Shown in pieces: positions 1 to 64,000 of a stretch of 64,000 nucleotides of DNA. The stretch lies in NCBI RefSeq assembly GCF_963921235.1, contig NC_086097.1:23376001-23440000 (forward strand), read 5' to 3'. The position numbers and the translations under genes were made by a program. Position 1 is the first letter of the stretch; each line of letters starts with the position of its first letter. The notes below the pieces were generated by a model. That model was not told where the DNA came from and did not search any database. It saw only the letters and a list, made by a program, of their open reading frames with translations. The stretch is from Mobula hypostoma (lineage: Eukaryota).

Positions 1-199
1 TGTCCTAAAATGCATTTCACCATATTTATTCCTGAGGAGTGACTTCACTTGACCAGATGATGTCATAGTATTTGGTTTCACAATCTAAATAGTTTTCACT
101 TCCATTTACTTCGTCCCCATTTTATAGACAAACAAGCATTGTGCCCATAAAAATAAGAGATTCTGCAGATCCCAGATGCTCTTAAACTCTGCATATGGT

Positions 200-3040
200 G
201 GTATTCAGGACTGGTGATCCACAAATGTACACTAGGCCCACTTAAGACCTCCGCAAAGTCATCTTGCGTGCGCAGTGACAATTCCAGACCGAACTGGAAT
301 CACAGAAGGGTGCTCGCCAGCTGTGGCAGGGTTTGAATGCAATCATCTCCTACAAAGCAAAACCATACATCATAATTGACAAGTAAGTTTAGTTCCCCAA
401 GTAGCTCAATGCTGTTTATGCTCACTTTGACCGATAGAAAATGGAAGCACCTTCACAAACCCCCACAACCTTGACGACCCTGTGATTTCAGACCCTGAGG
501 CTGACGAGAGAGCATCCTTTGGGAGGGTGAACCCAGGGAGAACATCTTGTCCAGACAGTATACCAGGCCGAGTACTGAAGACCTGTGCTAATCAACTGTC
601 TGCAGTGCTTACTGATATCTTCAACCTCTCTTTGGCAGTGTGAAGTGTCCACCTACTTCAAGCAGGCTTCAATCATACAGGTGCCCAAGAAGAATGTGGT
701 TACCTGGTCTCAATGACTATCGTTCAGTAGCACTTATGTCCACTGTAATGAAATATGTTGAGAGGTTGGCCGCGAAGCAAATCAACTCTTGCCTGAGGGC
801 TGACTTGGATCTGCTTCAATTTGCCTACCATTGCAACAGGTTCACAGCAGATGCTATTTCAATGGCTCTACACTCAGCTCTGGTAGATGCACACATCTGG
901 CTGCTCATCCTTGACAATAGATCAACATTCAACATTACCTTCCCCTTGAAGCTAATCACTAGACTCCTAGACCGATAACTTCTTGTGGAACTGGATCCTC
1001 GCCTTCTCACTTGCAGACCCCTATCATTATGGAATAGCAACATCATCTCCTCCATGTTCACCGCCAGCAAAAAGGGAACCACCAGACTCCATGCTTAGCC
1101 TCCCCTGCTATGCTTGCTATTGTACCTATAAATTCAGAATTGGAATCAGGTTTAATATCATTGGCATATGTTGTGAAATTTGTTGTTTTGTACATTGCAA
1201 TACATAAAAACTATAAATTACAATAATTATATACAGTGTATATAAAAAATGTAAGGAGGGCAAAGAGAGTGGAAAAATACTGAGGCAGTGTTCATGGGTT
1301 CATTGTCCATTCAGAAATCTGGTGGAGGAGAGGAAGCTGTTCCTGAAATGTTGAATGTGTGTCTTCAAACTCCTGTACCTCCTCTCTGATGGTAGCAATG
1401 AGAAAAGGACATGTCCTGCGTGATGGATGCTGCCTTTTTGAGGCATCACCTTTTGATGGTGTCCCAGATGCTGTGGAGGCTCATGCCATGATGGAGCTGC
1501 CCAAGTTTACAACTTTCTACAGCTTTTATCTGATCATGTGCGATGGTCCTTCCATACGAGATGGTGATGCAACCAGTTATACTGCTCTCATCTGTAGAAA
1601 TGTTCGAGCATCTTTAGTGAGATACCAATTCTCCTCAAGCTCCCAATGAAGTATGGCCACTGTCGTGCCTTCTTTGTAATTGCATCAATATGTTGGGCCC
1701 AGTGTAGATCCTCGGAGATGCTGGCACCCAGGAACTTGAAGCCGCTCACTTTTTCCACTGCTGATCACTCAAAGAGCACTGGTGTGTGTTCCATCGACTT
1801 CCTCTTTCTGAAATCCACAATCATTTCCTTGGTCTTAATAACTTTAAGTGCAGGGTTATTGCTGCAAAACCACACAACCAGCTGATCTATCTCACTCCTG
1901 TATGCCTCCTTGTTACCGTCTGAAATTCAGTCAACAATCGTCAATGACAAATTTATAGGTGCCATTTGAGCTATGCCTATTCACACAATTGTGGGTGTCG
2001 AGAGTGTAGAGCACTGGGCTAAGCACATATCCCTGAAGTGTGTCAGTGTTGATTGTCAGCAAGGAGGAGATTGTGGTCTCCTGCTGAGGCAGTCAAGGAT
2101 CCATTTGCAAAGGGAGATACAGAGGCCCAGGTTTTGGAGCTAAACTGTGTGGCCAAGTTCAAATTTAAGTTTGCTGAAGACACCACTGTTGTTGGCTGAA
2201 TGAAAGGCGATGACGAATCGACATGCAAGAGGCTGATTGAAGATCATGATGGTTGGCGTCATTCAATGTCAGAAAAACTAAAGAGCTGCATATTGACTAC
2301 AGGAGGAAGAAGCTGGAGGTCCATGAGACAGTCTTCATTAGGGAATCAGAGGTGGAGAGGGTCAGTAATATTACACTTCTTGAACGTTATCATATTGAGG
2401 GATCTGTCCTGCCACTACCACAAGTTCCATCCCAAAGAAGGCATGTCAGTACCTCTACTTTGCATACATTTATCATGTTGTCTAAAAGTTTGTCAAACCT
2501 CTATTGATGTACAGTGGCGAATATCGTGACTTGTATCACAGACTGGTATGGAAATACCAATGTCCTGGAATGGAAAAGTCTGCAAAAAGTCACGGACACA
2601 GCCTAGTCCATCACGGGCAAAGCCCTCTCCGCAACTGAGCACATTTACAAGGAGCGCTGCAACATCTATCATCAGGGACCAGCACCAACCAGGCCATACT
2701 CCCTTCTCACTACTACCATCAGCAGGAGGTACAGATACTAGATCCAAAAACAGTTGTTATCCTACAACTATCAGGCTCCTGAATTGGCTTGGATAACTTT
2801 GTTCAGCACCTCTCTGAACTGACCCCACAACTTGCAGGCTAATTTTTAACGACTCATTATGATTCAAGGTGCTAGTGTTATTTGGCTTGCTTAGTTTGTC
2901 CTCTTTTGCACATTGGTTGTTTTAGTCATTATCTGTTTATGCGTAGTTATTGTAAATGTTTTTTTTTTAACCTGCAAGAAAATTAATCACAAGGTAGTAT
3001 ATGTTAACATATACGTACTTTGATAATAAATTTGCTTGGA
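200..3040 (+). mobile_element. Degraded Rex1/Babar-type LINE (RT region plus 3' UTR), interrupted at about 1130-2140 by an antisense copy
   Basis: ORF 640-978 has LNDYRSVALMSTVMKYVERL...LQFAY (Rex1-like RT N-terminus). ORF 2253-2507 has NVRKTKELHIDYRRK. ORF 2548-2796 has HQPGHTPFSLLPS. The 3' UTR ends ...ACTTTGATAATAAATTT. Boundaries approximate. Confidence 0.75.
1130..2140 (-). mobile_element. Degraded Rex1/Babar-type LINE 3' portion nested in the previous element
   Basis: Starts on + with the recurrent reverse tail TCAGAAT..ATCAGGTTTAATATCA. Reverse-strand RT remnants, e.g. AGGAACTTGAAGCCGCT (about SFKFLG) and CCCAGGTTTTGGAGC (about LQNLG). Confidence 0.7.
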
Positions 3041-3234
3041 ATTTTTTTTTGACTTCCAGTCAGTGTAGATTAGGTGGGCCAATCAACCTCTATTTGACTT
3101 TGATCTGATTCCTTCAAATCCTACAATCATCTGCAGGTTTGAATCGTGTGGGATGTAGCAAAGGACGGGCTGAAGTGGGGACATACTCCAGTGGCTACTC
3201 TCAATGAAGAAGTGGGGAAGCAACATAATTAGTA

Positions 3235-3930
3235 GTTGGTTAATTATCATATGAGATACTGTACATTGAAAAGTTTTTGTCCACATGAAATCCGGACAGA
3301 TTATTCCATACATAAGTACATTAAGGCCGTACAAAAAGGAAAAGAAAACAATGCAGAATATCCTGTTGTAGTTCGAGATTGTGCAATGCAGATAGACAAA
3401 TAAAATGCAATGGCCGTGATGAGGCAGACTGAAAGTTCAAGAATTCATCTTTTTATCATATGAGAGATCTGTGCAAGAACCTCACAATCGTGGGATAGAA
3501 GCTGTTCTTGCGCCTGCTATGTGTTCTCAAGCTATAGTATCTTTTGCCCAGTGGAAGCAGGAAGAAGAGAGAGTGACTGAGGAGGGAAGCGTCTTTGATT
3601 GCGTTGGCTGCTTTCAGAAGTTTAGGTGGATTCAGTGGAGGGGAGGCTGGATTTTGTGATAGATTGGGCTGCGTTACCACTGTGCGCAGTTTCTTGTGGT
3701 CATGGACAAGCAAGGATGGGTTTCTGCAGGGTGTTTTCTATGGTGCACCTGTGAAAAAAACGGTGAGTGTCATCAGGGACATGAGTTTCCTTAGCCTTCA
3801 GAAGAAGTTGAGGTGCTGTTGTATTTTTTGACCTTGGTGTCTAAGTGGCTGCACCAAGCCAAATGGTTGGTGATATTTCCACCTGGGAACCTGAAGCACT
3901 TGACCATTTCCACCTCAGTACCAAATGATT
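3235..3930 (-). mobile_element. Degraded Rex1/Babar-type LINE 3' fragment
   Basis: ORF 3791-4024(-) has EVEMVKCFRFPG.NITNHLAW. ORF 3456-3713(-) has IKDAS..SHSLFFLLPLGKRY..NSFYP. Confidence 0.7.
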
Positions 3931-4314
3931 GTGTGTAGGAGAGGAGGAAGAATTTTTCTGATTTTTGTGAAAATTTGTGCATCATGATTCTGACTGTCAA
4001 CAGTGAAAGTTCTGCAAATGTCATCTGGAAAGATCTAGATAGTTCACAATATTTATTTCCAGCATTACCGCATTGTACTTAAATTCACCCTCCGATGCAA
4101 GGGGTAAGTTCAGAGGGATATGGGTCAAATGTGGAGAAATGGGGCTTATTAGAATACTACAGTACAGAAACAGGCCCTCTCGCCCATCTTTTACATCCTG
4201 AACTAATATTCCGCTTAGTCCTATCGACCTGCACTTTGACCATATAGGGAAAACTGATTTGGCACAACTACGATAGGGAAAGCTGTTTAAGCACTCCAAA
4301 GATTATAGAAAATT

Positions 4315-4590
4315 AATTTCTCATTCTCCTTCCCTTTCTCCTGTGATCCACTGTCCTCTCCCATCAGATTCCTTCCTCTCCAGCCCTTTATCTTTCCCAC
4401 CCACCTGCCTTCATGTATTACCTTCAAGCCATCCTCCTTCCCCTCCCCACTCTTTTTTTATTCTGGCATCTTCCCCCTTCCTTTCCAATCCTAATGAAGG
4501 ATCTGGCCCAAAATGTCAACTGTTTATTCATTTCCATAGATGCTGCCTGACCTGCTGAGTTCCTCCGGCATTTTGTGTGTATTGCACTAT
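4315..4590 (+). mobile_element. Penelope-like element terminal repeat fragment with decayed hammerhead motif
   Basis: Pyrimidine-rich tract, then CCTAATGAAGGATCTGGCCCAAAATGTCAACTG, then TAGATGCTGCCTGACCTGCTGAGTTCCTCC. The same module follows the GIY-YIG remnant at 52.1-53.0 kb. Confidence 0.65.
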
Positions 4591-5632
4591 ATTCATTCAT
4601 TGATAACTTGCTTGATCATTGGATCCAGCTTCCATCAAGGTAATTCAGAACTCAGCTGTAGAATGAATACTCAAAGCCAACAGGAAGCACGAAAGACTGA
4701 AGATGCTGGAATCTGAAACAACACACACAGTACTGGAGGAGCTTAGCAGGTCAGGCAGGATTTGTGGAGGGAAATGAACAGTCGACTTTTGGGTCAAGAC
4801 CCTTCACCCAGACTGTTGTAAAAGAAAAGACAACAACTGATTTGGAGGATCAATAGAGAAACAGCTCCTATTCTGCAGTTGACTAGGAACCATGTTGACA
4901 GGGTATCCCTGGTTTTTCCCCGTCATAGGCAACCTCTTTCTTCACCTTTCTTGCAGGGTCTCTCACCTGAAGAGTTGACTTAATTTTTGTTCCCGGTGAT
5001 GTGGCATTTTCTGTTACCCTTTTGGAGGAATAGCAATTCAGTGATGGCATAAGCCTCATTTAAGATTTGTCATATTCTCCAGAGTCAAAAAGTGTTTTAA
5101 GTTTGTATTGGTTTGGAGGTACTTAAATAATCTGTTTTTAAAGTTTACTTGAAACTTTACAAAGGGAAAAGTGATGTTTTTACCATAGAAAGTAGTCAAT
5201 AAAGCCCAGTCCATCTCAGGAAAAGCCCTCCCCACCATTCAGTACGTCTACAAGGAGCACTGTCACTAGAAAGCAGCATCCAGCATCAAGGAACACCATC
5301 ACCCAGGCCATGTTCTCTTCTCACTACTGTCTCAATAACAGGTTCTGAAACAGCTGCTGCCCTTCAACCGTTAGGCTCCTGATCCAACTAATAACTTTAC
5401 TCAACTTAACTCTGAACAGACTCCATAACCTATGAACTCACTTTCAATGACTCTACAACTCATGTTCTCAGTATTATTTGTTCACACATTTAGTTGTTTT
5501 TTTTGCATTTGTACAGATTGTCGTCTTTTGCACCTTGTTTGTGTGTATTTATTCATTGATTCTCTTTTATTACTTTATTCAACTGTGAATGCCTGCAAGA
5601 AAATGAACCTCAGGGTGGTATTTGGTGATATT

Positions 5633-6176
5633 CACTCAGTGGCCAGCAGTACATCTGCTCATTCGTGCAAATATCTAATCCGCCAATCATGTGGCAGCAA
5701 CTCAATGCATAAGAGCATGTAGACATGGTCAAGAGACTCAGTTGTTCAGACTGAACTCCGAACAGGGAAGAAATGTGATCCAAGTAAGTTTAGCTGTGGA
5801 ATGATTGTTGGTGCCAGACAGGGTGATTTGAGTATCTCAGAAACAGCTGATCTTCTGGGGAATTTTACGCATAGCAATCTCTAGAGTTTACAGAGAATGG
5901 TGAAACAAACAAACAAAAAAAAATCCAGTGAGTGATAGTTCTGTGGGGGAAAATGCCTTGTTAATGAGAGAAGTCCGAAGAGAATGACCATACTGGTTCA
6001 AGCTGAGAGAGAGGCAGAATAACTCAAATTATCACAGTGGTGTGCAGAAGAGCATCTCTGAATGATTGAAACTTGAAATGGATGGGCTACAGCAGCAGAA
6101 GACCACAGACGCACACTCAATGCCCACTTTATTAAGTACAGGAGGTACCTAAAGGGGATAAAAGTTCCACTGTATG
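5633..6176 (+). mobile_element. Non-autonomous Tc1/mariner derivative (TIR plus N-terminal transposase remnant)
   Basis: Left end CACTCAGTGGCC. Decayed GMIVGAR..LSISETADLLG..SRVYREW..GYSSRRP paired-domain coding. Right end ...CCACTGTATG followed by TA. Inserted in a LINE 3' UTR. Confidence 0.75.
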
Positions 6177-6329
6177 TATACGTACTTTGATACATTTATT
6201 ATGAACTTGGATAGAAAATCACGTTCTGTAACGTTTCTGATCAATTGCTTGTTTCAAAATGCAGACTTGTGAGTTGCTTTGCTACTAAGAGTCACACAGG
6301 AGAATACTGATTAGAAATTTGATTAGCTT

Positions 6330-6625
6330 TATAGTGTCAGATATACATCGAAACTTGGTCATCATTTTGCGTCAATGACCATGGTCCAAGGATTACACTG
6401 GGAGCAGCCTGCAAGTATCGCCACTCTTCCAGTGCCAGCACAACATGCCCACTAACTCATTAGCCCTAACCATGGGTCATTGGAGGAAACTGGAGAACCT
6501 GGAGAAAACCACACAGTCAGAGGGAGAGTACACAAACTTTTTGCAGACAGTGGAATGAATTGAGCCCCGATCTGCGTTGGCGCTGTAAAGCAATTGCACT
6601 AACTGCTAATCTACCGCATCGCCTG
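6330..6625 (-). mobile_element. tRNA-derived V-SINE, degraded
   Basis: Reverse V-domain GGAGGAAACTGGAGAACCTGGAGAAAACCACAC, with the reverse tRNA-like head at about 6555-6625. Confidence 0.6.
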
Positions 6626-7204
6626 AACAGTACTGAGTGATTCATTACTGCTTTCAGGATCTGTGCATTGCTATGCTTATGTCTAATTTCCCCGTATATG
6701 CTGTTGGCGTTGAACTATCTTTGTGAAGTCTTTCTGTTGAAGGTGCTATAAGAGTGATGTTTGGTGAGAGGTTCCAGAATTAAGGTCCAGTGGCAACAAA
6801 GGAATGGTCACCTATTTGCAAGTCCAGTTTGCTGTTCCACTTGTCTCTTACACTTGACCTTCCTGGTTGGCAGAGATTGGGAAAGTTAGGGCATTGGGCA
6901 AATCAAGCACTTTTGGATGGGGGCACATTTCTTGAGTATAGTTGGAGCTGTTTTCATATAAGTAAGTGGAGAGTTTACTAGCATGCTCCTGTATCGTGCT
7001 TGTAGATGGTGGGACGTGTTGCAGAATAATTGATGTCTGATCTGCACTTGTGGCCACATTACATATGTTGTTGGTCCATTTGAATTCTTGATCAATGGAA
7101 AGACCACCACCCCAGGACACTAATAGGACAGTCAGTGATGGTGAGCCATTGAATGCAACGTAGTTGGTTAGACTCTGTCTCAATGACAATGGTAATTGTC
7201 TGAA

Positions 7205-7400
7205 GTAACATATACAAAATGCAGCTTACGCAACAGCAATTGAGAGAAGCAAGCAGTCAACATTTCAGCCCAAGACCCTGCATCAAAATGAAAATATCAA
7301 CTGTTAGTTCCCCTCCATTGATGCTGCCTGACCTGTTGAATTCTTCCAGCATTTTGTGAGCGTTGCTCTTGATTTCCAGCATCTGCAGAATCACTTGTGT
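7205..7400. repeat. Palindromic (inverted pair) Penelope-like terminal repeat derivative
   Basis: Left arm ACAAAATGC...CAGTCAACATTTCAGCCCAAGACCC. Right arm GATGCTGCCTGACCTGTTGAATTCTTCCAGCATTTTGT is the reverse-complement module. Confidence 0.55.
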
Positions 7401-7884
7401 TGATGGTAATTGGCTGGTGGCTTTGTAACTAGAATGGTCACTGTCACATATTGACGATTGATTTATTGGTATCTGTCATAATTGATGATGACAGTTATAT
7501 TTGCGCAGTTCTTCTATTGTGTATTAGAAGTTGGCTGTTGAGTCCAAGTTGTGAGTGACCTGGATGTCCACGATAAGGACAAGGAAACTGTCCTGGATCC
7601 GGTAGTGGTGCGACTACTTTCTTTGGTCAGGCGGTGATTAGTTCTGCTCAACACCTCTCCTCTGGGTTTTTGTGACTCTAACCAAGTTCTCCACCCTCTC
7701 TGGTATTGTGCACTCTGTTCTAGCTGTCTGGGAACGACTCGAGCATGTGCAATATTAGCCTTCACACAGTCTTTGAACCATTTATATGTCTTGATTTCTC
7801 TTGCCCAGCAAAAACTTGCCCTATAGTAGATCAAAGTAAGTTTATTATCGAAGTACATATATGTTGCCATATAATAATAATAGG

Positions 7885-8320
7885 TACTTTGTTGATCCTG
7901 AGTAGGAAATTATTCCATTACAGCAGCAACATTTAAAAACACACTTCACAATAATAATATAATATCAACTAATAAAGTATAGAATAATTAACACAATTTA
8001 CAATAATGTGCAATATTGTGCAATAATGTACAAAATAATAAAACAGACTATTGTACTGTGAATTGTGTTCTCTTGTCGCAGAGGTGAACCTTGTGCTGAT
8101 TGCCTTTGGTAGGAAAGATTTTCTGTAATGACTCTTGTGACAGCGGAGCTGAATGAATCTGTTCGAAAAGGTGTTCTGCTGCTTATTCTGTAGGTCATGG
8201 AGAGGATGTACCTGATTGTCCATAATGGATTACAGTTTGTTTACTGACCTCCTCTCTACCACTAACTCAACAGAGTTTGGGTTGTAGCCAAGGGTGGATC
8301 CAGCCTTTTTGATGAGTTTA
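7885..8320 (-). mobile_element. Rex1/Babar-type LINE 3' fragment
   Basis: ORF 7969-8223(-) MDNQVHPLHDL...TFSNRFIQLRC...YRKSFLPKAI matches the C-terminus of the 16.5 and 53.4 kb RT ORFs. Confidence 0.75.
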
Positions 8321-8462
8321 TAACAACCCTGGCATTCATTTTCTTGTGGGAATATTCAATAAATCCAATAACCATAATAGAATCAATGAATGACTGCACC
8401 AATGGGGCAGATAACCAGTGTGCAAATACAAAAAGAAAGAAAAGAAATAATAATAGTAATAA

Positions 8463-8774
8463 AAGGCATCCGTTAGTCTTGCGAGACAATGGATCTGCGC
8501 CTGGAAAGTCTTCACTCTCCAGGGTGCAGGCCTGGGCAAGGTTGTATGGAAGACCAGCAGTTGCCCATGCTGCAAGTCTCCCCTCTCCACGACACCAATG
8601 TTGTCCAAGGGAAGGGCATTAGGACCCATACAGCTTGGCACCAGTGTCGGCGCAGAGCAATGTGTGATTAAGTGCCTTGCTCAAGGATACAACATGTTCC
8701 CTCGGCTGGGGCTCAAACTCACGACCTACACGTAGCTAGTCCAATGCCTTATCCACTTGGCCAAGCGCCCACAC
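8463..8774 (-). mobile_element. tRNA-derived SINE with CORE-like central motif and 14-bp TSD
   Basis: Minus head has TGGCCAAGTGG (A-box) and GTGAGTTTGAGCCCC (B-box-like), then TCCTTGAGCAAGGCACTTAA. Direct repeat AATAATAGTAATAA at 8449-8462 and 8775-8788. Confidence 0.75.
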
Positions 8775-9424
8775 AATAATAGTAATAATAATAATTAAAA
8801 ATCCAGACATGGCTGTACCCAGATTGGGTGGTGCTCTGGTCAGCATTCATTCTCCATGTTAGGAGCAGCTGAAAGTAAAACCTGGCTGTAGGTATAAAAA
8901 GCAATACCCCTTTGCTTTAGAAATGGAGAGATGTCTATGGAACAGAGAGATGCGGCTGCTGCCTGAGGATCGCCAGGGTGTGCCCGGAGCTCACAATGGG
9001 CATGGGAGTAAGCAAACTGTTACTGATGCCCTGCTGAACAGGTGGCAGGCACCCAGAAACTGAAAGAGATACTGCCAACATTCACAGTAGCCAACCAACA
9101 TCACAGGCTGTGACTGCTGCGGATGTTTCTTGGGGGGAGCAGTCCACTTATAACTGAGATCACTCAAGCAGTTAAGAGAAGAAAGTCACGCAAGAAATGG
9201 TTATTAGAATTAAACATTCATAATGTGTGCCTATTACCGAGTAATGGAAATTGAGACTGACATGACAGGATACAGTTACAGTTACGCAGCAATATCTATG
9301 TAAAACTTCAGAGAGCCATAATACTAAACACCATTCGAATAGGCCGTAAGTTCCTAGCAATTGACAAATGAGCATACTTGGCTATGCCCGTACCTCAGGT
9401 TTTACCAGCTTGAGCTGAGAAAAA

Positions 9425-9800
9425 AAAAATTATAAATAAGCAATAAAGATTAAGAACACGAAGAGATTTTGAAAGTGAGTCCATAGGTTGTGGGAACAGT
9501 TAAAGCAAGTGAAGTTGGGTGAAGTTAACCCCCTCTGGTTCAAGAGCCTGATGCTTGAGGAGTAATACTGTTTCTGAAACTGGTGGTGTGGGTCCTGAGG
9601 TTCCTGTACCACGGTCCTTATGGCAGCAGTGAGAAGAGAGCATGACCAGGATGGTGGGGGCCCTGATGATAGATGCTGCTTTTCTGTGACAACAATCCTT
9701 GAACTCATGTGCCTGGTGTTGGGAAGGACTTTATCTGTGATGGATTGGGCTATATCTATTAATTTTTGTAGGATTTTCTGTTGAAGGGCATTAGTGTTTG
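9425..9800 (-). mobile_element. Rex1/Babar-type LINE 3' fragment
   Basis: Reverse of the IRDPHHPGHALFSLLP...FRNSYY..IRLLN C-terminus plus 3' UTR; resembles ORF 30328-30531. Confidence 0.65.
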
Positions 9801-9804
9801 TGGA

Positions 9805-10140
9805 TTTGGGAATCCTTCATATATATTACATGACCTGTCCAACGAAGTTGTTCTTTTATGATCATGGCCTCAATAGGTAGTATCCTATATCTAAATGGTG
9901 TTGAGTTCTGGCCTTCATAATATAGCTGGAATGTTGTCTGCTCCTATAGGTTGTGTTGTACCCAGTGTTTATAGTGAGCAGAACTGGTTAAAGCAAGGAT
10001 TTGCGGTACTGTGACCATAGGAAAGAGCCAAGATCTATCATCCACTTAAGTTCTGACCGAACATTGGCATGAGTCCTTCAGTTGCATCTCTGTGTGCTGT
10101 TGTCCTCTATTCTTGATGTCTTCTCCTCTTACCAGCTGCT
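9805..10140 (-). mobile_element. Old RTE-clade LINE fragment
   Basis: Reverse translation of about 9826-9879 gives PIEAMIIKEQLRWTGHV, an RTE C-terminal LRW.GHV motif. Confidence 0.45.
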
Positions 10141-12714
10141 GCTCATCTCCATTCATGACTAGATATGACAGAACTGGATGATGGTCCTCAGCACCTCACA
10201 AGTGCCAAGTTTTGCATTGCCAGATAAAGGCAGAGTCTGTCTCATTTTGTGTGTTTGTGGTGCTGTATCACATTGGATGTGGAGTAGCCCACAGCACCTT
10301 ATAGGCACCTACTTGGCAGTTGCCAGAGCTATGCCTGCTCTCTCTCTCTCTCTCTCTTAGTATGGTGGCAGTGCTGTGTCGCGCTGATCATCTTGCATAC
10401 AGGTTTGTACTTTTTCTAAGGAATCATGTTTAAAACAGCTGACACATCTCAGGTACATGTTCTGTAACCACTGGACATGACTTTTCTTGCCCCAGAGAAT
10501 GTATGCGTGTAGAGATTAATTCACAGTCGAAACACATGGGCAGTTGAGTATGTGCTTGAAATACTATTAACCAAATAGGACTGAATTTTCCATTGATTCA
10601 AACCCAGCAACAGAACAGAAGGTAATAAACAGCCACTGCAATGTTTTTCATTTAATATGTGTACACAAGCTAGAATTTCTACCTTTGTCTCCACCTACTG
10701 CCACAGTGGTTGAATTTTAGTGGAAACCAGACTGAAATAGAAGAGCGTAATTCTTCCGTTGATCCGGAAAATGGCCAGGGAAGGTCTTGCACCAGATAGT
10801 GTATTGAATCTTTACTGTATTTTTTACCTGTGCTGTACACTTCATATGCATTTTGAATTATTCTGCATTTGAACTCGTTTGTGGTAAGATTTTGTATTGT
10901 GTGCTGTTCATCATTTGTGTATTGTGGGTGAATCATGGTCCAGAGGAACACTGGTCGTATATAGGTACGGTCAGATGACAATAAACTTGAAATTGATTTT
11001 GAATTTAAATTCATAAGCAACGTCTCAGGAAACAGATTCTTTTTAAATATTGCTCAACAGCAAACAGTCTCAGTTCCTACAAACTGGAGGAAACAGCATG
11101 TGTCCAATATGAAGTAAGGTCTCATGATCAATAGAAGATAATTTATCAGTTGTACGGCAAGCTATGTGTATTAAAGTAATCACCATGGCAACACCAGTGT
11201 TGGCTGAATAATCATCACATTTCTGACTGGGTACAGTGTGCATTATATGTGGCCTGATATTTGTCGGAGAATGCATTTAACTTCAAAAAAAAAAGAGAAA
11301 ATTTTGAAAATATACAATCACAATGCGGCAGGAGCTAGTTAATAATTTGACCAAGATCCCTCATCAAAATAGATACAGTACTGCTAACTCTTCATAACCT
11401 GTTAAACTTTGCTTTTTCCACAGCCTGATCATTATCAGAATAATTGCTGTGGACTTGAGTGGAAGTCAGATGGATCATCAATTAAAATGTTAACTACTTC
11501 AGAATCAGAATCGGGCTTATTACCACTGACATGTGTCAGGAAATATTTTGTTTGGTGGAAACGGTACCGTGCAATACATAAAAATCACCACAATTTGGAA
11601 TAATTAATTAATAGTACAAAAAAAAAGAAAAGTGGGGTAGTGTTCATGGACCATTCAGGAGCCTGATATTAGAAACAAAGAAGCTGTTCTTAAAACGTTG
11701 AGTGTGTGTCTTCGAGCTCTTATACCTCCTCCCTGATGGTAGTAATGAGAAGAGTGCATATCCCAGTTGGTGAGGGTCCTTAATGGTGGACGCTGGCTTC
11801 TTGTGGTACCATCTTGTGAAGATACCCTCGATGGTGGGGAGACAGACCTGTGCCTATTGTGGAGCTAGCGGAGCTTACAACTCACTGCAGCCTCTTTTGA
11901 CCCTGTGTGTTGGAGCTTCCATACCTGGTTGTGATGGAACCCCATCAAAATGCTCTTCACAGACACCAGGGGTACAGCAGATACTGGAAATCTAGTTCAA
12001 TACACACAGTGTGCTGGAGGAGATCAGCAGGTCGGGCAGCGTCTGTGAATGGGAATAAACAGCCAATGCTTAGGTCTGAGACTCTTCCATCAGGACTGGA
12101 AGGGAAGGGGGAAGAAGCCTTCACTATCTCTTCACTATCAGTAGAAATTTGGTGATGTACTGAGTCTCCTCAAACTCCTAATGAAGTAGAGCCGCTGGTG
12201 TGCCTTCTTTGTGATTGCACTTACAGATATTGAATTTTGTCTTAAAAATCTTCAGTGAATTATACCAATTTATTTCTAATGACAGGAGGGGTCAGCTAAA
12301 AGCTGCACAGATTCAAGACAAAATCAATCAGAAGAAATTGGATTCAAGTTGTCAGTATAAGGATTTCTCAACACACCACTTTCATTATTTGCTTTCTCTG
12401 CAATTCATGCACAGTGACTGCAGCATGTATCACCTACAAATAAATTTTGTGGCAACGTACCAAGTCAGCTTTGACAGCTCTTCACAAACTTGTTGCCTCC
12501 ACCATCAAGAGAACGAGGGTAGCAACTACAAAGGAATGCGGCCAAAATTTGGATGCCCTCCAGCAGAAAACGTTGGAAATGCTCAGTGGGCCGTGCAGCT
12601 TGTGTGGAAAGAGAAACAGAGTTGATTTTTCAGAACTGGAGTACAGAGAAGGTGAGAGGAAAATGATGCCTAAAACTGATATTTTCTCTCTTTCCTCCTT
12701 TTGGTAAAGAGTTG

Positions 12715-13305
12715 AAAAACTGCAATGTTGTATATATTTCTGTAGAAGCACACTGGAGAGTATCCTAACTGGTTGCTTCATGACCAGGTCTGGAAACACC
12801 AATGCCCAGGAAGGGAAAGGTCTACAGAAAATGGTGGATACAGCCCAGTCCATCACAGGAAAGCCCTCCTCACCAAATGAGCATATTTACATAAAGCTCA
12901 AGGCTGACAGAAGAAAGCAGCATCCATCATCAAGGGTCCTTACCATCCAGGCCACACTCCCTTCTTGTTGCTGCTATCAGGTAGCAAGTGCAGAAACCTT
13001 GGTTTCAGGAACAGATATTACCCTACAACCGTCAGGCCCTGAACCGGCGTGGATAACCTCACTCACCACAACTCTGAAATGATTCCACACCTGCAGATTC
13101 ACTTTGTAGGATGCTACAACTCAAGTTCTTTGTATTATTTACTTTTTTTTTGAATATTTTTGTCGTCTTCTGGACATGGGTTGTTTGCCTGTCTTTGCTT
13201 ATGTAAATCTTTTCATAAATTCTATTGTATTTCTTTATCTTCCTCTAAATGCCTGCAAGAAAATGAATCTCAAGCTAACATGATAATAAACGTACCTTGA
13301 CTTTA
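12715..13305 (+). mobile_element. Rex1/Babar-type LINE 3' fragment
   Basis: ORF 12780-13082 GNTNAQEGKGLQKMVDTAQSITGK; 3' UTR GCCTGCAAGAAAATGAATCTCA...TGATAATAAA. Confidence 0.7.
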
Positions 13306-13525
13306 TTTACTGGTTTCTTTCTACCACGTTGAGTGTATTAAGCATTTTCTGACCTGCCTTCAAGTTCCCAGCATCTGCGGGTTATTTTTGTTTTATTCCT
13401 CTTCGGAACACTTCCTTTTCAAGTCAACAGCATCGTGACATGGATATATATTCTCATTCCTTTATGATCACTGGACAAAATATTATGATTCCCAACCTAA
13501 CAGCAGTAGTGGGGGATTCCTTGTG

Positions 13526-14863
13526 ATTTGGAAAGCGGTGAAATCATCGGACAAAGTCAGCATAGATTTGTGAAAGGAAAATCATGTCTGACGAATCTCA
13601 TAGAATTTTTTGAGGATGTAACTAGTAGAGTGGATAGGGGAGAACCAGTGGATGTGGTATATTTGGATTTTCAAAAGGCTTTTGACAAGGTCCCACACAG
13701 GAGATTAGTGTGCAAACTTAAAGCACACGGTATTGGGGGTAAGGTATTGGTGTGGGTGGAGAATTGGTTAGCAGACAGGAAGCAAAGAGTGGGAATAAAC
13801 GGGACCTTTTCAGAATGGCAGGCGGTGACTAGTGGGGTACCGCAAGGCTCAGTGCTGGGACCCCAGTTGTTTACAATATATATTAATGACTTGGATGAGG
13901 GAATTAAATGCAGCATCTCCAAGTTTGCGGATGACACGAAGCTGGGTGGCAGTGTTAGCAGTGAGGAGGATGCTAAGAGGATGCAGGGTGACTTGGATAG
14001 GTTGGGTGAGTGGGCAAACTCATGGCAGATGCAATTTAATGTGGATAAATGTGAAGTTATCCACTTTGGTGGCAAAAATAGGAAAACAGATTATTATCTG
14101 AATGGTGGCCGATTAGGAAAAGGGGAGGTGCAACGAGACCTGGGTGTCATTATACACCAGTCATTGAAAGTGGGCATGCAGGTACAGCAGGCGGTGAAAA
14201 AGGCGAACGGTATGCTGGCATTTATAGCGAGAGGATTCGAGTACAGGAGCAGGGAGGTACTACTGCAGTTGTACAAGGCCTTGGTGAGACCACACCTGGA
14301 GTATTGTGTGCAGTTTTGGTCCCCTAATCTGAGGAAAGACATCTTTGCCATAGAGGGAGTACAAAGAAGGTTCACCAGATTGATTCCTGGGATGGCAGGT
14401 CTTTCATATGAAGAAAGACTGGATGAACTGGGCTTGTACTCGTTGGAATTTAGAAGATTGAGGGGGGATCTGATTGAAACGTATAAGATCCTAAAAGGAT
14501 TGGACAGGCTAGATGCGGGAAGATTGTTCCCGATGTTGGGAAGGTCTAGAACGAGGGGTCACAGTTTGAGGATAGAGGGGAAGCCTTTTAGGACCGAGGT
14601 TAGGAAAAACTTCTTCACACAGAGAGTGGTGAATCTGTGGAATTCTCTGCCACAGCAAACTGTTGAGGCCAGTTCATTAGCTATGTTTAAAAGGAAGTTA
14701 GATATGGCCCTTGTGGCTACAGGGGTCAGGGGGTATGGAGGGAGGGCTGGGTTCTGAGTTGGATGATCAGCCATGATCATAATAAATGGCGGTGCAGGCT
14801 CGAAGGGCCGAATGGCCTACTCCTGCACCTATTTTCTATGTTTCTATGTTTCTATGTTTCTAT
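13526..14863 (+). mobile_element. Young 5'-truncated CR1 LINE
   Basis: Uninterrupted RT ORF, 3' UTR with GGCCGAATGGCC hairpin, and (TTTCTATG)n tail at about 14833-14863. Confidence 0.95.
13528..14757 (+). CDS. CR1 ORF2 reverse transcriptase, C-terminal 409 aa (5'-truncated, no true start)
   Basis: VDVVYLDFQKAFDKVPH, SGVPQGSVLGP, SKFADDTKL, RPHLEYCVQFWSP, RLRGDLIETYKI and FFTQRVVNLWN are canonical CR1 motifs. Confidence 0.93.
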   Translation: MESGEIIGQSQHRFVKGKSCLTNLIEFFEDVTSRVDRGEPVDVVYLDFQKAFDKVPHRRLVCKLKAHGIGGKVLVWVENWLADRKQRVGINGTFSEWQAVTSGVPQGSVLGPQLFTIYINDLDEGIKCSISKFADDTKLGGSVSSEEDAKRMQGDLDRLGEWANSWQMQFNVDKCEVIHFGGKNRKTDYYLNGGRLGKGEVQRDLGVIIHQSLKVGMQVQQAVKKANGMLAFIARGFEYRSREVLLQLYKALVRPHLEYCVQFWSPNLRKDIFAIEGVQRRFTRLIPGMAGLSYEERLDELGLYSLEFRRLRGDLIETYKILKGLDRLDAGRLFPMLGRSRTRGHSLRIEGKPFRTEVRKNFFTQRVVNLWNSLPQQTVEASSLAMFKRKLDMALVATGVRGYGGRAGF

Positions 14864-14994
14864 AACTCTAACACTGCAGCAGTTCAGGAAATCAAATTGC
14901 CATCATCTTCACAATCAATGCGAGATGCTAACATCAACAGCAATGTCCACATTAGGGGAATGCACAGTCGAAGGAATTTTGATTTGGAGTCCTA

Positions 14995-15352
14995 GAAAAG
15001 TATAGCACAGAAAAAGGCCTTTTGGCCCATTAGTCCATGCCAAATGATTTAAACTGGCTATTTCCATTGACCTCTACCAGGAGCATAGCCCTCTATGCCC
15101 CTACATTCATGCACCTATCCAAACTTCTCTTAAATGTTCAAGTGGAAGTTGCATGCACTAGTTGCACTGGCAGCTCATTCCACACTCTCACAACCCTCTG
15201 AGTGAAGAAGTTTCCTCTCATGTTCCCCTTATAAATTTTTCACCTTTCACCCTTAACCTGTGACCTCTAGTTGTAGTCCCACCCAACCTCAGTGGAAAAG
15301 GCCTGCTTGCATTTACCCAATTTATACGCTCATAATTTTATATACCTCTACA
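14995..15352 (-). mobile_element. Degraded CR1 3' fragment
   Basis: Reverse of TRGHRLRVKG..GNFFTQRVV..WNELP (CCCTCTGAGTGAAGAAGTTTCC). Confidence 0.7.
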
Positions 15353-16410
15353 AAAAGAGTGTATTCCAAAGGGAATTGACTTAACATTAGAAAGGGATAA
15401 AATTTCATCAATATGAGGAAAATACGAGGGAATGGAATTGATCTGACATTAAAGAATCTGCCACTAATGCTGTGACTTTTCAGTGCTATTGACGGTATGG
15501 AATGGTGGACTTGTCATGTATTGCCAGCACTTTTCCAGTCGGTGCTTTTTTTTTCTAAACATCTGTCATCTGCATTTAATGTTTATATTCATTGTTTATT
15601 TTTACAATTCTGCACTGTCTGCTGCTGACTATCCTTTTCTGGCATAGTAATATTATAGACTCATAAGTAGAATGCAAAATAATGGGATGCTTTCTTAGAA
15701 GGAATATTTTGAAGTTATTTCTTGAAGAGACACATAATAAGAGGAAGCAAGTGTAACACACAAAATGTTGAAGGAACTCAGCAGGGCAGGCAGCAGCTGT
15801 GGAAATGAACAAACAGTTGAGTTTTCAGACCGAGATCCTTCAGATTTTGACCCGAGAAAATGCCAGGAAAATGGGAGAGCAAACCATGTAATGTAGAAGT
15901 TATTAGAATTTTCAAAACACTCCTGCTAGATTTTAAATTTTGTTTCAGAATTGCTTAGTAATTTCATCTCCATTGCTTCAGAACCTTGTGCTGATGCAGG
16001 ACAATGAAACTGTTTTAGTTTCGAGTGTGATGGCAGCTTCTATTTTTACAGAGCTTCTGCCACCTAGTTAATTAAAATTACAGAGCTAGAAAGCCTTCGG
16101 GCATCAAAAACTATCCAGTGAGAAAATTGAAATGTCAAAGATGTCAGAGCTAAAAAAAATTGTGGAATGATATTACCTTTTGTACTTAATTGCTTGGTGA
16201 AAATTGTTTCTTCTTTGGGGAAAAAGTGTTTTTTTTTCCATTCTCTTGCCAGTGGAAGAAGGAATGACAGAAGTATAGGGAGCAAATAGCTACTTTTGTA
16301 ACCTGAGGACTTAACAGTAACACTGAGGTGTAGAATTGTGCTTCAGAGAGAGAGAGGCTATTGAGCCCCTCATGTCAGTACCAGCTCTTCTGACAAGGCC
16401 AGCCAAGTCA

Positions 16411-17295
16411 TAGTCATACTTTATTGATCCTGGGGGAAATTGGTTTTCGTTACAGTTGCACCATAAATAATAAGTAGTAATAAAACCATAAATAGTTAAA
16501 TAGTAATATGTAAATTATGCCAATAAATTATGAAATAAGTCCAGGACCATCCTGGTTCAGGCTCAGGATGTCTGACCCTCCGAGGGAGGAGTTGTAAAGT
16601 TTGATGGCCACAGGCAGGAATGACTTCCTATTACGCTCCGTGCTGCATCTCGGTGGAATGAGTCTCTGGCTGAATGTACTCCTGTGCCCACCCAGTACAT
16701 TATGTAGTGGATGGGAGACATTGTCCAAGATGGCAAGCAACTTAGACAGCATCCTCTTTTCAGACACCACCGTGAGAGAGTCCAGTTCCATCCCCACAAC
16801 ATCACTGGCCTTACGAATGAGTTTGTTGATTCTATTGGTGTCTGCTACCCTCAGCTTGCTGCCCCAGCACACAACAGCAAACATGATAGCACTGGCCACC
16901 ACAGACTCATAGAACATCCTCAGCATCGTCCAGCAGATGTTAAAGGACCTCAGTCTCCTCAGGCAATAGAGACGGTTCTGACCCTTCTTGTAGACAGCCT
17001 CCATGTTCTTTGACCAGTCCAGTTTATTGTCAATTCGTATCCCCAGGTATTTGTAATCCTCCACCATGTCCACACTGACCCCCTGGATGGAAACAGGGGT
17101 CACCGGTACCTTAGCTCTCCTCAGGTCTACCACCAGCTCCTTAGTCTTTTTCACATTAAGCTGCAGATAATTCTGCTCATACCATGTGACAAAGTTTCCT
17201 ACTGTAGCCCTGCACTCAGCCTCATCTCCCTTGCTGATGCATCCAACTATGGCAGAGTCATCCGAAAACTTCTGAAGATGACAAGATTCTGATGA
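16411..17295 (-). mobile_element. Young 5'-truncated Rex1/Babar LINE, (ATGACT)n-tail family, copy 1; 7-bp TSD CAAGTCA
   Basis: Nearly identical by eye to 53241-54669. TSD at 16404-16410 and 17296-17302. Confidence 0.9.
16528..17291 (-). CDS. Rex1/Babar RT C-terminal fragment (open frame)
   Basis: ORF track 16528-17337 has LQKFSDDSAIVG..LNVKKTKELVVD..YKYLG. The first about 15 aa come from flanking DNA. Confidence 0.85.
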
Positions 17296-17344
17296 CAAGT
17301 CAATGCACTCTCTTGCATTTTCCACACAGTTCTGCAAATATTTG

Positions 17345-17715
17345 ACAATGAATCAAAATCAGGCTTATTATCACTGACATATGTTATGCTATTTGTTGTT
17401 TTTATGGTTGTAGTACAGTGCAAGGTATTAAAAAAAAAGTTGCAATGAAAATTAAATATGTCAAAAGAGGAATAGTGAGGTAGTGTTCATAGACTGTTCA
17501 TGAAATCTGATGGCAGAGGAGGTGAAGCTGTTCCTAAATTGTTGAGTGTGTGTCTTCAGGCTCCTGTACCTCTTCCCTGAAAGTTAATGAGACGAGGGCA
17601 TGCCTTGGGTTGTAAGGTTCCTAAATAATGCTGCCTTTTGAAAATGTCCTCAGTGGTAAGATTATGCCCATGAAGGAACTGCTTGAGTTTACAGCTCTAT
17701 GCAACCTCTTTTGGA
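17345..17715 (-). mobile_element. Degraded Rex1/Babar-type 3' fragment
   Basis: Reverse tail AATCAGGCTTATTATCACTGACATATG plus AAGCTGTTCC..TTCAGGCTCCTGTACCTC. Confidence 0.6.
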
Positions 17716-17754
17716 ATGCCTATGCAAATATTTCCCTTGCTTATCACTTTTCGT

Positions 17755-18140
17755 TTTTTTCTCTTTGGAGCAAAGGTAGATGAGAGGTGACTTGATAGAG
17801 GTGTATATAATGTTAAGAGGCACAAATCGAGTGGACAGCTAGCGTCTTATTCCCGTGGTGGCAGTGGCTAATACGAGAGGGCAGCATTTTAAAGTGATTG
17901 GCAGCAACTATACGGGGATGTCAGCAGTAGGTTTTTTTACACAGAGCATGGTGTGAGTGTGCCGGGGTGGATAGAGTGACAGATACATTAGGGACATTCA
18001 AGGGACTCTTAGATGTACACGTGAATGAAAAAAAATGGAGGGCTACGTGGGAGGGAAAGGTTAGATTGATCTTGGAGTAGGTAGAAGGATCGGCACAACA
18101 CTGTGGACTGAAAGGCCTGCACTGTGCTGTAATGTTCTGT
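17755..18140 (+). mobile_element. CR1 3' fragment
   Basis: SLEQR.MRGDLIEVY...TRG...FFTQ, with a TTCT-type tail. Confidence 0.75.
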
Positions 18141-18619
18141 TATCCAATTCATAAGTTATTGCATCTACTTTCACCACCCTTGACAGAAAATTTTTGCCTG
18201 AAAAAAAACTTCTCCTCTGTCCCTGGCTTTTTAGAATTTACCTGCCGGTCACAAACATTCCTGTCAGTCGAAGCCTTTTCTCATTGCCTGCTTCTGCATT
18301 TGAGCACCTCTCTGTAATGAGTGTTAGTCGTGTCTCCTGCAAAATAAAACAATAGAAGCTAGCTTGATTCATGATCTAAAAGAAGAGAAATAGTCACTGA
18401 TCCATAGACTCTAAAAGAGTGGCCAAGTACGTCCATGTGCCTTGGGCCCATATCAATGTGACCAAGTACATCAATGTGCTTTGGGTCCAAATCTGCAATT
18501 GGAATTAAGATGCAAATTCATGATGCTGCTGAATAATAAAACTCACTGCAAGGGGCTGAATGGCTTTTCTCTCCCTTCCATTGGAAGATGGAGTATTTTA
18601 ACCTGAGGGAAGGCCTTGT

Positions 18620-19305
18620 GCAGAATTAGGCCATTGAGTCTGATCCACCACTCCATCATGGCTGATCCCAGATCCCACTCAACCCGTACACCTCCCTTCT
18701 CGCCATATCCTTTCATGCCTTGACTGATCAGGAAACGATCAACTTCAGCATTAAATATACACACGGACTTGGCCTCCACTGTCATCTGTGGCAGAGCATT
18801 CCACAGATTTACTACTCTGGTTAAAAGAATTCCTCCTTACCTCTGTTCTAAAAGGTCACCCCTCAATTTTGAGGCTGTGCCGTCCAGTTCTGGATACCCC
18901 CACCATGGGAAACATCCTCTCCACATCCACCCCATTCAACATTCAATAGGTTTCAATGAGATCTTCCAGCCGCCTTCTAAATTCCAGTGAGTACAGACCA
19001 AAGTTGCCAAACGCTCTCATATGTTAACCACTTAATTCCCAGAATCATCCTCGCGAACCTCCTCTGGACTCTTTCCAATGACAGCACATCCTTTATGAGA
19101 TATAGGGCCGAAAATTGTTAACAATACTCCAAGTGCAGCCTGACTAAGGTCTTACAAAGGCTCAGCATTATCTCCTTGCTTTTATATTTTATTTCCCTTG
19201 AAATAAACGGCAACATTGCATTTGTCTTCTTTACCACAGACTCAATACGTCAATTAACCTTCTGGGAGTCTTGCACGAGTACTCCCAAGTCCCTCTGCAC
19301 CTTTG
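18620..19305 (-). mobile_element. CR1 3' portion, degraded
   Basis: ORF 18543-18785(-) TVEAKSVCIFNAEVDRFLI..GMKGYGEK; upstream LEYC.QF and VQDSQK remnants. Confidence 0.75.
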
Positions 19306-20021
19306 GGTTGTGTGTGTTGTTATTGAAAACAGCGCATTTCATTGTATGTTCTGAGGAATTTATGATAAATAAGTAAGTCTGAATCTGAGTATGAGATAAC
19401 TATACAGAGATGGGCATCCCGCTGTTGAGAGAAGGGATTGAAAGGAATTTCACTTTATTTTCAAGGAAGAGGTCTGGGATGGGTTCAAAGTGCATTGATT
19501 ATTAAAGTGTGTATACCATACACAGTCTTGAAATTCATTTTCTTACAGACATTCACAAGAAAAAAAATGGAATCAATGAAAGACTACACACAAAGATTCA
19601 CAAACAACCAATGTGCAAAAGAAGATACTGTGTAAACAAAAAACATAAATAAATTGGTAAATAAATAATACTGAGAACATGAGTTGTAAAGTCCTTGAAA
19701 GTGAGTCCATAGGTTGTGGAATCAGTTTCGAGTTACAGTGAGTGAAGTCACCCACACTGTTCAGGAGCATTGATTGAAGAATAATTACTGTTCCTGAACA
19801 TGGTGGCGTGGGACCTTTGGTTTCTGTACCTCTTTTTCGATGGCAGCAGCGAGAAGTGAGCATGCCCTAGATGGTAAAGTTCCTGATGATAGACTTATTT
19901 AAATACAACGGGGAGAGGAGGAAATAACTTTGTTTCTCAAACTTGTTTACTATTCATTCTGATGACAGACTGACTCGCTTCATAATGTACGTAGTTTTCA
20001 AAGTAAGATGGGTAATAAGGC

Positions 20022-20240
20022 CACACACAAAATGCTGGAGACACTCAGCAGATCAGGCAGCATCCGTGGAGAGGAATAAACGGTTGATGTGTCAGATCAA
20101 GACCCTTCATCAGGACTGAACAGGTCTCAGCCCGAAACACTGATTGTTTATTCCTCTCTGTAGATGCTGCCTGACCTACTAAGTTTCTACAACATTTTGT
20201 GTATGTTACTCTGGACTTCTGCAAAATCTCTTGTGTTTAT
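20022..20240. repeat. Palindromic Penelope-like terminal repeat pair
   Basis: CACACAAAATGCTGGAG..TCAGGCAGCATC..GAGGAATAAAC is mirrored by GTTTATTCCTC..GATGCTGCCTGA..CATTTTGTGT. Confidence 0.75.
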
Positions 20241-21168
20241 GGGTAAGAGGATGATGTGATTTATAGAATTTTGAAAATAAAACTGGACATTTCCATGGAG
20301 AAAGAAGTACAGAAGGGTGCTTGGAACTTTATTGTTTCAGTAAGACTTTGTGCCATTGGAGTTTTGCCGGGTTATAATATTTAAAGTGAAACTGTTCTTG
20401 CCTCCCTTTCTCCATGGTGACAACTAGTGCTTGGAATGCACTGTTCATCTAGTAAATCATACTAAAGTGCTTCATAGAGTGTGACATTAAGATAGAGCTA
20501 CTTAATAAGATATAAAGGCAGATTAATTCATGCACTGGGTAGATTTTGAAGAGAGATTTGGAAAACTAGTTCGAGTAATCGTAACTCAAGCACGGCAGCT
20601 GATGGTAGAATGATTCAATCTGAGCATGTGCAATCAAACAGTTGGAGGAATCTGAGTGTGGTAAGGAGGCAGAAATGAGAGGATTAGAGGGACAAGGTCT
20701 TGGGTATTAATAATTTTAAGATCAAGATGCTGCTTGGAATGATCCAATGTTATTTACCAAACACAGGTTATTGATGAGCTGGACTTGGTGTAGGTTAGGA
20801 TCATGAACAGCAGAGTACTGAGTTTACAGATGCCTGAGGGGAACAAAGTCATGGATGCTTGCTGCACTACTGAAGGGGTTGCTGTGAATGTCACACTGAG
20901 GTGGTGAAAATAAAGAGAAAAAATGCAAGTAAGACTGTAAGACATCGGAGCAGAATTCAACCATTTGGTCTACCGGGTCTGCTCCATCATTCCATTATGG
21001 CTGATTTATTATTCCACTCAAACCCTCATAAGTTTTGCCGCCATTACTAATCAAGGATCTATCAACCTCTGCTTTACTAACATCCAATGTCTTGGCCTCC
21101 ACAACCAACTGTAGCGATGAATTCTACACATTCATTACCCTCTGGTTAAAGAAGTTCCTTCTCATCTC

Positions 21169-21718
21169 AGCTGCATCACTGCCTGGTTCGGAAATTGCAC
21201 CATCTCGGATCGCAAGACCCTGCAGCGGATAGTGAGGTCAGCTGAGAAGATCACTGGGGTCTCTCTTCCCGCCATTACAGACATTTACACCACATACTGC
21301 ATCCGTAAAGCAAACAGCATTATGAAGGACGCCATGCACCCCTCATACAAACTCTTCTCCCTTCTGGCAAAAGGCACCGAAGTATTCGAGCTCTCACGAC
21401 CAGACTATGTAACGGTTTCTTCCCCCAAGTCATCAGACTCCCCAATACCCAGAGCCTGGACTAACACCAACCTACTGCCCTCTACTGTGCCTATTGTCTT
21501 GTTTATTATTTATTGTAATGCATGCACTGTTTTGTGCATTTTATGCAGTGCTGGGTAGGTCTGTAGTCTAGTGTAGTTTTTGTGTTGTTTTACGTAGTTC
21601 AGCGTAGTTTTTGTATTGTTTCATGTAGCATCATGGTCCTGAAAAACATTGTCTCGTTTTTACCGTGTACTGTACCAGAAGTTATGGTCGAAATGACAAT
21701 AGAAAGTGACGACTTGAC
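21169..21718 (+). mobile_element. Rex1/Babar 3' fragment inserted in a minus-strand CR1 fragment (about 20930-21840)
   Basis: ORF 21232 has SAEKITGVSLP..IRKANSIMKD..HPSYKLFSLL; tail GACGACTTGAC. The CR1 host resumes at TAAAGAGCTGTCCTTCTATTCTGAGG. Confidence 0.75.
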
Positions 21719-23784
21719 TAAAGAGCTGTCCTTCTATTCTGAGGCTGTACTCTCTCAACCTAGAGTTCCCCCTATCCCCCCCCCAACTGCCGTCCACTCT
21801 ATCTAGGCCTTTCAATATCTGATAAGTTTCAATGAGATTTCCCTCCCCCCCCCCATTTTTTTTCTAAATGCTGGAAGTCTGAATCAAAAATAGAACATGC
21901 TGGAAGAATGGGCAGTATCAATGAAAAGTGAAACAATCAGCATTTTGGTTCTGTGACTTTCTATTAGATGTGATATTGCAGACCCAAAACACAGGCACCG
22001 CAGATTTTTTTTTCCCAAGATTCAAGGATCTTTTTTCTTTCCATAGATGCTGCCTGACTTGTATTCTCTGTACCATGAGGTTAACAAGACCACTTTTGCT
22101 TACACAAGTGGTTTAAACCAGAGTGACGCAGAACTTCGAACAGAGCAGCATGGGAGCAGCTGCTTCAGCCCACAATGTCGTGCCGAACCAATTAATCATC
22201 AAATGGCCAACTAATCTAATCCCTTCTGTTTACACAATGTCCATATCCTTTAATTTTCTTCACTAATCTATTGGCATGCCTGGTCCTTCGCTTGTCAATA
22301 TTAACCTGCAAATCGTTAATAACTTGTTCCTTAAATATATATATGTATCTGCTGCAACAGTTCCCTCCGTATAATATGTTAATATTATTCACATGGAATA
22401 TCTCCCCGACCACTTGTATCAATTTCTAGATCACAATTTTAAATTAAGTTTTTCTCCACACTGACACCTTGATCAGAGAAATAGCCCTCCCCTCATAACT
22501 ATGTCAAGTGCCTATGATATTGGTGTTCTTCATGTGAGATCATGTAATGATATAGAGGAGATGCACTAAAGCATCACTCTTAGCTGACCTTTGGTACCTT
22601 CTGATGGGATTGAAAGGCTGGCCTTTCCCAGTCCTTGCTTCATTTGCTATTGTTAACTAAATAGGAGGGTTGATTGCAAGTGATTTATAAGAACAAATAT
22701 CACTGGTTACTCTGGACCCACTTTATTCTAATGTGGGTGACTTATAACTGACTCCAGTACATAATACACAAAAACAGGACCTTTGCCCATCCAATCCATG
22801 CTGAAATATTCTGACTGGCTCCATTGACCTGCCCTCAGTTCTCCTCCCATCCATGTGTTTATCCAAACTTCTCTTAAATGTTGCAATCAAACTCGCATTC
22901 CCCACTCGTTCCACACCCTCACCACCCTCTGAGTGAAGATGTTCCCCTTAAATATTTCAACTTTCACCCTTAACCTCCAGTTCTAAAGGTAAAACTTAAG
23001 GATAGACTGTAAATATTGGCACTGCTTATATCAAAATATAATAACCTAACAAGAGAATCCATTTTAAAAAGTGTAATAGTGCCCAGGAAACTAGAGAACA
23101 GTATCTACAGTATCTTTATCAACAATATAAGTCATTGATGCATAATATAATGTAGTCAAGTTTCAATCAGAGTTGAAGGAGAGAGATGGACGGCCAAAGG
23201 GAAACACTTGTTTGATGCAGAAACCTAGTGGCTAAAGCCTGCAGCAACATTCCAACAGCCAATAAAGCAAAATTACTTTGGTAATTTTGATGGCACTACG
23301 TATTGACACATGTCAGAAAATTATTACAGCGTGAAGGTTTATATAAAAGAAATGTTGGAGGAAAGAAGATGATTTGCATATATACTCGATTGGTTCATGC
23401 AGACCTTTTTAATAAAGTTTATACATCTTTCCTTTGATTCAATCTCAGCAATATACTCTATGATATGAATATAAGTCAATCTTCAGTTTTGTCAGTTTAT
23501 AAAATCATAACTCTTTTCTCTTACACTACTTTTACACAGGAAGCTTGTTATTACAAGCACACAGGCATAAACTCTCCTTCCACCCACAATTTTCTTCTTC
23601 CTCCTCCACGCTGGTCTTTTCGCTCCTTTTGACTGGTTACAGCTCTTTCCATTTGATGTTTATTGAATACCAAGTTTCTGACTTGGTGTTCAATAAAGAC
23701 TAACTACATTGGTCTAAAGGTTCTATAGGAGACGTTTGAGGAAACATTCACAACTGTGTGGGAGACCAAGACTCGTGTAAATGA

Positions 23785-25040
23785 GGGGCGACAGGGAGGT
23801 TAGCATGTGGCTTTACAGCAGGGGTCCCCAACCTTTTTGTACCACGGGCTGGTTTATTATTGACAATATTCTTGCAGACCGGCCGACTGGGGGGGGTGTA
23901 GGGTAGGGTAGGGTTGCCAACGGACAAGAGTAACCGTCAAATATGTTGTGTTTACCCCGAGAAGACCTGTGTGCGCATGCGTGTACATGTCGATTTTTTT
24001 TTCCCCTACAAATCGTTTTTGGTGATTCTGTTTGGGTGGGGGGGTGGAAATGCTGTTAATCATGACCGGAATATAGAAGATCAGTCAACTATAAGTCACT
24101 TTTTAGTGGCTAATACACTCAATTCCCTTTCTAAAAGGGTTTATCTGATGAATTTAATATTAAACACACAGCGCATATTTTCCTCGCATGAACATAGTGT
24201 TAAGTCAATTACAGTATAAGTCACTTATAAGTCAATAGCATCATAACTTTTTAAGTAACGTTTGGATATTAAGCACATATTTTCCCCGTATGAACATATA
24301 AAATCATTGCAACAGACCAATATCGCTGAATCAGTGGGAGCCTTGGGCTTGTTTCCCTGCAACAAGACGGTGCCATCGAGGGGTGATGGGAGACAGCGAT
24401 ACTCGAAGGAGGTTCCTTATGTCCAGTCTATTCTGCAATTTAGTTTTGGTTGCATTCATTGCAGAAAACTCCGCTTCGCAGCGATATTATGTTGGAAATG
24501 GAAGCAACGTTTTCAGTGCTTTCGTGGCTATCTCGGGATATTCAGCCTTGACTTTGATCCAGAATGCCGGCAGAGGTGTTATGTCAAACATACTTTTCAG
24601 CCTGCCGTCATTTGCAAGCTCGAGTTGATCTCCTTCCCGCGCTGACATGGATGATGCATGCGTAATGACTTCGCGTGCGTTCAAATTCAACAGGGTGTTA
24701 CAGGGAATGAGGAAAGGTGCAGCTGACTCATATCGCCAAATCATACCGTTTCCTTGCGGTCCAGTAACACATGCTTCGCGGCCCGGTGGTTGGGGACCGC
24801 TGCTTTACAGTACAGGTGATCCAGGTTCAATTCTCGCCACTGCCTATATGTTCTCCTGGTGACTACATGGGTTTCCTCTGGACGCTACAGTTTCCTCTCG
24901 TAGTCCAAAGTCATACAGGTTAATTAGTAATTGTAAATTATCGCATGATTAGGCTAGGAATAAATCGGGGGATTGCTGGGCAGCATGGCTTGAAGGGCAG
25001 GAATGGCCACTCTGTATCTCAATAAATTAAAATAAAAAAA
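23785..25040 (+). mobile_element. tRNA-derived V-SINE split by the hAT element
   Basis: Head GGCGACAGGGAGGTTAGC (about 23787-23804). B-box GGTTCAATTC and V-domain TGTTCTCC..TGGGTTTCCTCTGG..TTTCCTC lie after 24810. CR1-like tail GCTTGAAGGGCAGGAATGGCC...AATAAA. Confidence 0.75.
23819..24802 (-). mobile_element. Internally deleted hAT (Charlie/Buster-type) DNA transposon, 984 bp, perfect 8-bp TSD CTTTACAG
   Basis: TIRs CAGGGGTCCCCAACC and GGTTGGGGACCGCTG. TSD at 23811-23818 and 24803-24810. Minus-strand hATC remnant FWIKVKAEYPEIATKALKTLLPFPT..CEAEFSAMNATKTKLQNRLD. Confidence 0.92.
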
Positions 25041-26024
25041 TATAAACTTGGATTTCAGAATCAGGTTTATTGTCTCTGACATACAGTAGTATGTTGTGGA
25101 ATTTGTTGTTTAGCATCCGCCTTGCAGTGCAATACATAAAACATATTATTAATTACTATTTATAAAACCCATGTATAGGCTCTCCAGCTGATTCTGAAAT
25201 GCCAAGAATTGTAAAACTGAGTTTCAGTCAATAATTTAAAAGCAGCAATCTTTTTACAGTGGAAACATGACTTCTTTAAGACCATGTAAATAGAACTCAA
25301 TTTGCTGTATTTAAACTGGTACAAGTGATTTTGCTGACATTGGTACAATAGGTGATCCTTGAGTGGTGAAACTTCCCATTTGAAGTTTATTGGAGGGGAG
25401 AATATAAAGCCCAGTCCAGATGGATGCCTGGGGTAAAGGAATGAAGGATGAGCAAGAGCAACCATTCCAGGAATGAACTGGTATTTCCAGAGGCTTGTTT
25501 TAAGGTGGAGGTTTTTGACTCTTGTGCACATGTGGTGCTTGACTCAAACTATTCCGAGGTTGGACAGAACCTTTCCACGGGGGTCGGTATCGTGAAGCTG
25601 GAGGAGTCGGATCTGAGGGTGACATTTAAGCACCTGAATGGCTTTGCTCCCTCTGTTAATGGTATTGGAATTGGTTTGTTACTGCTATGTGTACTGAAAC
25701 ACAGTGTCTTGCATGCTGTTCATTCAGTTCAGTTCAGTTCAGTTCAGATCAGATCATTATAGTACATTGAGGTAAAACAAGCTGTCCTTGATCCTGGTCA
25801 CATGTCCTTTCAGGCCTTTGTCTTTTCTGCCTGATGGGAGGGTCATTGATAACTCTAGCGGCTCCATTGTGCCTATATTATGTCTGGTAGCCAAGGTTCT
25901 CAGTCAGCAAAGCTGGTAATGTCTGATAAATAGCTCTAATACAAGATGATGAAGACTCAATGCAGGGATTATAGAAATTGAGGAAATAGGGCATAACCCT
26001 GTCTGCTCTATTCTTACAATATAG

Positions 26025-26260
26025 AGGTGGTACAGTAGCGTAATGGTTTATAGTGCCAGTGACCCAAGTTGAATCCCACCGCTGCCTGTAAGGAGGTAAC
26101 ACGCTCTCCCCATGATGGTGTGGGATTCCTCCGGGTGCTCTGGTTTTCTCCCACATTCCAAGGATGTATGGGTGAGTAGGCTAATTAGTCACATGGGTGT
26201 AATTGAACAGCATGGTCTCACTGGGCCGGAAGATCCTGTTACCATAAATAAATAAATAAC
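26025..26260 (+). mobile_element. V-SINE
   Basis: GGTGGTACAGTAGCGTAATGG head, V-domain TGGGATTCCTCCGGGTGCTCTGGTTTTCTCCCACATTCCAA, (AAAT)n tail. Confidence 0.75.
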
Positions 26261-26712
26261 CCATATAGATTAAGAGGATCAAAAACGTTCCAATTGCCAC
26301 CTCCCTCCCACATTGAGTTTACTAGCCCCAGTATTTGAGCCCCTGAAAATAAGCAACCATAACAAGTTGACTGGTAAGAATGCGTGCACACACTAGTCTC
26401 TATAAATTTCATAGCGAATTTCAGCAGGATGATAAATCTGGTAGCTTGTCACTTGGGTAAAGACGGTTAGGGCCCTGCTACACAGAATCATAGAGGTATC
26501 AGTACAGGAACATACTTATGTATAGAGGTATACAACATTATGAGGGGTGTAGATGGGGTTATTGCATGCAGGCTTTTTCCACTGTGATTCGAACTAGAGA
26601 TCATTGGTTAAGGGTGAAAGATGAAATATTTAAGGGGAGCTTCTTCACTCAGGTGGGGAGTGCGAAACAAGCTGCCAGTGGGAGTGGTGGACGCAGGCTG
26701 TTTTCAACATTT

Positions 26713-27142
26713 ACTTTATTACTTTATTGTCGCCAAACAATTGATACTAGAGCATACAATCATCACAGCGATACTTGATTCTATGCTTCGCGCTCCCTGG
26801 AGTACAAATCGATAGCAAATATAATAAAAATTTAAATTATAAATCATAACCATAAATAAAAAATAGAAAAGGGAAAGTAAGAGTGCAAAAAAATACGAGA
26901 GGCAGGTCCGGATATTTAGAGGGTACGGCCCAGATCCGGGTCAGGATACGTTCAACAGTCTTATCACAGTTGGAACGAAGTTGGTCTCAAATCTGGCCAT
27001 ACGAGTCTTCAAGCTCCTGAACCTTCTCCCGGAGGGAAGAGGGACGAAAAATGTGTTGGCTGGGTGGGCCGTGTCCTTGATTATCCTGGCAGCACTGCTC
27101 CGACAGTGTGCGGTGTAAAGTGAGTCCAAGGACGGAAGATTG
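26713..27142 (-). mobile_element. Rex1/Babar 3' fragment nested in a CR1 3' fragment (about 26515-27275)
   Basis: ORF 26941-27162(-) AARIIKDTAHPA..PLPSGRRFRSLK..VIRLLN; (AATAAAGT)n tail; CR1 host on both sides. Confidence 0.8.
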
Positions 27143-28064
27143 CTTTTAGGAGAAATTTGCACAAGTACATGAACAGGAAGGTTGTGAAGGGGTATGATCC
27201 AGATCCGGGTTGGTGGGACGAAGTAGTATAACTAGGTGGGCCAAAGGGCTTGTATCTTTGCTGTAGTGCTCAATGAATATTGTAGCTGTGCTGGTTCTTT
27301 GCAAAGCCCATCTGGATACCAATCCCATGGCCAGATGTTCCTTCCCATTGCACTCTACCTTCCCCATTTAAAGTTTCCCCTGCAGGTCCAGACTGATCTC
27401 CACTTCACATGACCAAGAATTCTCGTCTCCATGCAAAAGCAACCTCATAGTGACAGGGTTCGGGAAGACCAAGTCAAATTCAGTGTAAGGAAGCGGAGGA
27501 GAAGTGGAATGTGGAGGAAGCAAAATGAATGAATGTTTCACGTGCCATCTCCCTAATGGGAACAAGTAGGCAGAGAAATATCAGAATTTGCATGAGGTGG
27601 AATTGTAAAGGTGCTGGAGTCTATCTGCATTCTCTTGTTTAGGGAAGAATGAGGCAATGATTAATGTTTATTGGATCCAGAGCAAAGGAACGTGTTCGGT
27701 AATAATGCCTGTGCTGTGAAGTAAAATCATTTTCTATCATGTTATTCAAGCTTGTAATTAGGTTTTGACGTGCCGGGCTGCAACACATTATTCTTCATTT
27801 AATATTCAAAACCACCCAACATATTAAATGTTGGTATTATTATTATGCAGATTTGAGGTCATTTACTTTAAAAGAAAAAAGTTTACAATTTACATGGAGT
27901 GTGTCTGATTTCTAAGTAAGCCATCTCAGCAATGTACCCTGTGATAGGAGGTCATGGTACTGAAACAAACTCTAAAAATACCTTTAAATACTTATACTAC
28001 ATTGCTGGCAACTGTAGTCATCAGTGGTGTTTGGGCAACTTGCAGGTGACTTGAATTTAATAAT

Positions 28065-28360
28065 TTGGGTGAAGACTAGAACTAGAGATCGTGGATTAAG
28101 GGTGAAAGGCAAAATGTTTAAAGGAGACATGAAAGGGAAATTTTTCACTCAGAGGGTGTTGAGAATGTGGAATGAGCTGCCAGCAAATGTGGTAGGTGTG
28201 GGATAGATTTCAACATTCCAGATAAATTTGGATAGGCACGTGGATGGGAGGTGTATGGAGGGCTATGGTCTGGGTGAAATCAATGTGATTGGCAGAATAA
28301 TAGTTGAGCACGGACTAGATGGGCTGAAGGGCCTGCTTCTGTGCTGTAGAGTTCCATGAC
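28065..28360 (+). mobile_element. CR1 3' fragment
   Basis: ORF 28024 has TRDRGLRVKG..FFTQRVLRMWNELP. Confidence 0.8.
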
Positions 28361-30049
28361 CCTAACTTACAAGCCAAAGTTTCAACTGAGTATGGATTTT
28401 CTTGTGTATTTTCTGCAGGATTTGTAATTACTCCCCCTGTGGCCATATATTATAAATAAATACAATAGTTAACTTCACTTTGTATCTGTGCCTCCAGCAA
28501 CACAAATTTCAAAATGCAATTTGCATGTTGTGTGTTGTAGCCAGTATATATGTATAAATAATACTCACCGTTAGAGTTCTAGAGTTCCATCTCGGCCCTT
28601 CTAGTCTGTGGTGAACTGTTATTATTCCTATACCCACTGGCCATGCCACTTCCGTTATCCAAACTTCTCTTAAGTTGCAATCAAACCTGCATCCACATTG
28701 TTCCACACTCACATCACACTCTGAGTGAAGAAGCTCCCCCTTTAACACATGAACTATCATTCTAGTCTCATCCAACATCAGTGGGGGGTGGGGGAAGCCT
28801 ACTTGCATTTACCCTATCTATATACCTCATAATTTTGTATACCTCTATCATTCTCCTACGCTCTAAGAAATAATACTCTAACCCATTCAACCTTTCCCTA
28901 TAACTCTCCTTAAGTCCTGGCAAGATCCTTGTAAATTTTTTTTTGTAAAGATGGCTTGGTGATCAGTACATATTTAACTCTCAACAGCAAAAATGCTGAT
29001 CCCCTTACCGATTTAAAAAAAAAACATTTCTACCTGTTAATCTCCAATGCAGAACAATAATTCCATCTAAGGAGTTCGAAGAGCCATTTTGTACTCTTAT
29101 ACTCAGTTCAATAATACTTCTCCCTTATTGGGAATGCTTACCTCCACTTGATTTTTCCATATAACGAACCTACATTCCAAGGGGAAAAATTTCCCAACTG
29201 TATTTGATAAACAGACATTAGAATATTTCAGCACTTTACATCTGCTCTAACACTCAGTGTAATCATGTCCTGATCTGTACTTTAATTCCACCTGCTCACA
29301 TTCCTGAATGTCTTAGAAAACCAAATACTTATTAATATCAGATTTGTGATTAATAACTGAACTGGCTTCTTTGTGGGAGAATGTGTAACACATTTAACAT
29401 TTTTTAAAAAATCTCCTTCCTGACCACATCTCTCCATAAAAGTATAACTATCTTGGAGTAGAATCCCACAATCAGGGTAATATAGAACATCACAGTGCAG
29501 GCCTTTTGGTCCACAATATTGTGCCAGCCTTTTAACCTATTTCAAGATCAATCTAACCCAACCCTCCCACGTAAACCTCCATTTTACTTGCAACCATGTT
29601 CCCTATCTAGGAGTTTCTTAAATGACCACAAGTTTATCTGCCTCTGCCACCACGCCTGGCAGGAGGTTCCACATCCCCAAGACTCTTTGTGTAACAAATT
29701 TACATCTGATATTCCCCCTTTATTTTCCTCCAATTACCTTAAAATTAAGCCCCCTTGCATTATCCATTTCTGCCTTGGGGAAAAAAGTTTCTAGCTGTGC
29801 AATCAATCTATGCCTCTTATTAAGTTATACACCTCTATCAATCGCCTCTCAGCCTCCTTCACTCTGAAGGGAAAAGCCCTAGCTCATTTCACCTGTCCTT
29901 ATAAACCATGCCCCCTAGTCCAGGCAGAATCTTGGTTTATCTCCTCTGAACCCCTGCCCGCCCCCCCCCAAGCTTTAGAATCAGAATCATGTTTAATATC
30001 ATCGGTATATGTCATGACATTTGTTGACTTTGCAGCAACAGTACAATGC

Positions 30050-30900
30050 AATAAAGTTCAAAGTAAATTTTATTATCAGAGTACATACATGTCACCACAT
30101 ACAACCCTGAGATTATTTTTCTGCGAGTATGCTTAGCAAATCTATAGAACAGTAACTTTAAACTGTAAACATGAACTGTAAACTATAAATTGTCTAAGTG
30201 CAGATTTAAATAATTAGCAATAAATAATGTGCATGAGTTAACAGTATTTCCTTAATGAACTCAAAGACTCCTTGAATGAGTCCTTAAAGGAGTGTAGCTA
30301 TCCCCTTTTGTTCAAGTGCCTGTTGGTTTAGGGGTAGTAATTGTTCTTGAACCTGGTGGTGCGAGTCCTGAGACGCATATACTTTCTACCTGATGGCAAC
30401 AGTGAGAAAAGAGCATGGCCTGGACGGTGAGGATCTTTGATGATAGATGCTACTTTTCTATGGCAACATTTCATGTAGATGTGCTCAATGGTTGGGAGGA
30501 TTTTACCAGTGATGCACTGAGTCAAATCCATTACTTTTTGTAGGAGATTCTGCTCAAAGGCATTTGATGTTCCAGGCTATAATGAAGCCAGTCAGCACAG
30601 TTTGCACCATAGATCTGTCGAAGTTTGCCAAGGTGTTTGATGACATTCCGAACCTCCGCAGATGCCTGAGGAAGCAGAGGCACTGTAATGCTTTCTTTGC
30701 AATAATACTTGTGTGATGGGTCCAGAGTAGGTCCTCTGAGATGGTGACACCCAAGAATTTAAAGTTACTGACCTCTCCACCTCTGATCATCCAATGATTA
30801 CTGGCTTATGAATCTCTGGTCTCCCTCTCCTGAAGTCTGCGGTCAGTGCCTTGGTATTACTGACATTGAGTGAGAGGTTGTTATGATTACACTACTCAGT
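30050..30900 (-). mobile_element. Rex1/Babar LINE 3' portion, degraded
   Basis: ORFs 30554-30790(-) SNFKFLGVTISEDL.W and 30328-30531(-) IIKDPHRPGHALFSLLPSGRKY. Confidence 0.8.
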
Positions 30901-31539
30901 CATTTTAAGTACATAATAATAAAGGAAAGCTATGAAATAGATTAATTATATAAAATAGTTAAATTAAATAAGCAGTGCAAAAATAGAAATGAAAAAGTAG
31001 TGAGTTCATGGGTTCAATGCCCATTCAGAAATCAGAATGCAGATGGGAAGAAGCTGTTTCTGAATCGTTATGTGGGCCTTTAGGCTCCTGTATCTCCTCC
31101 TCGATGGTAGCAATGAGAATAAGGTATGACTTGGGTGATGGGGGTCCTCAATGATGGTCTCCGCCTTTTTGAAACCTGGCTCCTTCTACATTTTGCCTGC
31201 AATGAGATGACCAGAACTGAGCACAGTATTCTAAGTGTGGCTTAATCAGTGCTTCATAGAGCTCCAACATTACCTCATGGCTGAAAACTTTGAGTTAAGT
31301 TAACGCTGCTCCAAAATGCAATCTATTCTCTCCTGACAGTGCCCTCCATTCTGCAAACTACTAGAAGCTTTGTTATTTCAAGGCATAATGTATAATTCAA
31401 AGAACACTATAAAATGTTTCCCCTAAAACTCAATATTCTGAAAATATTTTGAAAAACATTAACTGTTGGCAGAATTTAATCATTTTTTATTGATTTTAAT
31501 ATCAATATTTTAGTGAGTTATTCTGATTTTTACTCATTT

Positions 31540-31860
31540 GATTTTTCCAGGGCTGCATGAAATTAGCTGCCTGAGAATAAATGGTTCAGCAGTAGCATTG
31601 TGCCATTTTATTTATCGAATATCTAATGTAAATGTGCATAAATCCATCACTTTAACCTCCTTTAAATAATTCTGCTCATATAAAAGTTACTTCATATTTA
31701 TAAGATTAAAAATGAAAATTGCAGGCACAGGCTTCCTCAGGCTTGACTGATGGTCGATCTTAATGAGTTCCTGTTATTAATTTCTCCTCGGCGATCTGCT
31801 TGAGTGCAGGGGAAAATGAACATTCATTGATTATTGATTTTTTAGAAGCCACGTTATGTC
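31540..31860. promoter_or_regulatory. Candidate conserved non-coding element or enhancer
   Basis: No repeat recognised. AT-rich with homeodomain-type motifs, including ATCCATCA at 31642-31649 (TGATGGAT, Pbx-Hox consensus, on minus) overlapping CATAAA. Conservation not tested. Confidence 0.35.
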
Positions 31861-32729
31861 GTTACCTGTGTTTGTTATGTAGGAAGCTGGGATTGCGGTC
31901 TTGGAAGGGTTGACTTACTTTTGATGGGTAAGATTTAATCTCATAATTGTCTCATCCAGCACAGTGTTGCATGTTTCCTTGAGGAACATATCCAACACCA
32001 GACTTTCAAATGCCAAAGATAAAATAAATTTGAGTTCATCCTGATACATAAGACCATAAGACACAGGAGCAGTATTAAGCCATTTGGCCCACTGAATTTG
32101 CTCTGCCATCCATCATGACTGATTTACTGTCCCTCTCATCTCCATTCTCTTGCATTCTCCTGATAATAGTTTGCATCCTTACCGTTCATGAACCTATCAA
32201 CCTCTACTTTAAGTATACCCACAGGCATCTGTGACAATGGATTCCATAGATTCACTACTCTCTGGCTAAGAAATTTTGCAACTCTGTTCCAATGGGACAT
32301 CCTCCACTATAGGAAACATCCTGTCCACGTCCACTCAATTGTGTTTCATACTTTAAATCTTATTTATATATAAGGTGTCACTGAGGGGTGCTGAGGAGGA
32401 TCTCAACTGTGAAAGTATGATTTATGTTTTAGGAACAGCTTCTTAAAGATTTAAGTTTAGCTTTATTTGTCATGTGTATGTTGAAACTTACAGTGCAATG
32501 TGTCATTTACATCAAATCCAATCAGTGAGGATGTTCTGGGCAGCCCACAAGTGTTGCCACACTTCTGGCACCAACATAGCATGCCCACAATGCACTATCT
32601 CTAACCGTCTGTCTTTGGAATGTGGGAGGAAACCAGAGCATCCGGAGGAAACACACACACTCACAGAGAGAATGCACAAACTCGATACAGGCGGCCACAG
32701 GAATTGAATGCTGTTCAATGTCTTAGTCA

Positions 32730-33759
32730 CAGTAGGTGATTCGGTGACAGAAGTTCATGGAATAAATCATTTTCAATCATTTATGGACAAATTGTGCTCT
32801 GTTTACAGTAAATCACCTCTAAATCAAAAGGAACTGTCTGAATGTGCCTCTCAACTAGAACAACAAATTTGCAAAATAGGCCATGTTCTGGGCACCAGGT
32901 GGGTAGCTAGCTCGTTTCAAACAGTTTCAGCAGTGTGGCAAAATGATGAAGCACTGGGTTTTCATTTTGAAAAAGCAACGAAGGATGAAACAAGATCTGG
33001 AGTGACAGAAAAATCTATGAAGGTCTGTTGAAGAGAATCTCTTCAGAACAGTTTCCATTGGACTTGGCTCTAATGTATGACACGTTGCATGAACTTGGTT
33101 TACTGTCAGAATGTTTACAGAAACACACTACTACGATTGTTTATGCAGACAAACTGATCCAATGGAGCATAAGGTCACTGCATGGACTGAAAGAGCAACC
33201 TGGTACAAAAACTCTAGAAGCTCAAGAGGCAGCTGAAAAGGGGAAGTTTGGAGAAATTACCTTAACAAGCAAAACAAAATTGTTTCCATTAATTATCTAC
33301 AGTTTCTTACTAGTCTTATAAACAATTTGCAGCACCGTATGTTCACAGCAACATCCTTGAAAGGTTCTCAAACTTTTAAACCTCAAGGTATGTATAAATC
33401 CCTGCTAAATGAAATGTGTGTCCTTGATAATGATAACCGGCCTGCTGAAATACCACCTAATTATGGAGAAGCTGCAATATCATCTCTCTGTAAGAGGTTT
33501 AAGCTTTCTTCTTCCTCTGTAATAAATGCCTTCAGAGATTATGTGGAGGATTCTGGATGCGGCATCCCCCAAGATTTACGCCCATTACTGAGCTGTTCAC
33601 AAGTTATTCCTATTAGTACTGCTGAGTGTGAGAGAGGATTCAGTCACATGAACTTGATAATAACAACAGGCTCAAGGATTCGCCTAGATCATGTATTATT
33701 GCTTATGTTTGTTAAACTACACGGACCTTCTCTAGTTCAATGGAATGCTGAGCCATATG
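32730..33759 (+). pseudogene. Frameshifted hAT transposase fragment resembling KIAA1586/ZNF862-type proteins
   Basis: Three consecutive ORFs: VGDSVTEV..FMDKL..YSKSPLNQKEL..KIGHVLGTRWVASS; DLALMYDTLHELGLLSE.LQ; VIPISTAECERGFSHMNLI..LMFVKLHGP (hATC-like). No TIRs seen. Confidence 0.8.
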
Positions 33760-33955
33760 AGAGTGGTTGGTGCATGGAATGCACTACCTGAGTCAGTGGT
33801 GGAGGCAGATACACTAGTGAAATTTAAGAGACTACTAAACAGTTATATGGAGGAATTTAAGGTGGGGGGGGTATATGGGAGGCAGGGTTTAAAGGTCGGC
33901 ACAACTTTGTGGGCCGAGCGGCCTGTACTGTGCTGTACTGTTCTATGTTCTAAAA
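33760..33955 (+). mobile_element. CR1 3' end fused to the hAT fragment
   Basis: RVVGAWNALPESVVEADTLVKFKRLL, then the 3' UTR and TTCTATGTTCTA tail. Confidence 0.85.
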
Positions 33956-35371
33956 TGTTCATTGAAAGCTGCCACCGTGAAGTGGAGCGCTAAGCACAAT
34001 GCTATTGGGCCTTCTCCTCTGCATCAGATGTTTGAATGCTTCATGACCCCTTCAACATAACTAATTGTTCATCTTTTGAACTTTTCATTCACTTTTGTAA
34101 TTTATAGTAATTTTTTATGTCTTAAACTGCCGTGCTGCCAGAAAACAACAAATTTCATGGTGCTAATAAAACTAGATTTTGATCTGAGACTGTACTTGAA
34201 CAATCAATTCCTTGGCCATCATGAGACTGAGCGTGCTATATTTGCAATATTTAGTTCCTACTGTACTTTGAGGGCAGGGGTTGGTGGTGAGGGAATTAGT
34301 TTTAAGTCATTGTGAACATTTATTGCCTTTTTTACCTTCTAAAATCCATGTTAATTACCTATAGATAACTCCCTGTGCCATATAGGATATAGAAATTGTG
34401 CATTATTGCTAAGGTTCTATTGTGTCTCAAATTTTTGAATATTCACTTTGGTATCAAAAGTAGAGGTAGCATCTCCTAACATTTCGCCCCAGTTTTATCC
34501 AAGGTTTTGCTGTCAGTGTTGAAGCCATGGTACTTGCTTCTGAACATGAGGAAAGTTGCCCAAGATGATGTAACAATCTCTACAGACCTGCCTTTTGTAA
34601 AACACATAAAATTCTGCAGGAACTCAGCCGGTCAGGCAGCGTCTATGGAGGGGAATAAACGGTCAACTTTTTGGGCTGAGGCCCTTCAGTGTGTCTGGAA
34701 GGAAAAGGGGCAGAAGCTAGTAAAAGAAGGGGGGAGGAGTGGAAGGAGTACAAGCTGGCACGTGATAGGTGAAACTTACATCCTTCACGTATGTGAGGAG
34801 TAAAAAATCTTTACGTTACGTCTCCATCTGAATGTGCAAATCATAGTGATTTGTAATAAAAAGTATGTACAAGATATAGAACAGAGCAGTCAATCTAGCT
34901 TAGAGACACAATTGTATCAGTATAAATTATTAAGTCCTATGGCCTGGTGGAAGAAGCTGTCCTGGAGCCTGGTAGAATTTCTCCCTTAAATTACATGTGT
35001 GCAAAGATTATGATTGCTATCTTTACTTATAGTACATAGTCTGTAAATATTAGTATTTCATCATATTCCACACACACATTCACTCACTCACAGCAGGTCA
35101 GGCGGCATCTATGGAAGAGAGTAAGAATCAACATTTTGGGCTGACACCCTTCATTGGAATGTAACTGTAGGCTTGCAATGTCAGCAATGTTACTTATTTT
35201 TATTGATCATAGAGTTTATATTGTTATAGTCGACTAGTTCACTGGACGTGCCAGTACTCTAACGTTAATTTTTACTACATAGCAACAGTGAAGTTGGAAG
35301 ATATTTTCTAACCCAAGATGTGAGCATACTCTGAAATAAATATATTGGTAGGAAGAATAAGTAAATCCATT

Positions 35372-36277
35372 AGAACTACACAGTGGTGGGGCTCATCAGC
35401 AAAAATGATGAAACAATGTACAAGGAGGAGGTCAAACACCTAGAGAGCTGGTGCAGGGATAACAACTTGATGCTTAATGTCACCAAAACCAAGGAGGTGA
35501 TCGTGGATTTCAGACGGTCTCAGCCTGAGCACACGCCCCTCAGCATCAGCGGCTCCACAGTGGAGAGAGTGGAAAACATCAAGTTCCTTGGGGTGCAGAT
35601 CTCGGACAATCTCACCTGGTCCAGGAACACCACTGGGATTGTGAAACGGGCCCAGCAGAGATTGCACTTTCTGAGGAAACTTAAACAAGCATTATTCCCC
35701 ACTAACATCTTAACTACATTCTACAGAGGCGTGGTTGAGAGTGTGCTGACCTTTTGCAACACAACCTGGTACTCCAGCTGCAGTGCTGTCGACAAAAAAG
35801 CCTTGCAGAGGGTGGTTAGGGGAGCAGAGAAGGTTATTGGGGTCTCCCTACCTTCTGTCCAAGACCTCTTTCAGAGTCGATGCCTCCAGAAGACACAGTA
35901 CATCATTAAAGACCCCTCACACCCTCTCCATGAACTGTTTGTTCTTCTGCCATCAGGCAAACATTACAGAAGCATCAAAACTAAAACCACAAGGCTACTA
36001 AACAGCTTCCTCCCACAGGCAGTCAGACTGCTAAATAGCTGCTCTACCTGACTCTGCTTTGGACACTTTTAACTTGCACTGGACACTTATAACTTGATTT
36101 TAACTGAAATGTGGCTGTTGTGTTTTACTATTTATTGTTATGTTTATTATTTAGTGTTGTGTTTGTTATGTTACGATTGCACTGCTCCTGAGATACGCTG
36201 TCTCATTCTACCCTGCAGAGCTGATGTATGGTTAGAATGACAATAACGTTTTTTGAATCTCTTTGAATCTCTTGACT
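35372..36277 (+). mobile_element. Young 5'-truncated Rex1/Babar LINE with 8-bp TSD AATCCATT
   Basis: TSD at 35364-35371 and 36278-36285; (TTGAATCTC)n tail; open RT C-terminus. Confidence 0.85.
35383..36051 (+). CDS. Rex1/Babar RT C-terminal 222 aa (truncated)
   Basis: WCRDNNLMLNVTKTKEVIVDFRR, IKFLGVQISDNLTW, IIKDPSHPLHELFVLLPSG, NSFLPQAVRLLN. Confidence 0.88.
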   Translation: MVGLISKNDETMYKEEVKHLESWCRDNNLMLNVTKTKEVIVDFRRSQPEHTPLSISGSTVERVENIKFLGVQISDNLTWSRNTTGIVKRAQQRLHFLRKLKQALFPTNILTTFYRGVVESVLTFCNTTWYSSCSAVDKKALQRVVRGAEKVIGVSLPSVQDLFQSRCLQKTQYIIKDPSHPLHELFVLLPSGKHYRSIKTKTTRLLNSFLPQAVRLLNSCST

Positions 36278-36924
36278 AATCCATTTTGAATGGGTGTCTT
36301 CAACATACAGATGGGACTGTTAAATATATAAAGTTTAGGGAATGGCAAAACAAGTTGAAATGGCTGTTTATCGGGAAGGAGTGGAAAATTGTTCACTTTA
36401 TAAAGGGAGAGATAGAGTGCCTATGCAAAGAAGTTGCACTGAATTTTGTGAATCACCACTTTAGTTTGAGTTGAGGTATGATGGACAAGTTTAGACCCTG
36501 CAGTCTAGGGAACTAGACATGGCATCATAGGAGAGTGTAAAGGCGATTTACCGGAACAGAACATTGACCTAGAGCTTCAATTTGATGGTGAGACCAGCAG
36601 AGCTAGATTTACTTTTCCTTTCAAGAATTCTACAACTCATATTCTCTGTATTATTTACATAACATTTTTTTCACATTGGTTGTTTATCAGTCTTTTTGTG
36701 TAGGTTTTCATTTATTCTATTTTATTCTACTGTGAATAGCTGTAAGGAAATGAATCCCAGGGTAGTATATGGTGACAGATACATTGAAAATAAATTTACT
36801 TTGAACTAAGAGCTTAGAAAAAAAAAGACATAAAAGAGTTGCTGAAAGCTTTTGATAGAGTGAATGAGAAGAAAGTGTTTGCAAAGATGAAAGTTGGACT
36901 ATATAAAGGCATGGATGCAAAGTA

Positions 36925-37125
36925 ATAAACACAGGAGATTCTGCAGTTGCTGGAAATCTAGTGTAACGCATACAAAAAGCTGCAGGAATTCAGCAAGTTG
37001 GGTAACATCTATGGAGAGGCATTTCACAATGTCCTGATGAATGGTCTTAGGCTGAAATATCAGCTTTTTATTCCTCTCCTCAGATTCTGCAAGACTTGCT
37101 GAGTTCCTCCAGCATTTTGTACGTG
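36925..37125. repeat. Palindromic Penelope-like terminal repeat pair with hammerhead core
   Basis: GCTGCAGGAATTCAGCAAG is mirrored by CTTGCTGAGTTCCTCCAGC. CTGATGA at 37034-37040 and GAAA at 37054-37057. Confidence 0.6.
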
Positions 37126-37167
37126 GATGGAAAGTAATTGTCCATTGATTCAGAAGCTAGAAAAGAA

Positions 37168-37445
37168 ATGGCATAGTGGTTAGTACAATGCTTTACAATA
37201 CCAGTGACCAGGGTTCAATTCCTGCCCTGATCTCTAAGGGTTTGCATGTTCTCACCGTGATCACTTGGGTTTTCTCTGGGTGCTCCCTTTTCTTCCCACA
37301 GTCCAAAGATGTACCAGTTGGTAGGCTAATTGGTCATTAAATTGCCCTGTGATTAGGCTAGGATTAAATAGGGGGTTGCTGGGCAGTGTGGGTCGATGGG
37401 CCGGAAGGTCTGTTGTGCACTGTATCTCAGTAAATAAGTAAATTT
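37168..37445 (+). mobile_element. V-SINE with CR1-like tail
   Basis: TAGTGGTTAG A-box, GGGTTCAATTCC B-box, V-domain, tail GGGCCGGAAGG..TGTATCTC. Confidence 0.8.
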
Positions 37446-38407
37446 AACCCTTTGTATAACTAATTATGGGATTAAAAGCACCGTCTGACTCGATTAGGGA
37501 AGCAAATTTTAAGAGCAACTTTCGGAAAGTAACTGGATAAATACTTGAAAGTTTGCAAGAACAGATGAATGAAAACAACTGAGTAGCTCCTTCAAAGGGA
37601 ATGATGACATGGTTTCTTTCAGTATAAATCCTTGCTGCTTTTTTTTTGCTTTGCTTACTCTTTGGTAGAGTAGTTTGGAGCTTTATGTGCATTTGCAATG
37701 AGCTGATTGTTGTTCCTTTTAATCTTCATGTATCTCAGATGTAACACCCACTCTAGAAATGCAATTAACCACCAGAGTTCCAGTGGGAGATAAGACGGTT
37801 TGAATGATGTTCAAGGTTGGAATGCAAATCCTTGATAGGTGCTCTCCACTTTTTTATTTCTTTTATTCCACTACTTATTTAAATTTAACTATTTAATAGA
37901 TATATGTATATATCATTTAATTCAGTTTTTTTCTCTATTTATTTATCATGTATTTCATTGTACCGCTGCTGTAAATTTCAACAAATTTCACCACATTAAA
38001 CCTGATTCTGATTTATTAATCTAGTTCAGTACAATTTATTGTCCACAGATTTTACTTTGTTTGTCAATTCCCTGTTCAGTGCATTGACAAACTGCCGAGG
38101 TGCTCTGGATCTGCTGCCCTCTTTAGTATACTTTGGAATTGGGTAACTGCTGAATGGTTTCAGTTATATATCAAAGGTCAAAATAAATGTATTTATCAAA
38201 TGTATTTTCTTGCGGGGATTCACAGCTTGTGTTTGTTTAGCCCATCAATCTTACTGAGGCATAGGCCACCGACAGGAGCTCCTCAGCATCCTCTGTCCTG
38301 TGCTAATCTTTCAACTTGCCTCCAGGTGTAGCCCATGTAGGCAAAGATCCTTCCTCACCCAGGGATGAGATCTTTGGAGCTTCTGTTGTTCTGGGTTTTT
38401 ATGGGAT

Positions 38408-39160
38408 AAAGGTTCAAATGTTCATTTGTCATCACAGCATGTATCCATATATAACTCTTAAGATTTGTCTTCTCCAGTTAGTCACGAAACAAAGGAAGAA
38501 CTTATTCGAGAGAAACATAAACCCACCCATAAAAAAGAAGAACAGCATCCCAAATCCCCCTCTCCACCCCACGAAACAGAACAGGAGCATTCACTCCCAA
38601 GAAACAACCCCTCCCATGTACAAAAAACTAACAGAACATCAACCCCCTAAAACACTCAGCTCGCACAACAAAATGGAAAGGGAATGGGCGATTTTTTTTT
38701 TAAACCCAGTATAAAAACCATTAGTCTGAAAATGTCCACAGACCATAGATGGAATAGTCCAATCCATTCACACAGAACCACAATACCGCCCTACGATATC
38801 ACTGATATTCATCGAAAGAGAGGGATAGCACACAAGGAAAAGAGGCCTACCCACCAGTCACAGCGAACCACCCAGCGATCAAAAGGCAAGCAGTCTGAAA
38901 CATCGGTTCACGCCCCATCTCGAAACTTCTTCGCATTGAGGCTGTCTGAGTACATGCTCGCTTCCTGGAATCTTCTCAGAGCCAGTAAAGTTCAAATCAG
39001 CGAAACGATCTTCAAACTGTAAATCACAGGCTCGAGCAGTCCCAGAGATGTATTTAAGGCGAAAAAAAGACGTAAAAGAAGTAAAAAAGCTATTTTCATT
39101 TGCTATCTGGAAGATGTCGACCGAGGGAGCATTGTACATTGGCGCCATCTTGACCGGAGG
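38408..39160 (-). mobile_element. Non-coding LINE-like element with AAGATGGCG head, nested in a probable RTE-related repeat (about 38228-39235)
   Basis: Minus 5' end CCTCCGGTCAAGATGGCGCC (CGCCATCTT at 39143-39151); 3' end GATGACAAATGAACATTTGAACCTTT; no RT ORF. Confidence 0.55.
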
Positions 39161-39730
39161 TATAGAGTTTCTAGCCCCAGACCCAATCCTTCTCCTTTTG
39201 CAGCTAGGTTTGGGACCATCCATGGTGGAGTCAGGCATTCACAATAGATCAGAGAAATACAATGGAATCAAGGAAAAGCTGCACACAAAGACTGACAGGC
39301 AACCAGTGTGCAAAAGAAGACAAATTGTACAAATCTAAATAAAATGATAATGAATAAATAATACTGAGAACAGGAGTTGTAGTGTCCTTCAAAGTGAGTC
39401 ATAAGTTGTACTCAGTAATCAGTTCAGTGATGAGTTGAGTGAAGTTGTCCAGACTGGTTCAGGAGCCTGATGTTGAACTGTACTCCTGTAATAAAGTTAA
39501 ACAGGCTTCAAAACTGAGAAGTTTTAGACTTCATATTAAATCTTAATAAGGAAGCAATGCTGCTTTGGTTTTCCTTGTTATATGGACTAATTTAGAGGTT
39601 CAGGTGAAGAGCTATTGATCTAGCATTTTAGTAGGAGCTGTTCTTGAATGAAGCATGGATCAACAATGTCAGTCCAACGTGAATACAGCTGTTACACTGG
39701 GAGCATTGAATTGGTAGATTTCCTTTCTTA

Positions 39731-39795
39731 CAGTATTTTGTAAAAGTCTTGGGCACATGTATAGTTTGGGTGGCTAAGACCTTTGCACAGTACTG
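39731..39795. mobile_element. 65-bp Tc1-type mini-MITE
   Basis: TA|CAGTATTTTGTAAAAGTCTTGGGCAC...GTGGCTAAGACCTTTGCACAGTACTG; imperfect TIRs of about 26 bp. Confidence 0.7.
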
Positions 39796-39955
39796 CAAAT
39801 GACAATGAAGCTCGCTGCCTGATGAGCTCGATGTCTTTTATGCTTGCTGTTAGGGAGTATTCTGGAGTTATGTGAATTTAACAGATATTAATTCAAACAA
39901 GGCCCAGTCTTCAGCTCTTCACAAACTATGAATTGCTAGCAGTAAATTGAAGTTA

Positions 39956-40013
39956 CAATACTGTTCAAAAGTCTTTGGTACCCCATAATACCTAAGACTT
40001 TTGCGTAGTACTG
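39956..40013. mobile_element. 58-bp Tc1-type mini-MITE (same family)
   Basis: TA|CAATACTGTTCAAAAGTCTTTGGTA...TACCTAAGACTTTTGCGTAGTACTG. Confidence 0.7.
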
Positions 40014-40247
40014 TTGTTACAGGTCTTCACTCTTGTCAGAGGATACGTGTGGTTTCAGTGAGCATATGCCACTCTGGAGGGGAAGGACCCATCAGCACTT
40101 GAAACATTTTATCTGGAAGTGAACAAATTCAAGAACTTAATTTTGTTACAGGAACCAAGATACAGTGCAAAGCTTGTCTTGCATACTGTTCTTACAGATC
40201 AGATCATTACACAGTGGAACACGGTAAAACGATAACATTGCAGAATG

Positions 40248-40460
40248 CACAAAATGCTGGAAGAACTGAGCGAGTCAGGCAGCATCTATAGAGGGAAGTA
40301 AATACTCAACATTTCATGCCGAGATCCTTCATTGAGATCTCAGCCTGAAACGTTAACTATTCACTCTCCTTTCATTGACGCTGCTTGACTTGTGGAGTTC
40401 GTCCAGCATTTTGTCTGTGTTGCTCTAGATTTCCAGCATCTGTGGAATCTCTTGTGTTTA
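40248..40460. repeat. Palindromic Penelope-like terminal repeat pair
   Basis: CACAAAATGCTGG..GTCAGGCAGCATC is mirrored by GACGCTGCTTGAC..CCAGCATTTTGT; inserted in a LINE tail. Confidence 0.7.
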
Positions 40461-41319
40461 TAACAATGCAAAATAAAGTTTAAAAGCTATAGAGGAAGTG
40501 CAGTGCAGATATTGCACCTTCTCTGATCTTCAAAATAAAGTCAAAGTACACACATATTGTCATATACAATATTGAGATTGAATATGTGTGTGTATTCAAT
40601 AAATGCGGAATAGAGTAACCTTAGTAGAATCAATGAAAAACCATACGTACTTGCACATTCAACCAGTGTGCATAAGACAATATTCCAAAGCACTTCACCG
40701 CCAAAGAAGCAGTTCAGTGGCACATTTTCTTTTTGACATTGTGGCAATTTACATACAGCAGCAGTGCTGTACCAGTTGCGATGACATGAATTTGACTAGA
40801 ACTTTAGTAATATTAGTTTAGTGATGAATATTGGCCACATAGCTGGGAAGCCCCTCTGTTAACTTTTGAATGACACAATGGGATATTTCTAAGCCCTCTT
40901 GGGCACATAGAGTACCAACCAAAGAGTGCAGCATGTTTGTTTTGATATACATGAGACAAATAAAACTCATCTACTCTTCAAAAAGAAGAAGAAAATGGCA
41001 ATTACTGTCTGGGCTGCAGAGGGCTACCAGCTGCCAATATTCAGCACATGGTGGCAGCTAGTCCTCCATAATGGTTATGCCCCTCGGGAAATAAAGAGCA
41101 TCAACAGTGTCAAAATTGCTGATTACCTGAATGTTTGCTGCCAAAAACAAAATAGAAGCAAGCTGACAGGGAGTGGTACAAATCCAGGATATCACCAATG
41201 GAAAGTGGTCCTGAGTGAGGGAGAGTGGCCAGGCCATTGCTCATCCTGTCCATGATATTACACAAAATTAATGAGCAGCCAACGCCTTCATCTGTGATGC
41301 AACACGTGCTTCAGGCTGG

Positions 41320-42430
41320 CGATTCAAATTCCTTGGAATGTGTTATACTCCATACTTACAATTCCTTGGCATTATGATTCAGAAGATCTGTTTTGGGTCC
41401 AGCATGTAAATGCCATTACAGAGAAAGCAAGGCCACATCTCTGCTTTCCTTGAAGTTTGCGAAGATTCAGCATGTCATCTAAAAATATGAAGAATTTCTA
41501 TTGCTGCACAGTGGAGAATATACTGTTGTATCACAGCCTGGTATGGAAACACCAATATCCATGAACAGAAAGGTCTTCAAAAAGTAGTGCAATCAGCCTG
41601 ATCCATCACGCGGAAAGCCCTCCAACCACAGAGCACAAATACAAGGAGCGCTGCCACAGGAAAGCAACATCCATCTTCAAGAATCCCCACCATCCAGGCC
41701 ATGCTCTCTTCCTGCTGCTGCCATCGGAAAGAAGGTATAGAAGCCTTAGGACTCGCACCATCAGGTTCAGGAATAGTTATTGCGTTCAACGATCAGGCTT
41801 TTGAACCAAAGGGGATAACTTTCCTCAATGCTGAACTATTTCCAAAATGTATGCACTCACATTCAAGGGCGTGGATAGGCTTTTTTCCATTGAGAGTGGG
41901 GGAGATTGAAACAAGAGGACATGAGTTGAGAGTTAAAGGGGAAAGTTTAGGGGTAACATGAGGGGGAACTTCTTTACTCAGGGAGTGGTAGCTGTGTGGA
42001 GAGAGCTTCCAGCAGAAAAGGTTGAGGCAGGTTCGATGTTGTCCTTTAAAGTTAAATTGGACAGCGATATGGACAGGAAAGGAATGGAGGGTTATGGGCT
42101 GAGTGCAGGTCAGTGGGACTAGGTGAGAGTAAGATTTCGGCGCAGACTAGAAAGGCCGAGATGGCCTGTTTCCATGCTGTAAGTGTTGTATGGTTATATG
42201 GCTCTTCATCTCATGTTCTTGATATCTATTCTTATTTATTATTATTATCATTATTTTTTTTGTATCTGCACAGTTTGTTTTCTGTACATTGGTGGTTTGT
42301 TCATCTTGTGTCCGGGTTTTCATTGTGTTTCTTTGTATTTACTGTGAATTACTTACAGGAGAAAGAATCTCTGTTGTGTATGGTGACATATGCTGTATGT
42401 ACTTTCATAATAAATTTACTTTGAACTTTG
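41320..42430 (+). mobile_element. Degraded Rex1/Babar 3' portion with a CR1 3' fragment inserted at about 41868-42200
   Basis: Host has FKFLG..W, FKNPHHPGHALFLLLPS and the 3' UTR. Insert has FFPLRVGEIETRGHELRVKGE and an (ATGGTTAT)-type tail. Confidence 0.7.
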
Positions 42431-42567
42431 ATCATTATTGCTTTATCTTGTTGTACCTCAAGGCACTGTGTGATAATCTGATCTGTATGAATAATATGCA
42501 AGACAAGCTTTTCACTGTATCGTGGTACATGTGACAATAATAAACCAATTCCAACTCGAGCATGCCT

Positions 42568-42890
42568 CAGGCAGCAAGGTAACGTAATGGTTAGCGTAAC
42601 ATTTTGCAGCGCCAGTGATTGGAGTTTAACTCCCGCACTGTCTGTAAGGTGTTTCGACATTCTCCCCACAACTGTGTGAGTTTCCTCCAGGTTCTCTGGT
42701 TTCCTCCTACTTTCCAAAAATATACTGATTAATAAGATTTAAGAATTGTGGACGTGCTATGTTATGCTAGATGCATAGCGATACTCGCAGGCTGTCCCAC
42801 CACAATCCACAGACTGTATTGGTCACTGACACAAAATAATGCATTTCTCTCTATGTTTCAATGTACCTCTGATAAGTAAAGTGAATCTCA
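42568..42890 (+). mobile_element. V-SINE with Rex1/L2-type tail
   Basis: GTAATGGTTAGC head, V-domain, tail ATGTTTCAATGTACCTCTGATAAGTAAAG. Confidence 0.7.
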
Positions 42891-43291
42891 AGTCAGAAGA
42901 TAGTGGTTTAACTCCAGAGATGAGTAAGAAAGAAATGCATGTATCGCATATTTTACAAACTCAGGAAATGCCAGACTACTTTATAGCCAATAAGATATTT
43001 TTATATTGTAGAATGTAGGAAGTGTGGTAGCTGATTTACTCAAAGACAGTCCCCTCTAACAACATGATGATGATTGTGTAATTTAATTTAAGTGCAAAAA
43101 GCAAACTACTGGAGAAACTGCATGGGTCAAGCAGCATCTGTCGAAGTCAAAGTAAATTTATTATTTAGTACATATACAATGCATCACCATACACTACCTT
43201 CAGATTTTTGCAGGCATTTACAGAAAAATAAAGAAATACAATTGTGTGTGTGTATATGCAGTATAAAACTAAAAATATAGATATGCTATAG

Positions 43292-43304
43292 ATATATGTG
43301 TGTA

Positions 43305-43360
<56 letters not shown>
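43292..43360. repeat. Compound (TG)n(TA)n microsatellite
   Basis: Directly visible. Confidence 0.95.
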
Positions 43361-43363
<3 letters not shown>

Positions 43364-44035
43364 ACTGTAGACTTCTTGAAAGTGAATCTGTAGATTGTGG
43401 AGTCAGAGTGGTGATGAGTGGACTTTGATCATGAATGCTTTTAAATTGTGGTAACACTCTTAATGTTAAGGAGGGATTTCTTTGTGATAGACCAGGCCGT
43501 TTTCACCCTTTTGTTAGACTTTTCCATCCCTGGACATTGGTGAAATCACAGCCTGGTATGGAAACACCAGTTAGGATACTCTTCACTTGCATCTATAGAT
43601 GTTTGTTGAAGTTAGTTTTTGGTAACTTGTCGAATCCATGTAAACTTCTTGTTTGTGTAGACTGGATGCCAGTCTATCTAAAGAAAGTCATTAAGTTGGA
43701 AAGGTGCTGAAAATTTTCACAAAGATGTTAGCAGAACTGGAGAGATTGAACCATAACAGAGGGAGATTTTTCCCGGGAGCATAGGAGGCTGAGGGATGAT
43801 CTTCTAGAGGTTTGTAAAACCATGAGGGGTATTGGTAAGGTGAATGTTCACTATCAATTTCCCAGGGTAGTTGAGTCTCAAACTAGAGGGCATTGGTCTT
43901 AAGGTGAGGGGGAAAACATTTAAAAGGAATTGGAGAGGCAACTTTTTCTGCACAGAGGATGGAGGCTATGTGGAATGAATTGCCAGTGGTGAGAACGGGT
44001 ACTTTATGACATCTTAAAAAACATCTTGTACAATA

Positions 44036-44244
44036 TGCCCATGGTCTGCTCTTTATCAAATTACAGTATTGCTTTGCACTGTTGTAACTATATGTTATAA
44101 TTATGTGGTTTTGTCAGTTTTAGTCTTGGTCTGTCCTGTGTTTCTGTGATAGCATACTGGAGGAACATTGTATCATTTTTTAATGCATGCATTTCTAAAT
44201 GACAATAAATGAGGACTGAGTGTCCTCATAATCTAATCTAATCT
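44036..44244 (+). mobile_element. 5'-truncated copy of the (CTAAT)n-tailed non-coding retroelement family
   Basis: Reverse complement of about 47896-48100. 3' hairpin ATGAGGAC-TGAGT-GTCCTCAT at 44209-44229, followed by AATCTAATCTAATCT. Confidence 0.75.
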
Positions 44245-44391
44245 TTCCATGCTGCATAACTCTCTTGTTTATAGAAACATCTCTTGTTCTTCGAAGTATT
44301 ATTGTGTGATATTTATGTACATTGTGGAGACAAACAGGGCCTCAGTCCAATAGATGGTGTCTCCAGTAATGCGGTGTTTCATCAGAATAAG

Positions 44392-44705
44392 TGTGGCAGG
44401 ATAGCGTAGTGGTTAGCATAACACTTTACAATGCCAGTGATTGGGGTTCAATTCCCACTGCTGCCTGTGTGTATGTTCTCCCCATGACTGTGTGGGTTTC
44501 CCTTGGGTGCTCCCGTTCCCTCTCACCCTCTCAAGATGTATGAGTTAGTCAGGGTTAGTAAGTTGTGGGCATGCTGTGTTGGTGCCGGAGGAATGGCGAC
44601 TCTCAGAGACTCGCCCTCGGCACATCCTCTGACTGTGCTGTCCATCGATGCAAACAGCTCATTTCACTGTATGACTGGATGTGCATGTGGCAGGTAAGGT
44701 TTATC
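44392..44705 (+). mobile_element. V-SINE with Rex1/L2-type tail
   Basis: TAGCGTAGTGGTTAGC A-box, GGGTTCAATTCC B-box, V-domain, tail CATTTCACTGTATG. Confidence 0.8.
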
Positions 44706-46099
44706 TTCGACTATTGCACAATAGTACCGGGCCTTGATTTTTGTGTTTAAAACTGTGGAGGAGAGCTTGATCGCAGAATAGCTTGAATGACACTATATGT
44801 ACCATGATTTTGATTCACGCTGTTGACCTGCTGCAGCTCGTGTGCCCATTAAGTGAGTGGCTTTTGGAAATATGTCCTTCTGGGACAGCAGTAAAGGTCC
44901 TCAAGGTCCAAACACTGGTACCTCCAAAACATTATTGCAATATTTGTTTCTAATTGATGGTAGAAAAGTGGAGGGTTATGTAAGAGGGATCGGTTAGGTA
45001 GATTTTTGAGTAGGTTAACAGGTTGGCACAACATTGTAGGTCAAAGAGCCTGTATTGTACTGTGATGTTCTATGTTCTGTTTTCTAACTTCTGTATGTTC
45101 TACTATTCAATAGGTTAATGTTCATTAAGATAGGATAACTGGGGACTAACATATTGATGAAATCATGAAGAAAGCACACTAGCAGCTTTACTTCTTTACG
45201 AGTTTGAAAAAAATTGGTATGTCACCAAAGTCGTGCAACTTTTTACAGATGTTGTACTGCCAGGGTTGCTGGAGAAGGTGGATATATTAAGGACATTTAA
45301 GAGACTTTTAAATAGGAACGTAGATGAAAGAGAAATGAAGGGCTATGTGGAAGGGAAGGGTTAGACTGATCTTGGAGTAGATTAAAAGTTGGCACAAGGG
45401 CCTGTACTGTGGTGGAATGGTTTATGTTTTAATTGCAATCAAATAATTACGGAAAACAAAGTGCTCATTAACATCAGCCAGTTGTGCAAATGTAAGGAGC
45501 AGTTATTATTCTTGAGTCGATGGTGGATCTGGCCAGTTGTTATTCTTTACGTTTTCCTGAGTTGTTTTGCCTGACCAGCATGCAGGGCACTGTCACATCC
45601 TCACTGACTGCAGCACTCCGAAAAGGAGCACCAGGGCATTGGTGAAGTGAGATACCAAATAAAAAGTGATAAATTTCAGAATTTAAGGCTCATTTTAGAA
45701 GTGATGGTGGAACAAGGTGATGAATAATTTGTGCCTCTCTTCATGGAGAAAAGTCAAGAAAGAAACGGTTGAAGAAAAAGTGCAGAATTCATTACAGTGA
45801 ATATGGGACTAAACAAATCTGTTCCAATTAAAGAACACTACAATATAGTACAAGCCGTTTGGCTCTGATGTTTTGCTGACCTTTTACTCTAAGATCAATC
45901 TAACCTTTCCCTTCCACATAGCCCTCTATTTTTCTATCATCCACGTGCCTATCTAAGAGTTTCTTAAATGCCCCTGATTTATCTGCCTCTCCCACTACTC
46001 CTGCCAGGGTGTTCCATGCACTCTCCATTCTCAGAAAAAAAACTTACTGCTGATGCTCCCTGGCGTAATCCATTTCTGCCCTGGGAAAATGGGGGAATG

Positions 46100-46285
46100 T
46101 CGACTCAGACCATGAGAGGCCTGCATGGGGCATTTTCATGCCTTACAAGGCGTAGATTGGAAGTGTGGGGCGTCACTCCTCGCACAGACACTAGAGCAAT
46201 GTGTGATTAAGTGTCTTGCTCAAGGGCACAAACACGCTGCCACTGCTGAGGCTCGAACTAGCAACCTTGAAGTAACTAGACAAAC
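46100..46285 (-). mobile_element. Partial tRNA SINE sharing the CORE-like motif with 8463-8774 but with a different 3' part
   Basis: AGAGCAATGTGTGATTAAGTGTCTTGCTCAAGG and a reverse B-box GGCTCGAACT. Confidence 0.6.
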
Positions 46286-46529
46286 GAAAAAGTCTCTGGC
46301 TATTCACCTGATCTACAGTATATCCCCTGTCATCTTGAACACCTAAGCATAATTAGTAAGATGATAAGCCAGTAAGTCCCCAGGACTTGATGACTTTCAG
46401 GCTGCCCCAGCACAACCTTAGGTTGTATTGGTTGTCAATGAAAATAACACATTTCACTGTATGTTTCAATGTACATGTGATGGACAGATAAATCTGAATC
46501 TGGCTTGCATCTTAAGGATTTGAAAGCAA

Positions 46530-48720
46530 CATCAAGCAGACAGATGATGCATTGCTTATTATTTTCCAAATTGTAAGACAGCAATTGTAACACCACTATT
46601 CAAGAAGTGAGCTAGCTATAAATAGAGGGCAGTTAACCTGCCATCAGTGGGAGAGAAAGTGGAAGAAGATGTTATTAAGGTAGAGTCAACAGGGTACCTG
46701 CAAAGTACACAGACTAGGCAGAATCACCATGGATTTGAGGATTGGAAATATTTCTTTCAAGGTTGTAATGAGTAGAGTAGATAAGCAGGAGCCAGTGCTC
46801 TATTGGAACACTCACAAAGCCTTTGATAAGTTGCCATACAAGATGTTAGTAACAGAGATTAGAATGTGTGAGATGAGGAGCATTGATTAAGGATGAACTA
46901 ATAGACAGAAAATAGAGTCATTGTTTGGATTGGGAGCCTGTACAATGTGCCAATCCAATAGAATTGATGCTGAGACCCTAGAGTTATGCACACTATATAT
47001 CGGTGGCTTGGATGAGAGGACTCTGCTTGTTGTTAATACAAAGGGTGACAATGAAAGGAGGAAGTATTCAAAGGCTCGTGGGACTATGATGGTGCAAATG
47101 AATTGGTGAGGACATTGCACTGGGATCCAGGATCAGCCACTGGTAGTAGTCACCATAAAGCAAAATATAAGGTGGTGAGAAGTGGAAAGGTGTTTTTCAA
47201 AAGGAGCAACTAATGAAGTTATTTAGGGTTGCACAGTAGCATGGCGATTAAGATAATGCTTTTACAGTGCCAGTGACCTGGGTTCAGCTCCCACCACTGT
47301 CATTAATGAGTTTATGCATTTTCTCCATGACCATGTGGGTTTCCTCCTGGTGCACTGGGTTCCTCCCACAGTCCAACCACCAAAGTGTTTGTAGCTTAAT
47401 TGATCACATGGGTGTATTTGATCTGTTACTGTGGTAGTTCTCTAAATGAAAAAAATAGAAAGTAAGTTTTGCAAGTAATAAGGCAATTGGGCAGTCAAAC
47501 GGTATCTTAGCCTTTATTGCATAAGATTGGAGTTCCAGATTCAAGAAATCTTGTTGAAATTATGTGTGTTCAGGTGACACTGTGGTATGGTGTATAGGTC
47601 TGATCTACCTATCTAAGGAAGGACAATAGTGGTAGAGTGCTGGATGATCGCCAAATGGAATCTTCAGATGACACGATAGTTTGAGAAGGACAGATAAAAC
47701 AGACTGACTCCTACAAGGATGAGAGGTAATCTCATTAAAATATTTTTTTTTAATGGACTTGACCAGGTAGGTGCAAGGATGGTATTTTCTCCTGGCAAGG
47801 TTGTATGCGTCTAGGGGCCACATGATCCGCAGTTTGTCATTCATGACTCAGTTGAGAAATATTTTCATTCAGATTATGGTGAATATTTACATTTATTAGA
47901 TTATGAGGACACGTAGTCCTCTTTTATTATCATTTAGTAATGCATGCATTAAAAAATGATACAATATTCCTCTGGTGTGATATCACAGAAACACAGGACA
48001 GACCAAGACTGGAAAAACTAACAAAAACCACATAATTAAAACATATAGTTACAACAGTGCAACAATACCATAACTTGAAGAAGAACAGGCCATGGCACAG
48101 TAAAAAAGTTCAAAGTCTCTCGAAAGTCCCACATCTCACGCAGTTGGAAGAAGGAAGAAAACTCGCCCTGCCATGCCCGACCACAGTCTGACTCTGAGTC
48201 GTCCGAAAATTTCGAGCTCCGATCAGCCCTCCAACACCGAGTACCGAGCACCATCTCTGCCGAATGCTCTGACCTCAGCCTTGGTTGCCAGCAGCAGGGA
48301 AAGCCGGGGATTTTGGGGCCTTCCGTCCGGAGATTCTCGATTGCACAGTAGCAGTGGCAACAAACCGGGCATTTCAGAAATTTCTCCAGATGTTCCTCTG
48401 TGCCGCCTTGCGTCTGTCTCCATCAAATCAGAATTGTGCACGGCATCCTACTTACATACACGATATCATTTCACCGGAGAGCTGCGCGCACTGCGTCGCG
48501 CCATCATCTTTTCCTCCCACCTCTATTCAGAACGACTGTGGAGGGTAAATCTGTCAAAATCAAGACAAACGGAGTTTTGATTATTAAGGGAGTAGACATG
48601 CAGTTAATATAGGATATGGCCAATCTTTTACATGTGGTGGCCCAGTCAAAGATTGGACATAATCTTATTCATGACTGGCATAGTTGAGTGGCCTCCAACC
48701 ATTTTTGATTGTCTCTCCTT
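46530..48720 (+). mobile_element. Very old fragmented CR1 ORF2 hosting a V-SINE (about 47225-47450) and the 47896-48523 element
   Basis: Remnants of VTPLFKK, QNHHGF, SRVDKQEPV, KAFDKLP and RMRGNLIKIF. Confidence 0.6.
47896..48523 (-). mobile_element. Full-length-looking non-coding retroelement, about 630 bp, with CpG-rich head and 3' stem-loop
   Basis: Minus 5' end GAGGAAAAGATGATGGCGCGACGCAGTGCGCGCAG; 3' end AATAAAA-GAGGAC-TACGT-GTCCTC-ATAATCTAA. Confidence 0.65.
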
Positions 48721-50658
48721 TTTCTATGTTATTTGCTGCCAAGCTTCAGTTCCAAGGGAATACTGGCATCTAAAACGATGCACTTCACTATGTTTTATTT
48801 CTGTACTGTATATGTGATAAATAAATCTTAATCTGAATCTGATTTCCTCAAATTGTCGGACTAACCATAGTATCTTTAGATCTTTACATCAAAATGAGAA
48901 AGCAACAGCATGCTATTATTTTTAAAGACTTTACAGCAAGTAGAATAAATCAGAATGTAAGCATATTTTCATAGTTGTATCTGAAAAACATATTTCAAAA
49001 TTCCAACCTACAAACATAACATACATCTTATATTAAAGTCCTGGAAGTTCTTTGCGCAGTAAAATTTATTTTAATAAAATCATTTCATACACTGAAAAAT
49101 GATGCCTTCACATATATTGGACTATGACCAATTCACAAATACATTATGTTCTCAGTAATTCAATTCATTTCACCTGATTCTGTGAAAGTCTTAGCCAATG
49201 GTAAGGGTTGAATCATTCATGCCACCCATGTCGATGAGCTGGAGATGTGGAGAATCTGTTTATTTTATCTGTGATTGCCAGTGGTTCTGTAACCTGTATG
49301 TCACCTTGTCTCCAGGATAGAGAAGCAAAGCTTCAAATTTCACTACATGCATCAATGATAATAAATCTGATTCTGAAAATACTGTACACTGACAAGTGGA
49401 GTTTTGAAAATTGGGTTTACCTTAGAGTTATAGAGTGCTACAGCACAGAAACAAGTCCTTCGACCAATCTAGACAATATCAAACTGTTGGTCTGCCTAGT
49501 CCCATTGACCTGCACCGGAACCATCGCCCTCCATCACCATCCCATCCATGTACCTATCCAAATCTCTTTTAAATGTTGAAGTCAAACCCACATCCATCAC
49601 TTCAACTGGCGATTTTTTTCCACACTCTCACCACCCTCTGAGTGAAGAATTTCCCCCTTAAATATTCTCACATTTCGATAACCCACTGTCATTTATTTTG
49701 ACTTTAAATACCCAACCTCTAACATGCAGAATCAGCATTTAGTCAACATACTTCAAGGCTTGTGTTACTTTGCAAGATAATAAGTTTCAAGTATTTGATT
49801 TGGCAGACAGAGCTGCACATGGAACACTTTTCTCAAACTGTATTATTCTTATTCCATTCCTTTGTGTTAAGAGCGTTGGTTACAAAATGTAGGACAGTAT
49901 ATTGTGGGCATACAATGTTGGCGCTGGAAGCGTAGTGACACTTGTGAGCTGCCCTCAGCACATTTCTGGGCTCTGTTGATAATTGCTGTGAAATGAAGTA
50001 CTGTATCTTTTGATGTACGAGTGACAAAGAAAGATCTTTAAACTTTATATTTTACTTTAAGAGGGAACTGCAAGCTGTCATGCTTCCATGGATAGGGATT
50101 CATACTTGGTGGCATGCACCTACACTCTGATACAAACCCAGGGTGGAACGGTAGTGTAATGATCGGCATAAGGCTTTACGGAGCTAGCAATCAGGGTTCA
50201 ATTCTCACCTCTATCTGTAAGGAGTTTGTACATTTTTCCCATGACTGTGATTTTCCTCAGTGTGTTCCTGTTTCCTCCCACATTCCAAAGATGCATGGGT
50301 CAGGGTTACTACTTAGACATGCTCTGTTGGTACCAGAAGCAGATTAATTTTTACCTTCTGAACAACATCACCTTGAGGGGCACCAAAACACCCTTGAGGA
50401 AAGGACTTACATTTCAGAAGAAAAGTATTGGTTCTAACCTGTGTACACACATTCTATATCAAGTATTGGCAAATGGCTGAGGAAATCGAGCCAAAGAATG
50501 GACAAACCAGTCAAATCAAAGTAAATCACAAACATGCCTTAAAGATGTAGGTTGTAAAAGACACAGTGAGAACTCTTTAGCATTTGAAGCAACATAAAGC
50601 TGACTTATCTCCAGTTTATAAAGGATCTCAGCTGGGAATCATCATAATTATGATAGAA

Positions 50659-50738
50659 CAGGGGTTCTCAACCTTTTTTATGCCATGGACCAATACCAGT
50701 AAGCAAGGGGTCCGAGGACCTCAGGTTGGGAACCCCAG
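50659..50738. mobile_element. 80-bp hAT (Charlie-like) MITE
   Basis: CAGGGGTTCTCAACC...GGTTGGGAACCCCAG; degenerate 8-bp TSD TGATAGAA/AGACAGAA. Confidence 0.75.
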
Positions 50739-50772
50739 AGACAGAAGCTGAGTGGAAAGTTTGAGCACCTCT

Positions 50773-51600
50773 CAAAGTTTCAAAGATACATTTAACGTCG
50801 GGAACATGTATACAATATACATCCAGAAATGCTTTTTCTTTGCAACCATCCACGAAAAACAAAGAAGTGCCCCCAAAGAATGAATGACAGTTAAATGTTA
50901 GAACCCCAAAATCCCCTCCCTTCTGCACGTAAGTGGCAGCAAGCAATGATCCCCCTCTCCTACCAACAAAATAAAAGCATGACTGAGCACTCAAGCGTGC
51001 AGCAAAGCAAATAGCAAAGACCCAGACTTGCAGTACCCCAGAGACTACTTGTTCACCTGGTATTTGACATACCACAGGCTCTCTCTCTCTCTCTCTCTCT
51101 CTCTCCCTAATAAGGGAGAAAGAGATGTCTCCATTTCACAGCGAGAGGGAAGACATAACAAATAACTCACTGGTTTACAATGTCAAAAGTCTGTTGCATC
51201 AGTTTTTCCGATCTCTGTGCCCAAAGATTTCAGGTCTCCAGGCACACAGCCTTAAACCTTCCGACTCCCAAGACATACTGATATCCTGCCAGGACACTGA
51301 CCTTTGATTTTAAACCCCTCTCTCTCACCCCCCCACCCCCCGACCTCCCCCATCTCCAGAACCATGAAATCTTGGACCTCCGAAGGTGAGTGTAACTCTT
51401 AAGCTGCACCCTTGGCACGTCAAATAATGGGCAGTCGTGAAACCCCGAGAGTGGGCCCCATTCCCGCAAAGAACCGTAGTCAGCATGTAACTCCAGGTCA
51501 TGGTCTTCAAAAGAACCCTGAAAGGGAAAAATAGAAATATTAAAGATAGGAATAGAGCAGTTTCCAAAGATGCAAGCAAAGGAGTGGCCATTACCTGATG
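50773..51600 (-). mobile_element. Non-coding LINE-like element, about 830 bp, with internal (CT)n
   Basis: Minus 3' end ...GACGTTAAATGTATCTTTGAAACTTTG resembles the Rex1-type tails; no RT motifs; head degenerate. Confidence 0.45.
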
Positions 51601-52084
51601 TAGAAATGACCAAATAATTTTAGTATTTAAGCATTGCTTATGTTTAATGCACAAGAATAGCTCAGATACATGAAATTGTAAGATGCTGCAATAAAATGAT
51701 GAAAAACGACTTCACTCCTTTTAACAGGGATATTGTTAACAGGTATTTGGTTGAAGAATGGGAAAGAGCCAAGGGATTGTTTTCTCCCCCCACCCCCCAT
51801 AGGATGGTATAAGGGTAATAGATGCAGAAAACATTCAGTTGAAAGAGTCCTTGGTGCTGAAATCCCCAAGGTAACAAACCAGGACGGAGGTAAAAGGTCA
51901 AGCCATCTACTGGCATTGCACCAGCTACTGTCCTGATACATGTATCTGTAGTGTGGTTCACGGTAACATCAATGAATGTACAAACTAAAAAATATGATCC
52001 TTCTCTCACTCTGCCATCATCTTCCCAAGTTATCTCCCTAACTTTCATTGCCCTTCTAACTTTATTTTCCTCCTCTAAGAAACC

Positions 52085-52975
52085 TCTGTACATTTTGAGT
52101 TACATGACCACTTTTGTCGAGCACCTTTGCTCCGACCACTGTACAAAGCAGGATTTCCTGGTGTTTTCAATTGCTCTTTGAATTCTGACATGTCTGTTCA
52201 TTGCCTCCTCTACTACCGCAACAAGAGCACACTAAGGATGGAGGTGAAACACCTCATATTCTGAATAAACTGTTCTCAGGCTTCCAGCCAAGTGCAGATA
52301 TCAATTATAACTTCTGTTTAGATGTACAATATACAACTAATTTCTCTAATTTCCAGTCATTTCTCCCCAACCCGTCTTTTTCCATTCCCCATTCTGGATT
52401 AGCTCTCACTCAATCACTTCCTCTCACCTGCCTCACCTCCCTCTGGTGCCCTCCTCCATCCATTTCTTCCATGGTCCATTATCATCTCTAATAAGATTCT
52501 TTCTTCTTCAACTCTTTACCTTTTCCACTTATCACCACGCATTTTCTTACTTCATCCACCCCTCCCCCACCCATCCACCCATCTTCCCCCTCCCACCCAC
52601 TTTCCCCCTCAGCTGGCTTCACCTGTTACCTGCCAGCATGTACTCCTTACCCTCTCCCAACCATCTTATTCTGGCTTAGTCCCCTTTCCTTTCCAGTCCT
52701 GATGGAAAGGACTGTTTATCAACAGTTTATTCCACTCCATTGATGCTGCCTGAACTTCTGAGTTCCTCCAACACTTTGTGTTGCTCTGGATTGCCAGCAG
52801 AATTTCTTGCATTTGTCAATCTTCCTCATTCCTTTCCAGTCCTGATGGAAGGTCTTGGCCCAAAATGCTGTCCGTTTATTCCCCTCCATAGATGCTGCCT
52901 GACCTGCTGAGTTCCTCCAGCATTTTGTATGTATTGCTCTGGATTTCCAGCACCTGCAGTATCTCTTGTGTTTAT
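52085..52975 (+). mobile_element. Penelope-like element 3' end: GIY-YIG remnant plus tandem terminal repeats
   Basis: Decayed LYI..FVEHLCS..KQDF / SDMSVH.LLYY..TLRMEVKHLIF..LQP. The module TTCCAGTCCTGATGG..GATGCTGCCTGA..GAGTTCCTCCA occurs twice (about 52690-52810 and 52833-52975). Confidence 0.7.
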
Positions 52976-53240
52976 GGTTTCTCAATAATGAATTCAAGTT
53001 ATAAAGGAATATATTGCAGATCTACACAAGATTTGTTCTAGTTTTGTCAAATGCAGCATACTAATACAATCATTGTGAGTAAATTTGTAATCTAATTGCA
53101 GGAAAATATTCTGTAAAATTTAAATGAAGTTCAAAAATTTCTGTCAATTGGGCAATTAGGTCAAGTTAGAGCAAGGAAATATGCTTGAGTGTTGGTATCA
53201 TTTAAAATGAAACACTGGTTAACCAAGTAACTCATTACCA

Positions 53241-54669
53241 TAGTCATAGTCATACTTTATCAATCCCGGGGGAAATTGGTTTTTGTTATGGTTGCACCAT
53301 AATAATAAATAGTAATAGAACCATAAATAGTTAAATAGTAGTATGTACTTTATGCCAGTAAATTATGAAATAAGTCCAGGACCAGCCTATTGGCTCAGGG
53401 AGTCTGACCCTCCAAGGAAGGAGTTGTAAAGTTTGATGACCACAGGCAGGAATGACTTCCTACGACGCTCTGTGTTGCATCTCGGTGGAATGAGTCTCTG
53501 GCTGAATGTACTCCTGTGCCCACCCAGTACATTATGTAGAGGATGGGAAACATTGACCAAGATGGTATGCAACTTAGACAGCATCCTCTTTTCAGACACC
53601 ACGGTGAGAGAGTCCAGTTCCATCCCCACAACATCACTGGCCTTATGAATGAGTTTGTTAATTCTGTTGGTGTCTGCTACCCTCAGCCTGCAGCCCCAGC
53701 ACACAACAGCAAACATGATAGCACTGGCCACCACAGACTCGTAGAACATCCTCAGTATCGTCCGGCAGACGTTAAAGGACCTCAGTCTCCTCGGGAAATA
53801 TAGATGGCGCTGACCCTTCTTGTAGACAGACTTAGTGTTCCTTGACCAGTTCAGTTTATTGTCAATTTGTATCCCCAGGTATTTGTAATCCTCCACCATG
53901 TCCACACTGACCCCCTGGATGGAAACAGGGGTCACCGGTACCTTAGCTCTCCTCAGGTCTACCACCAGCTCCTTAGTCTTTTTCACATTAAGCTGCAGAT
54001 AACTCTGCTCACACCATGTGACAAAGTTTCCTACCGTAGCCCTGTACTCAGCCTCATCTCCCTTGCTGATGCATCCAACTATGGCAGAGTCATCGGAAAA
54101 CTTCTGAAGATGACAAGACTCTGTGCAGTAGTTGAAGTCCGAGGTGTAAATGGTGAAGAGAAAGGGAGACAAGACAGTCCCCTGTGGAGCCCCAGTGCTA
54201 CTAATCACTCTGTCGGACACACAGTGTTGCAAGCACACGTACTGTGGTCTGCCAGTCAGGTAGTCAAGAATCCATGATACCAGGGAAGCATCCACCTGCA
54301 TCGCTATCAGCTTCTCCCCCAGCAGAGCCGGGCGGATGGTGTTGAACGCACTGGAGAAGTCAAGAAACATGACCCTCACAGTGCTTGCTGGCTTGTTCAG
54401 GTGGGCGTAGACATGGTTCAGCAGGTAGACGATGGCATCCTCAACTCCTAGTCGGGGCTGGTAGGCGAACTGGAGGGGATCCAAGTGTGGCCTGATTATA
54501 GGCCGGAGCAGCTCCATAACAAGTCTCTCCAGGGTCTTCATGATGTGGGAGGTCAATGCCACCGGTCTGTAGTCACTGAGGCCACTGGGGCGCGGCGTCT
54601 TCGGCACAGGGACAAGGCAGGATGTCTTCCACAGTACAGGAACCCTCCGGAGCCTCAGGCTCAGGTTGA
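53241..54669 (-). mobile_element. Young 5'-truncated Rex1/Babar LINE, (ATGACT)n-tail family, copy 2; TSD ATTACCA
   Basis: TSD at 53234-53240 and 54670-54676; open RT ORF. Confidence 0.93.
53387..54607 (-). CDS. Rex1/Babar reverse transcriptase, 406 aa (5'-truncated)
   Basis: DYRPVALTSHIMKTLERL, LDPLQFAYQ, FLDFSSAFNTI, GAPQGTVLSPFLF, KFSDDS, YKYLG. Confidence 0.92.
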   Translation of the reverse strand: MPKTPRPSGLSDYRPVALTSHIMKTLERLVMELLRPIIRPHLDPLQFAYQPRLGVEDAIVYLLNHVYAHLNKPASTVRVMFLDFSSAFNTIRPALLGEKLIAMQVDASLVSWILDYLTGRPQYVCLQHCVSDRVISSTGAPQGTVLSPFLFTIYTSDFNYCTESCHLQKFSDDSAIVGCISKGDEAEYRATVGNFVTWCEQSYLQLNVKKTKELVVDLRRAKVPVTPVSIQGVSVDMVEDYKYLGIQIDNKLNWSRNTKSVYKKGQRHLYFPRRLRSFNVCRTILRMFYESVVASAIMFAVVCWGCRLRVADTNRINKLIHKASDVVGMELDSLTVVSEKRMLSKLHTILVNVSHPLHNVLGGHRSTFSQRLIPPRCNTERRRKSFLPVVIKLYNSFLGGSDSLSQ

Positions 54670-55584
54670 ATTACCAAAGTTATGCTGCCAAGTTAAATAT
54701 TTTCATTGGATGGAGGTGTATCAGAATGTCAAGACAGCTTGAAATCCACCAACCACTTGACCTGTGGTCAGTGTGTAATTAATAGCCTGTGTAAAATTTA
54801 CATCACATGAGAGTCGAGCTGTGATCCATCCAGCAGACGGCATATGTAGAAATAACTGCTACCAATTTGCTTATAACAAGTGCCTTGAACATGATAAAGC
54901 CTAGCTCCCAAAGATTTTCACAGATGATTTGTCTTATGGTCTTATGGTCTTATGATACTTGACACCAAGCTAACAAGAAATACAAAAGTCAGAAGTCTTG
55001 ATCAAAGCGCTAGGTTTCAAAAGCAACTTCAAGGACAAGCTTGTTTTAACTTAGTTGCATTAAATTTATTCCTTTCTACAGCTGTTGCCTGGCCTACTGA
55101 GTTCCTCCAGCATTTTGTGAGTGTTGCGTACTAAATGATTACCATGTGATCAAACCTCTCCTTGGATGTGTCTTTCATTTGGCTGGACCCAGTGCTGAGA
55201 GGGTGTACGTTAGACATGGTTAATTAGCTAACAAATTTGTCAAGTATGTTTTCTTTCCTTAAGAACACCAATTGAAGAGACAAGACCTAGGGAGAGTGTT
55301 TTCAGTTGTGGGGAAGAGTTGAACTTAGCTCTATCTACACAAGCCACTAAGGAATCTAATTGGAAGTTCAGGGAAAAAATTTTAACTTTTGTGAACACTG
55401 TATATAAGTTTATGGGGAAGTTGAGTAGTTCATGAGGAAGAGGGGAATGCAGGGTGACACTGACAGATTCAGAGGATAAAGATGGAGTGAAACTTGAGAA
55501 ACAGAGTGGGATGATTGATCTAAATGCCCCATTTGTTCTGTATGTCTGTTCTGTAAGGAAGAGTTTAACATTTGTATTAGCAAT

Positions 55585-55835
55585 ATTTATTTAGAAATAC
55601 GGCACGGATACAGGCCCTTCCAGCCCAATGAGCTCACACCGGCCAATAACACCCACTTGACCAATTAACCTACCAACCCGTACATCTTTGGAATGTGGGA
55701 GGAATCCGGGGCACGTGGTGGAACCCACATGATCATGGGGAGAAGCTACAAACTCCTTAGAGACAGCAGCGGAATTGAACCCGGGTCACTGGCGCTGTAG
55801 TAGGGTTATGCTAGTTGCTACACTACCGTACCGTC
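55585..55835 (-). mobile_element. V-SINE with CR1-like tail
   Basis: Reverse head GGAATTGAACCCGGGTCACTGGCGCTG; V-domain; tail CAGGCCCTTCCAGCCC. Confidence 0.8.
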
Positions 55836-56440
55836 CCTATTGTCAGAGTTGCAGGAAAATTTAATTACATCTTCAAGATCAAATTTAACTGCTAGTTATA
55901 TTCTTCAGTTCTGTTTGTGGTCAATGGAACACCATTAATCCACCAATACTAAAAGAAAAATTCTTTAAAAATTCAAAGAATACATTTTTATTGCATGTAG
56001 ATGTAGGTAGGGACTTATTGTCCAAAAATTTCATTGTTCTGGAACTGAATGGTTTGTTATCTCATAACAAAACTCAAATACTGGAAAAATTCAGTAGGTC
56101 GGGCAGCATCTGTGGTTAGAGAAAAGTGGTTATATTTCACCTCAAAGGCATAAGTTATCAATTGCTGCCTCTTCAGAGGTTATGTGTTAACAGATGGTGA
56201 TGTCATGACTGACTTGTTCAGTTCTGCTGGTGGTCATTGGGGAATTCTTCTCTCCCAGCAGCTCAAATTCAGTTCTGAGCATAGTTATTGCTACATTAGT
56301 GAAAAGGTGTCCAGCAGATGAAGAGTTCATGCTAATTGAATTTATTGGAACTTAAATGAATGTAATTGCATTCTACTAGTTTCTGTAGCGGAAGATTAAG
56401 CTTGAAAAACTCGTCTCTCGTTGCTGCTGTTAAATGCATG

Positions 56441-57447
56441 CATGCAGTGGCCATTTTATTGGATTTCTCCTGTACCTAATAGAGTGGCCACTGTGTGTAT
56501 TCATGGTCTTCTGCTGCTGTAGACTATCCACTTCAAGATCCGATGTGTTCTGTACTCAGAGCTGCACTGTTGTAATGTGTGTCTATCTGAGTTACTGTCA
56601 CTTTCCTGTCAGCTTGAACCAGTCTCCTCTGACCTCTTTCATTAACAAAATGTTTTGCCCACAGAACCGCCACTCACTGCATTGTTTTGGTTTTTTGCAT
56701 CATTCTTTGTAAATTCTAAGGAATGTTGTTCATGAGGATCATGAGGCACCAACAGAATCAACAAACTCATTCATAAGGCCAGTGATGTTGTGGGGATGGA
56801 ACTGGACTCTCTCACGGTGGTGTCTGAAAAGAGGATGCTGTCTAAGTTGCATGCCATTTTAGTCAATGTCTCCCATCCACTACATAATGTACTAGGTGGG
56901 CACAGGAGTACATTCAGCCAGAGACTCATTCCACCGAGATGCAGCACAGAGCGTCATAGGAAGTCATTCCTGCCTGTGGCCATCAAACTTTGCAACTCCT
57001 CCCTTGGAGGGTCAGACATGGTCGTGGACTTTTCATAATTTACTGGCATAATTTACATATTACTATTTAACTGTTCATTACTATTTTTCTATTACTATTT
57101 ATTATTTCTATGACTATTACTGTTACTATTTCTATTACTATTTATTATTTATGGTGCAACTGTAACAAAAACCAATTTCCCCCGGGATCAATAAAGTATG
57201 ACTATAAGGATCCCAGAAAATCAACAGTTTCTGAGATACTGAAGCCACCCTGTCTGGCACCAACAATCTTTCCTTGGTCAAAGTCACTTAGATAATATTT
57301 CTTCCCCATTCTGAAGTTTAGTTTGAACAACAACTGAGCCTCTTGACCTTACCTGCATGCTTTTATGCATTGTGTTGCTGCCATCTGATTGGCTGATTAG
57401 ATATCTGTATTAATGAGCAAGGTACCTAATAATGTGACCATTGAGCG
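56441..57447 (-). mobile_element. Non-autonomous Tc1 derivative (same family as 5633-6176), interrupted by a LINE
   Basis: Ends CATGCAGTGGCCATTTTATT and TACCTAATAATGTGACCATTGAGCG; reverse paired-domain remnant. Confidence 0.75.
56747..57206 (+). mobile_element. Rex1/Babar (ATGACT)n-tail family, copy 3 (3' fragment); TSD AGGATC
   Basis: ORF 56790 GMELDSLTVVSEKRMLSKL is identical to the other copies; tail AATAAAGTATGACTAT; AGGATC at 56735-56740 and 57207-57212. Confidence 0.88.
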
Positions 57448-57479
57448 TTGGCCTAATAGAAATAAAAATCACAGATTTG

Positions 57480-58890
57480 GTTTGGTGTAGGCTTGTTATT
57501 GTCACCTGTACCAAGATACAGTGTAAAGTTAGTTTTACATACTGATTATACTGATCAAGTCATTATACAGTGATTATAGGTAGGACAAAGTAAAACAATG
57601 ACAGAATGGAGAATTAAGTGTTACGATTACAGAGGGAATGCAGTGCAGGTAGACAATATTGTGCAAGATATTAATAAGGTAAAATGTGAGATCCAGAGTC
57701 CATTTTATCATACTAGAATATCATTCAAGGTTCTTATTACTGCAGGATCAAAGCTGTCCTTCACCCTGGTGGTATGTGCTTTTGGGCTTTTGTATCTTCT
57801 GCCTAATGGAGGTGGGGAGGAGACAGAGTATCTGGGGTGGGTGAAGCCTTTAAATATGCTGACTGCTTTATTAGAGGCAGGAGGAAGTACAGACAGAGTC
57901 CAGTAAGGGGTGGATGATTTCCGTGATGTGCTGAGCTGTGTCCACAACTCTCTGCAGTTTCTTGTGGTCATGTGCAATGCAGTTGCTAGACTGAGCTGGT
58001 CGGTATCCGGATAGAGTGATTTTTCTGGTGCATTAGTAAAAATTGGTAAGGGTCAACAGGAACATACCAAATTTCTATAGCCACCTGAGGATGTAGAAGC
58101 ATTGGTGGTCTTTCTTGGCCATGTCGACTGATAACATTGACTCTGAGGAACCTGAAGCTTTGAGCCCTCTTAACCTCAATGCCTTCAATGTAAATGGGCA
58201 GTTGCACCATCCTTTTCCGGAAGTCAATGGTCAGCTCTGTTGTTTAACCCATTTTGACGGAAAGGTTGTTGTCATGACACAAGTTCCTTATCTCCTTCCT
58301 GTACCTTGACTTATTATTATTTGTGATGAGGCCCACTATGGTGGTCCTGAGGAAGGGTCTCGACCTGAAACATCGACCGTTTACTCTTTTCCTTAGCTGC
58401 TACCTGCTCTGCTGATTGTCTCCAGCAGTTTCTGTGTGTTGCTCAGATTTCCAGCATCTGCAGACTTTTTTGTGTTTGTGATTCCACTACATGGTAATTG
58501 TCTGCAAACCTGTAGATGGAATTAGAGCAGAATCTAGCCATACAGTTGGGAATGTACAGAGAATGGAATAATGAGCTAAGGACGCAACCCTGTAGAGCAC
58601 CAGTGTTTAGAATAGTTGCAGTGGAGGTGTTGCTGCCCATCAACTGGTCTGTTGGGTTAGAAATTCAATGATCCAGTTGGACAGGGAGCCATTGGCTCCC
58701 AGGGTCTGGAGTTTGGTGATGAGCTTGTCTGGAATTATACTACTGAAAAGCAGTGCAGTAGTCAATAAACAACAGTCTGACATACATGTGTCTTTACTGT
58801 CCAGATGCTCCAAGGATAAGTTTAGGGCCAGGGAGATGGTGTCTGCTGTAGACCTGTTTTGTTGGTAGGCAAACTGCAGTAGTTAAGGTT
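57480..58890 (-). mobile_element. Degraded Rex1/Babar LINE with a Penelope-like repeat inserted at about 58343-58480
   Basis: ORF 58443-58643(-) LNTGALQGCVLSSL..IYRFAD; ORF 57708-57977(-) PLGRRYKS..DSF..IRTLN. Confidence 0.75.
58343..58378 (+). ncRNA. Minimal type I hammerhead ribozyme-like motif in a Penelope-like repeat
   Basis: GGTC-CTGAGGA-AGG(GTCTCGA)CCT-GAAA-CATC-GACC gives stem I, CUGANGA box, stem II, GAAA box and NUH triplet. Confidence 0.55.
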
Positions 58891-59669
58891 GCCAATGGCA
58901 TTAAATGTACAGAGTTGAGTTCCGGAAGATGGAATATTCTCTTACATGCTTAACGCTGATATCCAGAGGCATATTTTTCTACCAGATTCTGAAATTCTAT
59001 GTAAGAGCAGGGAGTCCTGATTCCAGCTCTGCAAGGAATAAAGAGAGAATGAAACCATGTAAATAAGGCTTAGCAGTAAATTCACAAGGGTAGTAATTGT
59101 TCTGGGGTAAATACAGATAGGACAATTGAACTGGAATGCCTTCTGTGCAAATATGTAAATGACAATAGTGGATCCACTTTCTGGACAATTTCGTAGAACT
59201 TCCAAACATCGGGAGATACAAACTTATTATTAGTAATAATTCCATTGAAAAGTATTTCTTCTGTTCAGTGAATAAATATAAAGTGAAAGAGCAATGTAAA
59301 CCAGTTGCAGTATTAGAACGGCACACATAAAATTCTGGTGGAACTCAGTAGGTTGAGCAGCATCTATGGAGAGAAATCAACAGTTGATATTTTGGGCCAA
59401 AATTATGTCCCTCCAAATATGCTGCATGACCTATTGAGATCCTCCAAAATTTTCAAGGATCAACTTTATTCATCATATAAAGTACATTTACATATACAGT
59501 GTAAGGAATTTGCTGTGATGTGTTGGGGCAACATGCAACAAAGTGCCAATTTTCAACAATTCTAAACAATAATCTATTGTATAAAAGTAAAGTTAGAATG
59601 AAGTATGGAATAAAATGTTCATAAGTACCAGCATGTATTTACAACGTAAACAGAATTATAAACAGTGAA

Positions 59670-59973
59670 TCATAAACAGGAGAAGGCCTGCGAATGCTGG
59701 AAATCCAAGGCAACACACACACAAAATGCTAAAGAACTGAGCAGGTCAGGTAGCATCGATGGAAATGAAAGTTGACATTTCAGTGAGGGGAAGGAGGATA
59801 GCCAGAAGGTGATAGATGAAGCTAGGTGAGTTGGAAAGAGGGAATCTGATAGGAGAAGAATCAGAATCAGGTGTAATATTACTGGCGTGTGTCATGAAAT
59901 TTGTTAACTTTGGAGCGGCAGTATAATGCGATACCTAATAACAATATAATAATAGAAAAACAATTGCGAATTG

Positions 59974-60014
<41 letters not shown>

Positions 60015-60215
60015 CACACACACACACACACACCCCCCCCCCCCCCCGAAGTTTCGCTTTTGGCGGATGAGATGGTGGTGCTCGATGAAGCAGTCCGCCA
60101 ATTTATGATTGGTCAACCAATGCAGAGGAGCTGGACACTGTGGACGACCCCAGTAGAATCACAGGTGAAGTGTTGCCTCACCTGGAAGGACTGAATGGAG
60201 GTGAACGGGTAGGTA
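59670..60215 (-). mobile_element. Penelope-like fragments (terminal repeat about 59670-59855; GIY-YIG remnant about 60050-60215)
   Basis: Reverse translation QSFQVRQHFTCDSTGVV..LLCIG; terminal module ACACAAAATGCT..GCAGGTCAGG. Confidence 0.65.
59975..60047. repeat. Compound (TA)n(CA)n plus C15 run
   Basis: Directly visible. Confidence 0.95.
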
Positions 60216-60604
60216 TAATTTACAGTGCCATGCAGTGAGTGAGGTAATAGATAGACTGGGGTGGGCAGGAGCTAATTAGAATGATTGATCAGATTTATAT
60301 GTGTTGATCAACATTTCCAGCATCTGAAGAAACTCTTGTGTGGTAATCAAAGGTTTTCACAATTGCATTCATAGACCTATGTGTGATTATGTTTTGTCCA
60401 TAATTCTCGGCAGTTAAAATACAAATCAGTATCAGATTTATAATCATTGACTTATATGATGTGAAATTTGTTGTTTTATGGCAGCAGTAAAAAGGCATAA
60501 AATTATTATAAATAACAAAAACAGATAGTACAACAAAAATGAATAATACAGTTATGTTCATGGTCCATTTAGCAATCTGATGGCAGAGAGCTCTAGCTGT
60601 TTTT

Positions 60605-60890
60605 TTATATTTATTTGATTGAGCTACAGCGCACAATAGGCCCTTCCAGTCCTTTGATCTGTGCCGCTCAGCAATCCCCCAGTCTAACCCCAGCCTAATC
60701 ACGGGATAATTTACAACGACCAATTAACCTACCAACCGGTACGTCCTTGGACCGTGGGAGGAAACCGGAGCACCCGTAGGAAACCCATATGGTCACAGGG
60801 AGAACGTACAAACTCCTTAAAGGCAGCAGTGAGAATTGAACCTGGGTCACATGTACTGCAAAGCGCTGAGCTAACCATTATGCTACCGTG
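60605..60890 (-). mobile_element. V-SINE nested in a Rex1-type fragment (about 60420-61315)
   Basis: GTGGGAGGAAACCGGAGCACCCGTAGGAAACCCA; reverse B-box GAATTGAACC. The host AGCTGTT.. resumes at GAACATTGAGTG. Confidence 0.8.
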
Positions 60891-63210
60891 AACATTGAGT
60901 GTGGGTCTTCAGGTTACTGGTCTTCCTCACTATGGGCGCCAAGAGAAGAGGGCATGTCCCATATGGTGAGGGTTTTTAGTGATGGATGCCACCTTCTTTA
61001 ACTTAAGACCATAAAACATGTCCTTGATGGTGGGGAGGATTGTGCCAGTGATGAAGCTGGCTAAGTATGCAATGCTCTGCAGCTCTTTTCTATCCTATGC
61101 ATTGGAGCCTGCATACAGGCAATAAAGCAGCCAATCAGAATGCTCTCCACCATACATCAGTAGAAATGTGGTATGTTTCTCTGGTGACGTGCCAAATCTC
61201 CTCAAGCTCCTAACAAAGCCAAAACCGCAGAGGTACCTTCTTCATGATTGCACTGATGTGTTGGGCTTAGGATAGATCCAATGAGACGTTGATGCCCAGG
61301 AGCTTGAAGCTGCTCATTCGATTAACCAATTCTTAAGTATTGTGTGTGCCTTAATGAATAATTCGTCATATTTTCTGTTATTTAAATGTGGACAGTCTTG
61401 GTGAGACGAGTTGATTCATCTGTGCAGGCTTAAAAACCATATACGTTATACTGCAGAAGACACTATAGAGAGGCAAAAATTGAAGCAATTGTTCCTGGTG
61501 TTTGTACACCTACTGTGACTCAGTGGCTTGTTGATCACAGCTGACATTCACGGTTTGGAGTCAGGTGCAATAAATGGTGCTTTCTTAGCCAAAAACTGGC
61601 TGTGCTGCTGCCAAACACCTTTTTGCAGTTGGCATAAGGAAGAACAAAAATGGAGAATTTGAAAACAAGATGATAGATTTATATTTGAATCTTCCGAGTA
61701 TATTTTGGTTTGAAAGAGTTTCAAGCACAACAGACATTTCCTTGAAGGTAATATATCTGAAAAGATAATAAAGTTGTAAATGAAATTAAGTGTGGGGCAA
61801 CTGGAACTACTGTGCAGTGCTATGCAACAGTCTTAGGCACCCTGATTATATATAATTTTATGTATTGCACTGTACCGCTGCCACAAAGAAAACAAATTTC
61901 ATGACATATGTGAGTGATGGTAAACCCAATTCTGACATGGGTCTCTATTGTCACTGAGAGTGGTAAAGGGTCAGGGACAGAGGAATCATGGTTGAGAAAA
62001 GGGGGAGGGATGGGAAGCACCAGAGATGCATCCTGTAATGATCAATAAACCAATTATTTAGAATCAAATTACCTTACCTGGTGTCTCAGGGCTGAGTGAG
62101 CCAGCTCCCTTCCCACCCCCCTCCACCCCACCTCACTCCTGACACCTGTCCCACAGCCCTTCCTGCAGCGCTTCTCCCTTGCCATTCCAAGCATCCTTTG
62201 TTCCTGCCGGCTTTACAAACTCGCTCTCTGCTCTACGTTGTCAAATGTAGCACTGTGCAAAAGTCTCGGGCACGGTAGCACACTCTGTTATTAGCCAAGA
62301 CTCAGGTTGGGTTGTGTAAATAAATAAATTGGTATCTAATTGCTGACTTGCTCTTAACTGAGCTGTGATAATAGATCAAATAATGGAAGGTAATAGAATA
62401 TTAAAAATAATCTAATTAGAAGATAATAGATCTACGAAAATAATAAAGTTGTAAATAAAAATGTGTGGAGTAGCGAGATATTTATCAGGAGTGCTGAGCA
62501 CACAGGGCACTTAGTATTGTCAATGACCGCCCCCCCGCCCCCCCCCCAGCTGTCCAACAATCTCTTTGACCGCCTACAATCAGGCAGAAGCTACCGTAGC
62601 ATTAGGACAAAGACTGTTAGGATGGGAAGCAGCATCTTCCTCTAGGCAGTGAGACTACTGAACTCCCTGTCACAACCTAGTTCTCACAGCATGTGAAGCA
62701 CCAGTAGTGTTATGCAGTTTACTTCTTAATTTGTGTCATAAATGCACCTATTTCTTTGTGGTGATATTAGTTTATGTGTTACGTGTGTGAGTTATATGTA
62801 CTGTGTTCTTCAGCTTGATCCAGATGAGCATTGTTTCATTTGGCGATATACATGTATATGGTTGAATGACAATTAAACTTAAACTTGAATGTGAAGTTAT
62901 AGTTAATACACTCAAGCAGAAAGGGGGCAGAACCGAATTATTTAACAATTTATCTATGCTATTTACAAATACAACAAAATGAAACCAGGCTTTTAAAGGG
63001 ATTGGAAGAAACACAGACTGCTGTAACTATCCAGCAGACCTGGCAGCATCACAGAGAAAGTAGAAGAGTTTCAAGTGAACATGAACTGTTAACTTACTCT
63101 CTTCGTAGATGCTGTCTGACCTGCTAAGTAGTTAAAGAACTCTTTTATTTCTGGTTTTCAGTACCCCTTGTTTTTGTTTTATTTTTACAGCGACTTCCCC
63201 AGGCTTTTTA

Positions 63211-63550
63211 CACTCAGTGGCCACTTTATTAGGTACACCTATATACCTCGTTTGCACTAATATCTAATCAGCCAAGTGTGTGGCATAAAAGCATGGAAAC
63301 ACAGTCAAGAGGTTCAGTTGTTATTCAGACCAAACATCGGAATGGGGAAGAAATGGTATCTAAGTGACTTTGACTGTGCAGTAATTGTTAGTGCCAGATG
63401 AGGTGGTTTGAGTATCTTCGATGGGATTTCCATGCACAGGAGTCTCAAGATCAGGGGCTTCCAAAGCTGGAGTTTGCTGACCCCTTGCCTAATGGTATTG
63501 GGCCATGGCATAAAAAGGTTGGGCACCCCTGTATTAGAGTGTACGTAGAA
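63211..63550 (+). mobile_element. Tc1 derivative left part (same family), carrying a hAT MITE
   Basis: TA|CACTCAGTGGCCACTTTATTAGGTACACC; MGKKWYLSDFD..IVSAR..LSI remnant. Confidence 0.75.
63452..63531. mobile_element. 80-bp hAT MITE (reverse copy of 50659-50738)
   Basis: CAGGGGCTTCCAAAG...CCATGGCATAAAAAGGTTGGGCACCCCTG. Confidence 0.75.
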
Positions 63551-64000
63551 CAGTACAGCACAGCCTTTGGCCCACAATGTTATGCCAAACCAAATAAATT
63601 AGTAATCAAATGACCAAGTAAGCTAATCCCTTCTGCCTACACAATGTCCATATCCTTCCATTTTCCTCACATTCGTGTGCCTAACTAAACAGCTCTTAAA
63701 AATTCCTTATGTATGTGCTCCTACCATCACCACAGACTGTGCAGGCCAGGCACTCACCACTCTGTGTTTTTATTTTTTTTTTAAAAAAAGCTTGCCTTTC
63801 ACATCTCTTTTAAAATTTCCCCATCTTATCTTAAGTGCATGCCCTCTGGTATTAGACATTTCATCTCTGGGAAAAAGATGCCCTGTGTCTACTCTATCTA
63901 TACCTCTCATAATCTTATACATCTCTATCAGATCTCCCCTCAGCCTTTGGTGCTCCAGAGAAAACAACCCAAGTTTGTCCAACCTCACATTATAGCACAC
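63546..64000 (-). mobile_element. CR1 3' fragment running off the window edge
   Basis: ORF 63770-64000(-) RLDKLGLFSLEHQRLRGDLIEMYKIMRG..TRGH. Confidence 0.85.

Follow-up and report, generated by a model that had tools for sequence, protein, structure and literature searches.

A KIAA1586-like hAT transposase fragment fused to a CR1 3' end and inserted in a SINE of Mobula hypostoma: a probable single CR1-primed event

Structure of the locus

The window, that is, the whole stretch of 64,000 nucleotides of Mobula hypostoma contig NC_086097.1 analysed here, carries an insert of 1,235 nt (32721-33955) which interrupts a minus-strand SINE within its tRNA head. The insert is made up of 9 nt without assignment, a 1,029-nt fragment of a hAT transposase and 194 nt from the 3' end of a CR1, including its hairpin and tail (Table 1). 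The hAT and CR1 parts have the same sense and are fused directly at a junction observed in the window only, where the G at 33759 is compatible with both parts (on the hAT side as judged from the protein), giving a 1-nt microhomology. As for terminal inverted repeats (TIRs), the two ends of the insert agree at only 6 of 15 positions, and the 25 longest of 144 inverted pairs include no end-anchored arms. The original prediction of a TIR-less, sense-oriented hAT coding fragment joined to a CR1 3' end with its tail, about 1.2 kb in all, is borne out as regards structure; its boundaries needed correction, positions 33953-33955 being three extra A and 32721-32729 nine nucleotides that do not belong to hAT.

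The host SINE is a member of the tRNA-headed SINE that is abundant in the window, as seen by blastn and with a profile, and GGAATTGAA at 32700-32708 is presumably the reverse B-box-like motif of its tRNA head. A search of Rfam gave no match at E <= 1. The window yielded no identified host gene; the long frames listed there resemble, by eye, pieces of retrotransposons.

Table 1. Features at and around the insert (positions in the window)
Feature	Position	Strand	Evidence
Host SINE body and B-box side of tRNA head	32448..32711	-	blastn to other window copies; profile
Left target-site duplication TGTTCAATG	32712..32720	+	sequence; empty-site joint from 32720 in run X13
9 nt outside hAT, CR1-like or untemplated 5' extra nucleotides	32721..32729	+	7/9 CR1 match, post hoc
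hAT (KIAA1586-like) transposase coding fragment, about codons 363-707 of about 742	32730..33758	+	tblastn, Pfam, family contigs
Change cluster inside hAT part	33669..33701	+	scan statistic
CR1 3' end: last ~45 ORF2 codons, 3' UTR hairpin (~33911-33924), TTCTATG-type tail	33759..33952	+	
Three extra A, CR1 tail to right target-site duplication	33953..33955	+	gapless in organisms A, B
Right target-site duplication TGTTCATTG, one change from left copy	33956..33964	+	sequence; contigs
SINE tRNA head remainder, A-box side	33965..34012	-	profile; joined to 32720 in X13 contig

The target site

Two 9-mers, TGTTCAATG (32712-32720) and TGTTCATTG (33956-33964), flank the insert, and 22 of the 63,991 positions in the window match the left one in at least 8 of its 9 letters. 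In organism G (run X13), one contig of 758 nt and depth 19.1 connects 32720 to 33999, with 33 intervening letters of which 30 are identical, when compared by eye, to window 33965-33997; the insert is absent and a single 9-mer is present. This empty site shows that the 9-bp target-site duplication (TSD) is real, and both the reading of the 8/9 match as a TSD and the expectation of an orthologous empty site with one 9-mer have been validated. The left copy is taken as the ancestral form; its first 5 nt prolong the CR1 tail repeat, a prefix match reached at about 1% of window positions. The filled right junction was recovered from organism A (0 differences in 193 nt) and organism B (4 differences in 195 nt), the three A being bridged without gaps in both.

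The flanks also fit together as one SINE. A profile was built from 9 other window copies, and the joined left and right flanks, aligned over profile positions 2-149, scored 83.1 bits, compared with 72.5 bits with the insert left in and 73.9 with the flank reversed; none of 200 shuffled and none of 200 random flanks reached 83.1 bits. An inverted remainder is ruled out by the same comparison (73.9 vs 83.1 bits). Pairwise tests, weak when taken alone, gave p <= 0.01 in 2 of 10 copies in the same orientation and in 1 of 10 in the opposite one. The score of the rejoined flanks, above all controls, upholds the claim of a minus-strand SINE cut within its tRNA head, and together with the empty site it supports the entry of hAT fragment and CR1 tail as one TSD-flanked unit.

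The hAT part and its parent family

The fragment was located by tblastn at 32726-33770 in three frames, and the alignment of a family contig to it begins at 32730. It is most similar to KIAA1586-like proteins from Mobula and Latimeria and to unnamed proteins; the name 'E3 SUMO-protein ligase' attached to KIAA1586-like relatives is an automatic database label and not a tested function. The N-terminal half, with two acidic motifs and an HCLNH motif, and the last ~35 codons are missing. One base has been lost near 32998 and another near 33272 (two frameshifts), and one codon near 33669. Compared with the KIAA1586-like hAT family of Mobula and Latimeria, the window copy differs in being a fragment, with neither TIRs nor the catalytic N-terminal half, and it is very probably a dead, promoterless fragment unable to transpose. 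The last hAT frame matches Pfam Dimer_Tnp_hAT with E 0.0034 and 17.6 bits, under the cut-off of 21.4; the intact relative P0032 scores 22.1 bits and is the one of five relatives that passes. The ORF with which the fragment is colinear appears to lack introns, and no poly(A) is present at the hAT/CR1 junction.

Over aligned codons, amino-acid identity is 91% to P0032, 82-87% to Mobula copies and 73% to Latimeria, where the relatives form a 7-member cluster. The window copy and two Mobula copies are each 7-10% from one intact sequence and 13-18% from each other, and many distinct hAT contigs, 4-11% from the window, occur in all four runs. Going by these star-like distances, the many divergent contigs and the Latimeria cluster, the parent is a multi-copy, neutrally decayed family. 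The original prediction had offered a domesticated KIAA1586-like mRNA as template, which is unsupported because the relatives form a multi-copy family with star-like distances and no single-copy conserved parent. A domesticated KIAA1586-type gene as parent is ruled out by the multi-copy, divergent relatives. Transposition of the insert as a hAT element is ruled out too, by the lack of TIRs and by a TSD of 9 bp rather than the 8 bp made by hAT transposons (accessible text of PMC11008031).

The family locus, and with it any TIRs of the parent, was found in none of 7 candidates from viral contigs and none of 37 from prokaryote genomes, and the main text of the hAT-6_XT paper mentions neither sharks, nor the coelacanth, nor KIAA. 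No run listed as containing the sequence is recorded as RNA; the presumed-RNA run X15 holds other hAT copies and pieces of flank, and has no bearing on expression.

A cluster of changes stands out at 33669-33701, with 6 amino-acid changes in 12 codons and the lost codon (scan p about 0.02 at 12 codons, 0.03 at 8 and 0.26 at 20). Non-synonymous divergence from P0032 is 4.1%, or 2.6% once the cluster and in-codon CpG changes are left out; half of the flank divergence between organisms A and G is also 2.6% (18/350 pairwise; 95% interval 3.1-8.0%). The hAT part and the insertion site thus appear to be of about similar age, with wide limits and one reference protein, so that the template would have been near the family consensus when copied.

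The CR1 part and the 5' nucleotides

Loose ends of CR1 family contigs terminate at 33759 and at 33952. The frame at 33760-33894 matches the C-terminus of the reverse transcriptase (RT) frame at 13510-14757 with 45% identity (20/44, E 6e-10), and the hairpin is common to the copy at 14785-14850 (z -1.67; 11 of 200 shuffles equally good). The clade name CR1 is given to the 3' part provisionally, on the basis of characteristic motifs.

The nucleotides at 32721-32729 match the CR1 family letters preceding 33759 at 7/9, a likeness found post hoc and overlooked in the original prediction. Such a match is reached by 328 of ~128,000 9-mers (0.26%), and the in-register hAT codons reach at most 5/9. The sequence at this end hints at an out-and-back switch of template, from CR1 to hAT and back.

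Discussion

The whole insert very likely goes back to one CR1-primed insertion event, as we infer from ends that consist of a 5'-truncated ORF and a CR1 tail, without TIR. For the origin of the chimera itself, the chances are about even that it was formed when the template changed from CR1 RNA to a hAT transcript (template switch). The CR1 endonuclease would have nicked the SINE head, and the 3' end of the target would have annealed to the CR1 tail repeat, as the 5-nt match between TSD and tail suggests. The RT would then have copied 194 nt of the CR1 3' end, switched at the 1-nt microhomology to a transcript of the then-young hAT family and, keeping the sense of CR1, copied about 1,029 nt of the transposase before the product was joined to the target, leaving the 9-bp TSD. 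A single switch with untemplated 5' nucleotides is one version, put forward tentatively; that the RT switched out after 194 nt, copied 1 kb of hAT mRNA and returned to the same CR1 base for another 9 nt is rather unlikely. Of the original proposal, CR1 priming followed by copying, the entry as one unit is supported, the domesticated template is not, and the switch keeps an even chance.

Among the contigs listed from four runs (32 of 106,483 pieces, 15 of 467 joints), none bridges the left or the hAT/CR1 junction, and at many hAT positions, including the dense stretch 32945-33056, the window letter is carried by no X1 contig. Since contigs lose rare variants, junctions and letters unseen in this way neither confirm nor refute a switch. 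Two observations count against it: the microhomology is just 1 nt, and the hAT part ends in TATG, which is one phase of the CR1 tail and is shared by 5% of hAT positions. This end fits better with an earlier CR1 insertion into hAT DNA.

Such a nested source, a route equally serious and absent from the original prediction, is possible although doubtful. A short CR1 would have entered a genomic hAT copy ~35 codons before its stop, and the read-through hAT-CR1 RNA, 5'-truncated in the ORF, would have been retrotransposed in trans, with one insertion event here and no template switch. On this reading TATG would represent a TSD of 4 bp, all of it in agreement with the tail repeat (chance expectation 5%). 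In X1 the summed contig depth, which is not copy number, is ~5,000 for hAT and ~1,000,000 for the CR1 end against ~7 for the unique flank, and with both families so abundant, sense-nested copies would be expected. The SINEU-2B subfamily, with its Mariner-N4-like 5' extension and a master copy interpreted as nested in a DNA transposon, offers a precedent (PMC4494074), and the change cluster at 33669-33701 could be older than the move. Nevertheless, the hAT part is not measurably older than the site, the CR1 likeness of 32721-32729 is left unexplained, and no chimeric C-terminus, a weak point, appears among the 11 matches (of 16 candidates) to the junction-spanning frame, the top ones being ordinary hAT relatives with none scoring higher.

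A composite non-autonomous family of hAT body and CR1 tail, with several copies and here one 5'-truncated member, is improbable. Hairpin and tail are thought sufficient for a stringent LINE (PMC3747384), and a consensus-like master would still be compatible with the data; against this, the window's hAT letters are missing from all X1 contigs at many sites, including 33682 and 33697 near the junction, and no junction-spanning piece occurs among the contigs listed. In metagenome contigs the 17-nt junction pattern gave 21 matches, all by chance, with no alignment longer than 25 nt.

Equally improbable are two steps, in which a ~203-nt CR1 insertion with its 9-bp TSD was later broken 9 nt from its 5' end and patched with hAT cDNA or DNA, as a class 2 templated insertion. 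Because 32721-32729 continues CR1 at 7/9, the hAT piece may sit inside CR1 without a TSD of its own; class 2 patches lack a TSD and show microhomology (PMC5110952), and organisms A and B confirm the right junction only. However, this would take two rare events within ~200 nt after the split from organism G, the second at most 9 nt from the end of the first with no CR1 base lost, and the 32729-33759 joint is absent among the joints listed, 15 of 467 and 12 of 71.

Capture of hAT genomic DNA by end joining at the CR1 5' junction, or an assembly artefact, is least probable: in zebrafish, extra nucleotides at the 5' end occur in about 40% of ZfL2-2 copies, many of them ascribed to template jumps (PMC2666801, PMC4245944), but these known extras comprise several nucleotides, against 1 kb here; the inner junctions are seen in the window alone, yet the left boundary coincides with the TSD that the empty site delimits, a coincidence not to be expected of an artefact.

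The comparisons that follow refer to the accessible text of the papers cited. The stringency of CR1 for its own 3' end had been seen as conflicting with a chimera. This is no paradox, because the stringent LINEs L2 and RTE make 5'-truncated chimeras with TSDs of 1-9 bp (PMC4476161). In platypus, 5'-truncated U6 precedes a short L2, with TSDs of 1-9 bp; U6-Mon1 chimeras are also reported there, U6-L2 and U6-RTE in Anolis, and one unresolved U6-CR1 candidate in turkey (PMC4476161). The window insert shares with the U6 chimeras the order of its parts, a 5'-truncated foreign sequence and then a short 3' fragment from a stringent LINE, both of one sense, and also the short TSD; it differs in carrying a 1-kb DNA-transposon ORF instead of an snRNA, in its CR1 partner and in its empty orthologous site. 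Template switching has moreover been proposed for a CR1-mobilised SINE (PMC5729268), and double switches for MGL of Magnaporthe (PMC2104539). In the MINE (WEIRD-MGL) and tripartite chimeras of that fungus, too, a single TSD encloses ~1 kb derived from a different RNA together with a 3' fragment of a LINE. Switch sites there follow GCC(A/U), and a candidate GCCA lies 4-7 nt before the window junction on the hAT side. In MINE, unlike here, a non-coding RNA of full length forms the 5' part and is present in 31 copies with different junctions, and the accessible text reports neither a DNA transposon nor a return to the first template (PMC2104539).

SINEU-2B_Crp with its Mariner-N4-like extension is alike in that DNA-transposon sequence was retrotransposed as a 5' extension, and unlike in that the extension is short, non-coding and weakly similar, and belongs to a Tx1-driven SINE master, interpreted as coming from a nested source (PMC4494074). 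Class 1 templated insertions resemble the insert in being LINE-mediated with a TSD of at least 5 bp; class 2 ones, with microhomology and no TSD of their own, suit the two-step reading (PMC5110952). The window insert departs from templated insertions in having neither poly(A) nor polyadenylation signal, and in a 3' end formed by the hairpin and tail of CR1. The composite insertions of coelacanth have a different structure, since there each of the nested elements has its own TSD. Full-text searches in mainly open-access literature turned up no description of a transposase-CR1 chimera in the titles, abstract openings or consulted passages of the papers listed.

The pairing of hAT with CR1 is unusual, and the copying accident behind it is most likely of a known kind. 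The insert is a single dead copy, and its value is that of a record of mechanism and, since organisms A and B have the filled site and G the empty one, of a presence/absence marker, rather than that of a functional system. CR1 has been cited as a cause of the scarcity of retrocopies in CR1-dominated genomes (accessible text of PMC5470649); the insert suggests that CR1 is still able to move protein-coding sequence if this is attached to CR1's own 3' end. If the out-and-back switch is true, CR1 would itself be able to carry protein-coding sequence, and a stringent LINE would build CR1-cargo-CR1 units resembling the mRNA capture of LTR type. The insert, whichever way it was made, would also be a case of class II sequence spread by class I means, a process that can account for transposase fragments devoid of TIRs and inflate automatic counts of 'KIAA1586-like' genes.

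Insertion site and its age

The insert (1,235 nt between the two 9-mers) lies in a repeat-rich window of 41% GC, and its termini match at 6 of 15 inverted positions, in line with the lack of terminal inverted repeats (TIRs) stated in the original prediction.

Layout of the insert and its host SINE (window positions)
Feature	Position	Strand	Role
SINE body	left of 32712	-	host element
Left 9-mer TGTTCAATG	32712-32720	+	left TSD
9 nt	32721-32729	+	between left TSD and hAT part
hAT coding fragment	32730-33758	+	1029 nt
CR1 3' end	33759-33952	+	194 nt
AAA	33953-33955	+	between CR1 tail and right TSD
Right 9-mer TGTTCATTG	33956-33964	+	right TSD
SINE head remainder	right of 33964	-	host element

Matches of at least 8/9 to the left 9-mer occur at 22 of 63,991 window positions. 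Pairwise SINE comparisons of the flanks are weak on their own; when joined and scored with a profile from nine other SINE copies, the flanks reach 83.1 bits (73.9 with one reversed), a value attained by 0 of 400 control flanks, so that they do form one SINE. Contigs of 4 of 23 sequencing runs were compared with the window. The orthologous empty site was found in organism G, where a 758-nt contig of run X13 links 32720 to 33999 through 33 letters, 30 of them identical to 33965-33997. G therefore carries a single 9-mer and lacks the insert, which is decisive evidence for insertion with target-site duplication, and the TSD-flanked chimera is real and better supported than before.

The bridge from the tail to the right flank was present in organism A (run X1; 193 nt, no differences) and organism B (run X5; 195 nt, four differences), the X1 flank pieces showing no differences, so that A is possibly the window's own source and, in that case, not independent. 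With the right junction filled in A and B and empty in G, the insertion is dated between the A-G split (flank divergence 5.1%, 18/350) and the A-B split (about 1.8%, 11 in about 620), unless the insert was an old polymorphism. Unique pieces of the flank (32250-32399 and 34109-34350) also occur, without differences, in run X15, guessed to be RNA; they may derive from an intronic transcript or from DNA, and the window yielded no identified host gene.

No filled-allele bridge over 32720 or 33759 was found among the 32 pieces (out of 106,483) and the 15 joints (out of 467) listed, and the window letter at many hAT positions, including the stretch 32945-33056 where changes are dense, occurs in no X1 contig. 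Since contigs lose rare variants, and even the family letter is found in no more than about 7-19 X1 contigs at most of the hAT sites listed, this simplification is the likely cause of the missing letters; from X1 to X4, only 0.50-0.60 of the sampled words were present. A filled allele lacking the hAT part would still be compatible with the contig data.

The transposase fragment and its parent family

The closest proteins of the fragment are named from Mobula, which suggests that the window comes from a ray-like cartilaginous fish. It is spread over three reading frames, family contigs having one extra base near 32998 and another near 33272, and it corresponds roughly to residues 362-711 in a relative of 742 residues, the final few lying beyond the junction. 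In the alignment it starts directly after the HCLNH motif and ends about 35 residues before the C-terminus; both upstream acidic motifs, which we take to be catalytic, are absent. With Pfam Dimer_Tnp_hAT the window scores 17.6 bits, below the cut-off of 21.4, and the intact relative P0032 scores 22.1 bits; of five relatives, one lies above the cut-off.

Either a transposase or a domesticated KIAA1586-like mRNA had been proposed as parent. The window copy differs from P0032 in 30 of 342 codons (8.8%), while two Mobula copies lie 9.9% and 7.2% from P0032 and 17.8% and 13.3% from the window copy, a star pattern indicating independently decayed copies. Moreover, the hAT part is covered by many distinct contigs, 4-11% from the window, in all four runs compared (their summed depth, which is not a copy number, far exceeds that of the unique flank), and Latimeria holds a seven-member cluster. 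The parent was therefore a multi-copy transposon family rather than a domesticated gene. No TIRs of this family were seen in the locus search, covering viral contigs and prokaryote genomes.

At 33669-33701, 60-90 nt upstream of the hAT/CR1 junction, dense, mostly non-CpG changes and a lost codon were observed (scan p about 0.02), one possible cause being error-prone synthesis during integration. An R-to-W change at 33163 is common to the window, an M. hypostoma copy and, judged from an alternative frame, an M. birostris copy; the site may mark a subfamily or be a hot spot for CpG change. In the set comprising P0032 and the relatives P0008 and P0011, identity of the ray-type protein over the aligned part is 88% with an ENA protein and 79% with Latimeria copies, two of the latter differing by 1.4%; such identity over these distances may reflect horizontal transfer.

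The CR1 part

The 3' part is presumably of the CR1 clade, as named from motifs. CR1 family contigs part from the window before 33759 (112 in X1, 60 in X5) and also behind 33952. Its frame at 33760-33894 resembles the end of the reverse transcriptase (RT) frame at 13510-14757 (20/44 identical, E 6e-10), and a 5-bp hairpin ahead of the tail is predicted in both (z -1.67, modest alone). A young 5'-truncated CR1 occupies 13510-14870; its RT frame is open over 415 codons, and it has a hairpin and a tail of three units. A second LINE family has near-identical RT frames at 53387-54670 (minus strand, 427 codons) and 16528-17352 (minus strand, 274 codons), to which that at 35374-36051 (plus strand) is related. 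The 9-nt direct repeat ATGGAATGC (33740-33748 and 33776-33784), on both sides of the hAT/CR1 junction, is probably due to chance; its hAT-side copy relies on a change private to the window copy (P to A at 33747).

Origin of the chimera

The absence of TIRs, a TSD of 9 bp, where that of hAT elements has 8 bp (PMC11008031), the CR1 tail, and a TSD whose first 5 nt continue the tail repeat after three intervening A (as about 1% of positions do) make it very probable that CR1-primed reverse transcription would have produced the entire unit, hAT and CR1 together.

Within this process, a single template switch from CR1 RNA to a hAT transcript is put forward tentatively. Non-synonymous divergence from P0032 is 4.1%, or 2.6% without the six-codon cluster and in-codon CpG-type changes, and the yardstick, per-lineage divergence since the A-G split, is about 2.6%. 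Within wide limits, the hAT divergence is close to that of the site, pointing to a near-consensus template, in keeping with a switch to a transcript that was then young. Only slightly less probable is that a hAT copy already holding a CR1 gave a read-through RNA that was then retrotransposed; after such an earlier CR1 insertion one would expect a hAT part that ends in TATG, as it does here, this motif being in one phase of the tail repeat and having a chance frequency of 5%.

The nucleotides 32721-32729 match the CR1 letters directly before 33759 at 7 of 9 positions, as 0.26% of window 9-mers do, against at most 5/9 for the in-register hAT codons; two mismatches in nine have a probability of 0.06 at 5% divergence, and this post hoc match carries a weight of about 10- to 20-fold. 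The order that it suggests is CR1(9)-hAT(1029)-CR1(194), reached either by an out-and-back switch (CR1 to hAT to CR1), itself improbable, or by a CR1 fragment inserted first and patched later with hAT sequence, for which the chances are slight. Equally slight are those of a composite hAT-CR1 family with several copies. DNA capture or an artefact is the least probable origin.

The insert behaves as a LINE-tail chimeric retrocopy, with the structure tested for in that kind, and is a candidate for its template-switch type. It resembles U6-L2 and U6-RTE chimeras in joining foreign sequence to a stringent LINE 3' end, and the sections available of PMC4476161 describe U6-L2 chimeras in platypus (1-9 bp TSDs), L2 and RTE chimeras in lizard and one unresolved CR1 candidate in turkey. 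Excerpts of other papers propose template switching for a CR1-mobilised SINE of pittas (PMC5729268) and, in the case of MGL, switches both single and double (PMC2104539), and report a 5' extension of DNA-transposon sequence in SINEU-2B (PMC4494074), frequent extra nucleotides at L2-clade 5' junctions (PMC2666801; PMC4245944) and CR1 as a limit on retrocopy formation (PMC5470649). No description of a transposase-CR1 chimera was found in the literature searched, which was of limited coverage. The process is already known and the copy is a single, dead one; what is new is the partner of CR1, a coding fragment of class II origin.
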